Positions 1 to 64,000 of a stretch of DNA of 64,000 nt are shown in pieces. Both the position numbers and the translations under genes were made by a program. Below the pieces are notes generated by a model. The model searched no databases and was not told the origin of the DNA. It saw only the letters and a list, made by a program, of their open reading frames with translations. The stretch lies in IMG/VR virus record IMGVR_UViG_3300037313_001079; one strand, given 5' to 3'. Each line of letters starts with the position of its first letter. The first letter of the stretch is position 1. The stretch comes from an uncultured virus (IMG/VR IMGVR_UViG_3300037313_001079) (lineage: Duplodnaviria; Heunggongvirae; Uroviricota; Caudoviricetes).

Positions 1-50
1 GCCGCGATGTTCAGCTGAGCCTTCGCGTCCGACAGGGTCACGATCGCCAC
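1..50 (-). CDS. 5' part of a probable head-tail connector (HK97 gp6-like) protein; runs off the window
   Basis: GTG at 50 preceded by GAGGGG; translates MAIVTLSDAKAQLNIA, resembling the 'vtL.eaK.hLr' N-terminus of gp6-like connectors; only 16 codons visible. Confidence 0.5.
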   Translation of the reverse strand, partial: MAIVTLSDAKAQLNIA

Positions 51-62
51 TGCAGTCCCCTC

Positions 63-2303
63 TCAGACCGCATACCAGCCCCACGCGGTGCCGTCGTAGT
101 CGGCCAGGAAGCGCACGGTGTTGCCGGCCGCCACGGTCATGGTGGTGGTGCCGGCCGGGTGGATGAGCTGTCCGCCAGTTGAGGCCACCGTGAGCAGGTT
201 CGAGCCGGTGTTCTTCAGCGTGTATTCGACCGGGTTCACGTCGGCGTCCGGCAGGGTGGCGGTGAACCCGCCGGCCGTGGTGTCGCACAGCAGGACGCGG
301 TCGATGGGCGAGGCGGTGAAGCCGGCCGTCTTCCGGGAGACAGCCCTGGGAACCTGCCCGTTGACGATCTCGATGCCCGTGGGGTGGGCGATGGAGACCC
401 CGGACGGGGTGAACAGGCCGGTGAGCTTGAGCGTGCCGAGCGCGCCCATCAGGGCGCCGACGCCGTTGCCGTCCACATTGGGTGTGGACGATTCGGTGGA
501 CAGGTGGATGTCGACGGTCGGGCCGACGCCCTGGGAGCCGACCCCGACGATGTACACCTCGTGCGTGCAGGCCTCCACGGACGCGGACAGCACCCGCATC
601 TCGTGCACGCTGCCGACGGACCCGGCATACGAGCCCACCGCGCACAGTGCCGCCCAGCAGTACAGGACCATGATCCGACTGATCAGCGTGTGCTCGCTGA
701 AGAAGATCCCGTAGGTGTAGCCGCCCTGGATCGATAGGTTGTCCACGATGGACAGGTCGTTGTTACCGGGCGCGGGCATGAGGCAACCGACAGACAAGCC
801 CGTGCCGAACGTCCCCGGCGAGGTGTAGTCGGTGGAGCTGGGCACCGTGCCCAGGGTGGAGATGGACACGTTGCGCACGTGGGCGTTGGCGCAGCCGTAG
901 AAGTTGAAGCCGCCCCAGGTGATGCCGTAGGCGGTGTGTGGCGTGAGGATCGCCATGTTGCTGAGCATCGGCTGGGTATTGCTGAACCGGGCGCTCGCGC
1001 CGTAGGCCAGGCCGTTGCTGGCGCCTTCGTTCGGGCCGCTGATCACGCCGGGGTTGCCGTTGGCGTTCAAGTCGGTGAGCTGCGCCGACGTGGATGAGTA
1101 GAAGCCGAAGCTGATCCACGTGGCGCCGCTGATTTGCGGGACGGTCTGCTCCCAATGCCGCACGCCCGCGCCGGATCCGTCACTGACGAAGGCCGGCGTC
1201 TTCTTCCCGGCCGTGGTCGGGTCCGGGCCGAACACCACTTGCCCATTGCCGCTCTTACTCGTGTCCAGCGGGCCGTCGATGACGTAACCGCCGGTCGGCG
1301 GGGTGTAGACCTCGGAGTACGGGTGGCCGACGGCCCGGTAGGCCTCGGCCGCCGCAGTGGCCGCTCGGATGGCGTCGTAGTTGTTCGTGCCGAAGACCAC
1401 GATGGCGCCCGTGATGGAGGTCGGCGGGGTCCCGGCGAGGGCCACGCTGTCGGGCCCGTTGTACCCGGCGATCGTCGTCGCCCAGGCGGTCACGCCGAAC
1501 GTGCCAGCGCCTTGCACCAGCACGTGCTTGCCGACGTCGCCGGCCGTGAACGGGCGGCTCGTGGCGCAGGTCAGAGTCGCCACGCCCACGTTGACCGCAC
1601 CGTCGGTGACGATCACCGCGTCACCCTTAGCCCCGTAGGCCGGGTCGGTGATGTCGAACCGCCACGGCCGGGCGAGGCCGAGGTTCGCCCGGGCCGTGGC
1701 CGCGCTTGCGAGGTCCGCGAGGTTCTGTGCCTTCTGGACGGCGCCGACGATCCGCGAGTCATCGCCCGCCGCATACGTTCCCGCGGTCGTCCCCGTCGGC
1801 GGCAGGGCTGGGCTGCCGTGGGTGTGGTCGCCGCGCGCATAGTCCGTGCTCACGCCGGCGGACGCTGCCAGCCCGTAGTTGGTCTCCGCCGTCACCGTGT
1901 CCGACGGGGTGCCGTGGCCGCCCGGCACGGACACCACGATGCCGGTCGACGCCTCGACTTCCACCAGCGTCGACAGATCCACCGATCCGGCGGAGGCGGG
2001 GATGAGGACGTTGTAGCTGCGGGGGGTTTCGCCGGTGAGGTTCTGGTCGAGGCGGTACGTCCATCCCTCGGGGGTGAAGCCCTCGGCGTCATTCGGCAGC
2101 ACGGCCCGCGGCGTGAAGGAACCGGACGCGCCCACCGTGAACTGGACCGCGCCGACCGCGATGATGCCGTGCTCCGCCGATACGACTTCGGGCACGGTCG
2201 GGGTGAGGGTGATGGTGCCCTGCTGGTAGTCGCCATCGAGCGTCCTGTACCCGTTCGCGGGAGCGGTGACCGTGACCGTCTGCACACCAGTGGGAAACGA
2301 CAT
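63..2303 (-). CDS. Tailspike/fibre-like virion protein with probable beta-helix carbohydrate-active domain
   Basis: 746 aa; GGAGG RBS; phage-fibre linker 'QNLADLASAATARANLGL'; 'FDITDPAYGAKGD...TNNYDAIRAA' pectate-lyase-like start motif; G/T/S-rich. Confidence 0.7.
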   Translation of the reverse strand: MSFPTGVQTVTVTAPANGYRTLDGDYQQGTITLTPTVPEVVSAEHGIIAVGAVQFTVGASGSFTPRAVLPNDAEGFTPEGWTYRLDQNLTGETPRSYNVLIPASAGSVDLSTLVEVEASTGIVVSVPGGHGTPSDTVTAETNYGLAASAGVSTDYARGDHTHGSPALPPTGTTAGTYAAGDDSRIVGAVQKAQNLADLASAATARANLGLARPWRFDITDPAYGAKGDAVIVTDGAVNVGVATLTCATSRPFTAGDVGKHVLVQGAGTFGVTAWATTIAGYNGPDSVALAGTPPTSITGAIVVFGTNNYDAIRAATAAAEAYRAVGHPYSEVYTPPTGGYVIDGPLDTSKSGNGQVVFGPDPTTAGKKTPAFVSDGSGAGVRHWEQTVPQISGATWISFGFYSSTSAQLTDLNANGNPGVISGPNEGASNGLAYGASARFSNTQPMLSNMAILTPHTAYGITWGGFNFYGCANAHVRNVSISTLGTVPSSTDYTSPGTFGTGLSVGCLMPAPGNNDLSIVDNLSIQGGYTYGIFFSEHTLISRIMVLYCWAALCAVGSYAGSVGSVHEMRVLSASVEACTHEVYIVGVGSQGVGPTVDIHLSTESSTPNVDGNGVGALMGALGTLKLTGLFTPSGVSIAHPTGIEIVNGQVPRAVSRKTAGFTASPIDRVLLCDTTAGGFTATLPDADVNPVEYTLKNTGSNLLTVASTGGQLIHPAGTTTMTVAAGNTVRFLADYDGTAWGWYAV

Positions 2304-2312
2304 CAGGCCCTC

Positions 2313-2972
2313 CTAGTACAGCCTGCGCTGCGGGTCGAGCGCCGCGGACTGCGGCGAGGGAGTCTTGCTGTCGCCTCCGCCGTCGCCGGTGCCGTTGTCG
2401 CGCCGGCATTCGAGGGCGTCGGGATCGTCGGGCGGGGTCTGCAGAGAGTAGCCGTCCGGGCAGTTGGGCCCGGCCGGCCCCTGTTCGCCCTGGGGGCCTT
2501 GCTCGCCCTGCGGGCCCTGGGGTCCTGCTGGCCCGGCGGGTCCTGGCGGGCCGGTCACCGTGGCGCCGGGCGGACCAGGTGCGCCCGAGGCTCCCGACGG
2601 GCCGGGCGACGGGGTGATGGTCGGCGCCGGCTTCCCCGGATCGCCCTTATCGCCCTTTGGACCGGGTGGGCCGGGGATCGGCACGGGTACCTCTGCACGG
2701 GCCGACAGCGACGGCACCGCCTTCGAAGGGTCCGGCGCCACCGGAGTGCCGCCCTTCGCTTGCACCTGTGCGCGTAGTGCCCGCACATCCCCGGCCAGGG
2801 TGGCTACCGCATCACCGCGCCGGTTCGCCTCGGCGACCGCCGACCGATAGTTGCGGTCTGAGGCGTCGATGCGGTGCCACAACGCCCACGACAGGCCGAA
2901 CAGAGCGACGATCGCGCACAGGGTGGCGATGCCCCGCCAATGCGAGACGATCGTGCGCTTGGTCCGGGTCAT
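2313..2972 (-). CDS. Membrane-anchored collagen-like protein of the lysis cassette
   Basis: N-terminal TM helix, coiled coil, Gly-X-Y repeats ([20 protein letters not shown]), C-terminal CPDGY...C. Confidence 0.85.
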
Positions 2973-3229
2973 GGGGGCGGGTGTCCTCCGAGTCGAATGA
3001 TCTCTATCTCAAGCTGGGTGATTCTGACCAGGTCGTCGCGTCTGCGCTGGTGCAGGACGTCGACTTCGGCTTGCGCCGCCTTACGCTCAGCGCGCTCCGT
3101 CGTCAGTTCCTCCTGCAGTTGGTCCGTCAGCGAGTTGGCTCCCTCGCCGCGTTTGCCGATGAACGTCACCACCGAGCCGGACACGACGCCGACGCAGGCG
3201 AGGATCGCGCCGATGGTGGTGCCGTCCAC
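2969..3229 (-). CDS. Small single-TM coiled-coil lysis-associated membrane protein
   Basis: GTG at 3229 with [31 protein letters not shown] then coiled coil; 86 aa; next to holin. Confidence 0.75.
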
Positions 3230-3237
3230 GGCCCTCC

Positions 3238-3552
3238 TTACTCGCTGGCGGCGTGCCTTGGGCCGCCGGTGGAGGTGGCCTGTTCGATGCCGGGTGCGAT
3301 CCCGCTGGGTTTCCACAGGGTGTGGTAGGTGGTGCCGATGATGATGACTGCGATGAGGACGCAGGCGATGATCTTCCGGTCGTGCCATTCGCCGTTGAAG
3401 TAGGCGGTGCCGAGGCCGTCGAGGGTGGCGACTACGATCATGAGGATGCCCTTGATGGCGCCGGACCACCTGGGCTGGTTGACGATCGCGATGATGGGCG
3501 GGAGGACGACGGCGAGTGCCGCCGCCCAGAGTTCCGCGTCGGAGATGGGCAT
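3238..3552 (-). CDS. Holin
   Basis: 104 aa, about three TM segments, immediately downstream of endolysin. Confidence 0.75.
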   Translation of the reverse strand: MPISDAELWAAALAVVLPPIIAIVNQPRWSGAIKGILMIVVATLDGLGTAYFNGEWHDRKIIACVLIAVIIIGTTYHTLWKPSGIAPGIEQATSTGGPRHAASE

Positions 3553-3565
3553 GGTCCTTGGCTCC

Positions 3566-4531
3566 TTATCCCTGGGGGCCGGTCACGTCGACCGACACCT
3601 TCACTACCGCGTCGGCGACGGCCTTCTGCACGGCCGCCACGACGGTGTCCGTGTCCACTCCCGAGCCGACCAGCTTGGCCAGCGCGGCGATCGCCGCGGA
3701 CTGCGCGGCCTCCTGCTTGCCCAGCTGCTGCAGTCGCTGGTCGATGCCCTTCAGGTACGACTGCGGCTGCCAGGTGGGGTTCGTCTTCACGTCCGGCGCG
3801 TCGGCCGGCGCGGCGATGTCGTCGATCTTCCAGACGGCGTCGTGGATCTGCTGTGCGGTGAAGCCCGCCATGGGGTCCTCCTCGGTGGTGCCTTGTGCCC
3901 ATGCGCGGAAGTCCGCGGCGGACAGGTAGGCGATCGATTCGTCGATCCGAACGGGGCCCGCCGGGTCGCTGGTGAACTGCCAGATCAGCGGCGCCCGCCC
4001 GGACGGCTTCGGCTGGGCGTGGGCTTCCGCCTCGGCGTAGGTGTCGACGGCTGTGCCGGGGTAGGCGGGGTACCACAGCGGCAGCCCGGCGGGGACGCGC
4101 CCGGCGGCGATGTCGTCGGCGCTGGTGTAGATGCCGACGCGCTGCCCGGGGAACGCGGCCTGCACCTTGGCGACCCAGGCGGCGGCCCAGTCGCGGATCT
4201 GCGCCGCGGTCCGGCCGCTGTAGTTCCGGCCGTCGCTGTAGCGTTCGAGGTCGAGCCAGTGCGTGAAGCCTCGTCCTGCGTAGGCGCGGACGGCGCTGAT
4301 GTAGTTCGCGGCCTCGGTGGCGACGTCCTGGTTGGGCCAGGCGAAGTGGTAGCCGCCCGGCACCAGTCCAGCGCCCTTGATGCCGGTGATGTGCGTGGCG
4401 AACTTGGGGTCGTGGGTGTGCTGGCCCTCGGATGCTTTGGCGAAGGCGAAGACGATGCCCTGCTTCTTCCAGGCAGCCCAGTCCTGGGCGCCCTGGTAGG
4501 CGGAGACGTCGATACCGCGGCAGGTGGCCAT
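3566..4531 (-). CDS. Endolysin, GH25 muramidase
   Basis: GIDVSAYQG, KASEG, GYHF, WLDLE, WQFTS motifs of GH25. Confidence 0.92.
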   Translation of the reverse strand: MATCRGIDVSAYQGAQDWAAWKKQGIVFAFAKASEGQHTHDPKFATHITGIKGAGLVPGGYHFAWPNQDVATEAANYISAVRAYAGRGFTHWLDLERYSDGRNYSGRTAAQIRDWAAAWVAKVQAAFPGQRVGIYTSADDIAAGRVPAGLPLWYPAYPGTAVDTYAEAEAHAQPKPSGRAPLIWQFTSDPAGPVRIDESIAYLSAADFRAWAQGTTEEDPMAGFTAQQIHDAVWKIDDIAAPADAPDVKTNPTWQPQSYLKGIDQRLQQLGKQEAAQSAAIAALAKLVGSGVDTDTVVAAVQKAVADAVVKVSVDVTGPQG

Positions 4532-4533
4532 GG

Positions 4534-5370
4534 TCAGGCTCCGCTTCCGCTAGTTGGGATGTCGTTGCCGTTCACCAGCTGCTGCATCAGAGCGTCCGCT
4601 TCCTGGACCAGGGCAGCCGCCCGAGCCACGCGAGGATCCGTAGCAGGAGCTGGCGAAGGAGGAGGGGTGGGCACCGGAGCCGACGCCCAGACGGGGACGG
4701 TGACGTCGCCGTCCTGGGAGAGCAGCCATCCGAGGTTGGCCTGCGTGAGCCACGCGGACCCCTTGACGGCCCAGGACTCGCCCCAGCTGTTGTCGAGGCG
4801 GAAGGCCTGCCGGTCGGCGTCGTAGGCGGAGATGACGTACTCGTGTCCGCCGGCCACCGCCGACTTGCGGTCCACGACGACGTAGCCGTCAGCGTCGACG
4901 TCGAACATGCTCTGCAGCCAGACGGTGCCGACCATGACCGGCCCGTTCTGCAGGGCGCTCTTGAGGGCGTCCAGGGAGAAGGCGTGCTTGTAGCTGCTGG
5001 CCAGGCCGAGTTTCTTCAGGGCCTTCGCGGCGCCGAGGCCGGAGGAGCCGGTGTCGTCGGGCGGGTAGGTGCCCTCGATGTTGTCGAGCTGGGTGGCGAG
5101 TTCGTAGACCTTGACGGCCAAGTCCTCGTCGACGGGGAGCACGTCGCCGTTGACGGTGACCGAGGTGAGGCCGGGCCGTCCGTTGAAGTCGGTGCCGAGC
5201 AGGCCGGTGGCTGCGTTGCCGGTGCAGCTGCCCAGCGATCCCTGGTCGAAGTGGGGCACGCGGCGTGTCCAGTCGACGGACTTGATGGCCGTCTTGGGGA
5301 GGACGCCGTGGGCGTAGTTGAGGCTGCGTGGGTCGTGTTCGACGTGGCGGCCGAGTGAGTGGTGGGGCAT
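4534..5370 (-). CDS. Papain-like (C1 family) cysteine peptidase
   Basis: ATG at 5370 with GGGAGG RBS; DQGSLGSCTG (catalytic Cys), GGHEY (His), NSWG (Asn). Confidence 0.88.
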   Translation of the reverse strand: MPHHSLGRHVEHDPRSLNYAHGVLPKTAIKSVDWTRRVPHFDQGSLGSCTGNAATGLLGTDFNGRPGLTSVTVNGDVLPVDEDLAVKVYELATQLDNIEGTYPPDDTGSSGLGAAKALKKLGLASSYKHAFSLDALKSALQNGPVMVGTVWLQSMFDVDADGYVVVDRKSAVAGGHEYVISAYDADRQAFRLDNSWGESWAVKGSAWLTQANLGWLLSQDGDVTVPVWASAPVPTPPPSPAPATDPRVARAAALVQEADALMQQLVNGNDIPTSGSGA

Positions 5371-5395
5371 GCGGGTCCTCCCACAAGCTAGGTTC

Positions 5396-5440
5396 CCTTG
5401 GAATCGTAGCCTGTAGCACCCCATCGACCTAAGAATCGTA
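5396..5440 (-). promoter_or_regulatory. Two copies of putative late-promoter motif upstream of lysis operon
   Basis: + strand CCTTGGAATCGTA (5396-5408) and ACCTAAGAATCGTA (5427-5440); related copies precede terS, portal and capsid. Confidence 0.6.
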
Positions 5441-5567
5441 GGCTACAGTTCGGTTTGGTCCTTCCGCTCAGAGGGCCCGGTGGCAGGGACGTGTCCGTGC
5501 GGGTCGCGTCCCTGCCGCCCCAGAAACCCGCACCCACCCGCACAAACCCGCACGCAGGAGTCGCGCC

Positions 5568-6305
5568 ATGCATGACCCGCTGACCGTCGCGTTCGAAATC
5601 CGCCGCCCCTGGCCCGAGCGCTCGACCCTCCCAGCCGCAGGGGACAAGGCCACACGCTGGCGCATCCGCCTCCACCACGACTGCGGCACCTGGTGCGCGG
5701 ACGACCCGCCCCACCGCGAGGGCGCGTTCCCCTGGTGGAAGCCCTCCAGCTACAGCGCGTTCTGGCGCCTGGCAGGCCGGGAGTACTACTTCCCATCTCT
5801 GATCACCGTGTGGCATCGCGAGCCCGGTGGGCGCGACGGACTGACGGTGTGCAGCAAGCGCGTCCAGCGACGCGACGGTACGTGGCGGCGCACTCGTGGC
5901 TGGCGGTGGCACATCCACCACTACAAGCTCACGTTCCGGCCCTACCAGAAGTGGCGCCGACGCCTCCTTACCCGATGTGCGTGGTGCGGCGGACGTGATC
6001 GCAAGGGTGACTCGGTCAACGTCTCCCACTCGTGGAATGGGCCGCGCTCCCGTTGGTGGCAGGGTGAGCGTGGCCTGTTCCACCACGACTGCTCGCCGAT
6101 CGAGCGCGCGCACGCCACCTGCACCTGCACGCGGCCCGTGCTGGACCACGACGTCTATGGGAAGTGCGCCCGCTGCGGCCGGTTCCGGCCCTTCGGGTTC
6201 ACCGACGCCAACCTCGCCCGCGCTCGCGAACTCCAGACCATCCCGAAGGGCGGCCGACGCGCCGACGCCGAGGAGAGGCCCGTGTCAGACGGAGATGCGT
6301 CGTGA
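5568..6305 (+). CDS. Hypothetical Trp/Cys/His-rich phage protein
   Basis: 245 aa, GGAG RBS, several CxxC pairs. Confidence 0.7.
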   Translation: MHDPLTVAFEIRRPWPERSTLPAAGDKATRWRIRLHHDCGTWCADDPPHREGAFPWWKPSSYSAFWRLAGREYYFPSLITVWHREPGGRDGLTVCSKRVQRRDGTWRRTRGWRWHIHHYKLTFRPYQKWRRRLLTRCAWCGGRDRKGDSVNVSHSWNGPRSRWWQGERGLFHHDCSPIERAHATCTCTRPVLDHDVYGKCARCGRFRPFGFTDANLARARELQTIPKGGRRADAEERPVSDGDAS

Positions 6306-6409
6306 GCTACCTGTGCGCCGCGCTGGCGTTCCTGTTCGCGTTCCTCGTCCTCGCCCCGCCCGCCGAGGTGCGCATCGCGCCCGCGCCGGCCGCATGGAGC
6401 AGCCGATGA
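6302..6409 (+). CDS. Small membrane peptide
   Basis: GTG overlapping previous stop; MSYLCAALAFLFAFLVLA; stop overlaps next ATG. Confidence 0.5.
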   Translation: MSYLCAALAFLFAFLVLAPPAEVRIAPAPAAWSSR

Positions 6410-6732
6410 CCGGACCGTGCTCGCGCCCGGAATGCGGCGGCGAGACCCACACCGACGGCTGGGGCAACCCCATCCAATGCCCGCGCGACACCGCGTTCCT
6501 CTGGACCGCCGACCCGGGCCAGGAGATCACGCTCGCGCCGCCCGCGCCCCCGCGCATCGTCATCCCCGGCGACGACGGCCACCCGCTCGTCACGATCCAC
6601 CCCAACGGGACGCTGGAGTACGGACCCACCTACCAGCCCGACGAAGCCGCCCAACAGTTCTGGGACGCCCTCCGCCACTACATGCCCGCCCGCTGCCCCA
6701 ACTGCGGGCACATCCGAACGGAGGCGCCGTGA
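6406..6732 (+). CDS. Hypothetical protein with CxxC motifs
   Basis: ATGA coupling, 108 aa MTGPCSRPEC...CPNCGH. Confidence 0.65.
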   Translation: MTGPCSRPECGGETHTDGWGNPIQCPRDTAFLWTADPGQEITLAPPAPPRIVIPGDDGHPLVTIHPNGTLEYGPTYQPDEAAQQFWDALRHYMPARCPNCGHIRTEAP

Positions 6733-7283
6733 CCGAACCGACGCACCTCACTCGCGATCAGCTCGCACCGATCGTCGCCGCCGTATACCGGCGGGAAGCC
6801 GCAACACTCACCGGGGCCCGGCTGATCCTGCCACCGCTCCCGCCCTGCCCCACCTGCGGCCAGCAGCCCACCGAACTCACCACCAGCAGCGACAGCCACG
6901 ACCTGTTCGTCCGTAACCTGACCGCCCTCCGCTTCCGGCCCTGCGGTCACACCTTCACCGCCGACGGCGAAGACATCTACGAGGCGTACAACACCGCCCG
7001 CCAGGAGCCTGAGTCTCCGCTGCCTGACGAAGACACCAGCCCCGAAGCGCCACCCGCAGCCACCCCGCTCGAAGAAGCGCAGGCGACGATCGAGTCCCTC
7101 CGCTACCAGATCCGCCGCGCCCGCGAAGCCCTCGCCACCGACGAACCCGTCGACCGCTGCCCGTCCTGTGAGCACCGGTGGGACATCCACGCGGACGACG
7201 GCTGCTGGCACACGGTCACCCACGGCCGCGCCGACCGGAACCTCGTCTGTGCCTGCCGAATCCCCCGCAAGGAGCAGCCGTGA
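6729..7283 (+). CDS. Hypothetical zinc-binding protein
   Basis: GTGA coupling with GGAGG RBS; CPTC, CGH, CPSCEH, CAC. Confidence 0.65.
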   Translation: MTEPTHLTRDQLAPIVAAVYRREAATLTGARLILPPLPPCPTCGQQPTELTTSSDSHDLFVRNLTALRFRPCGHTFTADGEDIYEAYNTARQEPESPLPDEDTSPEAPPAATPLEEAQATIESLRYQIRRAREALATDEPVDRCPSCEHRWDIHADDGCWHTVTHGRADRNLVCACRIPRKEQP

Positions 7284-7429
7284 ACACCGCCGTCACCATC
7301 ACCCTGATCATCACCGCGTTCCTCCTCGCCGTCGTCATCGTCACCTCCATCCGCGACACCGCCCAGGCCAAGCACAACCCCACCCGCTGCCCGAACTGCG
7401 GCCACACCAGCAAGGAGAACCACGAATGA
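7280..7429 (+). CDS. Small membrane protein with CPNC
   Basis: GTGA coupling; MNTAVTITLIITAFLLAVVIV. Confidence 0.6.
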   Translation: MNTAVTITLIITAFLLAVVIVTSIRDTAQAKHNPTRCPNCGHTSKENHE

Positions 7430-8376
7430 AGATCGGCATCACCGGCGGCGCAGGCTTCATCGGCGGCCACGTAGCCGACGAGATCGCACGCCGCGGCCAC
7501 GAACCCGTCATCTTCGACCACCTCGGCCGCACCGCCCGCAGCAACATCCCCGAGGCCTACCGGCCTGTCCTCATGGGCGACGTCCGCGACCCCGTCGCCA
7601 TGTGCGAGCTCGCCGCCCACGTCGACGGCATCATCCACCTCGCCGCCTGCCTCGGCACCCAAGAGACCATCAAGAACCCGCGGCCGGCCGCCGAGACCAA
7701 CGTCCAGGGCGGCCTCAACTTCCTCGAAGCGATCGCCCAGTACGACATCCCCGGCGTGTACATCGGGGTCGGAAACCACTGGATGAACAACACCTACTCG
7801 ATCAGCAAGACCACGGTCGAGCGGTTCGTCTCCATGTTCAACAAGGAACGCAGCACCCGCTGCAACGTTGTCCGGCTCGTCAACGCCTACGGCCCGCACC
7901 AGTCGGTGGCCCCGCCTTACGGGGCAGCGAAGGTCCGCAAGATCACGCCGTCGTTCGTGTGCCGGGCGCTCACCGGTGCGCCGATCGAGGTGTACGGCGA
8001 CGGGCAGCAGGTCTCCGACATGGTCCACGTCACCGACGGCGCGAAGGCCCTCGTCTCCGCGCTGGAGAAGGCCGCCGACGGTGTCGTGCTGGAGAAGGCC
8101 GTCGAGGTCGGGCCGGCTGACCACCGCACCGTGAACGAGGTCGCCGAGCTCGTCATCAAGGCCGCGGTCGATCTCGGCTTCGACGAGGTGCCGCTGACGC
8201 ATCTGCCGATGCGGCCGGGTGAGATCCCGGGCGCGCAGGTGACGGCGGACGTGGGCACGCTGCCGCTGGTGGGGATGAGCGCGGAGGAGTTGGTGCCGTT
8301 GGAGGCTGGGATCGCGGACGTGGTGGCTTGGTACGCGGAGAACTGGCTGCCGCGCTACCGGGCCAACGGGCAGTAG
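7426..8376 (+). CDS. NAD-dependent nucleotide-sugar epimerase/dehydratase (extended SDR)
   Basis: MKIGITGGAGFIG Rossmann motif, IIHLAA, YSISK (YxxxK), NAYGP, VYGDGQQVSDMVHVTD. Confidence 0.93.
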   Translation: MKIGITGGAGFIGGHVADEIARRGHEPVIFDHLGRTARSNIPEAYRPVLMGDVRDPVAMCELAAHVDGIIHLAACLGTQETIKNPRPAAETNVQGGLNFLEAIAQYDIPGVYIGVGNHWMNNTYSISKTTVERFVSMFNKERSTRCNVVRLVNAYGPHQSVAPPYGAAKVRKITPSFVCRALTGAPIEVYGDGQQVSDMVHVTDGAKALVSALEKAADGVVLEKAVEVGPADHRTVNEVAELVIKAAVDLGFDEVPLTHLPMRPGEIPGAQVTADVGTLPLVGMSAEELVPLEAGIADVVAWYAENWLPRYRANGQ

Positions 8377-8386
8377 GGGGACGGCT

Positions 8387-8593
8387 GTGCCCCGCCGCGC
8401 AACAGCCCTGCTGATCCCGTGCCCGTGGTCCGGGGACGAGAGCGACCGCATCCCGCGCCGTTACTGGGCCTGGTTCTGGCTGTACAAGCACACGCGCGGA
8501 CTGCGGCACCGCCTCGGCTTGCATGACTACGAGTACATCTACGCGATCCACGGGCGTCGCTGCACGTGGTGTGGCAAGACGGAAGGGGCATGA
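8387..8593 (+). CDS. Hypothetical protein
   Basis: 68 aa, C-terminal CTWC, in + strand operon. Confidence 0.5.
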   Translation: MPRRATALLIPCPWSGDESDRIPRRYWAWFWLYKHTRGLRHRLGLHDYEYIYAIHGRRCTWCGKTEGA

Positions 8594-8594
8594 C

Positions 8595-8939
8595 GTGGCC
8601 CGCTTGCAGATCCTGGAACTCCCCCAGGGAGACGGCGACGACCGGCCGCCGTTCATCCTCGTCATCGACCAAGCCCCACCCACCGCGGAAGCGTTCGACG
8701 CCCTGCGCCGCGACCTCCTCAGCGATGGGGACCTTGCGCCCCGCCTCGGCGCCCGCGCCGTGCTGTGCTTCGAGGAGACCATCGAAATCCCAGCCAACGA
8801 GGTGCCGGTCGACCCGGAGGGCTATCCGGTGCGCATCCGTGTCGAAGGCGACTTCGAGCAGTTCCGGGAGCAGGTGCAGGAGGAGATCAGGCAGGCGCAG
8901 CGTGCTGCCCGGATGGCGGGGCAATGGGGGCCGCGGTGA
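8595..8939 (+). CDS. Hypothetical phage protein
   Basis: GTG start MARLQILELP...PFILVIDQ; coupled to glycosyltransferase. Confidence 0.65.
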   Translation: MARLQILELPQGDGDDRPPFILVIDQAPPTAEAFDALRRDLLSDGDLAPRLGARAVLCFEETIEIPANEVPVDPEGYPVRIRVEGDFEQFREQVQEEIRQAQRAARMAGQWGPR

Positions 8940-9928
8940 AGGTGCACTTCTGGGCCGCTGACATGGCAGGCAGCGCCTGCTACCGCGCTGTGCTCCCCGC
9001 CATGGGCCTGTCCTGGCTCGGTCACACCGCCACCGTCGGTGTCCGTCTCCCGCCGAACTGGGCCTCTTACGACACGATCGTCGGCTGCCGTGTCGCGCAG
9101 GTCGACCCGTCCCGGATGTGGCTGCGCCTGAAGGATGAGGGGAAGCGGCTCATCCTCGACCTGGACGACGACTACTTCCACATCGACCCGTCCAACATCC
9201 ACGCCGCGAAGGTGTGGGATATGGAGATGCTCGGCCGGCTCGCCCACAACATGGGCATCGCCGACCTCGTCACCTGCTGCAGCGAGCCCCTCGCCGCCGT
9301 CCTCCGCGACTACGCGCCCCGCGTGGAGGTCATCCCGAACGGGTTGCCCGCCCAGTACCTCGGCCACCCCCGCGACTACCAGGCCGACGGCCGGCCGCTG
9401 TACGTCGGCTGGGCCGGCACGAGCAGCACGGTGGCCGAGCTGCCGGAGGCCGTGCGCGCCCTGAACCGGATCGCGCAGTACCGACGGCCGGGCGGGGTGA
9501 TGGTGCGGCTCGTAGGCATCAGTGCCGAGCAGGCCATGGGGCTCGGGCTGCGTGGCCGGCAGATCGGTGCGCTCGGCTGGGTGGAGCGGATCGAGCACTA
9601 CCTGCATGCGGTCGAGGAGTTCGACGTGTGGTGTGCGCCGTACCGTGACACGGCGTTCAACCGGGCGAAGTTCCCGACGAAGTTCTTGGAGTCTTCCGTT
9701 CTCGGTATTCCGTTGATCGCTTCTGACATCGAGCCTTATCGGCGCGTCATTAAGCACGGATGGAATGGATTTCTCGTCAAATACGAACACGAGTGGGGTA
9801 AGCTGATCAAAAGGCTTGTCGACGATCCGCAGTTGCGTCAAGAGATCGGCATGAATGCCAGGTCTGACGCCTCCATGAGGATCATGCAGGCCGTCAACCA
9901 TCAGTGGGAAAGGGCGCTCACCCCATGA
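8936..9928 (+). CDS. Glycosyltransferase, GT-B fold (GT4-like)
   Basis: GTG at 8936; ILDLDDDYF, VIPNG, VGWAG, FNRAKFPTKFLE...GIPLIASDIEPY...NGFLV signature. Confidence 0.88.
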   Translation: MKVHFWAADMAGSACYRAVLPAMGLSWLGHTATVGVRLPPNWASYDTIVGCRVAQVDPSRMWLRLKDEGKRLILDLDDDYFHIDPSNIHAAKVWDMEMLGRLAHNMGIADLVTCCSEPLAAVLRDYAPRVEVIPNGLPAQYLGHPRDYQADGRPLYVGWAGTSSTVAELPEAVRALNRIAQYRRPGGVMVRLVGISAEQAMGLGLRGRQIGALGWVERIEHYLHAVEEFDVWCAPYRDTAFNRAKFPTKFLESSVLGIPLIASDIEPYRRVIKHGWNGFLVKYEHEWGKLIKRLVDDPQLRQEIGMNARSDASMRIMQAVNHQWERALTP

Positions 9929-10464
9929 CCTGCATAGCCGAAGACTGCGGCGCGGCCACTGTTGCGCGCGGGCTCTGCAACCGCCACTACCTCGCAGCGC
10001 GCGCGGCCGGCGAGTTGCAGCAGTACGGCACCCGGAAGTCCTCACCTGAGGAGCGGTTGCGTGCCAAGGTCGCGGCTGGGGGCCCAGACGATTGCTGGCC
10101 CTTCGGCGGCACGACGGACCGGCGAGGGTATGGCGTTATCTATTTCGAGGGTAAGAATCGTGGCGCTCACCGTCTCGCCTTCTATTTCGCCAACGGCCAC
10201 TGGCCTGAGCCGGAATGTCTGCACTCCTGTGACAACCCGCCGTGCTGCAATCCGGCGCACCTCTCCGAAGGAACGCGTGTGGAGAACATGCAACAGGCGG
10301 CTGAGCGTGGGCGGTACGCCACGCAGAAGCGGACTCACTGCCCGCATGGGCATGAGTACACCGCTGAGAACACCTACTACAGCCCGGACCGCCCTACTCA
10401 TCGCCTTTGCCGGACGTGCCGTCGCGAGGCCCGCCAGCGGTACTACTCGGAGAGGCGGGCATGA
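9925..10464 (+). CDS. HNH homing endonuclease
   Basis: ARGLCNRHY, CWPF, AHRLAF, LHSCDNPPCCNPAHL...ENM, THCPHGHEY. Confidence 0.9.
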   Translation: MTCIAEDCGAATVARGLCNRHYLAARAAGELQQYGTRKSSPEERLRAKVAAGGPDDCWPFGGTTDRRGYGVIYFEGKNRGAHRLAFYFANGHWPEPECLHSCDNPPCCNPAHLSEGTRVENMQQAAERGRYATQKRTHCPHGHEYTAENTYYSPDRPTHRLCRTCRREARQRYYSERRA

Positions 10465-10544
10465 TGGCGTCGGGCAGCATCATGCAGGCGTTGCATCATC
10501 GGTGGGAGGCGGCCGTCCGCGTACCGCAGGAGGTGAGCGCGTGA
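10461..10544 (+). pseudogene. Orphaned alternative C-terminus of the upstream glycosyltransferase
   Basis: MMASGSIMQALHHRWEAAVRVPQEVSA* aligns with GT end ASMRIMQAVNHQWERALTP*. Confidence 0.75.
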
Positions 10545-10918
10545 TGGAGCTGCACGAGTTCCTGGCCGCGCGGTACGCCGAAGCCCGCGCCCGCGAGGAG
10601 AGCAAGTGGACGGTGCGCGACTGCCCCTACGACTGGGAGTACCGACGAGACCGCGACGACGAGTACGTCCTGGTCGATCGCGTCCGAATCGAGGTGAAGG
10701 CGTTCGTCGAGCAGTACGGCGTGTCAGCGGCCGATCCGGCCGTGCTCGCCGACCTCGACGCGAAGGAGAACGTCCTGAAGGAACATAAGGCGGCCGACAC
10801 GCGCGCGGCCTGGCCGGACTTCGAGGGCGGCGTCTTCAGCGGGCTGGATACGGCGCTGCAACACCTCGCGGTGCCGTTCGCCAGCCACCCCGACTACCGC
10901 GAGGAGTGGAAGCCGTGA
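10544..10918 (+). CDS. DUF6221-like phage protein
   Basis: MELHEFLAAR...DPAVLADLDAK...ASHPDYREEWKP; paralog at 44346. Confidence 0.75.
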   Translation: MELHEFLAARYAEARAREESKWTVRDCPYDWEYRRDRDDEYVLVDRVRIEVKAFVEQYGVSAADPAVLADLDAKENVLKEHKAADTRAAWPDFEGGVFSGLDTALQHLAVPFASHPDYREEWKP

Positions 10919-11241
10919 CGCACGACCCCATCGCTGATGACTCCCCGCTCAACGACCCCGGCTACGAGCCCGAGCACCCGCCCGTCGACGGGCAGATCCC
11001 GGACGTCGTTGCCCGCTTCGGTCCGCGCACACAGGTCCGCTGGTTCGCGCGCTTCGGCGAGCAGCTCGGCAAGCGGACCGACTGGGACGACTACTACTGC
11101 ACGTCCGAGCACCACCGCGGGTTCTGCTGTGGCTCCTGCGCTGGGGAGTTCGAGGACGGCTACCAGGGCGGCGGCGTGATGATGGACGGCTGGTGCTGCT
11201 GCCGGGACCCACGCGCGCCCTGGAAGGCTGGCAAGTCATGA
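10915..11241 (+). CDS. Hypothetical Cys-rich protein
   Basis: GTGA coupling; CCGSC and CCC motifs. Confidence 0.6.
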   Translation: MTHDPIADDSPLNDPGYEPEHPPVDGQIPDVVARFGPRTQVRWFARFGEQLGKRTDWDDYYCTSEHHRGFCCGSCAGEFEDGYQGGGVMMDGWCCCRDPRAPWKAGKS

Positions 11242-11423
11242 CCGGCCCGGACCACTACCGCGAAGGCGAGCACCTCCTCCACCGCTGCCTGGAGTGGGGC
11301 CACGGCGAGCAACGTCAAGCCCTGGCCGTCGAGGCCATCGCTCACTTCCTCGCCGCACTCGTCGCCACCACCGCCACCCACCAGCACCCCGAATCCATCC
11401 GATGGCAGGAGACCACCGAATGA
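11238..11423 (+). CDS. Hypothetical phage protein
   Basis: ATGA coupling; MTGPDHYREGEHLL. Confidence 0.6.
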   Translation: MTGPDHYREGEHLLHRCLEWGHGEQRQALAVEAIAHFLAALVATTATHQHPESIRWQETTE

Positions 11424-12286
11424 TCAACGGCAAAAGAGTGATCGCCTGGACACCCTACGGACGTGCCCGGACGTACAGCATCCTCTTCCAGTACCTACGA
11501 CGGGACTTCGAGGAAGGCCTCCTCGACGAGGTCTGGCTCTACATGAACACCGACCCCGTCGGCCAGGAAGACGACATCGCCTACGCCCACCAGCTCGCCG
11601 ACAAGCACCTGACCTGGGTCAAGCTCAAGCACCGGCCCGAAGGCGTCCACCTCGGTCACCTGCCCAAGCAGCGCTACACCGGGCTCGCCTACCGGGAGAT
11701 GACCGACCCGGACACGATCTATCTCAGGTTCGATGACGATGTGGTGTACGTCCACGAGGCCGCCGTAGAGAACCTCGTCCGGGCGCGGATCGAGATGCCC
11801 GCACCCACGGCCGTGTTCCCGATCATCATCAACAACGCGCTGTGCTCGCACTTCCTGCAACTCTGCGGGAAGATCCCCACCGAGTGGGGCACAGTCGGCC
11901 CGTACTGCATGGACCCCACCGGCTGGGCCAACGGGCCGTTCGCGGTGAAGCTGCACGAGATGCTCCTCGACCACATCCAGGCCGACACAGTCGAAGACCT
12001 GTACCTGTACCAGGACTTCCCGCTCGCACCGGGCACCCAGTTCTCCGTGAGCTGCTTCGCCAGCCTCGGCAGCATGTACGCCGGCCTGCCCGACCCCGGC
12101 GTCCTCGTCCCCGACGAGGAAGAGTCCTGGCACACGATCCACCGGCCGCTCGCCACTGGCGCGCCGAACATTCTGCGCGGTGACAGCCTGGTGGCGCACT
12201 GGTCGTTCTTCCCCCAGCATCCGTTCCTCAACAACACCGACCTCCTGGACCGTTACCGGGAGATCGCAGACAAGGCGGTGGCGTGA
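11420..12286 (+). CDS. Putative glycosyltransferase, GT-A fold
   Basis: N-terminal VIAWTPYGR, IYLRFDDDVVY (DxD-like), C-terminal VAHWSF. Confidence 0.65.
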   Translation: MINGKRVIAWTPYGRARTYSILFQYLRRDFEEGLLDEVWLYMNTDPVGQEDDIAYAHQLADKHLTWVKLKHRPEGVHLGHLPKQRYTGLAYREMTDPDTIYLRFDDDVVYVHEAAVENLVRARIEMPAPTAVFPIIINNALCSHFLQLCGKIPTEWGTVGPYCMDPTGWANGPFAVKLHEMLLDHIQADTVEDLYLYQDFPLAPGTQFSVSCFASLGSMYAGLPDPGVLVPDEEESWHTIHRPLATGAPNILRGDSLVAHWSFFPQHPFLNNTDLLDRYREIADKAVA

Positions 12287-12501
12287 TGTCCCAGCAGGTC
12301 AGTGTCGAGGCAGCGTTGCCGGTGTTCCGGCAGCGGTGCAACGAACTCCACGACGAGTCCCTCATCCTCCGCGCGCGCGTCACCGAGCTGGAGCAGCAAC
12401 TCGCCGACGCACACCAGGAAATCGAGCAGCTGCGGGCCCAGCCCACGATGGGCCAGACACCGCAGCCGCTGTCGTGCATCGACCCCGACCCCGTGGCATA
12501 G
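12286..12501 (+). CDS. Small coiled-coil protein
   Basis: MSQQVSVE...LRARVTELEQQL; last gene of + strand insert. Confidence 0.6.
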   Translation: MSQQVSVEAALPVFRQRCNELHDESLILRARVTELEQQLADAHQEIEQLRAQPTMGQTPQPLSCIDPDPVA

Positions 12502-12514
12502 CGGCCGACGCCGG

Positions 12515-12718
12515 TCACACGGAGGTTGACGCCACCGAGTACTCCGTGGCGGTGACGGAGCTGGCGCCAGCATCGGTGACGACCTGCTTCACGGCGTCGA
12601 CGACGGCCTGCTCCTGCACGGGGTCGCTGGTGTGGATGATGGCGATACGGATCTCGATGCTGGATTCTGCGGGGAACTCGCCGATGACCTTCGTCCAGGG
12701 GTAGGGCAGTTCAGCCAT
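12515..12718 (-). CDS. Small protein after tail fibre (possible assembly chaperone)
   Basis: 67 aa, AGGAGA RBS, position. Confidence 0.55.
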   Translation of the reverse strand: MAELPYPWTKVIGEFPAESSIEIRIAIIHTSDPVQEQAVVDAVKQVVTDAGASSVTATEYSVASTSV

Positions 12719-12736
12719 GCTGTTTCTCCTTCTATG

Positions 12737-13777
12737 TCAGGCGACACGTACGAGCTGCATCCACGAGTCGGTGCGGAGGATGGTGGCGGTGCCGGAGTCG
12801 ACGGCGGCCTGCGACCACTGGACGGCGAAGGTGCCGCTGGATGAGGTACGGACGATGCCCATGATCTGGATGGCTTGGTTGGTGGTGTCGCCGCCGTAGG
12901 AGCGGGGCTGGGTGGTGCCGATGTCGTTGGTGTTCATGCGGACGGTGAAGCCGTCGGTGCCGACGGAGGCGGTGACGCCGCGGCCGAGGCCGGTGCCTTG
13001 CCAGGATCCTGCGGCGCCGGTGGGCTGGGTGAAGGCGACGTTGATGTCGCCGGTGGTGCCCGCCTGGTATGCAAGGTAGGCGTAGATCAGGTAGGTGGCG
13101 CTGGCGGCGACGGTGACCGTGAGGTGGGGGTCGTCGCTCATGGTTGTGGTGTTGATGCGGCTGGTGTCGGCGCTCTTGCGGGCGAAGAGTGTTTTTCCGA
13201 TGCCGGTGACGGTGAGGTTGCCGCCGACGGTGAAGTTGTCGTCGGTGGCGAGGGTGTTGGCGGCGGACCGGTAGAGGTTGACGTCGCGGGCGGCGTTGCC
13301 GGGGCCCATCTCGATCATGCCGCTGCCGTAGACGCGGTAGCGGTCGAAGGTGTCGCCGGTGAGGAGTGAGCTGTAGGCGACGTCGGTGGTGAGGGTTCGC
13401 TGACTCTGGTAGTTGGTGTTCGCGGAGAGGGAGCCGCCGCCGGTGCGGGTGAGGGTGGCGGCGCCGATGGACAGGCTGCTGCTGCTGGACAAGTTGAGGT
13501 TGCCGCCGAACGTCCCCGAGCTGTTGGGGATCTCCACCCACGAGCCGGAGGCCGGTGAGGTGCCGTTGGAGAAGTAGGTGCGGTTGGTGTCGGTCTCGTA
13601 GATCGGCTTGCCCGCGTAGGGCGTGGACGGGCGTGTCGATGACGTGCACGAGGCGTACCCGACTGCGGCGTCGACCTTGTCCCAGTTCTGGCCGAGGTCT
13701 TGGGTGTAGGTGACGAGCTCGGACCCGTCCGACTTGGACTTGTACAGGGCGAGCCGTGTGGTGGACGGATCAGGCAC
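12737..13777 (-). CDS. Minor tail / tail fibre (receptor-binding candidate)
   Basis: GTG at 13777 with GGAGG; S/T/G-rich beta composition; end of tail module. Confidence 0.75.
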   Translation of the reverse strand: MPDPSTTRLALYKSKSDGSELVTYTQDLGQNWDKVDAAVGYASCTSSTRPSTPYAGKPIYETDTNRTYFSNGTSPASGSWVEIPNSSGTFGGNLNLSSSSSLSIGAATLTRTGGGSLSANTNYQSQRTLTTDVAYSSLLTGDTFDRYRVYGSGMIEMGPGNAARDVNLYRSAANTLATDDNFTVGGNLTVTGIGKTLFARKSADTSRINTTTMSDDPHLTVTVAASATYLIYAYLAYQAGTTGDINVAFTQPTGAAGSWQGTGLGRGVTASVGTDGFTVRMNTNDIGTTQPRSYGGDTTNQAIQIMGIVRTSSSGTFAVQWSQAAVDSGTATILRTDSWMQLVRVA

Positions 13778-14318
13778 GAGGCACCTCCAGCGAGAGCGGG
13801 GACGGCATGGGGACGGGCAGCCCTCCGTACAAGGCGTGCCAGCGGTGGATGTCGACGAGCTCACGCTTCGCTCGGACGCCGGCCGGGCGGAGGCCTTGGG
13901 CGCGGATCACGTCGAGCGGATTCGGGCCCTTTGCCGGCGGCACCACGCGGGTGCGGGTCTCCTTGGCATGGGCGATCCGCACCTGGTGCGCGGCCCAAGC
14001 ATCAGCAGTTGAGACGGCGTTGAACAGGGTGATCGGCTCAGCGTCCGGGCCGGTCGAGGTGACGTACCCGGCGCGGAGCGCGGCATCGTCCCGGTCCGGG
14101 GCGTCCGGCAGGTGCGGCTCGTGGAGGATGACGTCGAGGATTTCGTCGATATCCGTGAGCCCGTACTCGGCGGCCCGCCACTCCACGGTGTCCTTGGGGA
14201 AGATGACCCCGCCGCCGTTGCCGTCTTGGTCGATGTGGTGGACTGCCCACCTTGGTGTGCCCCTCGTCAGACGCTCGGTGACGAAGTCGACGGTGTAGAT
14301 CCTCGGGTCGTCAGACAC
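13770..14318 (-). CDS. Minor tail-region protein
   Basis: 182 aa, coupled between tail genes. Confidence 0.65.
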   Translation of the reverse strand: MSDDPRIYTVDFVTERLTRGTPRWAVHHIDQDGNGGGVIFPKDTVEWRAAEYGLTDIDEILDVILHEPHLPDAPDRDDAALRAGYVTSTGPDAEPITLFNAVSTADAWAAHQVRIAHAKETRTRVVPPAKGPNPLDVIRAQGLRPAGVRAKRELVDIHRWHALYGGLPVPMPSPLSLEVPRA

Positions 14319-17181
14319 GGTAGCTCCAGCAGCTGATGGATGGGGTACCGGACGAGGTGCCGACGGTGACGGTGAATCCGGTGGTGCTCGATGCTGTGAT
14401 CTGCCAGGTCCGCAGGGTGGGGTGCCGCAGGGTGACCATGGGGACCATGGTTGAGGCCATGGTCGGGCCGTAGAGCAGTGAAAGCGTGGTGTCTCCGGCG
14501 GACTGGAAGGGCTCGTCGGCTGTCCACAGGCCGTCCGTGGTGCCTGCGAAGGTGTAGTCCGCCCACCGGCCGACGTGGTGGGTGCGGCCGGATGTGAAGT
14601 CGAGGTATTGGCCGTTGGCGTTGTCGTTGGGGTTCCAGCCGAACCGGCCCATGCCGCCGTCGGCGAAGTAGTAGCCGCCGTCGGTGCCGTCCCGGTTGTA
14701 GCCGGCGAAGAGGTTGCCGGCGCCCGCCCAGACGTAGCCGCCGCGGCGTGCTTGGGTGTCTGCGCGTACGACGGCGAGTTCGGCGACGGGCTGGCTGAGG
14801 AAGGCGCGGGAGATGACCTGGGTGCCGGTGCCGTCGTCGTACTGGCTGGAGTTCAGGCCGAGGATGACGTCGCTGCTGCCGGTGCTGGAGCCGTTGATGT
14901 AGCCGTAGTCGGTGCCGTTGTTGGCGTAGAACCTGATCTCGGGCAGGAGGGTGGTGGTGGGGTTGATCTCCAGGCGTTTACCGGAGGTGCCGCTTTTCAG
15001 GGTGCCGATGATGGACACCGAGCCGTCGGCGGAGGCGATGTTCACCGTCTGCGTGCCGTCGGCGCTGTAGGTTTGCAGGCCGGCCGAGTTGAGTTCGACG
15101 CGGGGTCCGGTGTCGGCGGTTTTGATGCGGGCGCCGACGATCCAGTCCGCTCCGATGGTGCCAGCGGTCACCTTGGACACGGTCAGGTCAGAGATGTGGG
15201 CGTCGTCGATGAGGAGCGCCGTCGCGGTCGCCGCGTCGGACGGCCCGGACTTGTTGCCGGTCTTGTCGACTGCGACGACCCGCACGTACCGCGCGCTGAG
15301 CTCTTCGACCTGCACCGTGGCGACGACGGGGATCTGCGCCTGGATCATGCCCGCGTTGGCGACAGCCTTCCCCTTCAGGGTGGTCGTGTCCGGGGTGAAC
15401 GTGGGCTCGTAGGAGACGTGGATCTCCAGGTGGTCCAGGTCGGACTCCAGGTTGAAGGTGCCGCCACTGGACCGGCCAAGCTGGTGGGTGACCTGCACCG
15501 CGATCCGCGACCCGGCCACCGAAGGCGGCGCCGGCGTGCTGGGTGGGATGTTGTCCGACGACGCCACAAAGGTTGTCGTCGCCGACCAGGCGCCGACGTT
15601 GCCCGCTTTGTCGACGGCGCGGATCTGGATGTCGTAGCCGATACCAGTGGAGAGGTCTTGGATCTGGGCGGTGGTCGCATCCCAGGGGACGACCATCGTC
15701 TGCCACTGCCCGGTCGGCGCGGCGAACGGCTGCCGCCACAGTTGCATGTCCTGCCAGCGGATCTGCGCGACGGACGCCCACGACGCCGGGTAGATCATGT
15801 CGGTGTCGGTGGCCCACCGGATTTCGTAGTGGTCACCGTCGAGGATGGTGGAGCCGTCGACGTTGTTCGGGGCGTTCCACTTCAGGACGACGCGGGAGCG
15901 GGTGAAGCCGCGGTTGTCGAGGTAGGCGGTGCCGGTGAACGGGGTGATGAAGGTGGGCACGCCGGGGATGGACGTGTCTGCGTTGGGTCGGGAACCGACG
16001 GGCTCCGTCGACGTGTTGGTGAGTTGCCGGGAGAAGTCGCCGACGGTCACCGTGGATGTGCCGTCGGTCTCCCACTCGACGTACTGAGTGAGGTCGATCC
16101 AGGTGCCGTCTCCGGCCCGGTAAGCGACGGTGTACTGGTCGGTGATGGACCACTGCGTTTCGGTGACCTGCAGTTTGAGCGGGTTGATCCGGGTGCCCCG
16201 GAACGTGATCTCCGTGGCGGTATCAACGAGCCCGCTGTCGGGGTCGTACACCCATACCCGGTCGCCGACCTGGAACGTGCCGTGCACGTCATAGTCGGCT
16301 GTGCTGAGCGTGAGCTGGTTCCGGGTCGACGTGAACTGGCTGAGGGCCAGCTGGGCGCGGACGGATGCGTTCGCCGTTGCCGTGTCCGACTCGCTGACCA
16401 GCCGCGTCAGCTTCACCGGGTTGCCGTGGATGTCCTTGTACGGGGTCGCCGGGGAGATGTCCGCCGCGCCGGTGGCGATGCTGGTGCCCTGTCCCTCGGC
16501 GAGCAGGACCACGCGGGTTGAGTAGTCCTCCATATCGCGGGTGACGTCCGTCGATCCGGGTAGGGCGCGGAGGAACATGTCCTCGCCGGCGTCTTTGGTG
16601 GTGATGACGCACGTCGGGTTGGTGACGAACAGACTGCTGTCGGGGCCGGCGTCGAGGGTGGCGTTGCCGTTGACCCGCCACGAGACCGGCACCGATGTGG
16701 TGGACATGGTGTCGCAGACGTAGGTGATCGCCTCGCGTGGGCTCTCGTACTGGTGGCGGCCGGTGTACTGGCCTGCGACGGGGTAGAGGGTGCCGACGGT
16801 GACCGGGTACGCGCCGGATGCGGGGAGCAGCATGTTGATGGTGTCCGCGAACGTCGCGGACGCGGGCATCACGGCGTTCTCGTAGACGGGGCCTTTGTTG
16901 TCCTCGTCGCCGAGCCACATGGCCATGCCGACGCCGCCGACGCTGAGGTCGTCTTGGGGGGCGTTGGTCCGGCCGTCATCGCCGATCGTGCGGGTGCGCA
17001 GCACGCCGACGTAGCGGGCGGTGGTCAACAGGTTGTCGCCGTACTGCAGCGGGTCGAGACGGCCGGGCACGATCGCGACGTGCCCGAAGTAGTCGAGCCG
17101 GTCGAGGACGTCGCGGGGTGTCCCCGGCTGGAGCTTGACCTCCCACGAGCCGAGGGCCTTCAGTACTTCCTGGACAGCCAC
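14311..17181 (-). CDS. Large minor tail (central hub/host-specificity) protein with FN3-like domains
   Basis: 956 aa; YDIQIRAVDKAGNVGAWS and YVRVVAVDKTGNKSGPS FN3 motifs; position after Dit. Confidence 0.82.
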   Translation of the reverse strand: MAVQEVLKALGSWEVKLQPGTPRDVLDRLDYFGHVAIVPGRLDPLQYGDNLLTTARYVGVLRTRTIGDDGRTNAPQDDLSVGGVGMAMWLGDEDNKGPVYENAVMPASATFADTINMLLPASGAYPVTVGTLYPVAGQYTGRHQYESPREAITYVCDTMSTTSVPVSWRVNGNATLDAGPDSSLFVTNPTCVITTKDAGEDMFLRALPGSTDVTRDMEDYSTRVVLLAEGQGTSIATGAADISPATPYKDIHGNPVKLTRLVSESDTATANASVRAQLALSQFTSTRNQLTLSTADYDVHGTFQVGDRVWVYDPDSGLVDTATEITFRGTRINPLKLQVTETQWSITDQYTVAYRAGDGTWIDLTQYVEWETDGTSTVTVGDFSRQLTNTSTEPVGSRPNADTSIPGVPTFITPFTGTAYLDNRGFTRSRVVLKWNAPNNVDGSTILDGDHYEIRWATDTDMIYPASWASVAQIRWQDMQLWRQPFAAPTGQWQTMVVPWDATTAQIQDLSTGIGYDIQIRAVDKAGNVGAWSATTTFVASSDNIPPSTPAPPSVAGSRIAVQVTHQLGRSSGGTFNLESDLDHLEIHVSYEPTFTPDTTTLKGKAVANAGMIQAQIPVVATVQVEELSARYVRVVAVDKTGNKSGPSDAATATALLIDDAHISDLTVSKVTAGTIGADWIVGARIKTADTGPRVELNSAGLQTYSADGTQTVNIASADGSVSIIGTLKSGTSGKRLEINPTTTLLPEIRFYANNGTDYGYINGSSTGSSDVILGLNSSQYDDGTGTQVISRAFLSQPVAELAVVRADTQARRGGYVWAGAGNLFAGYNRDGTDGGYYFADGGMGRFGWNPNDNANGQYLDFTSGRTHHVGRWADYTFAGTTDGLWTADEPFQSAGDTTLSLLYGPTMASTMVPMVTLRHPTLRTWQITASSTTGFTVTVGTSSGTPSISCWSYRV

Positions 17182-17184
17182 CCG

Positions 17185-18831
17185 CTACCTCCGTACGCCA
17201 TAGGTCGCTTCGGGCATGCACGCGATGTACTGGTTCCGCAGGTCCGTCGCCGCGTCCCCCGACGGCGTGGCCGCCCGCAGCCGGATGTCGTCCCCGTACA
17301 GCAGCACTCCAGCGCCCGGAGTGCCGTTCATCGTGAACAGGACCCCGGCGAAGGCGGCGCTGGCGGGCGCCGAGAAGTTGGCGTCCATGAAGAACCAGGC
17401 ACCGGAGGCCGGGGTGACCGAGTTCGCCGAGGTGGTCAGGTAGGTCTGCGTGGAGTCGTACCAGTTGATGTTGACCCCGACACCGGACGGGATGCCGGCG
17501 GGCGCGTACAGCCATCCGGATGCGCGGTAGCTCTGGCCTGGGGTCACCGCGACCTTTGTGGCCTCGGCGCGGGGCGATGTGCCTGCGGTCGAGGTGATCA
17601 GCCCGGACCATGACCCGTACTTCGCTTGGGCGTTGGAGCGAGTGAGGGTGGCGTTGGTGGTGGCCCAGCCGGACGTGTCGGTCTCGAACGTCGGGTTGGC
17701 GTTCATGACCGTCTGGGAGGCGACGGCGCCGATCCAGAAGTCCAGGGCTGTGGTGGCGGTCTTGGTGATGCCGCCGTTGGTGTGGGCGGTGAAGGAGCGT
17801 GCCGAGCCGACCGCGAAAGCGTTGCCGTCGGAGTCGTCGGCGGTGGCGGTGACGTACCCGGACGCCGCGAAGCTGGTGTTGGTCTCCAGGGTGCTGCGGT
17901 ACACGGCGAGCGTGGCGGCGGTGCCCACCTGGAGGTAGCCCTCGATGAAGCGGGAGCCGCGGCGCAGGGTGAGGTCGAGGGTGGCGCGGCCCGGGGTGAG
18001 GCTCTTGACCAGGCGGACGATCACCATCTCGGGGTCGTTGCGGAGCAGTGTGGCCCCGTCCCATGAGGTGATCGACGCGGCGGATCCGGCCACGCTGACG
18101 TTCCACAGCTTCGACCGGTAGCCGCCGCCGGAGTACGCCTGCACGTCCAGCGTGGACGAGGCGCCGGCGGTGACGTTGAGGAGGCCGTTCGACAGCGTCC
18201 AGCCGGCTGCGGAGAGTGGCACGTCGACGCCGTACACGTCCTGCCCGCCTGTCGTGGTCACGCGGGCCCGGCCGGACAGGTAGTTGCTCGGGTCGCAGCC
18301 CCAGCGGGGGGAGATGTTGGCGGGGACGCTGCGGTAGACGGTGATGGTGCCGTCCGCGCCGGTGCGGGTCATGGTTGTGGCGTTGGTGGTGCCGGTGTAG
18401 TAGCCGTAGTGGCCGATCGGCGGGGCGTGCCAGCGCTCCCCGGCGAGGCTGAAGTCGTTGAGGCGGACCGCGCCGGTCAGCCTCGACTGCAGGTCGGTTT
18501 CGGAGTTGGAGCCGACCCGTTCCAGGGTGACCTTCCAGTCGGCGGTGACCATCTCGGTGCGGTACTCGGTGTACGTGCTGCTGCACGCCTTGACCGTGTA
18601 GTAGCCGTTGCGTTCCGGCTTGTCCGTGAACGTGGCCGGGATGAGCTGGCCGGGGATCAGTGCGTTGATGCCGTCGTGCCGGGCCACCACCTGGGCGCGG
18701 GTGAGCGGCGGGAAGCTTTCCTGCCCGTCGATGTCGAGGGTGCGGTCGTCGCCGCCTGCCTCGGTGGCGTCGAACGTCTCCCGCAGGGGGATCCGGCCGA
18801 GCTGGATGTCCCCCCATCCGTACAGGGCCAT
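17185..18831 (-). CDS. Distal tail-like protein with inserted carbohydrate-binding module
   Basis: ATG at 18831; first tail gene after tape measure; 'NANPTFETDTSGW...YGDDIRL' CBM4/9-like segment. Confidence 0.72.
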   Translation of the reverse strand: MALYGWGDIQLGRIPLRETFDATEAGGDDRTLDIDGQESFPPLTRAQVVARHDGINALIPGQLIPATFTDKPERNGYYTVKACSSTYTEYRTEMVTADWKVTLERVGSNSETDLQSRLTGAVRLNDFSLAGERWHAPPIGHYGYYTGTTNATTMTRTGADGTITVYRSVPANISPRWGCDPSNYLSGRARVTTTGGQDVYGVDVPLSAAGWTLSNGLLNVTAGASSTLDVQAYSGGGYRSKLWNVSVAGSAASITSWDGATLLRNDPEMVIVRLVKSLTPGRATLDLTLRRGSRFIEGYLQVGTAATLAVYRSTLETNTSFAASGYVTATADDSDGNAFAVGSARSFTAHTNGGITKTATTALDFWIGAVASQTVMNANPTFETDTSGWATTNATLTRSNAQAKYGSWSGLITSTAGTSPRAEATKVAVTPGQSYRASGWLYAPAGIPSGVGVNINWYDSTQTYLTTSANSVTPASGAWFFMDANFSAPASAAFAGVLFTMNGTPGAGVLLYGDDIRLRAATPSGDAATDLRNQYIACMPEATYGVRR

Positions 18832-18853
18832 CAGGAGGCCACCCCCTCGATAA

Positions 18854-18903
18854 TGCAAACAGGCTTTACGTTGGGCGCGGCGCTGATGTAAAGTGGATTT
18901 ACG
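18854..18903. promoter_or_regulatory. Paired operator-like sites TGYAAA-N5-TTTACG
   Basis: TGCAAACAGGCTTTACG (18854-18870) and TGTAAAGTGGATTTACG (18887-18903) in AT-rich divergent gap. Confidence 0.55.
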
Positions 18904-18923
18904 CCATCGAGAGAGGGTTCACC

Positions 18924-19379
18924 GTGAAGACCTACGACAGCGTCATCGACCTGCTGAACCACGAAGGCCCCGGCCTCGCGGACTACATCCCGGCCGAGCA
19001 GCTCGACCAGCTCATCGACGGCACCCTCGCCCCCGCCGCCGTCGCCGACGAGTACCTCGCCGACCTCGCCGACAGCACGCTCGTCGCAGTCTCCACCGAC
19101 GAGGCGACCACCCGCGCAGACCTCCTCACCTGGATCCGCTGGGAGATCGAGGCCAACGTCGAGCACCGGAAGGAGGAGGCCCGCGAGGCGCAGCAGCAGG
19201 TGAAGCTCGACACGATCCGGAAGCTGACCAACCTGGAGGAGCGACTGGCTGGCTTCATTCACTTCCGGAAGATCGAAATTGCCCGCGAGGCCCTGGAGCT
19301 GAAGGTCCCGAAGGCCGCCATCGCTGACGCGGCAGGGATCTCCCGGCCCACCCTCGACAAGTGGCTCAACCGCGACTGA
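18924..19379 (+). CDS. Moron-encoded protein with C-terminal HTH
   Basis: 151 aa; PKAAIADAAGISRPTLDKWL; antisense to tail operon. Confidence 0.8.
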   Translation: MKTYDSVIDLLNHEGPGLADYIPAEQLDQLIDGTLAPAAVADEYLADLADSTLVAVSTDEATTRADLLTWIRWEIEANVEHRKEEAREAQQQVKLDTIRKLTNLEERLAGFIHFRKIEIAREALELKVPKAAIADAAGISRPTLDKWLNRD

Positions 19380-19381
19380 CC

Positions 19382-22300
19382 TCACCTGGCACGCTCCCTA
19401 TCGAACCGACGGAGTGCTTCCTTCATGTCCTTCACGAGCGCGTTCGCGGCGGCGCGGCGGGCGTTCGGGCTGGAGAAGTCGAACGTGCCGGACACGGTGA
19501 TGTTCTCGATGGTGATGCTCCCGGCGGTGTGGTTGCCGTTGACGAGCCGCTCGAACATCGCGGTCTGCTGCGCGTCGAGCACTCGCTCAGGGCGGCCCGT
19601 GCGGTTGACGGCCATCGTCGCGCCGGGCTGGAGCAGGCCACCGGAGTCGTACTTCGTGGCCGGCGCGAAGCCCCACCGCGAGGTGAACATGGGGTCACTG
19701 GCCCCGCGGGCCGTCTTGCCGTAGTGGACGCCCAAGCCGCCGCTCGACTCCACGTTCACCCCCGCCAGGGTTCCGGCCGTGTGGCCGACACCGGCATTGG
19801 TGATCCCGATTTCGAAAGGCGACTTCAGGTTCCGCACCCAGCCGGACGGCCCTGTGTTTCCGTAGAAAGAGCCGGTCGCCCAGCGGCGGTGCGGGCGCTC
19901 ACCGCGGATCACGGACTCAATCGCGCTCATGAATCCCGAGCAGTCCCAGGAGGGGTTGCCGTTACCGGCCCACTGGTACGGCTTCCCGCCTTGCGACTTG
20001 GCCCACGACAGGGCGCGCTGCACAGCCGGGCCGCCCTTGGCTTTCTTGTCCTCGTTGCCGAACCAGCCAAGCATCCCGTCAACGGCCTTGTTCGCCAGGC
20101 CCCGCATCAGGCTGCCGACACCACTGCCGGGGATCTGGTTGATGAGCGGCCGCACGAGCGCGTTGAGTGCCTTCTGCGCCGCCGCCTTGAGTCCGCCGAC
20201 AACGACGTCCTTCACCCAGTCGTAGGCGCCGCTGATGGCCCCGCCGATGCCGGAGGTGACGCTGCCGACGATGCCACCCAGCCCGAAGTGCTGCGCGCCG
20301 GCCTGCTCCCGCTTGCGTTCCTGTTGCCGGGTCGGGTTGCCGCCGGTTTTGGTGGGGTGGTCCTGGCCGAGCATGGCGTCGATGCCGCGATGCCCGCCCA
20401 ACTGGGCCACCTGCTGCTTGGACAGGATCCGCTCGCCGGGGGTGAGCATGGCGGGGACGGTGTCCGAGTTGCCGGAGCCGGGGACGACGCCGCCCTTGTT
20501 GAAGCCGAGGGGGATTGAGGGCAGGGTGATTTTGCTGGAGATCTTACCGGCGATGGAATTCCACATTTTGCGAATTCCATTGTTATACACCGTGTTTACC
20601 ACGAATCGGACGGGGCTGGCGATCTTCGATTTGACGCCGTCCCAGATCGTGCCGAGCCCGTTCTTCAGGCTCGTGAAGGCCGTCTTCATGCCCGACGAGA
20701 AGCTGCTGATCTTCTGGCCGATCGTCGTGAAGATCCCGGTCACCGTCGACTTCGCGCCGTTCCACAGCGACGACCACGTGTTGGAGATCGACGTCTTCAG
20801 CCCGGACACGCTGTTCTTCAGGCTCGTCCACGCCCCGGACACGGCGTTCTTCAGTCCGGTCCAGAAGCCGTCCCACTTGCTGCGGACGGACGTCCACAGG
20901 TCGTTCCAGATCTGGACGACGTTCTTCTTCAGCGTGGAGAAGATCTGCTTCGTCTGCGTCCACAGCGAGGTGAACCACGAGACGATCGCGTTCACCAGGT
21001 CGGGGACGATGCTGTGCCCGACGAGGGTGTCGTACAGCCACTGGAACCAGCCGACGATCGTCTTCACACCGTCGGTCATGGCCTGCACGAACGTGGTGAT
21101 CCACCCGATGACCGTGGTGATGACCGGCACCAGGATGCCGATCGCCCCGGACAGCACGCCGGTGAACAGGTCCGCCAGTTGGATGATCAGCGGCAGCAGT
21201 GGAGTGATCACCTGCAAGGCGAGGCCCAGCAGCGCCACCGCCAGCTGACTGAGCGGCGGAATCAGCGGCAGAATCGCCTGCATCAGCGGCGGGAACAGCG
21301 GCGCCAGCTGAGCAAGGAACCCACCGAACATCTGCACGATCGGGACGAGCGCAGACACCACCGGCAGCAGAGCCTGCGCCAGCGCCGCGACCAGCGGGAC
21401 CAGCGCGGCCCCGACTGACTGAAGCAACGGCGCAACCGCGGTGATGATCGCCGCGATCAGGTCACCCAGCGGCTTGAGCAGGGGCAGCACCGCATCGACC
21501 AGGCCGACGATGACGCCACCCACGTCCTCCACGATCGGCAGCAGCGCCTGAACGATCGGCATCAGCGCCTGCCCGAGCGCGGTGGCCAGTTCGGCGAGCA
21601 TCGGCCCGAACTGGGTGGCCAGGTCGGTGATGACGGGGGCGATCGCGGCGAGCAGCGGCAGTGCCGCCTGGATCACCGCGCCGAGCGTGCCGGCCACCAG
21701 CTTGGCGATCGAGTTGATCGCGCCGAAGATCGTGGCGAGGGCCTGCTGCACCTCTGGCATAGAGGTGATGCGGCGCAGCTCCTGAAACACTGCGCCGAGC
21801 GATCCGAGCGCGTCCCCGCCGCCCTGCGCTGCCGCCTTGAAGATGTTGCCGACCGTGGCGAGCGCGTCACCCAGCAGCTTGCCGAACTGCTTGGCGATCG
21901 TGACACCGTTGTTGATCGCGGTTTCCAACGCCCCGGATTTGAACGCCCCACTGAGCTTCTTCGAGATCCGGTCCGCGGCGTTCGCGGCCGCCGTCGTCAG
22001 CTGCTTGAACGCGGGTGCCGCAGCGATCGAGATCTGCGTGAGCGCCGTGATGATCTGTCCGGGGATGCGGGTCAGCTGGCTGGTCGCGCTGTTGATCCCG
22101 TCGAACATGGTCTTGAGCTGGCCCGTCTTCGCCAGCTCGATGACCGCGTTCGCGGCGTTCTTCGCCGTGGCGTTGAGGTTGTCGGCCATGCCGCCCAGCC
22201 CGTCCCGCAGCGGCGGGATGACCGCGGTGGACAGCTCGGTGAACTTCTGTCCGAGCCCGGCGAACAACTGGTTCTGCACGTCCAGCTTCAGCCCGCGCCA

Positions 22301-24040
22301 CGCCTCGCGCTGGGCAAGGACCGCGTTCACGAAGGCCTGCGCGTTCGGGGCGAGCTTGGCCATCGCCGTGCCCAGCTTGTCCGTCTGCGCCGCGCCGGCC
22401 TTCTGCGCCTCCGCGAGGGCCTCAGCTGCCTCCTTCGCGGACTCCTGGGCGTCCGCGATCTGCCTCGCGCCGTCCTTCGCGGCCTGGGCTGCTGCGGCCT
22501 GGGCGTCGGCGACGTCCCGCTGCGCCTTCGCGATCCGCTGCGCCCCGTCCTCCTGGGCGCGGGCGGCCTCAATCTGGGCGTCCTTCAGGGCCTGCGTCTT
22601 GTCGGCGATCTGCTGCTGGGCGTCGGCCTCTTTCTGCTTGGCGTCCTTGACCTTCTGCGAGCCCTCCACCCCGGCGGCGTTCGCGGCGTCGGTCTGCTCC
22701 TGCAGCCGCTGCGTTTCGGTCTGCTGCTCGTTGAGGGCTTGGAGGGCCTGGTCGTACTGCAACTGCGCCTTGGCGAGTTCCTCGGCGGACGCGGCGGCGC
22801 CCTTCGCCTTGACCGCGTTCAGGTTGGCCTCGGCGTCCTGCAGGTCCAAGACCTTCTGCCGCTGGTCGAGCTGGGCGTCGGCAAGCCGGTTGTTCAGGTC
22901 TTCGAGATCTTCCTTGGCTTCCTTGCGGGCAGCGTTGAGGTCTTCCTGCGCCTGCCGGGCGGCGCGCTGCGCGTCGGCGAGGTCCCGCTCGGCCGACGCC
23001 ACCGATTCAACGGCCCGCCGGTTGGCGTCCGCGACGTCCTGCACAGTGTTCTTCAGGTTCTGCTGCGCGTCGGCAATGTCCCGCGCCGCCTTCACCCGGG
23101 CCTGCGCCGCATTGACCTCGGCGTCCTTGACGGCCTGCTGCGCTTTCGCGAGGGAGCGTTGCGCGGACTCCACGCGGCGGGTGGCGTTCTCGGCGGTGGC
23201 GGCGGACTTCGCGGCCGGCGCGAACGCGGCCTTGAACGCATCCCCGATCCCCGACGTGCCGATCTTGATCGTGGCGAGCGCAGTACCGAGCGACAGGATC
23301 GCTGGCGCGGCCACCGCAGCAGCCGGCCCCATCTGGATCAGCGCCTGTCCCAGCGATGCGAGAGTCGGCGCGGCGCCGACCGCCAAGACCTTCAGGTTGG
23401 TCAGCGCGGAGAACAAGCTCCTGATCCCGCCCGAGCTGCTCCCACCGCTGCTGCCGAGGGAGGACAGCACACCCAGCACCGAACGGTCGACGTCAACCCT
23501 CAGGTTCAGGCGCCGGTCGCGGGCGAGGTCGTCGATGCGGGCCCGGGCGGCGGCATCATCAGCGTTCGCGTTGATCGTGACAGTGCGGGCGCGGGTCAGG
23601 TTGGCGAGGTCCGCGGCAGCCACGCGGGTGTCCATGTCGGCCAGCAGGTGGACCATGCGGTCCCGGGCGAGCTGGTCGAGGCGGGCGATGGCCTCGGCGT
23701 CGTCCACCTCGACGAAGAGACGGACCGTGCGGTCGCTGGCGAGGGCGTCGAGCTGAGTGCGGGTGCCCTCATCGAGGTTGGCGTTGATGGCGACGGTGCG
23801 GCGGCGGGTGAGGAGGGCGAGGTCGTCGGCAGCGGTGCGGGTGTCGGCGTCCGCGAAGATCTTGACGGTGCGGTCTTTGAGGAGCTTGTCGAGCTTGGCG
23901 ACGGCGTCCTTGTCGTCGAGGTCGACGCCGACCTTGACCTTGTTCTTCTTGTTCTTCAGCCGGTCCATCGCGGTGTCGTATGCGGACTCGTCGGCCGTGA
24001 CCTCGACGTAGCCCTCGGCGATGCGGAATGCGCCGGCCAT
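19382..24040 (-). CDS. Tape measure protein with C-terminal NlpC/P60 peptidoglycan endopeptidase domain
   Basis: 1552 aa; long Ala/Gln coiled coil, hydrophobic repeats, W-spaced repeats; PYQWAG...DCSGF...GHT. Confidence 0.93.
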   Translation of the reverse strand: MAGAFRIAEGYVEVTADESAYDTAMDRLKNKKNKVKVGVDLDDKDAVAKLDKLLKDRTVKIFADADTRTAADDLALLTRRRTVAINANLDEGTRTQLDALASDRTVRLFVEVDDAEAIARLDQLARDRMVHLLADMDTRVAAADLANLTRARTVTINANADDAAARARIDDLARDRRLNLRVDVDRSVLGVLSSLGSSGGSSSGGIRSLFSALTNLKVLAVGAAPTLASLGQALIQMGPAAAVAAPAILSLGTALATIKIGTSGIGDAFKAAFAPAAKSAATAENATRRVESAQRSLAKAQQAVKDAEVNAAQARVKAARDIADAQQNLKNTVQDVADANRRAVESVASAERDLADAQRAARQAQEDLNAARKEAKEDLEDLNNRLADAQLDQRQKVLDLQDAEANLNAVKAKGAAASAEELAKAQLQYDQALQALNEQQTETQRLQEQTDAANAAGVEGSQKVKDAKQKEADAQQQIADKTQALKDAQIEAARAQEDGAQRIAKAQRDVADAQAAAAQAAKDGARQIADAQESAKEAAEALAEAQKAGAAQTDKLGTAMAKLAPNAQAFVNAVLAQREAWRGLKLDVQNQLFAGLGQKFTELSTAVIPPLRDGLGGMADNLNATAKNAANAVIELAKTGQLKTMFDGINSATSQLTRIPGQIITALTQISIAAAPAFKQLTTAAANAADRISKKLSGAFKSGALETAINNGVTIAKQFGKLLGDALATVGNIFKAAAQGGGDALGSLGAVFQELRRITSMPEVQQALATIFGAINSIAKLVAGTLGAVIQAALPLLAAIAPVITDLATQFGPMLAELATALGQALMPIVQALLPIVEDVGGVIVGLVDAVLPLLKPLGDLIAAIITAVAPLLQSVGAALVPLVAALAQALLPVVSALVPIVQMFGGFLAQLAPLFPPLMQAILPLIPPLSQLAVALLGLALQVITPLLPLIIQLADLFTGVLSGAIGILVPVITTVIGWITTFVQAMTDGVKTIVGWFQWLYDTLVGHSIVPDLVNAIVSWFTSLWTQTKQIFSTLKKNVVQIWNDLWTSVRSKWDGFWTGLKNAVSGAWTSLKNSVSGLKTSISNTWSSLWNGAKSTVTGIFTTIGQKISSFSSGMKTAFTSLKNGLGTIWDGVKSKIASPVRFVVNTVYNNGIRKMWNSIAGKISSKITLPSIPLGFNKGGVVPGSGNSDTVPAMLTPGERILSKQQVAQLGGHRGIDAMLGQDHPTKTGGNPTRQQERKREQAGAQHFGLGGIVGSVTSGIGGAISGAYDWVKDVVVGGLKAAAQKALNALVRPLINQIPGSGVGSLMRGLANKAVDGMLGWFGNEDKKAKGGPAVQRALSWAKSQGGKPYQWAGNGNPSWDCSGFMSAIESVIRGERPHRRWATGSFYGNTGPSGWVRNLKSPFEIGITNAGVGHTAGTLAGVNVESSGGLGVHYGKTARGASDPMFTSRWGFAPATKYDSGGLLQPGATMAVNRTGRPERVLDAQQTAMFERLVNGNHTAGSITIENITVSGTFDFSSPNARRAAANALVKDMKEALRRFDRERAR

Positions 24041-24388
24041 CTACCCTCCCTGTGCCACGCTCACGAGCCCCGGGAACTGCGCCCGGAACTGGGTCAGCGA
24101 GACTTCGGTGGTCTCGCCGTTGCCCTGCCTGGTCGGCGGGGCGGTGCTCGTGCGGGTTGGGGTGGTGCTCGGTGTCGGGTCGCGCTGCTCGCGTTCCTCT
24201 TCGGCGCGGGCGGCCATCACGCCCTGGTAGGCGGTGAGTCGGTACGCCAGTGCAAAGTAGCGGCGGGCGCTGATCTCTTGCTCAAGGAGGTCAATGCCGT
24301 AGATGGCCAGGAAGTCGGCGTCCAGGTCTTCCTGGTGGTTGAGGACCCACAGCACTTCTTCGATACGGTCACTTACGGCCGGGGCCAA
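24041..24388 (-). CDS. Tail assembly chaperone, frameshift extension (T part)
   Basis: In the -1 frame of the upstream chaperone and open from the GGGAAAA site. Confidence 0.8.
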   Translation of the reverse strand: MAPAVSDRIEEVLWVLNHQEDLDADFLAIYGIDLLEQEISARRYFALAYRLTAYQGVMAARAEEEREQRDPTPSTTPTRTSTAPPTRQGNGETTEVSLTQFRAQFPGLVSVAQGG

Positions 24389-24420
24389 GTCCGGGGCTGA
24401 CAGCCATCGATCGAGGGCGG

Positions 24421-24831
24421 TCAGCGGCGGCGGGCTTTTCCCTCCTTCTCCGACTTGCCGAGGGCGAGATCGACGATGATCTGAGAGATCCGCTCGAATT
24501 GGTCGTCGGTCAGGGCCTTGGACTGCTCCAACGCCATGTAGGCGTCCTCACCGAGGACACGGATCAGGAGCGCCGGCACCGCCAGATCCTTCCCCACCTC
24601 GGCCGCGTGCCGGATGAACTGGAGCGCGACGCCGCGCGGGACAACCTTCGGGATCGTGTACTCGTCGTCGCCGATATAGAAGAGCGGGACACGTTCCTCC
24701 TCGACGTCGTCGTCGGCTGCAATCCGGATCGGCTCGAAGTCCAGCGCGGCGTCTGTGCTGCTGGTGGGCTTGGCCGCCGCCTTGCGGGCTGCGGCGCTCT
24801 GGCGGGTACGGGCGGGGGTGGTGGATGCCAT
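24421..24831 (-). CDS. Tail assembly chaperone (G)
   Basis: Between major tail and tape measure genes; slippery site at 3' end. Confidence 0.85.
   Translation of the reverse strand: MASTTPARTRQSAAARKAAAKPTSSTDAALDFEPIRIAADDDVEEERVPLFYIGDDEYTIPKVVPRGVALQFIRHAAEVGKDLAVPALLIRVLGEDAYMALEQSKALTDDQFERISQIIVDLALGKSEKEGKARRR
24436..24442 (-). other. -1 programmed ribosomal frameshift site G GGA AAA
   Basis: Slippery heptamer four codons before the stop; -1 frame reads KSPPPLTALDRWLSAPDLAPAVSDRIE into the next ORF. Confidence 0.85.
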
Positions 24832-24871
24832 GGGTGGTGCTCCTCGCTACGGACAGGGCTGGGGAGTCGGC

Positions 24872-25432
24872 TCAGCTGGTCTGGTCGACGATGTGGAAGG
24901 GGCTGATGGACGCGCTGACGTAGTGGCCGGCGAACTTCGCGGGGATCAGCGTCTGCTTGTCCTTGGTGTAGGCCAGCTCGCTGCTGTCCGTGTTGAGCAT
25001 GCGGCGGCCGATGACGCGGCGCCGGAACTGCGAGGGCGCGTAGCCGTCCATGATGATCGCGAAGTAGTTCGGCTGCGTGGCCGAGCTCGTGACGTTGGGG
25101 TCGAAGGACTTCCAGCCGGTGCCGGACGCTGCGGTGCCGCCGTTGAGGGTCAGGCTGAGGTTCTCCAGCGTGGCCTCGGCGAGGCTGGTCTCGATGGTGA
25201 AGTCCTGCTTCGTCAGCCTGGAGCCGACACGGAGGGTGATCTGGTCGACTTCCAGCTCGCTGTAGTTCTGGTCGACGCTGAGCTTGACGCCGTCCTGGGT
25301 ACCGCCCAGGTCGGTCCAGGCGGACGCGGCGGGGATGGTGTTGACCTGGGTGTCGGTCGGCTCCAGCGCGCCGAACGCGCCGCTGTACAACGTCGCGGGG
25401 CCCTGGATGAGGTTGGTCGTGGTCACCGACAT
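24872..25432 (-). CDS. Major tail protein
   Basis: 186 aa; WTDLGGTQDGVKL, SLAEATLENL; position. Confidence 0.88.
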   Translation of the reverse strand: MSVTTTNLIQGPATLYSGAFGALEPTDTQVNTIPAASAWTDLGGTQDGVKLSVDQNYSELEVDQITLRVGSRLTKQDFTIETSLAEATLENLSLTLNGGTAASGTGWKSFDPNVTSSATQPNYFAIIMDGYAPSQFRRRVIGRRMLNTDSSELAYTKDKQTLIPAKFAGHYVSASISPFHIVDQTS

Positions 25433-25435
25433 GGG

Positions 25436-25624
25436 TCAGCTCTCCTTGCTTCCGGCCGCGCCGGAGGTCTTCTTCGCGGGGTTGGCCGGGGCCGCGGTCG
25501 CGGGCGGCGCGGACTGGTCGGCGTCGGCTTCGACGAGGAGGCCCTGACGCTGCAGGTCCAGGTGCTCGGCGTCGTCGACCTCGATGGGCTGGTCGGGGCG
25601 CATGGTGGTGCGGACGGTCGGCAT
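25436..25624 (-). CDS. Small hypothetical structural-module protein
   Basis: MPTVRTTMRPDQPIEVDD; 62 aa; coupled. Confidence 0.65.
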   Translation of the reverse strand: MPTVRTTMRPDQPIEVDDAEHLDLQRQGLLVEADADQSAPPATAAPANPAKKTSGAAGSKES

Positions 25625-25854
25625 CAGCGGTAGGCCTCTCTCCGAAGTGGGAACTGGTGGTGGGAGAACTGCGGGTGGAAGCGGAGTTCGATGGTCTGCT
25701 CGGGCGGGATGCTCGGCGGGCACGGCACGATCCGGATCGGGCCGGCGAGGAGGAACTCCAGCTCGGCCCGGTCGTTGTGGACGATGGTCCGGCCGTTCCA
25801 CGACAGGAGCTGCCCGTGCGGGGTGTCCTCCTGGATGGCCCACATGCGGCTCAT
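25624..25854 (-). CDS. Hypothetical protein
   Basis: MSRMWAIQEDTPHG; GGAGG RBS, ATGA coupling. Confidence 0.65.
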   Translation of the reverse strand: MSRMWAIQEDTPHGQLLSWNGRTIVHNDRAELEFLLAGPIRIVPCPPSIPPEQTIELRFHPQFSHHQFPLRREAYR

Positions 25855-26300
25855 GACGCCACCTCCGTCCACGCGATGACCAGGCCGGGGATCGAGTAGC
25901 GGGCGTACGACGACGGGTCGTCCGGGATACGCCGGTGCTCGCCGGTGGTGTACGCGGACAGCACCCGCGCCTGCGGGTAGCCGGCCGGGAGGGTGAGCAC
26001 CTGCGGGATCGCCGGGTGGTCGTAGCAGGCTGCCTGGATCGCCTCCGCCAGGGCGGCGGCCTTGTTCCACGGCGGCTTCTGCGACTGGGGGTTGACCGCC
26101 CAGCAGTCCACGCCGATCGCCGGTTCCCGCAGGGGCACGTAGAGGTTCGGGGTGCCGCCGGCGACGACGAGCGTGCAGAACCCGGACGCGGCCCAGGTGG
26201 TGTTGTCCTTGGGCAGAGTGGTCGCCACGCGGTCACCGACGACGGTCTTCAACCAGGCCGTGGCGACGAGCTCAGGCGTGGGGCGCAGGCGGAGGCTCAT
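25851..26300 (-). CDS. Tail terminator / completion protein
   Basis: 149 aa; position upstream of major tail gene. Confidence 0.65.
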   Translation of the reverse strand: MSLRLRPTPELVATAWLKTVVGDRVATTLPKDNTTWAASGFCTLVVAGGTPNLYVPLREPAIGVDCWAVNPQSQKPPWNKAAALAEAIQAACYDHPAIPQVLTLPAGYPQARVLSAYTTGEHRRIPDDPSSYARYSIPGLVIAWTEVAS

Positions 26301-26668
26301 GCGGTCCTCCGCTGAAACAGAGCGGGCCGCAGGTACGGCATCGGGGGCGTGCCGGGGTGGTTGACCTTCGCGACCGGGTGGTCAGCGTCCGGCCAGTACA
26401 AGGCCTGCTTGTTCCTGGGGAGGATGACGTGCGGCGCGGTGCCCAGCTCAACGTCCGTGGCGTAGTTGCAGTCGAGGCTGCCGACGCGGAGCACCTTGTC
26501 GTGGGTCTCGGCCCGGAGGCTGTCGTGCAGGCGGCCAGTGCGCTTGTGGACGTAGTCCTTGGCGTCGCCGAGGATGGCTTCGCCGATGGTGTCCTGGAGC
26601 CAGTCGTTTATGGCTGCGTCAACGTGCTCGCGCGCTGAAGGGTCGATCCGCAGGCTGGATCGCGCCAT
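26297..26668 (-). CDS. HK97 gp10-like neck/tail completion protein
   Basis: RTGRLHDSL, YATDVELGT, HPGTPPMPYLRPAL. Confidence 0.82.
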   Translation of the reverse strand: MARSSLRIDPSAREHVDAAINDWLQDTIGEAILGDAKDYVHKRTGRLHDSLRAETHDKVLRVGSLDCNYATDVELGTAPHVILPRNKQALYWPDADHPVAKVNHPGTPPMPYLRPALFQRRTA

Positions 26669-26741
26669 GGCCGCCTCCTCTCCGAAGGTGGTCTCGTACT
26701 CGTGGCCGCCCGGTCTCCCCGGGTGTGGTGGCCGTGTGCTG

Positions 26742-27074
26742 TTAGGTGGTGCGCCGCAGGTCGAGTCGGAGATCGGCTGTCGCTGCGGGGTTCGCCATCG
26801 AGGAGACGGCGTCGACGGTGTAGATGGCGCCGGTGCGCTCGTCGCGGACGCGGTCCTGGTCGGTGACGTCCGTTCCGGCTGCGACGCGGGCGACGGCGTA
26901 GCGGACGATGCGGGGGGTGGGGTCGTCGCGGGTGGTGACACGGCGGGACTGCTCGGTTAGCGCGGCCGGGATCCCGGTGCGTACAGCCGTGTCGGTGTCG
27001 GCTTCATCACCCCACGCGTCGGTCGTGGTGCCGCGCAGGACGGCGATCGTGGTGGTGGCGAGAGCGATCGGCAT
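26742..27074 (-). CDS. Head-tail stopper/closure protein
   Basis: TTTDAWGD...DRVRDERTGAIYTVDAV; position. Confidence 0.7.
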   Translation of the reverse strand: MPIALATTTIAVLRGTTTDAWGDEADTDTAVRTGIPAALTEQSRRVTTRDDPTPRIVRYAVARVAAGTDVTDQDRVRDERTGAIYTVDAVSSMANPAATADLRLDLRRTT

Positions 27075-27520
27075 CACGGGCCTCCGGTGTACGGGGCCCA
27101 GACGAAGCTGTCGTCGATGCCGTCGGTGAGCTCGTTGCCGATGACCGGGCCCGCGCCTTCGAGCGGGGACCGGACGTGCACGGTCCGGGACCGCCGCCAC
27201 GACACCCGGCCCAGGGCACGCTTCGCCATCGGTGCGAGGACCAGGCCGTCGTCTGCCAGCGTGGTGGAGACCTGATCTTGCTGGATCTGCGTGGCATCCA
27301 GCCGCGTCTCCAGCCCGTACTGGCCTGCCAGCCACGCTGCTTGGTAGGCGACGGCCTGGCCCAGCCAGTAGAGGTCCCGCGTCCGGATCCGGTCCGTGTC
27401 GGTCCAGATTCGGTTGCTGAAGACCTCGATCGCGGCCTGCGCCTGGGCAAGCTGCTGGTCCGTCACGCTGACGCCGGTGGCGTCGATGACGTCCTGCGCC
27501 GTGCACCAGGCGTTGACCAT
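27074..27520 (-). CDS. Head-tail adaptor
   Basis: 148 aa; AVAYQAAW, LAPMAKRAL; position after capsid. Confidence 0.7.
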   Translation of the reverse strand: MVNAWCTAQDVIDATGVSVTDQQLAQAQAAIEVFSNRIWTDTDRIRTRDLYWLGQAVAYQAAWLAGQYGLETRLDATQIQQDQVSTTLADDGLVLAPMAKRALGRVSWRRSRTVHVRSPLEGAGPVIGNELTDGIDDSFVWAPYTGGP

Positions 27521-27521
27521 G

Positions 27522-27899
27522 TCAGCCCTCGCCCTCGATCACCTTGCGCGGCGTAGTGGTCTCCTCCGGGTGCTGGTCGACCGACGCGGGCACGGTGTCC
27601 ACCGAGTACGTCAGCACCAGCGACTCCCCGTCGGGGTGCTCTTCCTGCCCGTCGAAACGCACGTCGCCCCGCGGGTGCAGGCCGCGCTGGATCGCCTCGT
27701 TGACGACGCCGGCGCGGTTGGCCTCGTGCTGGTAGTCCTGGTCGTTCCACCGTGCCGCCTGGACGACGAACTCCTTGACGAAGCGGGTTCCCTCGCTGCC
27801 GTCGGCGGACCGCTTGTCGACCTCGACCTGGGGTTCGCCGGCCTTCGCCGGGTGCTGGCGCGCCCGCGCGCTGCTGGTGGTCTTCTTCGCTGCTGCCAC
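27522..27899 (-). CDS. Hypothetical head-module protein
   Basis: 125 aa, GGAGGTGA RBS. Confidence 0.7.
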   Translation of the reverse strand: MAAAKKTTSSARARQHPAKAGEPQVEVDKRSADGSEGTRFVKEFVVQAARWNDQDYQHEANRAGVVNEAIQRGLHPRGDVRFDGQEEHPDGESLVLTYSVDTVPASVDQHPEETTTPRKVIEGEG

Positions 27900-27921
27900 G
27901 GCTCACCTCCCTTGTTGGCCG

Positions 27922-27952
27922 CCGCACCGCCCGGAGCCGTCGGGCGGTGCGG
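27922..27952 (-). terminator. Stem-loop after capsid gene
   Basis: CCGCACCGCCCG / CGGGCGGTGCGG inverted repeat. Confidence 0.65.
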
Positions 27953-27961
27953 GGAACGGGG

Positions 27962-28876
27962 TCAGCCGACGAGGATGGACGCGCCGTTGGGGTGGCCGTA
28001 GGCCCAGCCGCGGCGGGCGCGCATCTTCAGGATCGACTCGTCGGTCAAAGCGCTAAGTCCATCCCGACCGTCGATGAACACGGACTCCGGGCCGCTCCTG
28101 ACACCCAGCAGCATGAGCTCCGGGTTGACGAACGCCATGATCGGGCGGCCGGTCGGCGACGGCGTGGCCGTGGCGGACAGCTTCGCGCCCAGGCTCCAGC
28201 GGACCGGCACATCGAAGATCGTGTCGGGGGTTCCGGCGGTGCCCTGGACGAAGATCGGGCGCTGCTGGGAGTCCTTGACGTTTCGCATGCTGTTGCGGAA
28301 CGCCGGGTGGGCGATGGCGACCATGGAGCTGGGGTCGAAGTAGTCGCCGGTCTCGACGCTGCCGATCGCGGTGGAGAACTCGGCGTAGCTCGGCGCGCCG
28401 GACGATGCGGCGGTGGTGATGTTCGTGCCGCCGGTGTAGCCGACGTTGGCATCGGTGGTGTTCAGCAGCTGGTAGAGGCTGGTGAACGGGACGGTCGTGC
28501 CGTTGCTGGCCGCGCTGACGGCGAGGGAGGCGTTGTCGATCATCTTGGCGTAGGACTTGCCCCAGCCGACCATCTTCGCCTCGATGACGTTGGCGACCGA
28601 GTCGTCGATGTCCTCCTCGGCGATACGGACGGCCTGGCCGAACTTGATCGCGGAGAGCAGGACTTCGTCGTTGAGGCTGGTGTCCTCCCCGTAGGTGCCG
28701 CCCTTCGCGACGACCGCGACCGACATGCCGGCCGTGCGCGGGACGTGCTTGGTGTCGGAGCCCATGGTGATGCGGGCGGCGAGTGCCTCGACGGCGGAGA
28801 TCTGGGTGATGGACTGGACGACGCGCGAGGTTTCCCACTCTTCGGGAATCCACGCTTCCATGGTGTTGCGTGCCAC
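27962..28876 (-). CDS. Major capsid protein (HK97 fold)
   Basis: 304 aa; IPEEW, RIAEEDIDDS, QRPIF, KMRARRGW; follows scaffold. Confidence 0.9.
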   Translation of the reverse strand: MARNTMEAWIPEEWETSRVVQSITQISAVEALAARITMGSDTKHVPRTAGMSVAVVAKGGTYGEDTSLNDEVLLSAIKFGQAVRIAEEDIDDSVANVIEAKMVGWGKSYAKMIDNASLAVSAASNGTTVPFTSLYQLLNTTDANVGYTGGTNITTAASSGAPSYAEFSTAIGSVETGDYFDPSSMVAIAHPAFRNSMRNVKDSQQRPIFVQGTAGTPDTIFDVPVRWSLGAKLSATATPSPTGRPIMAFVNPELMLLGVRSGPESVFIDGRDGLSALTDESILKMRARRGWAYGHPNGASILVG

Positions 28877-29008
28877 TGTGCCCTCCTGCGGGCGGCGTGA
28901 TGGGGAAGCTGGTCGGCTCGGGCCCCATCACGGGCGCCTTCGCAAGCAAGGTTTCAGCGCGATCCGATCACCGAATCAAAGCTGATGCCACCAAGATACC
29001 TTCGAATG

Positions 29009-29788
29009 TCAAGCCCTGCCCAGAAGTCGGGCCGCGTGCAACTCCGCCGTGCTCTTGGGCTTCTCCACCGCAGCAGGCTTCGGAGCACCCGTCGGCCGCG
29101 GCTTCGGCTTCCGCACCGGAGCCGCGAACAGCTCCGGGTAGTCCTTCCGCAGGTCGTCGACCGCCGCTTCCAGCCCGGACACCGACCCGTCCTCGTCCAC
29201 GTCCAGGCCGTCCAGGTCGACCAGCTTCAGCAGCCGCTTCAGCCGAGACTCGCCCTTCTCCCGCGCCGAGCTACTGTCGGGGTCCTTCTCCTCCTGCAGG
29301 AACGCCAGCGCCCCCGCCTCCACCAGCGCGCCCCGCACCGCGGTACGCACCAGCGGCGTGCGGTACCGCTTCTCGCCCTCCTCGCGGGCCTCCCGCAAAG
29401 CCTTCTCGTGCTCGGTCTCATCCCCGCGGGCCTTCTCCTCCAGCTCCTTGTTGCGGAGCCGGTGCCGCTTGGCGTCCTCGTTGGCCTTCTTCAACGCGGC
29501 CTGCGTGCGCGCCCATTCGTCCTTGGACGGCGGCTTGAAGTCGTCCGCCGGCTCATCCTTCTTCGCGGGCGGCTTGGGCTTCGGCTTGTCCTCAGCTTCC
29601 GGCTCCTCCTCGTCCTCCGACTCCTCTTCCGGCTCGTCGTCGGGGACCTCGACGTCCGGGCCGTCGTCGGTGTCGTCGGCGCCGCCGGCGATGACGTGGA
29701 TCGGCCGGCCGTCGGTGCGGTAGCCGAGGATGGTGCCGGGCGGCAGGCTGATACCGCGAGCGTGCCGGGCGGTGGTGTGGATGCCCAT
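29009..29788 (-). CDS. Capsid scaffolding protein
   Basis: ATG at 29788; acidic linker, coiled coil, KDYPELF; directly upstream of capsid. Confidence 0.82.
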   Translation of the reverse strand: MGIHTTARHARGISLPPGTILGYRTDGRPIHVIAGGADDTDDGPDVEVPDDEPEEESEDEEEPEAEDKPKPKPPAKKDEPADDFKPPSKDEWARTQAALKKANEDAKRHRLRNKELEEKARGDETEHEKALREAREEGEKRYRTPLVRTAVRGALVEAGALAFLQEEKDPDSSSAREKGESRLKRLLKLVDLDGLDVDEDGSVSGLEAAVDDLRKDYPELFAAPVRKPKPRPTGAPKPAAVEKPKSTAELHAARLLGRA

Positions 29789-29843
29789 CTGGTGTCTCCC
29801 ATCACGGGGTTCGGCGGCGGCCCATCGGCGGGCGCCGGGGGAT

Positions 29844-30860
29844 CTATGCGGCGGCTGGGAACCGGCCGGTCCTGAGCGCGGTGCGGGCGCGGGCCTCGAC
29901 CGCGGGCAGCAGGTCATCGACGGTGCGCAGCAGTTCACGGGCCGCGCGGAGCCGAACGGCGCGGGACTCCGATGGGCGGCCGAGGCCGTAGCCGATCGAC
30001 CGCTCTGCCTCGCGGCGCAGCGCTTCGGGGAACGGGGTGCCGTCGGTGGTCCAGGCGTCGGACCAGGGGACGGCACGGCAGCGGCAGTGCGCGTGGAGCG
30101 GTGGCCCGTCGACGCCGGCCGCCTTGGCGCGACGCTGGCGGGGGTCCCACGACAGGCCGCCTGGGAACGGCTCGTCCGCCCGGACGACACGGCCGGTGTA
30201 GGCGAGGCAGCGCACGCACGCGTCCGCCTCCGACACCCACAGGCGCAGCGGTGCCGTCGCTCGCACGACCGAGTCCAGACCCTGATGCATGGCGGTGTTG
30301 ATGACCCACGCGATGTGAGCGCGTACCGCGGGCAGTGCAGCGCGGGCGGCGCCGAGCCCGGCCAGCATGTGCGACCAGCGGGACACCCTGACCGGATGCA
30401 GCAAGTGCAGGGCGCGGTCGCGGCGTTCGATCACCAGGTCCCGGATCCGGTGTGCTTCATCCCGCAGGACCCTGCTGACCTTCGGCACCTTCGGTTCCCG
30501 CCGACGGCGGCCGGACGCGGCCCGCACGAACTCGGTGCCCTGCCGCACCCCCATCGCCAACGCCGGGTTGAGTCCGCCGACGAGAGCCGTGGGCGCACGC
30601 TCGGCGACATCCCCGAGGATGCGCCGCACTGCCGCCTGCGCTGCGGCGATGATCCTGCGCAGCACGTCCCCAGGGAGCGCCGGGTGGTCGGGGCCGCCGA
30701 AAGCGCGGGTCCACGCGGCGAGGGTCCGGCGGATCAGTTCCTCGAATGCCCGATCACTGCCGAGCAGTGCCCGCCCGGCGAGCCGGTTCTCCAAGTCGAC
30801 GACCTCGCCGGTGTGGTCGTCTTGCACGAGACGGGTCAGGTGCTCGCTGGAGTACGGCAT
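29844..30860 (-). CDS. Minor head / MuF-like head morphogenesis protein
   Basis: DACVRC ... PPLHAHCRC motif; after portal. Confidence 0.8.
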   Translation of the reverse strand: MPYSSEHLTRLVQDDHTGEVVDLENRLAGRALLGSDRAFEELIRRTLAAWTRAFGGPDHPALPGDVLRRIIAAAQAAVRRILGDVAERAPTALVGGLNPALAMGVRQGTEFVRAASGRRRREPKVPKVSRVLRDEAHRIRDLVIERRDRALHLLHPVRVSRWSHMLAGLGAARAALPAVRAHIAWVINTAMHQGLDSVVRATAPLRLWVSEADACVRCLAYTGRVVRADEPFPGGLSWDPRQRRAKAAGVDGPPLHAHCRCRAVPWSDAWTTDGTPFPEALRREAERSIGYGLGRPSESRAVRLRAARELLRTVDDLLPAVEARARTALRTGRFPAAA

Positions 30861-32395
30861 TACACCTCCTCCTGCACCTGCGCGAGCGCTTCGAGATCGT
30901 TGATCGCACCGGTCATGAGCGCGGTGACCTGCTCGCTGGTGATGACACCGAGCGCGGCCGCGGCGCCGAGCTTCTGCGCGCTGTCGGCCAGGGACGCGAG
31001 GACGTCGACGCGGCGCTGCAGCTCGGCGTCGTCGGTGCCGGACAGCCAGGCGTCGACTTGCTCGGCCCGGTAGCCGGCCTCCATGAGGGCCTGCCTGCGC
31101 GGTACCCCAGCCCGGATCTTCGACTCGACGGTCTGCCAGCCCTGCGCGTCGGTCACGGACTTGGCGGGCACCCAGTCGACGTTGACGACGGGCTCGTCGA
31201 CGCCGAGGAGACGCAGCGCGTAGACGAAGGCCTCATGCAAGGTGGCGCCGTAGGACGTCTGCCGGTTCTCCACCTTGGAGATGAACGGGCCGTCTTCCTC
31301 GCGGTAGGACTCGCCGGACCGCTGGTTGGACTGGGGGTCGAACATCCGCAGCGGGGTGTCGGTGATCTGCGCCATCGCCCGGATGTTGAACTGGATCGGG
31401 TCGAGGAACACGCCGGGCTGGGCCGCGTCGAACTGCCCGACGGACTTGAAGCCACGGAGCAGCATCATCTCGCCGGGCCCGGCCTTGAGGCTGGAGTCGG
31501 CGCCGGTGTCGGACGGCCCCACCCCTTGTTCGGGGAAGGGCCAGATGCCGTCGTCGAAGTCGCCGGGCTCCAGGTCCGAGGTGTCGGTTGTCGCCGAGTC
31601 CGTCAGGGCGTACCGCTGCGGGAACCCCTGGTAGTCGACGGTTCCCATGTGGGTCTGCTGCAGCTTGTTGATCGCGTTCTGCGGGCCGTAGGCGCCATAG
31701 TGCTCGGGGCAGCCGTAGGGGCGGTCGTTCCGGAAGTGGAACACCGGCTGGGCGCCTGTGTCGTTGAGGATCACCCAGGACTCTGGGTCCTCCGGGTCAG
31801 CGGGCCAGTGCACCCAGTCCTGCGCCTTTTCGCCGTCTGAGCCCTTCCGGGTGGTCCACCGTTCGGTGCGGTCGTCGTAGTACAGCTCGGCACGCTCGTA
31901 CGGTCCGTCGCACCAGCGTTTGATCGTGAGCTTCTTCCGGCGCGGGTTCTCCTCGTCGTAGAGCACCCGGACGGTCTGCGGGCTGTTGTAGAACATCTCG
32001 ATGCGGACGACGTTGCCCTCTTCGTCCTCAACGGGGAGCGCCATCAGGTAGGCGTCTCCGTACTCGCCGGTCCGTCTGAACAGGTCAGGCAGTTCCAGGT
32101 TGAGCTGGTTGTCCTGCCAGATCTTCGAGATGAGGGCGTTGACGTCCGGGTCGGGGCTGGTGACGGAGGCGACCTTCAGCCGGTTGGTGACCGCGTTGAC
32201 GGGGGTCTTGGCGAAGTTCAGGTCGAAGTCGATGTTGTTGCGGGCGAGGGCGCGGCGGATCCGGACGGAGGTGAAGACCTCGGGGACTTTGCCGTCGTAG
32301 TAAGCCTGGGCTTGGTCGTAGTCGGGGCGGGCCTCGCCGAGTTCTTCGATCCCGTACATGAGGTCGGCACGGGGGTCGATCGCCTCGTCTTCCAA
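30860..32395 (-). CDS. Portal protein (SPP1-like)
   Basis: TTG at 32395 with GGGAGG RBS; YYDG, NFAKTPVN, YGDAY, GFPQRY. Confidence 0.88.
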   Translation of the reverse strand: MEDEAIDPRADLMYGIEELGEARPDYDQAQAYYDGKVPEVFTSVRIRRALARNNIDFDLNFAKTPVNAVTNRLKVASVTSPDPDVNALISKIWQDNQLNLELPDLFRRTGEYGDAYLMALPVEDEEGNVVRIEMFYNSPQTVRVLYDEENPRRKKLTIKRWCDGPYERAELYYDDRTERWTTRKGSDGEKAQDWVHWPADPEDPESWVILNDTGAQPVFHFRNDRPYGCPEHYGAYGPQNAINKLQQTHMGTVDYQGFPQRYALTDSATTDTSDLEPGDFDDGIWPFPEQGVGPSDTGADSSLKAGPGEMMLLRGFKSVGQFDAAQPGVFLDPIQFNIRAMAQITDTPLRMFDPQSNQRSGESYREEDGPFISKVENRQTSYGATLHEAFVYALRLLGVDEPVVNVDWVPAKSVTDAQGWQTVESKIRAGVPRRQALMEAGYRAEQVDAWLSGTDDAELQRRVDVLASLADSAQKLGAAAALGVITSEQVTALMTGAINDLEALAQVQEEV

Positions 32396-32413
32396 TGCAA
32401 CCTCCCAGCGGTG

Positions 32414-32427
32414 ACCTTTGAATCGAA
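32414..32427 (-). promoter_or_regulatory. Putative late-promoter motif upstream of portal
   Basis: + strand ACCTTTGAATCGAA, 13/14 identical to the copy upstream of terS. Confidence 0.6.
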
Positions 32428-32494
32428 GGATAGACGGTCGATTCACGTGCGTCATGCATCGCTGTGTGGAAGGGCAGCCTTGGAAACCTAGGCG

Positions 32495-34099
32495 TCACGT
32501 GTACGCGGCAGCCCGCGCCGACGGAGCGGCCTTCCGAACCGGCGGCATGAAACGCCTCACCGCGCTACCCGTCGCGTCCACCATGTCGTCGTTCGGGCCC
32601 TTGGGAAATGTGCACATCTGCTGCTCCAACTCGGGCAGCCTCCGCGCGTGCAGGACCCGGCCGCGCTGGTACAACCCGAGCAGGCCTTCCGCCCGGGCGA
32701 ACTTCGGCTCGTTCTGATGGACCGTCTTCACCCGCACCGGCATGTCGTGAAGGATCGCCTGCCACGCGTCGCCGCCCTGGTTGACCTCGATCAGGATCAA
32801 CCCGATGCGAGGGAACTCGTCCAGCAGCGCCAGCACACGCTCGCGGAGCTCCGGGCCCGGGCGGACCTTCAGCGCCATCGCCGCGTGCACGGTGCACCGC
32901 TGGTGCTGCGCCGACCAGGACACGACCGCGAGGCCGGTGAAGTCGGACGCCCTCTTCGCCGTCGTGGCCGGGTCGATGGACAGCATCATGTGAGTGATCG
33001 GGTCGGCACCGGTGACCGGGTCGAGGCGGTCGGCAATGTTCAGGGCACCGTTGAGGCGTTCCAGTGCGGTCGGCGGTGTCGGGTAGCGGAAGTCGTCCGG
33101 CGTCCACAGTGCCCCGTCTGCGGCGAGCGGATCGTTGGCCATGTTCTTCGCATAGCTGCGGGTGTGCCGGATCTCGATCAGATACGAGATGGGCCACTTC
33201 GCCGGCCACATCGACCGCTCCGTACCATCCGGGCGCTCCACGATCGGCAGGCTGTGGTGCGCGCGGATCCCCTCATCCCGGATCCACTGCGCGACGTGGA
33301 CGCCCTTCGCGGCCTTCACCAGCTGGTGGATGATGCTGCCCGGCATCGTCACTGTGCCGCAGATCGCAACTCGGGCGTAGATGTTCAGCGGGAGGATCGC
33401 ATCCAACAGGGTGGTGAGCCGTTTCCCGGCGAGGGCTGCGGAGTACGACGCCTCGTCGGGTTCGATGTCGTCGCACAGCAGCAGGTCGGGGCGTTTCTCC
33501 TCGACCTTCATGCCGAGGGCGCTGGAGTCGATGCCGTGCGCGGCGAAGATGAACCCGCTCTTGGCCACGTACATGCTCTGGGTGTCGGCGACGTTCTGCC
33601 CGGACGGCCGCTTGGCCGCAGTGCACAGGTCGGGGAAGTCGCGGCGCAGCAGCGGATTGCCGTCGAGCTCCCGCTTGAACGTGGACAGGTGGCGTTCGGC
33701 CTGCGTCGCCGCCGAGGCGAACGCCGCGGCGAACTTCACGTGCCCGTGCGCGGCGGCCCACATCGGCAGGATCAGGAACCACCATGTCGTCTTGCCGGTG
33801 TTCCGCGGGGCGATCCAGGCGTCCCGTTCCTCGGCCGGCCCGGCGGGCGGGCGGACCCATCGGCGGGCGGCGCGGCACCAGTCGAGGTGCGCGTCGCCGA
33901 AGGTGATCCGGCCGTCCTCGTCTTTGAGGTGGTGGCGGATGTAGACGAGGCCGAACAGCAGCGGGTCGAGGCGGGTGAGGGTGCGCCGGCCTTCGGGGTC
34001 GGCGAGGAGACGCGGGTCGAACTGGGCGAGGTAGGCGTCGAGGTTGAACGTCTCGGCGTCGAGGCCTTCGAGGTAGCCGGTGCGGGTTGCGGTGGTCAC
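32495..34099 (-). CDS. terL: Terminase large subunit
   Basis: APRNTGKTT Walker A, LLLCDD Walker B, SIDPA...SDFTG, FPKGPNDDMVDA nuclease motifs. Confidence 0.93.
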   Translation of the reverse strand: MTTATRTGYLEGLDAETFNLDAYLAQFDPRLLADPEGRRTLTRLDPLLFGLVYIRHHLKDEDGRITFGDAHLDWCRAARRWVRPPAGPAEERDAWIAPRNTGKTTWWFLILPMWAAAHGHVKFAAAFASAATQAERHLSTFKRELDGNPLLRRDFPDLCTAAKRPSGQNVADTQSMYVAKSGFIFAAHGIDSSALGMKVEEKRPDLLLCDDIEPDEASYSAALAGKRLTTLLDAILPLNIYARVAICGTVTMPGSIIHQLVKAAKGVHVAQWIRDEGIRAHHSLPIVERPDGTERSMWPAKWPISYLIEIRHTRSYAKNMANDPLAADGALWTPDDFRYPTPPTALERLNGALNIADRLDPVTGADPITHMMLSIDPATTAKRASDFTGLAVVSWSAQHQRCTVHAAMALKVRPGPELRERVLALLDEFPRIGLILIEVNQGGDAWQAILHDMPVRVKTVHQNEPKFARAEGLLGLYQRGRVLHARRLPELEQQMCTFPKGPNDDMVDATGSAVRRFMPPVRKAAPSARAAAYT

Positions 34100-34102
34100 G
34101 GC

Positions 34103-34267
34103 TCAGCCCTCGTCGGCTTCGCGGCCGTCGAGGCTGTGGTGCACGGCGATCCAGCCGACCGCCCCGTCGCGGGCCTTGACCGGCTGCTCGGTCGGGCCGC
34201 ACACGCACTCGCCGGTGGTGTCGTGCTGGATGAGGTCGCCGATGGGGACGACGTGGAGGTCAGCCAT
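34103..34267 (-). CDS. Small His/Cys protein between terminase subunits
   Basis: MADLHVVPIGDLIQH...CVCGP...HHSLDGRE. Confidence 0.65.
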   Translation of the reverse strand: MADLHVVPIGDLIQHDTTGECVCGPTEQPVKARDGAVGWIAVHHSLDGREADEG

Positions 34268-34826
34268 CGGTGCCGCCGTCGCGGATCTGCTGTTCCTCCA
34301 GTTCGGTGCGGGCCTTGGCCTCGCGCAGCATCTCCTGCAGTTCCAGGTCCTGCTGGGTGACCTCGTGGACGGTGGCGTCGACCTTCGTCGGCTGGTCCAG
34401 GCCGAACAGGCGCCGGAAGCTCTCGCGTGCGCGGAGCGCCCGGTCGACGGCGCGGAGTTTGATGTCGTAGTCCGGGAGTGGGTTGCCGTCCTGGTCGTAG
34501 ACGACGCGGCCGTGGGAGACCATGACGTGGTCGGCCTGGAGGATGTCGAGGACTTCGTCGTACATCGCTTCCAGGCGGGAGGCTTCCATCTCGACGAGCT
34601 CTTTGGCGGGGCCGAGGCAGGCGTCGCGGAGGGCGTTGCGGACGGCGCGGATGGCTCCGGTTCTGTCGATGCCGAGTTCTTCGGCGATCTGCTTGTACGT
34701 CCAGTGCTGGGCGCGGAGCTTGGCGGCGTAGGCGTCGCGTTCGGCTCGTTCGAGGGTGCGGGTGTAGCGGCCTCGGCCATCGCGGTCGTCCTGGTGCGGG
34801 TTGCCGCGGTTGGTTTCTCCGGTCAT
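34260..34826 (-). CDS. terS: Terminase small subunit (HTH)
   Basis: WTYKQIAEELG HTH; RRLFGLDQPTKV; upstream of terL. Confidence 0.8.
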   Translation of the reverse strand: MTGETNRGNPHQDDRDGRGRYTRTLERAERDAYAAKLRAQHWTYKQIAEELGIDRTGAIRAVRNALRDACLGPAKELVEMEASRLEAMYDEVLDILQADHVMVSHGRVVYDQDGNPLPDYDIKLRAVDRALRARESFRRLFGLDQPTKVDATVHEVTQQDLELQEMLREAKARTELEEQQIRDGGTDG

Positions 34827-34849
34827 GGTGGGGCCCTCCCATCGCGGGT

Positions 34850-34886
34850 ACCTTTGAATCGTAAGTCAAGATGCGATCTCATCTTG
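34850..34886. promoter_or_regulatory. Late-promoter motif plus inverted repeat in divergent gap
   Basis: ACCTTTGAATCGTA (34850-34863); CAAGATG-N6-CATCTTG (34867-34886). Confidence 0.6.
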
Positions 34887-34910
34887 GATTCAGTCTCGGA
34901 GGGTGGGCCT

Positions 34911-35117
34911 GTGGCCAGCAAGCGAGGCGGGAAGAAGAAGATGCCCAAGCTGGGCACCGGTAAGAGGTTCGCGGCGATCGAGAAGTCGGCGGCGAAGTCC
35001 GGCGCGAAGAACCCGGCGGCCGTGGCAGCTGCGGCGGGGCGGCGGAAGTTCGGGGCGAAGAAGATGGCGGGGATGGCTGCGACCGGGCGGCGGCGCGCGG
35101 CGCGCAGGGGGAAGTGA
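34911..35117 (+). CDS. Very basic small protein
   Basis: GTG start, GGAGG upstream; 68 aa with 22 K/R and one acidic residue. Confidence 0.7.
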   Translation: MASKRGGKKKMPKLGTGKRFAAIEKSAAKSGAKNPAAVAAAAGRRKFGAKKMAGMAATGRRRAARRGK

Positions 35118-35311
35118 TGGTCTCGGACCGCGGAGGCCGCTGGGGCTTCGTCTATCGAAACAGGTTCAAGGTGTACAGGGCGCTGCGTCGGAAGGGGCTG
35201 ACGAAGCAGCGCGCGGCGGAGATCAGTAACGCGGGCAGGTCGTTCCCTCAGCGCAGTCTCATGGCGAGGAAGGCGGCGAGGACGCGGAAGGCGAAGGGCC
35301 GGCAGCGCTGA
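35117..35311 (+). CDS. Very basic small protein
   Basis: VYRALRRKGLTKQRAAEISNAG; coupled to previous gene. Confidence 0.7.
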   Translation: MVSDRGGRWGFVYRNRFKVYRALRRKGLTKQRAAEISNAGRSFPQRSLMARKAARTRKAKGRQR

Positions 35312-35470
35312 GCTTTGGTGGTGGGTGGTCTGAGGCCCAGGGTTGTGGCGGCCCTGGGCCTCACCCATGCGCGGGCTCTTTCCGGGGAATGGGCTGCTGT
35401 TGCCGGTGGCCGGCGGTAGTCTCCCGGCACTGCGCGCGCTGGGGAGCGTGCGCCTGGTTGGGGGGTTGTG

Positions 35471-35671
35471 ATGGCTGGGTGTCGTGATTGTGAGACGTGC
35501 ACGATGCCAGGGTTCGGCCGGTTGGGGCAGAACCTGGGTGTGGGGTTCATGCATTTGATGACGTGCGGGATTTCGTGGGTGGTGAAGCGGGGTGGGATGC
35601 GGCATTGCCCGCAGTGCAGGCATCTGGATTCGCGGCATCGACGGCGGGCTGATGGGTCGTTCATCGACTGA
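35471..35671 (+). CDS. Small Cys-rich protein
   Basis: CRDCETC ... CPQCRH; followed by terminator. Confidence 0.55.
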   Translation: MAGCRDCETCTMPGFGRLGQNLGVGFMHLMTCGISWVVKRGGMRHCPQCRHLDSRHRRRADGSFID

Positions 35672-35683
35672 CGACGGCATGGC

Positions 35684-35717
35684 AGAGGCCCCGAACCCGG
35701 ACGGGAACGGGGCCTCT
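35684..35717. terminator. Stem-loop between convergent genes
   Basis: AGAGGCCCCG / CGGGGCCTCT. Confidence 0.7.
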
Positions 35718-35734
35718 TGCGTGCGCGGGGTTGG

Positions 35735-36211
35735 TCAGCTCTCCCAGCCCCGGGCGACGTCCAGGGCACGGGACAGCGCCGAAGCGAGCGGCAGACGCTG
35801 AGCGTCCGGCAGCGTGATCGAGGCGGTCTCGACCCGGTCGCCGGTGTCCTCCGCGACCGCGAGCGTGAACCCGCCGTCGGCCGGCGCGAGGGTGAGGCCG
35901 TAGGAGTCGCCCAGCCAGGTCCCGATGCCTCCCTTGGGGGTTCCGTCGGGCCAGTGCGCGGTGTGCTCCCACGCCGCAGTGACCGGCTCGCCCAGTACGG
36001 CGATGAGCGTGGGGAGGTCGGTGGTCGTGATGGCGGCCTCCGCGGCCTGGGTCTTGCTGGCGGTGACGCGGATCATCACCTCGGCGCAGCCGGGGTCGTG
36101 GCGGATACCGGATGGAATGACGGTGAGGGTCGTCCCGTCGTTCGTGGTGTAGTCCCAGGGCTGGGGGGTGAGTTCGGCGATGGCGGTGTTGAGGGCGTCG
36201 CGGAAGTCCAT
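35735..36211 (-). CDS. Hypothetical protein
   Basis: 158 aa, AAGGAG RBS. Confidence 0.7.
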   Translation of the reverse strand: MDFRDALNTAIAELTPQPWDYTTNDGTTLTVIPSGIRHDPGCAEVMIRVTASKTQAAEAAITTTDLPTLIAVLGEPVTAAWEHTAHWPDGTPKGGIGTWLGDSYGLTLAPADGGFTLAVAEDTGDRVETASITLPDAQRLPLASALSRALDVARGWES

Positions 36212-36263
36212 GCGTTTCTCCTTGGCGGTGGGTTGAGGGTATGGCGGGGGTCAAACGGCGAGG

Positions 36264-36467
36264 TCAGAAGCCGCCGCCGGGGAAGATGGCCGCCCGGCCC
36301 GTGGCGGCAGGCGGCCGGACCATGTCGAGGTAGTGGTACAAGGCGCGAGCCGAGGGGCTGAGGCTGTTCCAGTCCGCCGCGTCCAGGTCGGCGACGATCT
36401 CCCGGACCTCGGTGAGGGACAGCTCGACGGTGGCGGTGCCGTCGTCGGTGACCTTGATGATCTGCAT
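36264..36467 (-). CDS. Hypothetical protein
   Basis: 67 aa, AAAGGA RBS. Confidence 0.6.
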   Translation of the reverse strand: MQIIKVTDDGTATVELSLTEVREIVADLDAADWNSLSPSARALYHYLDMVRPPAATGRAAIFPGGGF

Positions 36468-36477
36468 GAGGTTCCTT

Positions 36478-36816
36478 TCAGGCGGCGAGCAGCATGCGGG
36501 CGGCGAGCTGGTGGTAGCAGCGGCTGCCCTTCAGGCCGGCGGGGCAGGTGCAGCCGGTGGGGGCGGTCTTGTAGGTCTCGGTGCCGTCGGTGGAGACGGT
36601 GATGAAGACGACGCTGCGGAGGGGGATGATCGCGCCGTCCTCGATGAGCTCGCGGGCCGACTGGACCTGGTGCGGCTTGTAGTCGGCGAGCTCGACGGCG
36701 GCACGGCGGATGTGGCGGGCGCAGGTGGGGCCGTAGCCGGCGGCCTGGCTCTTGGCGCTGGTGAGGGTGCGGCCGCAGCGGAGGCAGTGGGTGTGGGTGG
36801 TGGCTGCGGCGTTCAT
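36478..36816 (-). CDS. DUF6011-like zinc finger fused to SWIM-type zinc finger
   Basis: CLRCGRTLT...S...GYGPTC and CTCPAG...CYH. Confidence 0.75.
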   Translation of the reverse strand: MNAAATTHTHCLRCGRTLTSAKSQAAGYGPTCARHIRRAAVELADYKPHQVQSARELIEDGAIIPLRSVVFITVSTDGTETYKTAPTGCTCPAGLKGSRCYHQLAARMLLAA

Positions 36817-36834
36817 GGTGGCTCCCTCGTTCTC

Positions 36835-36905
36835 GGTGTACGTACACCGTAGCGCGAGGTGTACGTACACCGCAAGGGGTTCAGGCCTACCGGTGTCCGT
36901 ACACC
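36835..36905. promoter_or_regulatory. Three palindromic operators GGTGTMCGTACACC
   Basis: 36835-36848, 36858-36871 (perfect) and 36892-36905 (one mismatch) between divergent genes. Confidence 0.8.
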
Positions 36906-36922
36906 CGCGATACCCTGAACCC

Positions 36923-37111
36923 ATGCCGAACGCCCCCAAGACAAAGCACCGATCCGTCCGCATCGAAGACCAGGACTGGGCCGACCTCGCCGACCGCGCA
37001 CCCGGCGGCGACCGCGCAGCCGTCATCAAAGACCTGGTGCGCTGGTACCTACGCCGAGAAGGGGCCAAGCTGCCGACGCGCCCGGCGAGCAGCGAGGAGA
37101 AGACCGCATGA
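36923..37111 (+). CDS. Ribbon-helix-helix regulator (probably leaderless)
   Basis: KHRSVRIEDQDWADL...RAAVIKDLVRWYL; TACCCT -10 six nt before ATG. Confidence 0.75.
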   Translation: MPNAPKTKHRSVRIEDQDWADLADRAPGGDRAAVIKDLVRWYLRREGAKLPTRPASSEEKTA

Positions 37112-37518
37112 GCGACCATGAACGCCGGACCGAGATCTGCCCCGACTGCCACGCCACCCCTGAAAACCGGGACGCCCGCATCATCACGGCCAGCAAGGAC
37201 AAGACCACGGGCGAGTACTACACGGTCGAGACGTGGCACAGCAGCGACTGCCCGGCCTACACAATCAACCAGATCCTCATGGAGGACGGCGTCCGCCGGG
37301 CCAAGGAGCGAAGCGAGTGGGGGCACAAGGCGTTCCCCGCCGCCTACGAACGCGTTATGCGGGCCGGGGTGAGCCAGCAATTCGAGGCACACGCACGCCC
37401 GTTCGTGGCGGCGCTCCTACAACTACTCGATGAGCAGGCCGAAGACCTCGGCCGCTTCGTGCCGTTCGAGCGATGGGCCGAGATCTTGAACGAGCACTTC
37501 CCTGCCGACGCCGAGTAG
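37108..37518 (+). CDS. Hypothetical protein coupled to RHH gene
   Basis: 136 aa, CPDC and HxxxC. Confidence 0.65.
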   Translation: MSDHERRTEICPDCHATPENRDARIITASKDKTTGEYYTVETWHSSDCPAYTINQILMEDGVRRAKERSEWGHKAFPAAYERVMRAGVSQQFEAHARPFVAALLQLLDEQAEDLGRFVPFERWAEILNEHFPADAE

Positions 37519-37533
37519 CGCACCGCATGACGA

Positions 37534-37566
37534 CGGCCCCGCCCGGACAACTCCGGAGCGGGGCCG
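37534..37566. terminator. Stem-loop between convergent genes
   Basis: CGGCCCCGC / GCGGGGCCG. Confidence 0.65.
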
Positions 37567-37580
37567 CTGCATATTGGGCG

Positions 37581-37985
37581 TCAGTAGCCGCCGGACGCCC
37601 GCAACTGCTCCTTCACATCCGCCAGGTTCCGCGGACACCAACCCTTCACCCCCGACACCACCAGCGTGTACGCATCCGGCTTGGCCGTACCCCAGTCGTC
37701 CCCAGCCGGATACAGGCCACCACCACCAATCGAGAGCATCCACTCCACGCTGTGACCGGCATCGAGCGCCTTGCACCACTCCGGTGGGAACAGGAGCAGG
37801 TCATCGTCGGACGGCGTCCCGTTGAACTGGATCCCGTGAGCGTCCGCCAGGTACAGCGTCTCCTTGCTGACGGTTGCCGTGTGCTTCGGCTTCGCGGCCG
37901 GCTTGGCGTCGGTGTGGGTGTTGCCGCAGCCGGCGAGGGCGAGGCTGGCAGCGAGTACGGCGGTGGCAGCGATGCAACGGTTCAT
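37581..37985 (-). CDS. Lipoprotein
   Basis: Signal peptide with lipobox LAGC; 134 aa. Confidence 0.8.
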   Translation of the reverse strand: MNRCIAATAVLAASLALAGCGNTHTDAKPAAKPKHTATVSKETLYLADAHGIQFNGTPSDDDLLLFPPEWCKALDAGHSVEWMLSIGGGGLYPAGDDWGTAKPDAYTLVVSGVKGWCPRNLADVKEQLRASGGY

Positions 37986-38012
37986 GATTCCCCCCAGGGA
38001 TGTTGTGCGGGT

Positions 38013-38049
38013 GCGCCCCGCTGCCGACGGGGAGAGAGCAGCGGGGCGC
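38013..38049 (-). terminator. Stem-loop closing the transfer operon
   Basis: GCGCCCCGCTGC / GCAGCGGGGCGC. Confidence 0.7.
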
Positions 38050-38066
38050 GGGTTTCAGTGTGGCAG

Positions 38067-38516
38067 TCAGCTGCCGTTGTTGACTTCGGTTCGGCCGAGC
38101 CACTTCTGATGGACGTGGGTCTCGTTGCGGACGTTCACCACGCTCCGGCCGCGCATGCTGCCCGCGGCGAGGAGCAGCGCGGCCAGGATCGCCAGACCGC
38201 TCGATCCCATCAACGCGATCCCCGCGGCCAGCTGGTTGAGGCCGAACCCGACACCGGCACCGGCCGCGCCCACACCGACACCGCCGGCAAGCATGCGCTG
38301 CGCGAGCGGGTCGAGGACGGGCTGCGGGGTGAGGTCGCGAGGCGCCGGGCGGGGCGGGGCGTCCGGGAGTTGCGAGCGGCGCATCGGCACCATCTCCCCG
38401 TACGCGTTCGGTACCCAGGCGATCGGGTCGCGGTCGTCGTACAACTCGACCTCGGCCGGGCGCAGGGCCTGGGCGGGCTGGGCATAGCGCTGGTACCGCT
38501 CAGGCAGCGCAGACAT
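38067..38516 (-). CDS. Spd-like membrane protein downstream of traB
   Basis: Pro-rich N-terminus, LDPLAQRMLAGGVGVGAAGAGVGFG hydrophobic hairpin as in Streptomyces plasmid spread genes. Confidence 0.65.
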   Translation of the reverse strand: MSALPERYQRYAQPAQALRPAEVELYDDRDPIAWVPNAYGEMVPMRRSQLPDAPPRPAPRDLTPQPVLDPLAQRMLAGGVGVGAAGAGVGFGLNQLAAGIALMGSSGLAILAALLLAAGSMRGRSVVNVRNETHVHQKWLGRTEVNNGS

Positions 38517-38528
38517 GACAGGGGTTCC

Positions 38529-40622
38529 TCACTTCTCGGTGGGGCGGATGGCGTAGCGGCCGAAGCGGGGACGGTGCACGCGCGGATCAGCGGTGAGCCA
38601 GCGGCCGATGGTCGCCGCGTGCGGGACCTCGACGTTCGGGTACAGGCGACCGATCGCGTCCCGGATGGCCTCCGGGCCGATCCCGTCGGGGCCGGCTTTC
38701 GCGACGATCTCGTAGACCAGCTCTCGCCGCGGGTCGCCGTCCTCGCCGGTGTTGTTGGGCTCTGTGGCGCCGGCTGTCGGCGGCTGCCAGGTGACGCCGC
38801 CACCGGCGAGGATGTCGAGGAACCGGGCGTCCAGGTCGTCGTCGCGGCTGCTGGTCTCGTTCATCGCCTCGTGCAGCTTGCGGCGCGCAGCCTCGGCCCG
38901 GTCGATCGCCTCCTGCGCGTCGCCACCGGCCGGGCTGGTGCCCCAGTCCGCGGTGACGCCTCGACCTCGCGGCGGAGCGGCGGGCGTCTGCTGCTCCTCG
39001 ACCGCTACCGGTTCGGGCATGGGACCGCCGAAGAGGTGGTCGGTGCCGATCCACCGCTGCTCGTAGGCCTCACCGGCCGCCTTGCGGGACAGCTCGTCGA
39101 GCTCGGGGTGCCGGTCGGCGGTCGCCTTGACGATGTCGAGGATCTGCGAGGGCCGCATCCGGTACACCTTCAGCGGGTGGACCTGGCTGTCACCGTCCCG
39201 CACGAGCGCGCACCCCGGATAGGGGGCGTCCTCGGCGCTGGCGTTGTGGTTGTAGCCGAAGAAGTAGTTCAGCTCCGACTCGTCGGCGACCTTCATCCCC
39301 GCCTTGAACGTGGACTGCTTCAACACCTGCGGATCCGACAGGACATCCTGGGTGGCGCGCAGCCCGCTGGTGGTTTCATTGACGGCCGCAGCGCGGGCGA
39401 TCTCCAGCGTCTGGATGAGGTCGTCACCGATGGCCCGCAAGATCTCCCTACGCCGGTTCCGCGTGGAGAAGATCTCCGCGCCCTCGTCGTTGAAAACACG
39501 GACCTCCGGCACCTCGGCATCCACCGGGAGCTTGTCATCGTTCGCGGCGATCTCCCTGTCCTGATAGCCGACCTTCCGGGCCTTCGCCACCCGCACCAGC
39601 GCGGCAGCCATCGCACGGGCCTTCTCCGGGGTGTCAGCGACCCAGTCGATCGGCGGACGGCCCGGCTTGCCGGCCGCAGCCCACGCGCGCATCCACTTCA
39701 GGGCGAGGCCACCGCCGTTGAGGTCGATGACCCAGGTGATCGAGTCGACCATGCGGCACTGATTGGCGATCATCACGTTGAGCAGGTTCGTCTTACCCGA
39801 GCCACGCTGGCCGACGACCAGCATCGACGCCTGCCGGGGCACTGGGCCCTCGCCCGTACCGTCACGGAGAACACCGATGGGCGCGGCCTCGTTGACGGTG
39901 AGCGGCGAGTAGTCCTCTGGGTAGTACACGTCGTCGACGAGCCGGTTCACAGTGGACACGTGAATGAGAACCGCACCGCGGTGCGCACCCGGCCCCACGT
40001 CGACGCCGCACCCTTCGGGGAGCTTCGCATCCGAGGCGAGCTGGTCCTTGTACAGGGCGACGTCCTTCCAGCGGGTGCCGCCCTGGCCGCACTCGCCGTC
40101 GAGGCTGAACCCGCCACCGGACTCCCACACCTCGACACCGACGATCTGCACGACCGCACCGGCGCAGACGCGGACGATGCGGTCTTCCCACTCGTCCGCG
40201 ATCTGCTTGCGTTTGCCGTCCAGGGTGGCGCGCCGCGCGGCGGCCTCGGCCTCGGCCCGCTTCTCCTCGGCCTTCTCCTCGACGTGGTGCGCACCGGCCA
40301 TCGCCGCGCCGAGCCCGAGGACACCGGCAAGGAGACTGCCCATCCCCCACTGCGACCACGGCCCGGACGCGTTGGCGATGGCCCACGAGCACCAGCCGCC
40401 CGCACCCAGCCACCCCGCAGCACGCAGGGCGAGCGTCGCGAACGTGACCTTGTGGCGGCGGCCGGCGATGTGGCTGCCGACCAGCCCGGCGCCAGCGGTG
40501 AGGGCGGCCCACTCCCACGGCATGTGGAGGGTGTGGCCGGCGTAGCCGACAGCGAGCGCGGCGGCACCGGTGTTGATGGGGCCGGTGATCGCGCCGTGCT
40601 TGCCGTCCCAGTCGAGCTTCAC
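38529..40622 (-). CDS. traB: TraB-type FtsK/SpoIIIE conjugative DNA translocase
   Basis: GTG at 40622 with GGGAG RBS; N-terminal TM helices, Walker A GQRGSGKT, VIDLNGG, Walker B VFNDE, C-terminal winged-helix-like domain; 697 aa. Confidence 0.88.
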   Translation of the reverse strand: MKLDWDGKHGAITGPINTGAAALAVGYAGHTLHMPWEWAALTAGAGLVGSHIAGRRHKVTFATLALRAAGWLGAGGWCSWAIANASGPWSQWGMGSLLAGVLGLGAAMAGAHHVEEKAEEKRAEAEAAARRATLDGKRKQIADEWEDRIVRVCAGAVVQIVGVEVWESGGGFSLDGECGQGGTRWKDVALYKDQLASDAKLPEGCGVDVGPGAHRGAVLIHVSTVNRLVDDVYYPEDYSPLTVNEAAPIGVLRDGTGEGPVPRQASMLVVGQRGSGKTNLLNVMIANQCRMVDSITWVIDLNGGGLALKWMRAWAAAGKPGRPPIDWVADTPEKARAMAAALVRVAKARKVGYQDREIAANDDKLPVDAEVPEVRVFNDEGAEIFSTRNRRREILRAIGDDLIQTLEIARAAAVNETTSGLRATQDVLSDPQVLKQSTFKAGMKVADESELNYFFGYNHNASAEDAPYPGCALVRDGDSQVHPLKVYRMRPSQILDIVKATADRHPELDELSRKAAGEAYEQRWIGTDHLFGGPMPEPVAVEEQQTPAAPPRGRGVTADWGTSPAGGDAQEAIDRAEAARRKLHEAMNETSSRDDDLDARFLDILAGGGVTWQPPTAGATEPNNTGEDGDPRRELVYEIVAKAGPDGIGPEAIRDAIGRLYPNVEVPHAATIGRWLTADPRVHRPRFGRYAIRPTEK

Positions 40623-40642
40623 AACATGCTCCCAGTCGAGGG

Positions 40643-42061
40643 TTAGAGGTTGGCGGAGACGTCCCACATCCGCTCGCCCTGGCGGGGGTTCTCCAGGCGG
40701 GCGATGTCGACGTCGTGGAGCTGGTTGAACGCGGGCTTCAGTTCGGCGGCGAGTTCGGCCGCCTTCAGGTGGAGGCCGTGGATCTGCCGCAGGATCTCGG
40801 CGATGTTCGGATGCAGCGGCCAGTTCGCGTCCGCGTTCTCGACGGTCGTCTTCAGCGCCTCGGCGTGGATCCGCAGCGCCTCTTCCAGGCCGACGAAGTC
40901 TTGGCCGACTTGCAGCATCCCTTGCGGCTGGTAGGCGGCGGCGGCGCGCGCCATCTCGGTGGCGGCGGCAACGAAGTGGTGTCCACCGGACATGCGGGTT
41001 CCTCCTGCGGTGGTGGTGGTCGGGTTGGTGGGGCGCCGCACGGTCGCGGCGATGGCGGTCTCTTCGGTGGCGGCCGGGTCGGTGGCGCGGTCCTTTCGGC
41101 GTCGCTTCCATGCGGCCTTCAGGCGGGCGACGGCGGCTTTGCGTCCGCCGGCGAGGAGGCCCCAGGCCCCAGCGCCGACCGCGCACAGGCCGTCCCACAG
41201 CGCGCCACGGGCACGGCGGCCCTGCTTCGCGGCGGCCTTGCTGGCACGGGTGACGAGCGGGCGGCCGGCGTTGTAGGCGGCGCGGGCTGCTCGGCCAGCG
41301 GCGGCCTTCAGGGCGTGGCCCTTGCCGCTGCCGCCCGCCTTGGCCGTGGTGTCCTTGGCGGCGAGCTGCTTGGCGGCTTGCCTCAGCGCCTTCCGGGCTG
41401 TCTTCTCGGCGGCCTTCTGCTGCTGCTTGCCGTGGCGCTTGCTGTCGTCGAGGCGGTGGCGGCCCGGCCCATCGTGGCGGCCGGTGCCACTGTTGCGGAG
41501 CGCACCGCCGCCCTTGCCGAGGAGACCGCCACCCGTTCCGCTACGAGAGCGCGGCCCGGACGTACCGCCACCGCTACGCGGCAGAACGCCACGGCCGCCG
41601 CTACCGGAGCGCGTAGCGCCACCGCTACGACCGCCACGCGGCCCGCTACCGAACCCGCTACCGCCACGGCCGGAACCCGATCCGGACCCGCTACGCAGGC
41701 CGCTACCACCGGCGCTACGCAGCCGTGGCGCGGTAGCGCGGGAGGCTCGGACCGTGGCGCGCCGTCGGAGCGTGGCAGCCGTAGCGCCCGCCACGATCAC
41801 GACACCGGTAGCGGCAGCAGCGACCGGCCCGCCCACGCTGTACGCGGCCGTCGCGGTCATGGCCGTCGCGTTGCCCGCGCCCGCGAGGACGGGGGCCATG
41901 GGCAGGCCACGCGTACTGCGGCGCCGGGTCTGCTGCTCGGGCAGCTCGGGCACGGGCCACTCGGACGGCCAGGCCAGCACCGGGGACGGGCGCGCTTGTT
42001 CTTGTGTCTGCTCGGGCGGGGACGCGGCGGTGGTGTCGGGGGCGGTCTTGGTGCGGGCCAT
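40643..42061 (-). CDS. TraA-like accessory transfer protein
   Basis: 472 aa directly upstream of traB; hydrophobic segment, G/S/R-rich linker, helical C-terminus ending ENPRQGERMWDV. Confidence 0.6.
   Translation of the reverse strand: MARTKTAPDTTAASPPEQTQEQARPSPVLAWPSEWPVPELPEQQTRRRSTRGLPMAPVLAGAGNATAMTATAAYSVGGPVAAAATGVVIVAGATAATLRRRATVRASRATAPRLRSAGGSGLRSGSGSGSGRGGSGFGSGPRGGRSGGATRSGSGGRGVLPRSGGGTSGPRSRSGTGGGLLGKGGGALRNSGTGRHDGPGRHRLDDSKRHGKQQQKAAEKTARKALRQAAKQLAAKDTTAKAGGSGKGHALKAAAGRAARAAYNAGRPLVTRASKAAAKQGRRARGALWDGLCAVGAGAWGLLAGGRKAAVARLKAAWKRRRKDRATDPAATEETAIAATVRRPTNPTTTTAGGTRMSGGHHFVAAATEMARAAAAYQPQGMLQVGQDFVGLEEALRIHAEALKTTVENADANWPLHPNIAEILRQIHGLHLKAAELAAELKPAFNQLHDVDIARLENPRQGERMWDVSANL
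41538..41813. repeat. Cluster of CGCTAC/GTAGCG repeats inside traA-like gene
   Basis: 9 CGCTAC and 4 GTAGCG counted in about 275 bp. Confidence 0.8.
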
Positions 42062-42077
42062 CGGGCGGGGCTCCGTT

Positions 42078-42190
42078 CACTGTGACTGTGACTCTGACTG
42101 CAGTCGGACTCTGATCGGGTGGGGGTTTGCACTGTTCAGAGGGCGGGTGGGGGGATGACTGCAGTCGGCGGGCTGCAGTCACGGTCAGGG
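42078..42190. repeat. Intergenic GACTGCAGTC palindromes and GACT(G/C)T hexamer repeats
   Basis: GACTGCAGTC at 42096 and 42157, GGCTGCAGTC at 42171; tandem GACTGT-GACTCT-GACTGC. Confidence 0.7.
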
Positions 42191-43186
42191 TCAGGCGGCC
42201 CGCGGGCCAGGCAGCCCAGGGTTCTCCTCGCGGACCTGGGCGCGGATCTTCCGGGCCTGCTGCTCGCTGTGGGCCAAGCCAGCACCACCCAGCGCGTCGA
42301 CGATCGCGGACTGGCCCGGCTGGTGGTTGAGGCGCAGCCACAGCTCGCGAACGACGTACTGCGGGGTGCCGGGCTCGTAGCACGGGACGGTCTGATCGGA
42401 CACGGCGTCGGTGGGGGTGGCGGTAGCGGCGTCCGGTGTAGCGGTGGCGGCGTGCGTGGTGGCGCGCGACGGCTTCGGTGTAGCGGGCGCGGGCGCTGCT
42501 GGGCGTGGCGTGGCGGCCGCCGTAGCGGGAGGCGCTACGGCCGGGGGCACCGATGCGCTACTGAGCATGGCGGCCAGCGCGCTATTGGCGCCGTCGACGA
42601 TGCGAGTGTTCTGAACGTCGGTGAGGGCGCTACCGAGTGTGGCGTCGCTATCCCCGAGGCGGCCCATGAGCCGCCACGCCGCGAGCGCCGACACCTTCCG
42701 CACCCACGTCCACGGGTGGCGTTCGGCGCGCGCCCGGTGGTAGGCGATCCGCCGCAGGATGGCGGCGTTACGACGCTGCGCCTCGATGTCCACGCCGGTG
42801 CGGTGCACGACGATCCGCCGGGCGAGGAAGCTGATCCCTTCCGCGGACGCGGTCATCGCGAGGGGGGTGAGGGCGAACACGACGGCCTCGGTTGCGGTGG
42901 GGGCGATCGCCAGGCCCATTACGGAGCCGGCGGCGGGGAGCAGCCAGAGTGCGGCGCGGATGGTGAGCGGGGCTGTTTGGCCGAGCATGGTGACGCCGAT
43001 CATGACGAGGGCTGCGACGAGGGTGGCACCTTCACCGGCGGCGACGACGCCGAGGGCGGTCTCTTTACGGTGGAGGACGGAGCCGGCGTTGGCGTAGGTG
43101 CCGATGGCTCCGCCGATACCGACGGCGATCATCGGGAGGGTGGCGAGGATCAGGACGGCGATCTGTCCTCGGGTCAGCTTCTTCAC
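42191..43186 (-). CDS. SpdB-like multi-TM transfer/spread protein
   Basis: About four N-terminal TM helices, P/A/T linker, short C-terminal helical domain; in tra operon. Confidence 0.65.
   Translation of the reverse strand: MKKLTRGQIAVLILATLPMIAVGIGGAIGTYANAGSVLHRKETALGVVAAGEGATLVAALVMIGVTMLGQTAPLTIRAALWLLPAAGSVMGLAIAPTATEAVVFALTPLAMTASAEGISFLARRIVVHRTGVDIEAQRRNAAILRRIAYHRARAERHPWTWVRKVSALAAWRLMGRLGDSDATLGSALTDVQNTRIVDGANSALAAMLSSASVPPAVAPPATAAATPRPAAPAPATPKPSRATTHAATATPDAATATPTDAVSDQTVPCYEPGTPQYVVRELWLRLNHQPGQSAIVDALGGAGLAHSEQQARKIRAQVREENPGLPGPRAA
42423..42651. repeat. Second CGCTAC/GTAGCG cluster inside SpdB-like gene
   Basis: 4 GTAGCG, 3 CGCTAC, 2 CGCTAT; includes CGTAGCG-N5-CGCTACG at 42521-42539. 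Confidence 0.75.
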
Positions 43187-43214
43187 GGTGACGGCTCCGT
43201 GTAGAGGGGTCGGC

Positions 43215-43427
43215 TTAGGCGTGGCGCCAGGCGACGACGGCGAGTCCGGTGGCGATGAGGGCGGCGTACTGGATGTGCGCGTAGAAGCCCGCGAAGGCGA
43301 GGAGGGTGAAACCCCATCGAGCGACGGGCGAGCAGAGGGTGTTGAGGAGTGGGGAGCGGGCGCGGAGGCGTTGCCGGCGGCGTTTGCATTGGGGGCAGGG
43401 CGGCCGGCGGGTGGTGGTCTGTGCCAT
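43215..43427 (-). CDS. Small membrane protein (Spd-like)
   Basis: 70 aa, CPQC then two TM segments; GGAGG RBS. Confidence 0.6.
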   Translation of the reverse strand: MAQTTTRRPPCPQCKRRRQRLRARSPLLNTLCSPVARWGFTLLAFAGFYAHIQYAALIATGLAVVAWRHA

Positions 43428-43514
43428 GGCGCGCGCCTCCTGTCGTGGTTGGTGCCGGGCTGGCGGGACGGGAGGGGACCTGTCTTGCCGCCAGCCCGGC
43501 GGTCTCGGGGTGGG

Positions 43515-43643
43515 TTATGCGGTGCCGCGTCCGCCGCAGGTGGGGCAGGGGCGCCAGACGGTGACGTGGCCGCCGCCGGGGAGTGGGGTGGTGTCGGGGA
43601 AGCCGCCCCGGCCTCCGCAGCCTTGGCAGGGGCGCGGGCTCAT
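43515..43643 (-). CDS. 42-aa DnaJ-type zinc-finger peptide
   Basis: CQGCGGRG ... CPTCGGRG; ATGA-coupled; below ORF-track cutoff. Confidence 0.6.
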   Translation of the reverse strand: MSPRPCQGCGGRGGFPDTTPLPGGGHVTVWRPCPTCGGRGTA

Positions 43644-43894
43644 TGGGCGACCGCCGGGCGGGGCAGGGCGCGGCACTTCTCGGCGTGGCCTTGGGCGAGT
43701 TCACGGGTGCGGTGCTCGCCGAACGAGGCGTAGCCCTCGTCGCAGCCGAGGCAGGTCATGGAGGCGTGGTCGCCGCCGCCTCGGACGTCGACTGTGGCGC
43801 CTGCGACGGTGAGGTAGCGGGCGATGACGCCGTCGGGCCACGGCGCGGTCGTGGGGCTGGGCTGTTGCGCCGGCGTGCTTGTACCGTGTGTCAC
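43640..43894 (-). CDS. Small zinc-binding protein, first gene of transfer operon
   Basis: WPDGVIARYLTVAGATVD...CLGC...AQGHAEKCRALPRP. Confidence 0.7.
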   Translation of the reverse strand: MTHGTSTPAQQPSPTTAPWPDGVIARYLTVAGATVDVRGGGDHASMTCLGCDEGYASFGEHRTRELAQGHAEKCRALPRPAVAQ

Positions 43895-44004
43895 GGCTGT
43901 CCTTCCTGTTCACGGCAGGTGGATGGCTGGCCCCGGCGGGAGGTGCAACTCCTGCCGGGGCCGTTCTGTTGAGCGAGCAGTGGTGGCTGCTGCCCAGTAC
44001 CGAC

Positions 44005-44024
44005 TGTACGGGATACCCCGTACA
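44005..44024. promoter_or_regulatory. Palindromic operator overlapping divergent -10 elements
   Basis: TGTACGGG-ATAC-CCCGTACA; TACACT (+, 44021) and TACAGT (-, 44008). Confidence 0.7.
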
Positions 44025-44059
44025 CTGGCAATGCGGCCTGCCCACGGAAGGGACAGGGC

Positions 44060-44353
44060 ATGGAGAAGGAGGTGCAGCGCGTGCTGGACGCTCTCGCAGG
44101 TCTCTCCGAGATCGACGACCCGAAGACGCGCGCGCTCGCTGTGGCGAGGGTGTTGAAGGAGTGGCCCGAGCACAGCAAGGCGCTGCGGGAGGTACGGCGG
44201 CAGGCCGTGCTGGAGCTGCTGGCGCCGGAAGACGCCTCCGTGCGGAAGGTCGCGAAGGAGTTGGGAGTGTCGCCGACGACGATCCAGGACATCACTGCTG
44301 GCTACTCGAAGTCGGGTCGCGCCCGTTCGAAGAAGGAGGCGTCGGATGGATGA
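44060..44353 (+). CDS. HTH repressor of the transfer operon (Kor-like role inferred)
   Basis: SVRKVAKELGVSPTTIQDI HTH; divergent from tra operon. Confidence 0.78.
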   Translation: MEKEVQRVLDALAGLSEIDDPKTRALAVARVLKEWPEHSKALREVRRQAVLELLAPEDASVRKVAKELGVSPTTIQDITAGYSKSGRARSKKEASDG

Positions 44354-44732
44354 GCTGGTGCAGTTCCTGCGCGCCCGGCTGGACGAGGACGAGCAGCTGG
44401 CGCGCGCGGCCACGCAGGGTGAATGGGTGTGGAGCCGGGAGTTCGTGACACCGCCCGGCTATCACCACCGCACCGTCGGCCCGCTGGAGCCTGGCGACGC
44501 CGCGTACATCGCCCATCAACATCCGGCGCGTGTCCTGCGCGACATCGAAGCAAAGCGGAAGCTGCTCGCCCTGTACGTGGAGCACGAGCGGATGGATCGG
44601 GAGACGTTCGAGGCGGAGGGGGAGCACGCCCGGTCTCTCGTGTCGTTGCGGGCCGCGTACTTCGACGCGGTCAGGTTCCACGCCGCCGTGTACGCCGACC
44701 ACCCCTCCTACCGTGAGGGGTGGCGGCCGTAG
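44346..44732 (+). CDS. DUF6221-like phage protein
   Basis: MDELVQFLRARLDEDE...PARVLRDIEAKR...YADHPSYREGWRP. Confidence 0.78.
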   Translation: MDELVQFLRARLDEDEQLARAATQGEWVWSREFVTPPGYHHRTVGPLEPGDAAYIAHQHPARVLRDIEAKRKLLALYVEHERMDRETFEAEGEHARSLVSLRAAYFDAVRFHAAVYADHPSYREGWRP

Positions 44733-44750
44733 CTGCGCCCCACTCAGCGA

Positions 44751-44784
44751 GAAGCCCCCGACTCCTGGGAAGGTCGGGGGCTTC
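44751..44784. terminator. Stem-loop between convergent genes
   Basis: GAAGCCCCCGAC / GTCGGGGGCTTC. Confidence 0.75.
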
Positions 44785-44851
44785 GTCGTGCAACCGCCGT
44801 CGGGCGCGAGCAGCTGGTCCGCCCGGCGGGACCTTCAGGATCACACGCCCG

Positions 44852-45064
44852 TCAAGCAGAATCGTCCGGCCAGACGGCCAGCTGCTCGCCGGTGTCCTCG
44901 TCGGTGAGGGTGACCCGCGGCTCGGACATGCTGCCGACCGAGCCAACCCAGGTCGTGAACTTCCGGCGCGCGGTCTCCTCGCTCGCCCACCAGCCGTGCT
45001 GCACCGGTTGGCCCTCGGAGGTGAGGAGCAGGTGGTAGCGGCCGGGGTCATCCATGACGCTCAT
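44852..45064 (-). CDS. Hypothetical protein
   Basis: RYHLLLTSEGQPVQHGWWASEETARRKF; start uncertain. Confidence 0.6.
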   Translation of the reverse strand: MSVMDDPGRYHLLLTSEGQPVQHGWWASEETARRKFTTWVGSVGSMSEPRVTLTDEDTGEQLAVWPDDSA

Positions 45065-45404
45065 CCTGCCAGCCGTCCTCATCCGTCCACAGCCGCAGCC
45101 GCGGCGAACCCAGCGCGACCGCCCGCAGGTCAGCGAGGATCCCCTCCATCGTGGTCGGCCCCGTCCAGGGCGGCATCGTCGCCAGCGAGTGATCCCGGCA
45201 CAGATCCACCCAGCGCGGGCCGGCATCGGGGAAGACGATCACGCGGGAGGTTCGGCAGTCCTCCTCCTTGCCGCAGACCGTGCACGGCTTCTCCAGGTGC
45301 AGGGCGTAGCGGGCCCTCGTCTGCGCGCGGGATGGGTCGGCTGGCGCGGGATCCAGGCGGGACGAGTCCACGGCATGGCGGGCCAGTAGCTCGTCGACCG
45401 TCAC
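45048..45404 (-). CDS. Hypothetical zinc-finger protein
   Basis: GTG with AAGGAGG RBS; CTVC ... DLCRDH. Confidence 0.65.
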   Translation of the reverse strand: MTVDELLARHAVDSSRLDPAPADPSRAQTRARYALHLEKPCTVCGKEEDCRTSRVIVFPDAGPRWVDLCRDHSLATMPPWTGPTTMEGILADLRAVALGSPRLRLWTDEDGWQDERHG

Positions 45405-45455
45405 GCCCGCCTCCTTGCTGCTCGCCCCCGTAGTGCCGGTGGGCAGCATAGTCCC

Positions 45456-45476
45456 TATTATCGAACACGTGAACGA
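45456..45476 (+). promoter_or_regulatory. -10 element and LexA/SOS-box-like site overlapping a start codon
   Basis: TATTAT (45456-45461) then TCGAAC-ACGT-GAACGA (45461-45476). Confidence 0.6.
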
Positions 45477-45810
45477 CCCCGTCCCCGTGTCCCGTCTTGA
45501 CCTGCTCCGCTTCCTTGAGCGCGTCCAGGAACGCGACCTCGCCCGCACCCGGCAGTGGATCGCCGACGAAGAACGCAAGCTGGCCGAGCGGCAGCGCGGC
45601 GAGCAGGCCCGGCCCGCGCCGCCCGACTGGGTGCTGGAGCTCGGACTCAACCGGGACTCGGCGCCGGTATACGTCCACGAGGGCTCGTGCTGGAACGCTG
45701 GGAAACGGTCGAAGGGCGTCGACCGGACCACCGCGCTGCGAGCACTGACGGAGGGCGTACCCGCCTGCCCGCACTGCCGGCCGGACAGCGAGCTGGGCTA
45801 TCTCGACTGA
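45469..45810 (+). CDS. DUF6233-like protein (leaderless)
   Basis: PPDWVLE...VHEGSCW...ACPHCRPDSELG. Confidence 0.75.
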   Translation: MNDPVPVSRLDLLRFLERVQERDLARTRQWIADEERKLAERQRGEQARPAPPDWVLELGLNRDSAPVYVHEGSCWNAGKRSKGVDRTTALRALTEGVPACPHCRPDSELGYLD

Positions 45811-46012
45811 GCAGGTCCGCCGAAGCCGGCGCGGGGGCGTGGGGTTCCGTTCCGTCTGTGGTGGGCGTAGCGTCGGTGTCCCCGCGAGGGGGCGCCCTTC
45901 GAGGCACCATCCGGCCCGCCGGCTGTAGGGGTACCGTCCGGCGGGCCGCGCCATGTCTGGGATGCACGAACGCCCTGCCGTGTTGGCGGGGCGTCGTTGT
46001 CTCCGGGGGCCT

Positions 46013-46483
46013 CTAACCCCGCTGCGGCGTTGATCCCGACGGGCGCTGAAACACGGCGCACTCCGTGCAGGTGCAGTGCTTGACGCAGCGGACGCCTGGC
46101 CGGCAGGCGGTGCATTGCTCAGGTTCGTCGGTCGCTTGGGCCGCTGCCGCCGGCGTGGGCTGGTCGAGGGCGGCGGCGAGTCGGTCGTTGAGGTTGGTGA
46201 GGCCCGGGTAGTTGCGGCGGGCCCAGCGCGCGACCTCGCGGATGCGGGTGATGGCGGCTTCGGCGTGTTCGGCGCGTTGCTTCTGCTCGTTGGCGTACTG
46301 GACGGCTTCCTCGCGTTGTGCGAGCGCGGTCCGCTTCTCGCTGATCTTGCGGGCGAACTCGGCGACGGTGACGTGCCCGACGAGCTGCGGGCAGAACGTG
46401 AACGCGCCGTGCTGTCGGGCCTGCGTGAGCTCGGCGAGTTCGGCGGTGAGCCGGTCGATCTCGGCTTGCTGCTGGTCGGTCAC
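46013..46483 (-). CDS. Hypothetical coiled-coil phage protein
   Basis: GTG with GGAGG RBS; MTDQQQAEIDRL. Confidence 0.6.
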   Translation of the reverse strand: MTDQQQAEIDRLTAELAELTQARQHGAFTFCPQLVGHVTVAEFARKISEKRTALAQREEAVQYANEQKQRAEHAEAAITRIREVARWARRNYPGLTNLNDRLAAALDQPTPAAAAQATDEPEQCTACRPGVRCVKHCTCTECAVFQRPSGSTPQRG

Positions 46484-46650
46484 CTGGTCCTCCGTACTGC
46501 ACGCTTCACGGCGCGTCGGGTGGCGCGGTTGGGTGTCGGGTCGGGTGCGTCGTCGTCGATGACGGTCTCGGTGCGGACGAGCTGGGCCTGCCAGGTGATG
46601 CCGGGGCGGCCGGCTTGCTCGCCGCGGGGCGCGCTGGACAGTCCGGTCAT
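46480..46650 (-). CDS. Small hypothetical protein
   Basis: MTGLSSAPRGE...PNRATRRA; coupled at both ends. Confidence 0.55.
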   Translation of the reverse strand: MTGLSSAPRGEQAGRPGITWQAQLVRTETVIDDDAPDPTPNRATRRAVKRAVRRTR

Positions 46651-46868
46651 GGCTGCTCACCGCCGTTCACCGTGCGGGCCACGGTCAGCGCGATCTCATG
46701 GCTTCGGTCGGTCTCTTGTATGTCGGCGCTGGGGTCGTATTCGGCTGCTTTGAGGTCCAGCCAGTCAGCGACCGGTTCAACGATGGCGAGCGGCCCGCCG
46801 GTCGGGGCAAGCGGGGCGACGTTGCGCAGGCGCCTTGCTGCTTCGCGGAGTTCGCCGGCGGGTGTCAT
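46647..46868 (-). CDS. Hypothetical phage protein
   Basis: MTPAGELREAARRLR...VADWL. Confidence 0.65.
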   Translation of the reverse strand: MTPAGELREAARRLRNVAPLAPTGGPLAIVEPVADWLDLKAAEYDPSADIQETDRSHEIALTVARTVNGGEQP

Positions 46869-47161
46869 GCGGCTTCCTCGTAGGTGTAGGGCTCGGTGTG
46901 GGCCCAGGAGGGGGCTGGGCGTGCTGTGCGCCTCTGTGGCGGCTTGGGAGCGTCTTCGGTGGTGTTGGAGTCAATTGAGAGGCTGTGGGGCGCTCTACTC
47001 CCCCGCCGCGCCCCGCGTCGGGCGTGTGGGGCGATGAGCGGGCCGATGGCGAACGCGATGACGCACAGGACGAACGCGAGCGCGGCGCCGGCGAGGCGGG
47101 CCCACATGAGGGCGGTGTCGATGAGGGTGATGAAGGCGGTGGCGGCGTCGTGGAGGATCAC
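46865..47161 (-). CDS. Small membrane protein
   Basis: GTG with GGAG RBS; TM segment. Confidence 0.55.
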   Translation of the reverse strand: MILHDAATAFITLIDTALMWARLAGAALAFVLCVIAFAIGPLIAPHARRGARRGSRAPHSLSIDSNTTEDAPKPPQRRTARPAPSWAHTEPYTYEEAA

Positions 47162-47346
47162 GGGCGGGTCTCCTCGTCGGCGAGGTTGATGCCGAGTTCG
47201 GCGTGTGCTTCGGCGAGGGTGACGGCGGGTCCTCCGGCCTGGGCGACGAGTGTGTTGGTGCGGCTGGTTTTGCGGCAGTCGTCGCAGGGGGTCGGGCAGA
47301 TGGGGCCGGTGCGGAAGATGCGGCACCAGGTGACCAGCTCAGCCAC
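47158..47346 (-). CDS. Small Cys-containing protein
   Basis: 62 aa, coupled. Confidence 0.5.
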   Translation of the reverse strand: MAELVTWCRIFRTGPICPTPCDDCRKTSRTNTLVAQAGGPAVTLAEAHAELGINLADEETRP

Positions 47347-48295
47347 GGTCGATCTCCGTCTCGGGCTGGCCGGGCCGCGCCACGGCGGTGGGCTCCTCGA
47401 CGGTGTACGTGGTCGTCTCCCGGACGATCCGCCGCTCGACCGGGGTGCCGTCCCGCCACAGGGGCGCGGTCCGGTTCGCGGTCTCGTAGCGCTCTACGGC
47501 GGCCTGCCGGCGGGGGAAGTGGCTGCCTGGTGCCCACTCGTTGGCGAGCGGGTCGCGGGTTTCGACGCGCCACGCGTGCAGCGGCGGGTGCGCCTCGCTG
47601 CCGTCCTGTGTCGGGTCCTGCTGCGCCTCGCCAGCCAGACGACGCAGCCGCTCCACCTCGGCTTCGGCATCGAGCGCCCGCTTGTGCATCTGGTTGTAGA
47701 CCGACCAGAGCACGGGCCGTTCCTTGCCGTCGGCGTACCGCTGGACTTCCTCCATCAGCTGGTTGTTGATCTCGTCGGCGCGACGGAGGCCAGCCATGTA
47801 CTTCTCACGGAGCTGCGCGATCTCGGTGTCCGGGTCGGTGGCGGGCGCCGGGCCGGCAGGAGCGGCGGGCAGCAGCGGCGGCTCCTGCCCCTGATCCTGC
47901 GCCTCCTCCACATCCGCCTGCCACAGCATGAATTCCCGCAGACCAATGTCCGGCCGGGCCTTCACCGCGTCACGCTGCGCCTGAGCCTGCTCGTGATGGC
48001 CAGCCACGTACCCCTCGTGGAAGCGGCACGTGCCCGCAGCCTCCTCACACGCCGGGCAGTCGTCGAGCGGGGCGCTCTCATCGAAGGGCGCGATCTCCGG
48101 GGCGCGGTCGGGGAACTGCTCGCCGGTCGCGCCGGGCGACAGAACGAGGGCAGCGTCTGGGCGGCCGACGCCGAACACGCGGGCGGGCCAGTCTTCGGGC
48201 AGCGCGCGGACGTGCAGGGCGAGCGCGGCAGCGGTGGCGGGCTGCCACTGCACGAGGTGCTGCCACAGGTCGGGGGCGGCGGTCTGGTCTGTCAC
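47339..48295 (-). CDS. Hypothetical mosaic phage protein
   Basis: GTG with GGAG RBS; CPAC..C..H and coiled coil. Confidence 0.6.
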   Translation of the reverse strand: MTDQTAAPDLWQHLVQWQPATAAALALHVRALPEDWPARVFGVGRPDAALVLSPGATGEQFPDRAPEIAPFDESAPLDDCPACEEAAGTCRFHEGYVAGHHEQAQAQRDAVKARPDIGLREFMLWQADVEEAQDQGQEPPLLPAAPAGPAPATDPDTEIAQLREKYMAGLRRADEINNQLMEEVQRYADGKERPVLWSVYNQMHKRALDAEAEVERLRRLAGEAQQDPTQDGSEAHPPLHAWRVETRDPLANEWAPGSHFPRRQAAVERYETANRTAPLWRDGTPVERRIVRETTTYTVEEPTAVARPGQPETEIDRG

Positions 48296-48327
48296 GGTCA
48301 CTCCTGGTGGCTGGTGCGGGCGGGCGG

Positions 48328-48660
48328 TCAGGCGGTGGCGCCGCACGTGCGGCACGCAAAGCCGGGCGGGGGCTGGTCCATGCAGGCGCGGCACTTCGGT
48401 GGGGTGATGAGCTGCTGCACGGTGACGCCAAGCGCTGCGGCGAGGGACACGACGTCGTCGATGTAGACGGCGACTGGGTCCTGGTCCGGCCTGGCTGCCT
48501 TCTCCATGCGGCAGATGGTGCTGAAACCGACAGGCTTGCCCGTGCTCTGCGTCTCGTTGGCGAGGGCTCGTTGGGACCAGCCGCGGATCTTGCGGAGGGC
48601 TGCGACGTTGACGCCGACGGCTCGGGACACGGCGAGGTCGTTGGTGCGGGGTCCTCTCAC
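48328..48660 (-). CDS. XRE-family HTH regulator with C-terminal zinc finger
   Basis: LRKIRGWSQRALA...STICRME; CRAC...CRTC. Confidence 0.8.
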   Translation of the reverse strand: MRGPRTNDLAVSRAVGVNVAALRKIRGWSQRALANETQSTGKPVGFSTICRMEKAARPDQDPVAVYIDDVVSLAAALGVTVQQLITPPKCRACMDQPPPGFACRTCGATA

Positions 48661-48746
48661 GGCGTCGGTCCTTTCGGTCGTGGTGTGGGAGGCTGGGGCC
48701 GGCCCGGGCGTGGTAACGACACGCCCGGGCTCTGCTGTGCGGGTGG

Positions 48747-49016
48747 TCATGCGGCGTGCTTGGCGGCTGCTGTCCGACGCTGCTTCCCGCCCCTCCGGCC
48801 GGTGCGGTCGTCGTAGTCGCGCATGTAGGGCCGCATGTAGGCCGTGTTGGCGGCCTTCGACTCCGGGCAGGCGGGGACGCCATTGCGCTGGTGCCACTGG
48901 TAGCCGCGCCGGTCGCCGGTGCAGCAGTTGGGCGTTGCAGGCTCCGGGTCGGCAGAGGCCTGGTCCTTCATCGGGACGGCTCGGAGTTCGGCGAGCGCCC
49001 GCTGGATGGGGTCCAT
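48747..49016 (-). CDS. Hypothetical zinc-binding phage protein
   Basis: GYQWHQRNGVPACPES. Confidence 0.6.
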   Translation of the reverse strand: MDPIQRALAELRAVPMKDQASADPEPATPNCCTGDRRGYQWHQRNGVPACPESKAANTAYMRPYMRDYDDRTGRRGGKQRRTAAAKHAA

Positions 49017-49017
49017 G

Positions 49018-49206
49018 TCAGTCCTCGCATTCGTGGTCGTGCCCGGCGCCGGCGCATTGGCCGCAGTCGAGGCAGGTGTCGCAGTGGGTGCAGTGGCCGC
49101 ACGGGCGGCGGGTGGACGGGGCGCAGGTGCAGGTGGTGAGGGTGGGTGCGGGGTCGGGCCAGATGGGGAGTTCGATTTGGCCGGGGCAGGGGGCTCGTTG
49201 TGGCAT
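49018..49206 (-). CDS. Small Cys/His-rich protein
   Basis: CGHCTHCDTCLDCGQC; GGAG RBS. Confidence 0.55.
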   Translation of the reverse strand: MPQRAPCPGQIELPIWPDPAPTLTTCTCAPSTRRPCGHCTHCDTCLDCGQCAGAGHDHECED

Positions 49207-49238
49207 GGCTGGTCTCCTGGTGGTTGGTGTGGGTGTGG

Positions 49239-49598
49239 TCACGGCCGGGCGGCGGCAGACACGGCGGTGGGGTTTCCGGCGAGCACGGTCCTCAAGGCGG
49301 CGGCCTCGGCCTGCGCCTCATCGCGCTCCATCTGCGCGGAGAGCAGGGCGACGAACATGTCCTGCAGCGCGCTCTGTGCTTCCCGGGCCCGGGCGGCGTA
49401 GCGGTCGGCAGCGCCACCGGTGGAGAGTGCGCGGGTTCGGGCCAAGCGCCACGCGGTGCGGTAGCGGACGTTCTCGGCGCGGAGGCGGCGGATCTCGGCT
49501 GCGAGCGTGAGGGCGGTGTCCGGGTGAATGCCGGATCCGATCCGGGCGGCGTTGCGGGCAGCGGCTTCGATCTGGTCGAGGTCGAGGGGCTGGGTCAT
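49239..49598 (-). CDS. Hypothetical phage protein
   Basis: MTQPLDLDQIEA...LAAEIRRLRAE. Confidence 0.65.
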   Translation of the reverse strand: MTQPLDLDQIEAAARNAARIGSGIHPDTALTLAAEIRRLRAENVRYRTAWRLARTRALSTGGAADRYAARAREAQSALQDMFVALLSAQMERDEAQAEAAALRTVLAGNPTAVSAAARP

Positions 49599-49643
49599 GT
49601 GGTTGCTCCTTGGGTGACGGGCCGGGTCAGGCGGACGGGGTGG

Positions 49644-50237
49644 TCAGTCGTCGAACTCGGCGTCGCCTGGCGTGACGACGTGCCGGTTCGCGGGCTGGTG
49701 ACCGGCGAGGAGGATGCAGCCGGAGCCGGGAGCGTCGGTCTGCCCGAAGGTGCAGAAGGTCTCGCCGGTGGGCTGGGGCATGCGGGGCTCGATGTAGGTC
49801 CGGCCCCGGTTGTAGTGCGGCACCGGGTCGACGGCTGGCAGCAGGACGCGCTCGTGCGGGTCCAGCTCCTCGCCGTCGCGGGAGTAGGTCGGCTCGGTCT
49901 TCTCGTGCTCGGCGCGCCACTCGGCCAGGTCGAACGGTCCGAGGTCCTCCGGGACCGGCTCGTCGTACCAGTCGGCTTCGATCCCGGCCTCTTCGAGCTG
50001 GACGGGCGTCATCTCGTTGACGATGTGCTCGGTGGCGGCCTTCACGTCGAAGACCTCCGGCTGCTCGACGTGATCGAACGCGGCCTGCAGCTCGGTCAGG
50101 CAGGCGACCATGCGCTCCTGCCACTCGATCGGCATGGACTGCATCAGCGTCCGGTGCAGCACCTGGTAGTTGCAGTAGCTGAGGCCGAACCAGGTGTGGA
50201 TCGGGCCGTCGGTCGGGTTGATGCGGGTCTCGGTCAT
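49644..50237 (-). CDS. Hypothetical phage protein
   Basis: IHTWFGLSY...LMQSMPIEWQ; AAAGGA RBS. Confidence 0.7.
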   Translation of the reverse strand: MTETRINPTDGPIHTWFGLSYCNYQVLHRTLMQSMPIEWQERMVACLTELQAAFDHVEQPEVFDVKAATEHIVNEMTPVQLEEAGIEADWYDEPVPEDLGPFDLAEWRAEHEKTEPTYSRDGEELDPHERVLLPAVDPVPHYNRGRTYIEPRMPQPTGETFCTFGQTDAPGSGCILLAGHQPANRHVVTPGDAEFDD

Positions 50238-50274
50238 GGTGCGGGGGTCCTTTCGGGTGGTGGCCTGAGACATG

Positions 50275-50601
50275 TCAGGCGCGGTTGTCGAGGTCGTGGA
50301 TCCAGGCCTGGATGACGGCCGCGCACTGGATCAGCTCGGTGCGCAGGGCGGCCGGGTCGGCTTCGGCGAGCGCCTCGTAGACCTCCTCCAGCAGGACGTC
50401 GCGCCAAGTCGGGCCGTCCGCCTTGAAGGCTTCGTCGACGACCGAGCGGTATCGGTCCGCGACGTACCGGGCTCCCGAGCCGCCGGTGCCGTCGGGGTGG
50501 TGCTGCTCGCCCCACTTGGCGAGTTGCCGCTGGCGTTCGGCGTCGATCTCCTCGGCGAAGGCCTTCACGCCGGGGGTGGTGAACAGGGTCGGGTAGCTCA
50601 T
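50275..50601 (-). CDS. MazG-like nucleotide pyrophosphohydrolase
   Basis: ERQRQLAKWGEQ, LLEEVYEA, ELIQCAAV. Confidence 0.7.
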   Translation of the reverse strand: MSYPTLFTTPGVKAFAEEIDAERQRQLAKWGEQHHPDGTGGSGARYVADRYRSVVDEAFKADGPTWRDVLLEEVYEALAEADPAALRTELIQCAAVIQAWIHDLDNRA

Positions 50602-50692
50602 CTGGGTCTCCGTTGTGGGTGTGCCGGATGGTGGTGACGGGGGCGGCTCAGGCGGGGTGGGCTGGTGTTTTGGGCATGTGGTGCAGCCGCGC

Positions 50693-51904
50693 TCAGGTGG
50701 CTGGGTTGGGGAATTCGTCCCAGGTGCGGCCGTCGAGTTCGCGGCCGGCGTGCTTCTTGCGCCAGCGGCGGATGGCGGCGGTGCCGTCGGGCAGGCCGAC
50801 TCGCTCCAGGGACCAGGGCTTGTGGCCGATCTCGTGCAGCCAGTACTTTCGCTGGCCGTCTTCGTCGTACCAGTTGCCGGTGTGGACGTGGGTGGCGCCG
50901 CGGGCCTCGCTGTCCGCCTTCGCCGCGGCGAGTTCCTCGTCGGTGCCCTGCCATCCGGCGTTGGGGTCGCAGACGCGGACCTGGAAGGGGGCCGGGCCCC
51001 ACTCGCCCCACTGCTTGAAGAAGAACGGCACGCCGGAGTGCTGGCACTGGTCCCGGATGGTGCGCACCCAGTTCGGGTGGACGGCTCGTGCCCTTGGGCC
51101 GGACTCTCCGCCGGCGATGACCCAGTCGATCCGCGGGCCGGTCGACAGCGGGGCCATCGTGAGGCCGGTGCTGGTGGTCGTGGCCTTCGACTCGTCCCAG
51201 TAGGGCCGGCCGTCGAGCCAGTACGTCAGCTTCGGTCGGCCACGGCCGGGAACGATGGGCCCCCACAGGTCGATGGGGCCGAGGAGCGGCTCGCAGGACA
51301 GGAAGCGCACTGCGGCCGGGGTGTTCAGCAGGGCGGGGATGCGGAGGTCGGCGTACTTCTGGTTCTCGACGCTTGTGCCGATCCATACGTTCGGCAGTGG
51401 CCAGCCGGCGCGGTGGTAGATGCCGTGTTCCAGGCCGGGCACGTAGGTGGGGCTGTGTGAGGTGGCGGCCCATTCCATTGCGGCTCGGAAGTGCTCGCCG
51501 TTGGGGTGCCCGTGCGTGCAGCTGCCGCCGAGGATGCGTGCTGCGCGGTCGGGGCGCTTGGTGAGGATCTGGTAGGTGTGCTGGGGGGTGGCGGCCATGA
51601 CGGCGAATACCTGGGCGAGGAACTCGCGGGGGACGTGGGCGTGGAAGAGGTCGCTCATGGAGTTGACGAAGATCTTGCGGGGCTTCTTCCAGCGCAGCGG
51701 CTCGGTGAGGGTGTCGGCGTGGGTGGTGATGGCGAAGCCGGGGCCGGACGTCGTGGGGTGGCCGTCGTTCTGGTACTTGGCCTGGCCCATGCCTTTGAGG
51801 CGTTTGGCCATGGTGAGGGCGTAGCAGTTGTCGCATCCGGGGCTGATGCGGTCGCAGCCGGTGGTGGGGTTCCAGACTTCGTCGGTCCATTCGATGGCGG
51901 TCAT
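50693..51904 (-). CDS. DUF5131 (Gp37/Gp68-like) radical-SAM-related protein
   Basis: [62 protein letters not shown]. Confidence 0.9.
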
Positions 51905-51937
51905 GGGGTTCCTTCGTTGTGCGGGTTGGGGTGTTGG

Positions 51938-53755
51938 TCAGGCGGCGTCGTGGGGCGCGTTGGCGGGGTGTGTGGGGCGGTCGGGGTGGCTGCCGGTTTC
52001 GGGGTCGCAGGCGAGGTGGGTGTCGTATCCGCGGTCGAGTCGGTAGCCGGTGAGGGGCTTGTCGCAGACGGTGCAAAGCGGGCCGTTGGTGTCGCCTGTC
52101 TCCCGGTCCCCCTCCGTACCTCCCCCCGCCTTAGAGGCGGGGCGGGGGGAGGGAGGTCGGGGAGGGACGTCCCCCGGGGCTCCCCCGGAAGTTGGGGGGA
52201 GGTTTGACCTGGGGTTTTCTTCGGTCTCCCTGGAGCTCCCCCCTTGATCGTGGGGGAGGTCGCTTTCAAGATCGCGGGGGAGGTCCGGGGGGAGGTCTTC
52301 GAGGGCGTCCCGCGCCTCGTCGAAGGAGTCCTTCCGCTTGCGGATCCGGACGGCCTCCTCGATCTTGTCCTTGCGCATCTGGATGCCGGACTCCGCGCAC
52401 CACTTGATGACCCTCGGGCTCCCCCAGCCGACGGGAACCTGCGCCTTGTGGAGCACCGAGACGAGCCACTCCGGGCTTCCCTTGACCTCCTCGGCCGGCC
52501 GCATGTCCAGGGACTCCAGGACCACGGACGTGACCGGGCGGCCGTCGGGCTTGTACTCGCCGTCGAGGGTGACAACCTTCAGCCCGAACTGGAGGTCGCC
52601 GCCCTGCTCGTCGTCTTTCTGCTTGCCGACCTTCACCGTGACGATCGTGTTGCGGGCGTTCTCGCCCTTCTTCGACACGTGGAGTTCGGACTGCAGGGCG
52701 CCCTTCGCGGAGGATGCGCCGCGGCCGTGGTCGCCGACGTGCCCGGTGTGGTGGATGACGAGGACGCAGGCGCCGGTCGCGCGGCGCAGCTCCTCGATCC
52801 GTTCGATGACGACGCCGACTTCGGTGTTGGAGTTCTCCTCGACGCCGACCGAGACGCGGGCCTGGGTGTCGATGATGAGCATCTGGGGTTGCAGGCGGCG
52901 CATCGCCTCGATCAGGGTGTCCCACTCGGGTCCCATCGCCTGTACGGGGCGGGGCAGGAAGAGGACGTTGTCCATCTTCACGCCGTAGTGCTGCTCCCAG
53001 GCGCGGACGCGTTTGCGGATGCCGCGGGCGCCTTCGGCGACGAGGTAGACGACGGTGCCCTGTCGGACGTACTGGCCGTGCCAGCGCATGCCGGTGCCGA
53101 CATGGCCGGCCAGGTCGATCGTGACGAAGCTCTTCATGTGCCCGGACGGGCCGATGATCCGCGCCAGTGAGTCCAAGTGGAGGAGGTCGCCGACGAGGGG
53201 TTCCAGCGTGGGCATGTTGTCGAGGCTGGAGGCGTCGAGGAGTTCGGCGAGGAGGGCGTCGGCGGGGTCGCCGGAGCGGCCGAGGCTGCGTTCCTTCTGC
53301 CGCTGCAGATAGTCGTCGATGAACGTGACCGCGCCGCCGGGTTCGGCGTCGGGTTCGGTGGCGCGCTGCACGATGCGCCGGCCGAGTTCGGCCTCGGCGC
53401 GGAGGTCGGCGCGGCGGCGGACTTCGTGGGCGTAGTACTCGGGGTCGCCGCCGTAGTCGCCGAGCTGGGCGATGTAGCCGATGCCGCCGGCGCGGCGGAG
53501 ATCCTGCCGTTTCTCCAGTTCGATGCGGAGGCTGATCGGGTTGACGGGCTGGCCCTCGTCGTGGAGGTAGCCGATGACGTCCCAGATCAGTTCGTGGGCG
53601 GGGAGTGCGAAGTCGGCGCGTGTGAGGATGCCGCGGATCGTGGGGATCTGTTTGGGCTGGTGCATGCAGCCGCCGATGACGTACCGCTCGGCGTCGTGTT
53701 GCTCCGAGCCGTGCGCGTCCGCCTGGTCGCGCGGCATGTGGCGGACGTTGTCCAC
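51938..53755 (-). CDS. Replicative helicase: DnaB-like N-terminal domain plus AAA (RepA-like) domain
   Basis: AERYVIGG...DFALPAHELI; GPSGHMKS Walker A, YLVAEG, LIIDT, IHHTG, RGASS. Confidence 0.85.
   Translation of the reverse strand: MDNVRHMPRDQADAHGSEQHDAERYVIGGCMHQPKQIPTIRGILTRADFALPAHELIWDVIGYLHDEGQPVNPISLRIELEKRQDLRRAGGIGYIAQLGDYGGDPEYYAHEVRRRADLRAEAELGRRIVQRATEPDAEPGGAVTFIDDYLQRQKERSLGRSGDPADALLAELLDASSLDNMPTLEPLVGDLLHLDSLARIIGPSGHMKSFVTIDLAGHVGTGMRWHGQYVRQGTVVYLVAEGARGIRKRVRAWEQHYGVKMDNVLFLPRPVQAMGPEWDTLIEAMRRLQPQMLIIDTQARVSVGVEENSNTEVGVVIERIEELRRATGACVLVIHHTGHVGDHGRGASSAKGALQSELHVSKKGENARNTIVTVKVGKQKDDEQGGDLQFGLKVVTLDGEYKPDGRPVTSVVLESLDMRPAEEVKGSPEWLVSVLHKAQVPVGWGSPRVIKWCAESGIQMRKDKIEEAVRIRKRKDSFDEARDALEDLPPDLPRDLESDLPHDQGGSSRETEENPRSNLPPTSGGAPGDVPPRPPSPRPASKAGGGTEGDRETGDTNGPLCTVCDKPLTGYRLDRGYDTHLACDPETGSHPDRPTHPANAPHDAA
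52118..52296. repeat. Iteron-like GGGGGAGGT repeats (candidate origin)
   Basis: Direct copies at 52195, 52252, 52276, 52288; inverted copy at 52118; further partial copies. Confidence 0.65.
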
Positions 53756-53766
53756 GGGCGATCTCC

Positions 53767-54072
53767 TCAGAAGAGCGTGGTCGGTTCAGCGGGCGGGCAC
53801 CGGTGGTCGGCGACGTGGTCGCCGTCGGGGCAGTCCGCGGGGTGCCAGGGGGTGAGCCAGACGAGGCGTTGCTGGCCGAGGCTGTTGGTGCGTAGGCACC
53901 AGATCAGCCGGTTGGGTTCGGCGAGTTCGGTCTGCTGGCTCGGGGTGAGCGGGATGAGGTCGGCGGTCACGTCGAGTGCGGCGCTGTTGCCGACGAGTTG
54001 CTTGATGACGGGTGCCTGGCACGCGGGGCAGCGGCGTGTGCTGTCCTTGCTGCCCCGCGTCCAGGCGGCCAT
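53767..54072 (-). CDS. Hypothetical zinc-binding protein
   Basis: CPAC ... HxC; coupled. Confidence 0.6.
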   Translation of the reverse strand: MAAWTRGSKDSTRRCPACQAPVIKQLVGNSAALDVTADLIPLTPSQQTELAEPNRLIWCLRTNSLGQQRLVWLTPWHPADCPDGDHVADHRCPPAEPTTLF

Positions 54073-54899
54073 CAGGCCGAGGTCCCGTTCATGACCGCGG
54101 TGTCGATCTGCTCGCCGATCGCCTTCACCACGTCCGTGAACGCGGTCTTGCGGACGTCGTCGGGCCGGTCGAGCTTGTAGCCGAGGCGCAGCCCGCGGTC
54201 GCTGATTCGGTACCGGAGGCGGGCGGTGAGCTTGTAGCCCTCGCTGCCCTCGAACGGCACCAGCCCGATCACGAACGTCTCGGGGACGGTGAGTTGTCCC
54301 TTCTGGCCGGCCTTCGTGGTGGTGGTCTCGACGTACTGGAACTGCCGCTGCCCGGAGGAGAGTCGGCTGGCGGACTGGAAGTCGACCTTGCTGGCGGCTT
54401 GGAACGACTGGGCGATCTCCAGCATGTCCGCGGCGGCCGGTTCCAGGAGTTCGGGGAGGTGGTCCTCCAGGAACTCGGCGAAGGCCTCTTGGTCCATCAG
54501 CTGGCCGTCCTGGTTGGTCCACTGCTGCCACGTGGTGGTCGGGCGCAGCGCGAGGTGGAGCCGGTGGTCGCCCCAGCGGGCGGCATCGGCGGTGTTGGCG
54601 TTCAGGACGGCGGTGACGGTGAGGCGCTCGCTGTCGGCGTACACCTCGCTGTCGGTGTCGTGGTGCTTGGTCCAGTAGGCGAGGAAGCTCTCGGCGTCGC
54701 GGACGGTGGTGGTGCCGCGCTTGCGGGACGGCTGGTCCTTGTACTCCTCGCCGGTGAGGTCGACCTGCTGGACGCCGGCCGGGGTACGGAAGGCGTAGAC
54801 CTTGCCGATCTCCAGCTGTGCGGGCTCGGCCGCGAGGAGCGCGGTGTCGACGATGACCTGCGCTTCGCCCGGGGTGGCGTTGAGGCTGCTGTAGCTCAC
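54072..54899 (-). CDS. DUF2303-family protein
   Basis: MDQEAFAEFLED, PFEG, ARLRYRI. Confidence 0.8.
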   Translation of the reverse strand: MSYSSLNATPGEAQVIVDTALLAAEPAQLEIGKVYAFRTPAGVQQVDLTGEEYKDQPSRKRGTTTVRDAESFLAYWTKHHDTDSEVYADSERLTVTAVLNANTADAARWGDHRLHLALRPTTTWQQWTNQDGQLMDQEAFAEFLEDHLPELLEPAAADMLEIAQSFQAASKVDFQSASRLSSGQRQFQYVETTTTKAGQKGQLTVPETFVIGLVPFEGSEGYKLTARLRYRISDRGLRLGYKLDRPDDVRKTAFTDVVKAIGEQIDTAVMNGTSA

Positions 54900-54902
54900 G
54901 GA

Positions 54903-55301
54903 TCAGGCTTCCTTGTAGTCGGTGGTGGTGGTGTCGGCCATGCGGAACTCGGTGGTGCCGTCGGCGTTGCGGTACACGCCGGGGGTCATCTGGCGGGGGT
55001 CCTCGCGGACGGGCTGGCCGTCGTCGTTGAGGAAGTAGAGGCTCTTGACCGGGGTCGGCTTGGGCGCCTTGACGGCGGACTCGACGCCGATCGGGAGCGG
55101 AGCGGACTCGACGCCGTTGGCGGGCGGCTCGACGACGATGGTGATCGTCATCTGGCCCTTCTTGCCGTGGGCGCGGACGGCGTCGAGGAGGGTGTGGAAC
55201 TCGGCGGACAGCTCCTCTTCGGTGCGGCCGTTGAGGTGGCTGGCGAGGAATGCGGCGACGGGGGCCTGCATGATTTCGCCGGTGTCGGGCTGGACGGTCA
55301 T
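54903..55301 (-). CDS. Conserved partner of DUF2303 protein
   Basis: AVRAHGKKGQMTITI...DDGQPVREDPRQ. Confidence 0.72.
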   Translation of the reverse strand: MTVQPDTGEIMQAPVAAFLASHLNGRTEEELSAEFHTLLDAVRAHGKKGQMTITIVVEPPANGVESAPLPIGVESAVKAPKPTPVKSLYFLNDDGQPVREDPRQMTPGVYRNADGTTEFRMADTTTTDYKEA

Positions 55302-55425
55302 GGGTGTGGCTGGCCTTTCCTCTGAAGGGGGTGGTGATGGTGTGACCCGCGTCAGGGCATGCCTGGGTATCTGCAGGTCAGGGCGTGGCTCGCGGTGGAC
55401 TCTGCTGGGGTTGATTCTACCCGAG

Positions 55426-55439
55426 GGTGACCGGTCACC
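55426..55439. promoter_or_regulatory. Palindromic operator GGTGACCGGTCACC
   Basis: Perfect 14-bp palindrome next to minus-strand TAGAAT (55414-55419); half-site GGTGACC at 55474. Confidence 0.65.
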
Positions 55440-55510
55440 GGATAGTCAATTGCTAGCCGATGTGAAAGAGGGTGGTGACCAGCCAGTGCACGGTCAGCTA
55501 CCCTGTCGAT

Positions 55511-55696
55511 ATGACGACGAAGGGACAGCCCGGTCGTGTGATCCGTATCGACGACGAGACCTGGGCCGACTACGAGAAGGCGTGTGCCGAGAAGGGCGTG
55601 GCACGCGCCACGGACATCCGCATGTACGTCGTGCGTGAGGTCGCTGCCTGGCGTCGTCGCCAACGCACCGAGGCCGGCCAACCGCCGAAGTCCTGA
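55511..55696 (+). CDS. Ribbon-helix-helix regulator (probably leaderless)
   Basis: GRVIRIDDETWADY...RATDIRMYV; TACCCT six nt before ATG. Confidence 0.72.
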   Translation: MTTKGQPGRVIRIDDETWADYEKACAEKGVARATDIRMYVVREVAAWRRRQRTEAGQPPKS

Positions 55697-55724
55697 CATC
55701 GGTCTCTCCTCCCTTCTTCTCTGG

Positions 55725-55748
55725 GCCCCGCACCAGCTGGTGCGGGGC
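55725..55748. terminator. Perfect inverted repeat between convergent genes
   Basis: GCCCCGCACCAG-CTGGTGCGGGGC. Confidence 0.65.
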
Positions 55749-55764
55749 TTCGTTGTGCGCTCGA

Positions 55765-56205
55765 TCAGAGGTGGGCGTCGATGGCCTGGCCGACGCCCTG
55801 GACGAGGGCGGTGCGCATCTCGTCGGGCATGCCGGGCTCGAACGCGAAGTGGATCCGGGCGATCGGCTTGTCGGTGGCGCCGATCGTGATGACGTGGTCT
55901 GCGCTGGGTTCCAGGTCGTCGGCGCCGAGGTTGATGGCCCAGTCGGAGACGTCGGCGGCCTTGCCGAGGAGGTCGTCGATGGCGCGCTGGGCCTTGCCGA
56001 ATTCCTCCGGGGGCAGGTCGTCCCACTTGCGGCCGGTGATGGGCTGGGTGCCCTGCTCGGGGTCGGGATCGACGAGGGTGGAGTTGATGAACCGGCCGTC
56101 CATCTGCTCGCCGATTCCCATGAAGTCCGGGTCGATGGTGGCGACGTAGTGCTGCCGTGCGGCCTCGGTGCGGAGGTCGTCGTCGGTGTACAGGCGGTCG
56201 CTCAC
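55765..56205 (-). CDS. Hypothetical phage protein
   Basis: MSDRLYTDDDLRTEAARQH; AAGGAG RBS. Confidence 0.65.
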   Translation of the reverse strand: MSDRLYTDDDLRTEAARQHYVATIDPDFMGIGEQMDGRFINSTLVDPDPEQGTQPITGRKWDDLPPEEFGKAQRAIDDLLGKAADVSDWAINLGADDLEPSADHVITIGATDKPIARIHFAFEPGMPDEMRTALVQGVGQAIDAHL

Positions 56206-56444
56206 GCGGCTGCTCCTTGCTGATTGGCGTGACAGGTGTGGGTGGTGCGGATGGTGGCGACGAACCGCTTCACCTCGGCCGCCCCGGACACCGGGCCCTC
56301 CACCGCGTGGCAGCGCAGGCACTCGTAGCGGGCCCGCGGTGCACGTCGGTAGGTGATCTGTCCGGCCCGGTCGCCGTTCTTGTTCTCGAAGCCGTCGCCG
56401 CAGTCGATGAACAGGCCGCCGGTGACGGTGCGCTGGCCGGTCAT
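56202..56444 (-). CDS. Small zinc-binding protein
   Basis: YECLRC...HTC; coupled. Confidence 0.6.
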   Translation of the reverse strand: MTGQRTVTGGLFIDCGDGFENKNGDRAGQITYRRAPRARYECLRCHAVEGPVSGAAEVKRFVATIRTTHTCHANQQGAAA

Positions 56445-56704
56445 GCCGCCGCCCCGGTGGTGTGGCGGCGGCGTTTCCGCCTGAGCTCGGTCTGGGTCAT
56501 GCCGCCCCACACACCCCAGGACTGGCCGGTGTCGATGGCGTACTGGCCACACTCGGGGCGGACGGGGCAGTGGGCGCAGACGCGGCGGGCGTATTCGGTG
56601 TCGGCGCGGGAGCCGCGGCCTTCGGCGAAGAAGGTGTCGGGGTCGGCTCCGCGGCAGGCGGCCTTGGTGCGCCAGTCGGCGACGAGGTCGGTGAGCTGGG
56701 TCAT
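56441..56704 (-). CDS. whiB: WhiB-family Fe-S transcription factor
   Basis: W...AAC...DPDTFF...C..CPV...C...GVWGG. Confidence 0.93.
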   Translation of the reverse strand: MTQLTDLVADWRTKAACRGADPDTFFAEGRGSRADTEYARRVCAHCPVRPECGQYAIDTGQSWGVWGGMTQTELRRKRRRHTTGAAA

Positions 56705-57273
56705 GACGCCACCGCCTCACGGGCGGCCTTGTCCCGGGCCCGCTTGCAGGCGTTGCAGTAGGCCCGGCCGTCCGCCGCGATCCGCCCGTGCTCGGCCTGC
56801 TTATGGCCGTTCCCGCAGGACTCCGGCAACGCTCGCCCGCCCCGCAGGTAGCGCAACTGCTCCCGGTTGCGGCGCCGGCCCGGCGCGTCCTCGACGTGGG
56901 CAGGTGCGACGCAGCGCTTCATCCCGCAGTCGGTGAAGACCTGGCCCTCGGGTGTGCGGCCGGTACGGATCCGGAACGCGATGGCCGCGGCGGTGTAGTG
57001 GCGTTCTTTGTAGGAGAGGAGCGGTGTCCCGCGGGTGGTGCTGTGTTCGCCGGTCCATTCCATGTGGCCGCCGTCAACCGGGCGCGCGTACTGGTGCCAC
57101 TTGTCTTCGATCGTGAGTTCCGGGCGAGCGTAGGTGGCGAGGCCGATCTCGTCGCGGATGGTGCGGATGCGGGCCCGGTCGGCGCGCAGTTCCTTGTTGA
57201 TGCGGTAGATGCTGTGGCCGGCTTGGAGGGCGGCGATGATCTGTTCGCGGGTTGCGTTGGCGTGGAAGCTCAT
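56701..57273 (-). CDS. HTH plus degenerate HNH-like domain protein
   Basis: HMEWTG, CGMKRCVAPAHV, CGNGH, CNAC; canonical catalytic His/Asn not evident. Confidence 0.6.
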   Translation of the reverse strand: MSFHANATREQIIAALQAGHSIYRINKELRADRARIRTIRDEIGLATYARPELTIEDKWHQYARPVDGGHMEWTGEHSTTRGTPLLSYKERHYTAAAIAFRIRTGRTPEGQVFTDCGMKRCVAPAHVEDAPGRRRNREQLRYLRGGRALPESCGNGHKQAEHGRIAADGRAYCNACKRARDKAAREAVAS

Positions 57274-57860
57274 CGGGCGGTCACCTGCTCGCGATCTGGC
57301 CACTGGCAGCCGGCCAGCGCCTTCCTGTTTCGCTCCGGGACCTCGGCGAGCGGCTGGCCCAGCCAGTCCGACGCGGCGACCAGGGCGCCGTAGGCGTCGG
57401 CCATGTCGTACCGTCCGGCGCCTTCGGTGTGGACGTCGTACCGGTCGGCGATCGCGGAGCGGACTTCGCCCTTGGTGGCGTTGCCGCGGCCTGCCGTGTA
57501 CTGCTTCAGGTTCGACGGCGGGACGACGGCGTAGGGCAGTTGGTGGCGGTGGCAGTAGCGGCGGACCAGGACGCGGAGTCCGGCGAGGTCTTCGTGGAAC
57601 CGCGGACCGGTATGGCCGAACGACGGGCCTTCCATGACGACGAGGTCGGCGGCCCGGATGAAGGAGACGATGGCGGTCTCCAGGTAGGCGAGGCGTTCGT
57701 CGCCGCGGAGCTTGGTGCGGATCCGGTCGGTCCAGCCGATGCCGGCCACGCCGGTGCAGGTGAGGCTGAGATCCAGGCCCACTACGACGAGAGGGGGCCG
57801 GGGCCCGGCCGCCGGGGTGGCGGCCGGTGCCTCGGTGGTCAGGTCGAACAGGGTGGTCAC
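57270..57860 (-). CDS. RuvC-like Holliday junction resolvase
   Basis: VGLDLSLTCTG, VVMEG, LKQYTAGRGNATK, DMADA. Confidence 0.88.
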   Translation of the reverse strand: MTTLFDLTTEAPAATPAAGPRPPLVVVGLDLSLTCTGVAGIGWTDRIRTKLRGDERLAYLETAIVSFIRAADLVVMEGPSFGHTGPRFHEDLAGLRVLVRRYCHRHQLPYAVVPPSNLKQYTAGRGNATKGEVRSAIADRYDVHTEGAGRYDMADAYGALVAASDWLGQPLAEVPERNRKALAGCQWPDREQVTAR

Positions 57861-58165
57861 TGTTCCCCCTTCTGCTGCTCGTCGCGGATGGCCTGCCGCA
57901 GCGCGTCCCAGCCCGGTGCGAACACCGGGGCCAGCTGCGGGTCGAGGGCCGCGTAGTCGTCGAGGTGCGTGTTGATGCCCTGCGGGAGCCGCGGGTCGTT
58001 CGACGCGATGGAGCCGGGACGCTCGCAGGACTCGCGGATGATCCGGGCCCGGGCGGCGGCCACGCGTTCCCGCTCGGACGGTCGGCGCTTCCGGCTGACG
58101 CGCCAGATCGCTGTGACGAGGGCGAAGATGACGGCCGCGTATCCGGCGGTCATGGCGGTGTTCAT
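57857..58165 (-). CDS. Small membrane-anchored protein
   Basis: N-terminal TM; coupled. Confidence 0.55.
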   Translation of the reverse strand: MNTAMTAGYAAVIFALVTAIWRVSRKRRPSERERVAAARARIIRESCERPGSIASNDPRLPQGINTHLDDYAALDPQLAPVFAPGWDALRQAIRDEQQKGEQ

Positions 58166-58449
58166 GCGGTGGCTCCCTTCCGGGCGGCCTTCTGCCGTTC
58201 CAGGCGCATCGAGTTCGCTTTCCGGCAGCGCTTGCAGCGGCAGCCCTTCCGGTAGCCGGGCAGCCCGTGGTCCTGCGGGCGGAGGGTGGCCGGGTGTCCG
58301 GCCGGGAGCAGGCCGAGCTTGGCGAGGAGATCGGTGCAGTCCTCCACACCGGTGGCCTTGGATGCGACGTACTTGCGGGCCTTCTCGCACTCCTCGCGGG
58401 TGGCGGAGCCGAGGTGGGTCCAGGTGTGGCCACTCAGTTCGGCTGCCAT
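58162..58449 (-). CDS. Hypothetical zinc-finger protein
   Basis: HGLPGYRKGCRCKRC. Confidence 0.62.
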   Translation of the reverse strand: MAAELSGHTWTHLGSATREECEKARKYVASKATGVEDCTDLLAKLGLLPAGHPATLRPQDHGLPGYRKGCRCKRCRKANSMRLERQKAARKGATA

Positions 58450-58670
58450 CACGCCACCCCCGGCATCGGCTGGAGGTGGCCTTCGGCGCAGCGCAGGGCG
58501 TCACCGTGGCGGGTGGCCGCGGACTCGACGCCGCCGCAGTTGTCGCAGCGCACGAACTTGGTGGTGACGAGCGCGCCGTGTGGGCGGGCCCGGTGCTGCC
58601 CGGTCGGGGCGATGATCTGTGCGGCAATTCGCAGCGGCGCCGGCCACGTCCTGATCTGTTGGCGGTTCAC
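58449..58670 (-). CDS. Small zinc-binding protein
   Basis: CDNC...C..GH; GGGAG RBS. Confidence 0.55.
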   Translation of the reverse strand: MNRQQIRTWPAPLRIAAQIIAPTGQHRARPHGALVTTKFVRCDNCGGVESAATRHGDALRCAEGHLQPMPGVA

Positions 58671-58930
58671 GGGCGGGCTCCCTTCTTCTCGGCGTCCGCC
58701 AGGTGCAGCCGCATGTCCACGCCGGCCGCGGCCAACTGGTCGCGCAGTGCGGTGTCGGCGTTGGCGACGATGTGGTGGGCGATGACGTCTTTGGCCTGGT
58801 CGAGTTCGAGGGCGATGTAGTCGAAGGCGCGGCCGACGATGGCGGCGTCCTCGCGGGCGGTGTCGCGTTCGGCGAGTAGGCGTTCGTTGCGGGTGCGGAG
58901 GTCGTTGTACTTGGCGCGGGAGACGGGCAT
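58667..58930 (-). CDS. Hypothetical coiled-coil protein
   Basis: 87 aa, coupled. Confidence 0.6.
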   Translation of the reverse strand: MPVSRAKYNDLRTRNERLLAERDTAREDAAIVGRAFDYIALELDQAKDVIAHHIVANADTALRDQLAAAGVDMRLHLADAEKKGARP

Positions 58931-59679
58931 TACGCCTCACCCCCGCGTTGCTGCGGGATGAGCGGCCAGGAGCCGTCGATCACCTTGTTCGGGTCGCCGC
59001 CCTGCTCCGGGGTGGCCTTCGTCCGGAACCACTGCTGCAGGCCGGCCTGCTGCTCCGCCCGCCACTTCTGCTGGGCACTGAACAGCTCGTGCGGCTGGTA
59101 GCCGTTGAGGAACGGGTGCCGCTCGAACTGGGCCTCGGCGATCAGGAGCGCGGCGAGCGCGTCAGCCTCCGCGGTGTGCCAGTCGGTCAGTGCGACGCCG
59201 TACCGGTCAGCGGTGGGCTTCAGCTTGCGCTGGCCGGACCCACGGACGCGCTGGTTGGCCTGCCTGTCGATGACGTGCGGGTCGAGCAGCGGCAGCGGGC
59301 CAGCACCGACGCGGTCGGCCATCGTGGGCAGCCCGTTGCGGAGCAGGTCGTAGTGGAGGATCGACCAGTCGAAGGACTGGTTGAACGCGATCACCGGCAT
59401 GCGGCAGTCGATGGCGTAGGCCAGACAGTTCGCGATCTCATCGAGGGCGACCTTCGGGTCCAAGCCGTTGGCCTCGACCATCTCGTTGGTGATGCCGTGG
59501 ACGGCGGTGGCCTCGGCCGGGATCGGGATGCCAGGGTTGATCAGCCAGGAGAGGTTGCGCTCGTCCTGGCCGCCGCCGCGGACGATGAACGCGGCGGTGA
59601 CGATGCGGTCTTCGAGCGGGTTCGGGCCCGTTGTTTCGGTGTCCCACGCCGCCTTGCGGACGTCAGCGAAGGCGCTCAC
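58930..59679 (-). CDS. DEDDh 3'-5' exonuclease (DnaQ-like)
   Basis: WDTETTG, AVHGIT, AFN.SFD, HTAEADA. Confidence 0.9.
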   Translation of the reverse strand: MSAFADVRKAAWDTETTGPNPLEDRIVTAAFIVRGGGQDERNLSWLINPGIPIPAEATAVHGITNEMVEANGLDPKVALDEIANCLAYAIDCRMPVIAFNQSFDWSILHYDLLRNGLPTMADRVGAGPLPLLDPHVIDRQANQRVRGSGQRKLKPTADRYGVALTDWHTAEADALAALLIAEAQFERHPFLNGYQPHELFSAQQKWRAEQQAGLQQWFRTKATPEQGGDPNKVIDGSWPLIPQQRGGEA

Positions 59680-60458
59680 TGGCCACCGCCCTGAGCCGCG
59701 AACCGCTCCTGTCCGATGCGGTACAGGAAGGCGCCGAGGGCCTCCTCATCACCGGTCTCGTTGGTGACCTTCGCCTCGTAGAGACCGACCTGCTTGATCT
59801 CGTAGTTGATCTGCGCCATGCGCTGCCGCGAGGTGCCGCGATCGAGGATCTCGTCCCGGTAGGAGGCGGCTGACCGAACCGGGGACTCCCCGCGTTCGTG
59901 CCGGTCAGCGTCCGGGTCCTTGTCGTGCGTCGGCGTCAGGCCGAACGACAGGAGCAGCGTGCGCAGGGCGACGGACTGGGCCTTGGTCGTGGACTTGTCT
60001 GCGGTGTCGAGGGCCTCGCCCATGGTCTGCAGGGTGAGCGTGTCACCCATCGGCCCCATGATCGTCCAGGTGACGAGGACGGAGCACTCCCGCATCTTGC
60101 CGCCCTTGGCGGTGCTCTTCTCGCCGTAGCTGGCCTCGACCTTCGACGACATGACGTTGACGCCGTGCTTAAGCGTGACCGGGCCGAAGACGTTGACGAC
60201 GGTGTCGACGCCTCGGAAGTTGAACTTCGCGCTGCCCGGGGCGTTGTACAACTCGCCCTTGGCGATCGCGCGGATCTCGCGGCGCACGCGAAGCCACGCG
60301 ATACCAACCGGCACCATCTCCGGGTCGTCGTCGCCGGGCTCGTAACCGGCCATCGGGTCCGGGGCCGGGGTGTACTCCTCACCCTCCGGGCCGGCGTCCA
60401 GCTCGTCCGGCGTCAGGGTGCGGCCAGCGGCCGCGGCTGCGTTCTCGCGCAGACCCAT
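59676..60458 (-). CDS. ERF-family single-strand annealing protein
   Basis: FNFRGVD, GEALDTADKSTTKAQSVA, DPDAD; next to YqaJ. Confidence 0.82.
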   Translation of the reverse strand: MGLRENAAAAAGRTLTPDELDAGPEGEEYTPAPDPMAGYEPGDDDPEMVPVGIAWLRVRREIRAIAKGELYNAPGSAKFNFRGVDTVVNVFGPVTLKHGVNVMSSKVEASYGEKSTAKGGKMRECSVLVTWTIMGPMGDTLTLQTMGEALDTADKSTTKAQSVALRTLLLSFGLTPTHDKDPDADRHERGESPVRSAASYRDEILDRGTSRQRMAQINYEIKQVGLYEAKVTNETGDEEALGAFLYRIGQERFAAQGGGQ

Positions 60459-60459
60459 G

Positions 60460-61500
60460 TCAGATGCCCCCCTTGAAGCGCTTGTCGATGTCGAGTCGTT
60501 CGGTCGGGTTCGGTGCGACGCACGCCTCGTAGGCGTCGGGCCAGCGCTCGGCGAGCTGCTCCAGGTCGACCTTCGGAGCCGCGTTGCTGGGCTCCAGCGA
60601 GTAGGCGCGTTCGCCGCCGATGAGGGCGGATTGGGCGTCGCCGAGGGCGGCGATCATCCGGGCCTTCGCGGCGGCCTTCGCCTTCCGCGCGGCGGACTCC
60701 TCGCGCTGGTGCCGGTTGTAGTCGAGGAGCGCGTCCAGGGCGTCACCGTGGCGGTCGATGTCCACCGCGCCGGATCGGGTGGGGTGCAGGCGGCGGAACA
60801 GCTTGGCCAGCGCCTCGCCGTCCCCGGTCGGCTCCGGCGGCACCTGAGCCTGGACGTGGTCGTGCCAGAACTTATCGACGGCGGTGGTGATGTCGTCGAT
60901 CACGTCGCGGTACTCGTCCGCGCGGATGGTGCCCTGGTGGTAGTCGTTGCCGCCGATGAGAACGGCGTAGTGCATGTGCTCGTAGCCGTTGACGATGATC
61001 TGCCACAGCACTTGGGCGGTGACGTCGTCGGGGGCTCCGGCGTGCCACTGCGCGCTCTTGAACACGGACCGGGTTTTGATCTCCAGTGCGCAGGGGGCCT
61101 GTTCGCTGGAATCGAGGGGGCATTCGGTGACGCGCCGGTCGAGGGTGGTCATCCAGTGCGCGTGGTGCTCGTGGGCGACGAGGCCGACGCGGCGGATCAC
61201 GCTGCGGTTCTGCATGGCCCAGCGTCGGGCGACGTTCTCCTCGTTGACGGTGCCCCAGTACGCGGCTTCGCCTGCGTCGTCGACGTCGCGGCCGAGCTTG
61301 TCGTAGTAGACCTTCAGCGGCGGGTTCTGCTCGATCAGGCCGAGGATGGCGGGGACGTCGCTGGAGCCGATGCCGGAGCGGCGGGCGGTGAGCCAGTCGG
61401 CGCGGTCGGCGTCGGCGGGGAGGATGAGGCGGCCGGTGGGGGTGACCCGGCGGCCGGCGGCCGGGGCCGCGGTGGCCCCAGCCTGCGCAGCAGTCGTCAT
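60460..61500 (-). CDS. YqaJ-like viral recombinase exonuclease
   Basis: WLTARRSGIGSSD, TLDR, LEIKT, QVLWQ. Confidence 0.9.
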   Translation of the reverse strand: MTTAAQAGATAAPAAGRRVTPTGRLILPADADRADWLTARRSGIGSSDVPAILGLIEQNPPLKVYYDKLGRDVDDAGEAAYWGTVNEENVARRWAMQNRSVIRRVGLVAHEHHAHWMTTLDRRVTECPLDSSEQAPCALEIKTRSVFKSAQWHAGAPDDVTAQVLWQIIVNGYEHMHYAVLIGGNDYHQGTIRADEYRDVIDDITTAVDKFWHDHVQAQVPPEPTGDGEALAKLFRRLHPTRSGAVDIDRHGDALDALLDYNRHQREESAARKAKAAAKARMIAALGDAQSALIGGERAYSLEPSNAAPKVDLEQLAERWPDAYEACVAPNPTERLDIDKRFKGGI

Positions 61501-61907
61501 CGGTTGCGCACCTTCCTGTTCGTCGAGGCGTTGTGGCAGGCGCGGCAGCGGCGATTGCCGTTCGGACGGATCACCGTGTTGACTTCGTCGTAGGGGTGGC
61601 CTTGCGGGCAGTGGGTCTTGGCCGCGTTCTTCGCGCCGAAGCCCTCGCCGCGGAGGATGTTCTCGGCGTTGGTCACCGGCTCCAGGTGCTCGGGGTTGAC
61701 GCAGTGCCGGACACGGCAGGTGTGGTCAAGGACGAGACCGGCGGGGATGGGGCCTACCAGCAGCTCGTAGGCGAGGCGGTGGACCGCGTGGTGTCGGCCG
61801 CCCACCTTGATCTCTGCGTATCCCTTGCCGTTTCGGGACCGCGTCCAGAGCCAACAGCTGCCTGACCGATCGGTGCGCTGCATGATTCGTTCGAGGACGG
61901 TGGCCAT
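61497..61907 (-). CDS. HNH endonuclease
   Basis: CWLWT, HRLAYE, LDHTCRVRHCVNPEHLEPVT..EN, THCPQGH. Confidence 0.9.
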   Translation of the reverse strand: MATVLERIMQRTDRSGSCWLWTRSRNGKGYAEIKVGGRHHAVHRLAYELLVGPIPAGLVLDHTCRVRHCVNPEHLEPVTNAENILRGEGFGAKNAAKTHCPQGHPYDEVNTVIRPNGNRRCRACHNASTNRKVRNR

Positions 61908-62203
61908 CAGTCCGCCACCTCCGTCATGCAGTGGCGCTCCCACGGCTTCACGAACGTGTCGAGCGAGGCGTCCGGCGTGGTCATCCCGAACCGCTTGCCG
62001 CACTGGCAGGAGCCGATGAGTTCGCAGTCGCCGTACTCGACGATCAGGGCGTGGCCGCCGGCGAGGGTTTCACGGAAGTCGGGGTCGCCCAGTCCGGTGG
62101 GGGTCTGGGGCTCCTTGTCGGCGGCCTCCAGCAGACTGGTGGCCTCGCGGCTCTTGTATCCGTCGCGCTGGAGAGCGTTGAGGATGTCGGTGCGGGCGGT
62201 CAC
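61907..62203 (-). CDS. Hypothetical protein
   Basis: MTARTDILNAL...CQCG...H; coupled. Confidence 0.6.
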   Translation of the reverse strand: MTARTDILNALQRDGYKSREATSLLEAADKEPQTPTGLGDPDFRETLAGGHALIVEYGDCELIGSCQCGKRFGMTTPDASLDTFVKPWERHCMTEVAD

Positions 62204-62403
62204 GGGCGGCCGTCCTTCCGGGAGTTCAGTGGGTGCGGGGCGCAGGCCAGGCCGATCAGGCACACCCCGGCCGCGGCGACCGTGCCGGCGAGGCTGGCGG
62301 CCGGCCCGGTGAACGGGAGTGCGGCGGCGAGGCTCGCGATGGCGGCGCTGGTGGTGACGGCCGCCCAGTACAGGGCCCAGAGGGCGGTACGGCGGGCGGT
62401 CAC
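62200..62403 (-). CDS. Small membrane protein
   Basis: Two hydrophobic segments; GTGA coupling. Confidence 0.55.
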   Translation of the reverse strand: MTARRTALWALYWAAVTTSAAIASLAAALPFTGPAASLAGTVAAAGVCLIGLACAPHPLNSRKDGRP

Positions 62404-62771
62404 GCCGCACCCCGCTGACCCGGCAGCAGCCGCTTCGGGTTGAACCGCGACAGCTTCCGTGCCACCTCGCCCAGCTCGGCCAACAGTCGGTGCGAGTCCT
62501 GGATCCCCACCTCGATCTGAGCCGTGTCCATCCCGGTGACTTCCTCGACGTGCTCCAGGGCGGCGTCGAGTTCGCCTTCGCGGGCGATGCCCTGGACGAC
62601 GGCGGCGAGTTCGTCGAGGGCGTCGATCGCCTCGTCGCGGACGTCGGGGTCGGCCCACTTGGCGACGAGTTGGATGAGGGTGTCGGTGCGGATCTGGTCG
62701 ACGCGGAGGACGGAGTGCAGGTGGTTGGCGCCGAGGTCGAACGACAGCGACGGCTTCTTCGAGTGGTTCAT
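62400..62771 (-). CDS. Hypothetical phage protein
   Basis: 123 aa, GAGG RBS. Confidence 0.65.
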   Translation of the reverse strand: MNHSKKPSLSFDLGANHLHSVLRVDQIRTDTLIQLVAKWADPDVRDEAIDALDELAAVVQGIAREGELDAALEHVEEVTGMDTAQIEVGIQDSHRLLAELGEVARKLSRFNPKRLLPGQRGAA

Positions 62772-63037
62772 CGGTTCACCTCGACGGTGGGAGCAGAAAG
62801 GATGAGCAGGAGCGCGGCGGCGGTCACGGCGGCCGTGCGGCGGGCGTCACGCGCGGCGTGACGGGCGGCGGCCACCTCGACCAGCACGCGGGCGCCGAGG
62901 TCGGTCTCCAGCAGCTGGCGCGGGCCGAAGTAGGCGAGGTCGGCGTCCGCGAACGCGAGCGCGAGGGCGATCAGGCCGATCGCGGACAGGCCGAGGAATC
63001 CGGCAGCAGCCCAGTCGGCGAGGCTGGCGGCGGTCAC
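62768..63037 (-). CDS. Small membrane protein
   Basis: 89 aa, two TM segments. Confidence 0.55.
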   Translation of the reverse strand: MTAASLADWAAAGFLGLSAIGLIALALAFADADLAYFGPRQLLETDLGARVLVEVAAARHAARDARRTAAVTAAALLLILSAPTVEVNR

Positions 63038-63729
63038 AGCGCACCGCCGATCGGCGGCAGGTCCCGGCCGAGCCGGTAGCGGTGGTGGACCGAGGGATAG
63101 TGCTCGCCCTCCAGCGCAGTGCGTTGGCCGGCCAGCAGGTTCCGCAGCTTTTGCACCTGCGGCGTCACGTCCTCCTCGACCACCGGGGCCGGGGCGGGCG
63201 CAGCTTGCCTGGCGCGGAGTTCCTGGACCACGTCGTCCAGCGCCTCGTTCGTCGAGTGCCGCTCCGCTTCCAGCTCGGCGACCCGGGCCCGCAACTGCTC
63301 CAGTTCCGACAGCGGCTCATCGCCCTGCACCACGATCGGCGTCACGTACCCCGAGGTGTCGCTCATCGGCCGGTCATCGTCGGGGTGCGTCCAGAACTGC
63401 ACGTGCACCCCGTGCTCGTTGATCGTCCAGTCCCAGCACTTGCCGTGGGCGTCAGACGGGGCGACGTCGTCGCAGTACGCACGCGCGGCCTCAGCTGTCG
63501 TGAACAGCTCCGGCTCCACTCCCTCGTACTGCGCGAGGTACAGCTCCCTCGGGGGATTCGCCATGGCAGCCAGCCGAGTACGGAGGTCCCACAGCTCCAC
63601 CGCAACCTCGGGCGACATGTGGCGGCCAGCCGAGTCGATCGCCATCGCGATCCCCATCGGGGTCCGCTTTCCGTTCTCCTGCGCCCGGCAGATCAGGTCC
63701 GCCAGCGAGTTCAGCGCCTTGGTGTTCAC
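63034..63729 (-). CDS. Hypothetical phage protein
   Basis: GTG at 63729; coiled coil and VHHRYRLGRDLP tail. Confidence 0.6.
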   Translation of the reverse strand: MNTKALNSLADLICRAQENGKRTPMGIAMAIDSAGRHMSPEVAVELWDLRTRLAAMANPPRELYLAQYEGVEPELFTTAEAARAYCDDVAPSDAHGKCWDWTINEHGVHVQFWTHPDDDRPMSDTSGYVTPIVVQGDEPLSELEQLRARVAELEAERHSTNEALDDVVQELRARQAAPAPAPVVEEDVTPQVQKLRNLLAGQRTALEGEHYPSVHHRYRLGRDLPPIGGAL

Positions 63730-64000
63730 GCGGCCACCGCCGAACCCTCGGCCACCGCCGAGACCAGGCACGTGCCCCACACGTTGACCTTCACGTCCCG
63801 CCACGTCGCATACAGCGACACCGACAGCGACGGGCCGGCGTCGGGGGAGTCGAAGGAGTGCACTCGCACGGTGCCGCCGAGGACCGCGGCGTATGCCTGG
63901 AGCACCTCGCGCATGTCGTAGCCGGCGTGCAGCTCGACGGTGCCCGAGAGGAGCCCGTCCCGCTCCACCGACCAGCGGGCGGCGGCGAGTTCAGGGTGCT
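63726..64000 (-). CDS. Hypothetical protein, 5' end outside window
   Basis: Frame open to the window edge. Confidence 0.5.
   Translation of the reverse strand, partial: HPELAAARWSVERDGLLSGTVELHAGYDMREVLQAYAAVLGGTVRVHSFDSPDAGPSLSVSLYATWRDVKVNVWGTCLVSAVAEGSAVAA

What the first reader, a model, noticed from the sequence alone, without database searches (positions are those of the whole stretch)
9670..10544. HNH gene appears to have invaded the glycosyltransferase, supplying a recoded 3' end and stranding the old one
Seen: the last ~250 nt of the GT abruptly switch to AT-rich codons (TCT TCC GTT, ATT AAG, GGA TGG AAT GGA TTT, AAA AGG CTT); the HNH ORF follows by ATGA overlap; directly after it lies MMASGSIMQALHHRWEAAVRVPQEVSA*, matching the GT end ASMRIMQAVNHQWERALTP* and still providing the RBS and coupling for the next gene. 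Inference: a free-standing homing endonuclease cassette that inserts inside its target gene without an intron or intein, repairing it with a cleavage-resistant replacement C-terminus. It also implies selection to keep the GT functional.
Basis: partly seen in the sequence, partly recalled or inferred. Interest (0 to 1): 0.72.

Follow-up and report, generated by a model that had tools for sequence, protein, structure and literature searches.

The report
Nuclease cassette replaces glycosyltransferase gene end
In a soil Streptomyces-type phage, a selfish DNA-cutting-enzyme gene sits inside the end of a sugar-transferase gene, keeps that gene whole with its own differently spelled ending and leaves the original ending stranded behind it, a trick known from fungal mitochondria that also turns up in lab-grown phages where it can be tested.

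Summary
Confirmed. The glycosyltransferase (GT, 8936-9928) drops in third-position GC at codon ~253 (218/236 vs 46/72, p=3e-8). An HNH gene follows by ATGA overlap, then a 26-codon piece (10467-10544). All 33 distinct HNH-less close alleles lack the drop. The piece is their normal 3' end: up to 93% DNA identity, against 49-79% for the window's present end. A second phage (L041) carries the same diverged tract plus a 79%-identical HNH on a different GT 5' part. Trees join the two tracts (100/100) and reject joining the 5' parts (p-AU 9e-8), so the tract and HNH moved together between GT alleles. The tract is under purifying selection (pS 0.63, pN 0.04). Best reading: an intron-less homing cassette. 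Cleavage is untested, and L041 has no stranded end. I found the same layout in mycobacteriophage TootsiePop (methylase), mirrored in Gordonia phage Malisha (lysin B), and in an uncultured SbcC gene. The layout is published for fungal mitochondria (PMC3630166). My 10 literature searches found only a partial phage precedent (PMC3706429). This scan has noted it before on other DNA (8 notes listed). New variant of a known kind.

The parts
8936..9928 (+). GT1/GT4-type glycosyltransferase, 330 aa, now a hybrid gene
   Evidence: Pfam PF00534, PF13692; phrog_7162
8936..9682 (+). native 5' part (codons 1-249), GC3 0.93, nearest L012/L002/L013; ends in a conserved block (codons 241-249), the likely left crossover zone (inferred)
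9683..9868 (+). diverged AT-shifted tract (codons 250-311) shared with carrier L041; no native copy survives
   Evidence: GC3 0.63; pS 0.63, pN 0.041 vs L041; clade 100/100
9740..9790 (+). candidate recognition site (inferred): the most conserved DNA window among HNH-less alleles (codons 271-280, 0.90 mean identity); both carriers carry private changes K273 and W276 here (Glu in 33 of 33 others)
   Evidence: not tested biochemically
9869..9928 (+). replacement C-terminal 19 codons plus stop
   Evidence: 61-63% DNA identity to the stranded copy and to L002/L021 ends
9925..10464 (+). free-standing HNH endonuclease, His-Cys-box-like core flanked by Cys/His-rich ends; ATGA overlap with the GT stop
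   Evidence: PF13392, phrog_826; family profile matches I-PpoI at E 0.008-0.017; H100 C102 C107 H112 N121 invariant in 15 of 15 aligned
10461..10544 (+). stranded ancestral GT 3' end (codons 312-end start at 10467), open as a 27-aa mini-ORF with an ATG overlapping the HNH stop and a purine-rich RBS-like motif at 10449-10455
   Evidence: 93% identical to L021 end over 57 nt, 86% to L002; E=7e-16; GC3 0.86
10529..10546 (+). RBS-like GGAGG and TGATG stop/start overlap for the next gene, as at HNH-less GT ends
   Evidence: sequence
10544..10918 (+). DUF6221 gene; similar proteins directly follow the GT in several HNH-less relatives (e.g. L012, L013, L019)

Best explanation
An intron-less homing cassette. 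Shown: the GT is a hybrid whose last ~80 codons belong with the HNH gene; the original last 25 codons sit behind the HNH; the tract plus HNH moved between GT alleles; the hybrid end is kept by purifying selection. Inferred: the HNH nicks or cuts HNH-less GT alleles during co-infection or prophage superinfection, probably in the conserved block around codons 269-284, 130-180 bp upstream of its own start. Repair copies the donor from the conserved codons ~241-249 through the HNH, so everything between cut and HNH is co-converted; that tract travels with the HNH, drifts towards its lower GC and is insensitive to the enzyme. The stranded end is the right-hand homology arm. The gene after the GT differs widely among relatives, so the GT's own 3' end is the only right-hand sequence that recipients share. 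This would also explain why the stranded piece looks fresh while the cassette is old. It also keeps the RBS and stop/start overlap of the next gene.
For: 2 of 35 distinct close GT alleles have the HNH directly behind, and exactly these 2 have the low-GC3 tract. 5' tree rejects a window+L041 clade (p-AU 9.3e-8; 1.7e-12 on codon positions 1+2 only); the 3' tract joins them (100/100; 100 on positions 1+2). Five residues private to both carriers, all within codons 273-315. Synonymous distance between carriers is the same in tract and HNH (pS 0.63, 0.66). The stranded end is up to 93% identical to HNH-less ends. HNH core residues are intact. A contig ending like the HNH-less allele L021 occurs in runs X1 and X5, which also hold the carrier, so target alleles appear to co-occur with it. 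Same layout in TootsiePop (stranded end 67/72 nt identical to Xavia's methylase end vs 44/72 for the present end; GC3 0.29 vs 0.80 upstream) and mirrored in Malisha (58/72 vs 45/72).
Against: No cleavage data. Only two carriers. L041 has no detectable stranded end, so the homology-arm role is not universal. These phages are highly mosaic: even the stranded end's best match (L021) differs from the 5' part's best match (L012), so co-transfer of tract and HNH could be ordinary module exchange. Most related HNH genes show no duplicated end: 2 clear plus 1 candidate of 21 annotated same-strand loci, and 1 of 52 non-annotated loci screened. The residue three after Asn121 is Gln/Gly here but Asp in many relatives; its effect is unknown.
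Confidence: 0.75

Rival explanations
1. Non-homing module swap: a block [3' end of a lower-GC GT allele + HNH] came in by homologous recombination on the left and microhomology at codon ~310 on the right; the HNH is a passenger or has another target, and the stranded end is a neutral leftover kept for translational coupling.
For: Mosaic genomes. L041 lacks the stranded end, as a donor would. The right junction resembles the ancestral codons 309-312, which hold an out-of-frame TGA in some alleles. L023 has a similarly short C-terminus in front of an unrelated gene.
Against: No GT allele with a low-GC3 5' part that could be the donor was found among 35; the low GC3 is confined to the stretch next to the HNH. 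Private changes hit the most conserved DNA window. The same architecture recurs around related HNH genes in three unrelated genes.
Confidence: 0.17
2. Extinct homing element: the cassette once homed, but the window's enzyme no longer has a susceptible target or activity; it persists because it is fused into the operon's translational coupling.
For: The cassette is old (pS 0.63-0.66 between carriers) and rare (2 of 35).
Against: HNH pN/pS between carriers is 0.124/0.66 with an intact frame and core residues; the stranded end shows no decay.
Confidence: 0.06
3. Self-splicing intron or local tandem duplication of the gene end with later HNH insertion between the copies.
For: A duplicated end flanks the HNH.
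Against: The whole 9869-10466 interval is coding and Rfam finds no intron family (1 chance match below gathering score). A simple duplication does not explain divergence of the unduplicated codons 250-311 or the tree conflict.
Confidence: 0.02

Closest known systems
Mobile endonuclease ORF (mORF) gene hybrids of fungal mitochondria: Allomyces macrogynus atp6; Glomus sp. atp6, atp9, cox2, nad3 (PMC3630166, passages read)
   Same: Endonuclease ORF plus a foreign in-frame C-terminus inserted in the target gene; native C-terminus left downstream and closer to relatives than the inserted copy; no intron.
   Different: Phage, not organelle; HNH rather than the fungal families (GIY-YIG named for atp9); the target is an accessory glycosyltransferase; the diverged tract (80 codons) is much longer than the duplicated part (19); the stranded end carries the next gene's RBS and coupling.
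Intron-less homing by free-standing phage endonucleases: T4 SegF, SegG, MobA, MobE (PMC2988022, passages); lactococcal Skunavirus HNHs (PMC12724721, passages)
   Same: Promoter-less endonuclease gene overlapping the upstream stop codon; target expected in the neighbouring gene; co-conversion brings a resistant donor allele.
   Different: In the passages read these sit between genes; no duplicated or stranded gene end is described (0 occurrences of 'duplicat' in either main text).
Mycobacteriophage Omega gp51 HNH next to lysin A (PMC3706429, section 25 read)
   Same: Actinophage HNH whose acquisition gave the upstream gene a new 3' end.
   Different: Described as a 35-bp loss at the target, explained by repair error or a distant donor; no stranded old end and no recoded copy are described.
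I-PpoI His-Cys box nuclease (PDB 1a73, 1evw)
   Same: The family profile aligns over the H-x-C-x4-C-x4-H-x8-N core (E 0.008-0.017).
   Different: I-PpoI is intron-encoded and eukaryotic; the match is weak and covers ~47 residues.

Membership tests
free-standing (intron-less) homing endonuclease | endonuclease domain with intact catalytic residues | tested here: met
   PF13392, phrog_826; H100, C102, C107, H112, N121 invariant in 15 of 15 and aligned to I-PpoI; the roles of these residues in I-PpoI are recalled, not from a call
free-standing (intron-less) homing endonuclease | optional presence at a cognate locus | tested here: met
   present behind 2 of 35 distinct close GT alleles
free-standing (intron-less) homing endonuclease | not inside an intron or intein | tested here: met
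   interval fully coding; no Rfam intron match; the GT has its own stop
free-standing (intron-less) homing endonuclease | lateral movement with co-converted flank | tested here: met
   tree conflict, p-AU 9.3e-8 and 1.7e-12; two carriers only
free-standing (intron-less) homing endonuclease | cleaves the empty allele but not its own; super-Mendelian inheritance | not testable with these tools
   needs biochemistry or mixed infection
mORF-type gene hybrid | inserted in-frame C-terminus diverged from relatives | tested here: met
   62-64% DNA identity to L012/L002/L013 in codons 253-330 vs 85-87% in codons 1-240
mORF-type gene hybrid | native C-terminus left behind the endonuclease ORF | tested here: met
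   window: yes; L041: not found
mORF-type gene hybrid | inserted C-terminus has an identified foreign donor | tested here: inconclusive
   nested in the same family on a long branch (0.4), nearest L025/L021; no donor found
mORF-type gene hybrid | hybrid gene is transcribed and works | not testable with these tools
   only indirect: pN/pS 0.041/0.63

The most novel reading that the evidence does not exclude
Phage HNH genes of this family (phrog_826-like) commonly spread as intron-less 'end-replacement' cassettes that can invade either end of any gene, including accessory ones. The stranded native end is not debris but the renewable homology arm and coupling element that makes the cassette portable in mosaic genomes: a natural home-and-rescue drive. 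It would be a regular source of intragenic mosaicism and of tiny mis-annotated ORFs, and is testable in cultured phages (TootsiePop vs Xavia/Yoshi; Malisha vs Birdsong/Apricot).
Probability: 0.5. Interest if true: 0.72.

Novelty: new variant of a known kind. Interest (0 to 1): 0.55.

Why it matters
It shows how a selfish nuclease can insert inside a coding gene of a phage without splicing, and gives a sequence signature (recoded end + HNH + stranded end) that points to the probable target of otherwise orphan HNH genes. It offers a mechanism for intragenic mosaicism in actinophages, and warns that gene-end phylogenies and annotations (HNH starts, tiny ORFs) are affected. Selection on the hybrid end says that this accessory glycosyltransferase matters to the phage. 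Cultured phage pairs with and without such cassettes make the homing model directly testable.

Tried and rejected
AlphaFold model of the HNH from a 2-row alignment: mean pLDDT 49, not used. phmmer of the single HNH against PDB gave only an unrelated weak hit. The HNH scan of metagenome contigs gave 22 loci, none above 61% identity and no further close carrier; L099 has a distant GT1 before a 40%-identical HNH but no stranded end, not counted. A sample of 401 Streptomyces-genus genomes gave 4 GT matches at E<=1e-60 (one was L002's own genome), none with the HNH. A possible eroded relic behind the L041 HNH was not supported by nhmmer. The six-frame duplication screen (56 loci) was swamped by low-complexity shadow frames: it flagged L125 truly, L009 falsely, and missed the window and L098, so it was replaced by an annotated-frame test. 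L139 (score 46) rejected as a shadow-frame match. Three opposite-strand HNH loci (L131, L148, L149) showed nothing convincing. The window's second HNH (61497-62003, minus) and the two other HNHs of G004 show no duplicated end. Intron reading rejected. No RNA holder listed. Sequence look-up in earlier findings returned nothing. 22 distant GT loci (L051-L072, 22-27% identity) were not analysed; 7 alleles under 50% identity and 3 exact duplicates were dropped before trees and counts.

Full report
Setting. The window (69% GC) holds terminase-, portal-, capsid- and tape-measure-like ORFs (read by eye, not scanned against families). Its closest GT relatives lie in Streptomyces genomes and IMG/VR viral contigs, so it is most likely a Streptomyces siphovirus. 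The finding lies in a plus-strand accessory operon with a nucleotide-sugar epimerase (7426-8376) and a GT1-family glycosyltransferase (8936-9928).

Observation. All coordinates are right. Third-position GC falls from 218 of 236 to 46 of 72 codons at codon 253 (p=2.8e-8; 0 of 500 shuffles). The HNH gene (9925-10464) starts in the GT stop (ATGA), and a 27-aa mini-ORF (10461-10544) starts in the HNH stop and ends in the start of a DUF6221 gene. A contig of run X5 bridges GT, HNH and 31 bases of the stranded piece without a difference, so this is not an assembly join.

Comparison with relatives. Searches gave GT loci; after dropping 22 distant loci unexamined, 7 alleles under 50% identity and 3 exact duplicates, 35 distinct alleles remained. 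33 have no HNH behind the GT. Their GC3 over codons 250-311 is 0.79-0.98, against 0.63 (window) and 0.66 (L041) for the two that do. The stranded piece is the normal end of the family: 93% identical to L021, 91% to L015, 89% to L012 and 86% to L002 over 57 nt, while the window's present end is 60-61% identical to those four (range 49-79% over all 33). Identity of the window to its nearest 5' relatives is 85-87% over codons 1-240 and 62-64% over codons 253-330. In several relatives the GT end runs directly into a DUF6221-like gene, as the stranded piece does. So the old end and its coupling were displaced intact. Only codons 312-end are duplicated; the native codons ~250-311 are gone.

A second carrier. 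Provirus G004 (L007/L041) has the same tract and a 79%-identical HNH in the same overlap, on a 5' part only 75% identical in protein. Trees of codons 1-245 reject a window+L041 clade (p-AU 9.3e-8), whereas codons 250-311 join them at 100/100. Both results hold on codon positions 1+2 alone, which reduces GC3 attraction (p-AU 1.7e-12; support 100). Between the carriers pS/pN is 0.63/0.041 in the tract and 0.66/0.124 in the HNH (uncorrected): an old unit, with the GT end under strong purifying selection. Against the model's generality, L041 has no stranded end. The direction of transfer cannot be told from two carriers.

The enzyme. Pfam HNH_3 and phrog_826. His100, Cys102, Cys107, His112 and Asn121 are invariant in 15 aligned relatives and align to the I-PpoI core (E 0.008-0.017, weak); that these are the general base, zinc ligands and metal ligand in I-PpoI is recalled. 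The fold prediction was unusable.

Mechanism (inferred). Homing endonucleases cut the empty allele, and repair co-converts the DNA between cut and insertion site (PMC2988022, passages). Here the most conserved 10-codon DNA window among HNH-less alleles is codons 271-280 (0.90), and both carriers have private changes there, including Trp for a Glu that is invariant in 33 of 33: the best candidate target. The left crossover would fall in the conserved codons 241-249. The gene after the GT varies widely, so the only shared right-hand homology is the GT's own end; the stranded copy supplies it and would be renewed at each homing event, fitting its fresh look. A contig with an L021-type end occurs in runs X1 and X5 together with the carrier. 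The right junction resembles the ancestral codons 309-312, which contain an out-of-frame TGA in 9-10 alleles; this needs two indels and is only suggestive. Confidence 0.75; the main rival is a non-homing module swap (0.17).

Recurrence. Among 21 annotated same-strand loci of related HNH genes (taken from the top and a spread, out of 1404 and 808 records), two are clear. In mycobacteriophage TootsiePop the methylase ends in 24 recoded codons (GC3 0.29 vs 0.80 upstream), followed by the HNH and the old end, 67 of 72 nt identical to Xavia's end against 44 for the present end. In Gordonia phage Malisha the layout is mirrored at the lysin B start, the old start being annotated as part of the HNH (58 vs 45 of 72 nt to Birdsong and Apricot). 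Megiddo gp60 is a candidate, not checked against empty alleles. Among 52 non-annotated HNH loci, L098 shows an SbcC-like gene, a decayed HNH and a stranded end; no empty allele was checked. So it is recurrent but a minority layout.

Known systems. The architecture equals the mORF gene hybrids of fungal mitochondria (PMC3630166, passages, citing the Allomyces atp6 work, which I did not read; PMC6279837, passages, notes partial C-terminal duplications beside endonuclease ORFs). For phages, intron-less homing is established (PMC2988022, PMC12724721, PMC10448857; passages only), and PMC3706429 section 25 reports a new lysin A 3' end made by an HNH insertion but no stranded copy. Ten searches (listings and abstract starts) found no phage paper describing the recoded-plus-stranded layout. 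The library lacks most subscription papers, and I read no supplements, so a published account may exist. Earlier notes of this scan report the same layout in other phage genomes (unchecked AI notes, seen after my own analysis and not used as support).

Verdict. Real, well supported by comparative data, mechanism untested. New variant of a known kind; interest 0.55. A role of the GT in virion or DNA glycosylation is recalled from the actinophage literature and was not tested.

Noticed in passing
L144:820-1549 (Mycobacterium phage TootsiePop, MH020243.1; identical in Misha28): DNA methylase gp71 ends in 24 AT-rich recoded codons, followed by HNH gp72 (annotated hypothetical) and the unannotated old end coupled to gp73.
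   Followed up: yes
L125:1375-2120 (Gordonia phage Malisha, OP434458.1): Mirror layout: old lysin B start fused in frame to the annotated HNH gp29; lysin B gp30 starts with a recoded copy.
   Followed up: yes
L098:2860-3254: SbcC-like gene with duplicated end around a decayed HNH remnant in an uncultured phage.
   Followed up: partly
L151:578-1370 (Mycobacterium phage Megiddo): Candidate: C-terminal His/Cys motif of gp60 repeated in a small unannotated ORF behind HNH gp61.
   Followed up: partly
L138:1-1742 (Mycobacterium phage Jeffabunny): An endonuclease gene lies between two genes both annotated as ribonucleotide reductase, possibly a split gene as with Aeh1 mobE/nrdA (recalled).
   Followed up: no
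L023, GT end: GT ends in a short, lower-GC3 C-terminus like the cassette's, but is followed by a methyltransferase-like gene (read by eye), no HNH.
   Followed up: partly
window 61497-62003 (-): Second HNH gene (31-32% identical), overlapping the start of a 346-aa gene; no duplicated end found.
   Followed up: partly
window 7426-8376 and 11423-12286: Nucleotide-sugar epimerase and a conserved ~290-aa protein with no Pfam or PHROG match travel with the GT in relatives: a probable glycosylation module.
   Followed up: no
L099:1-976: Distant GT1 gene followed by a 40%-identical HNH, no stranded end.
   Followed up: partly
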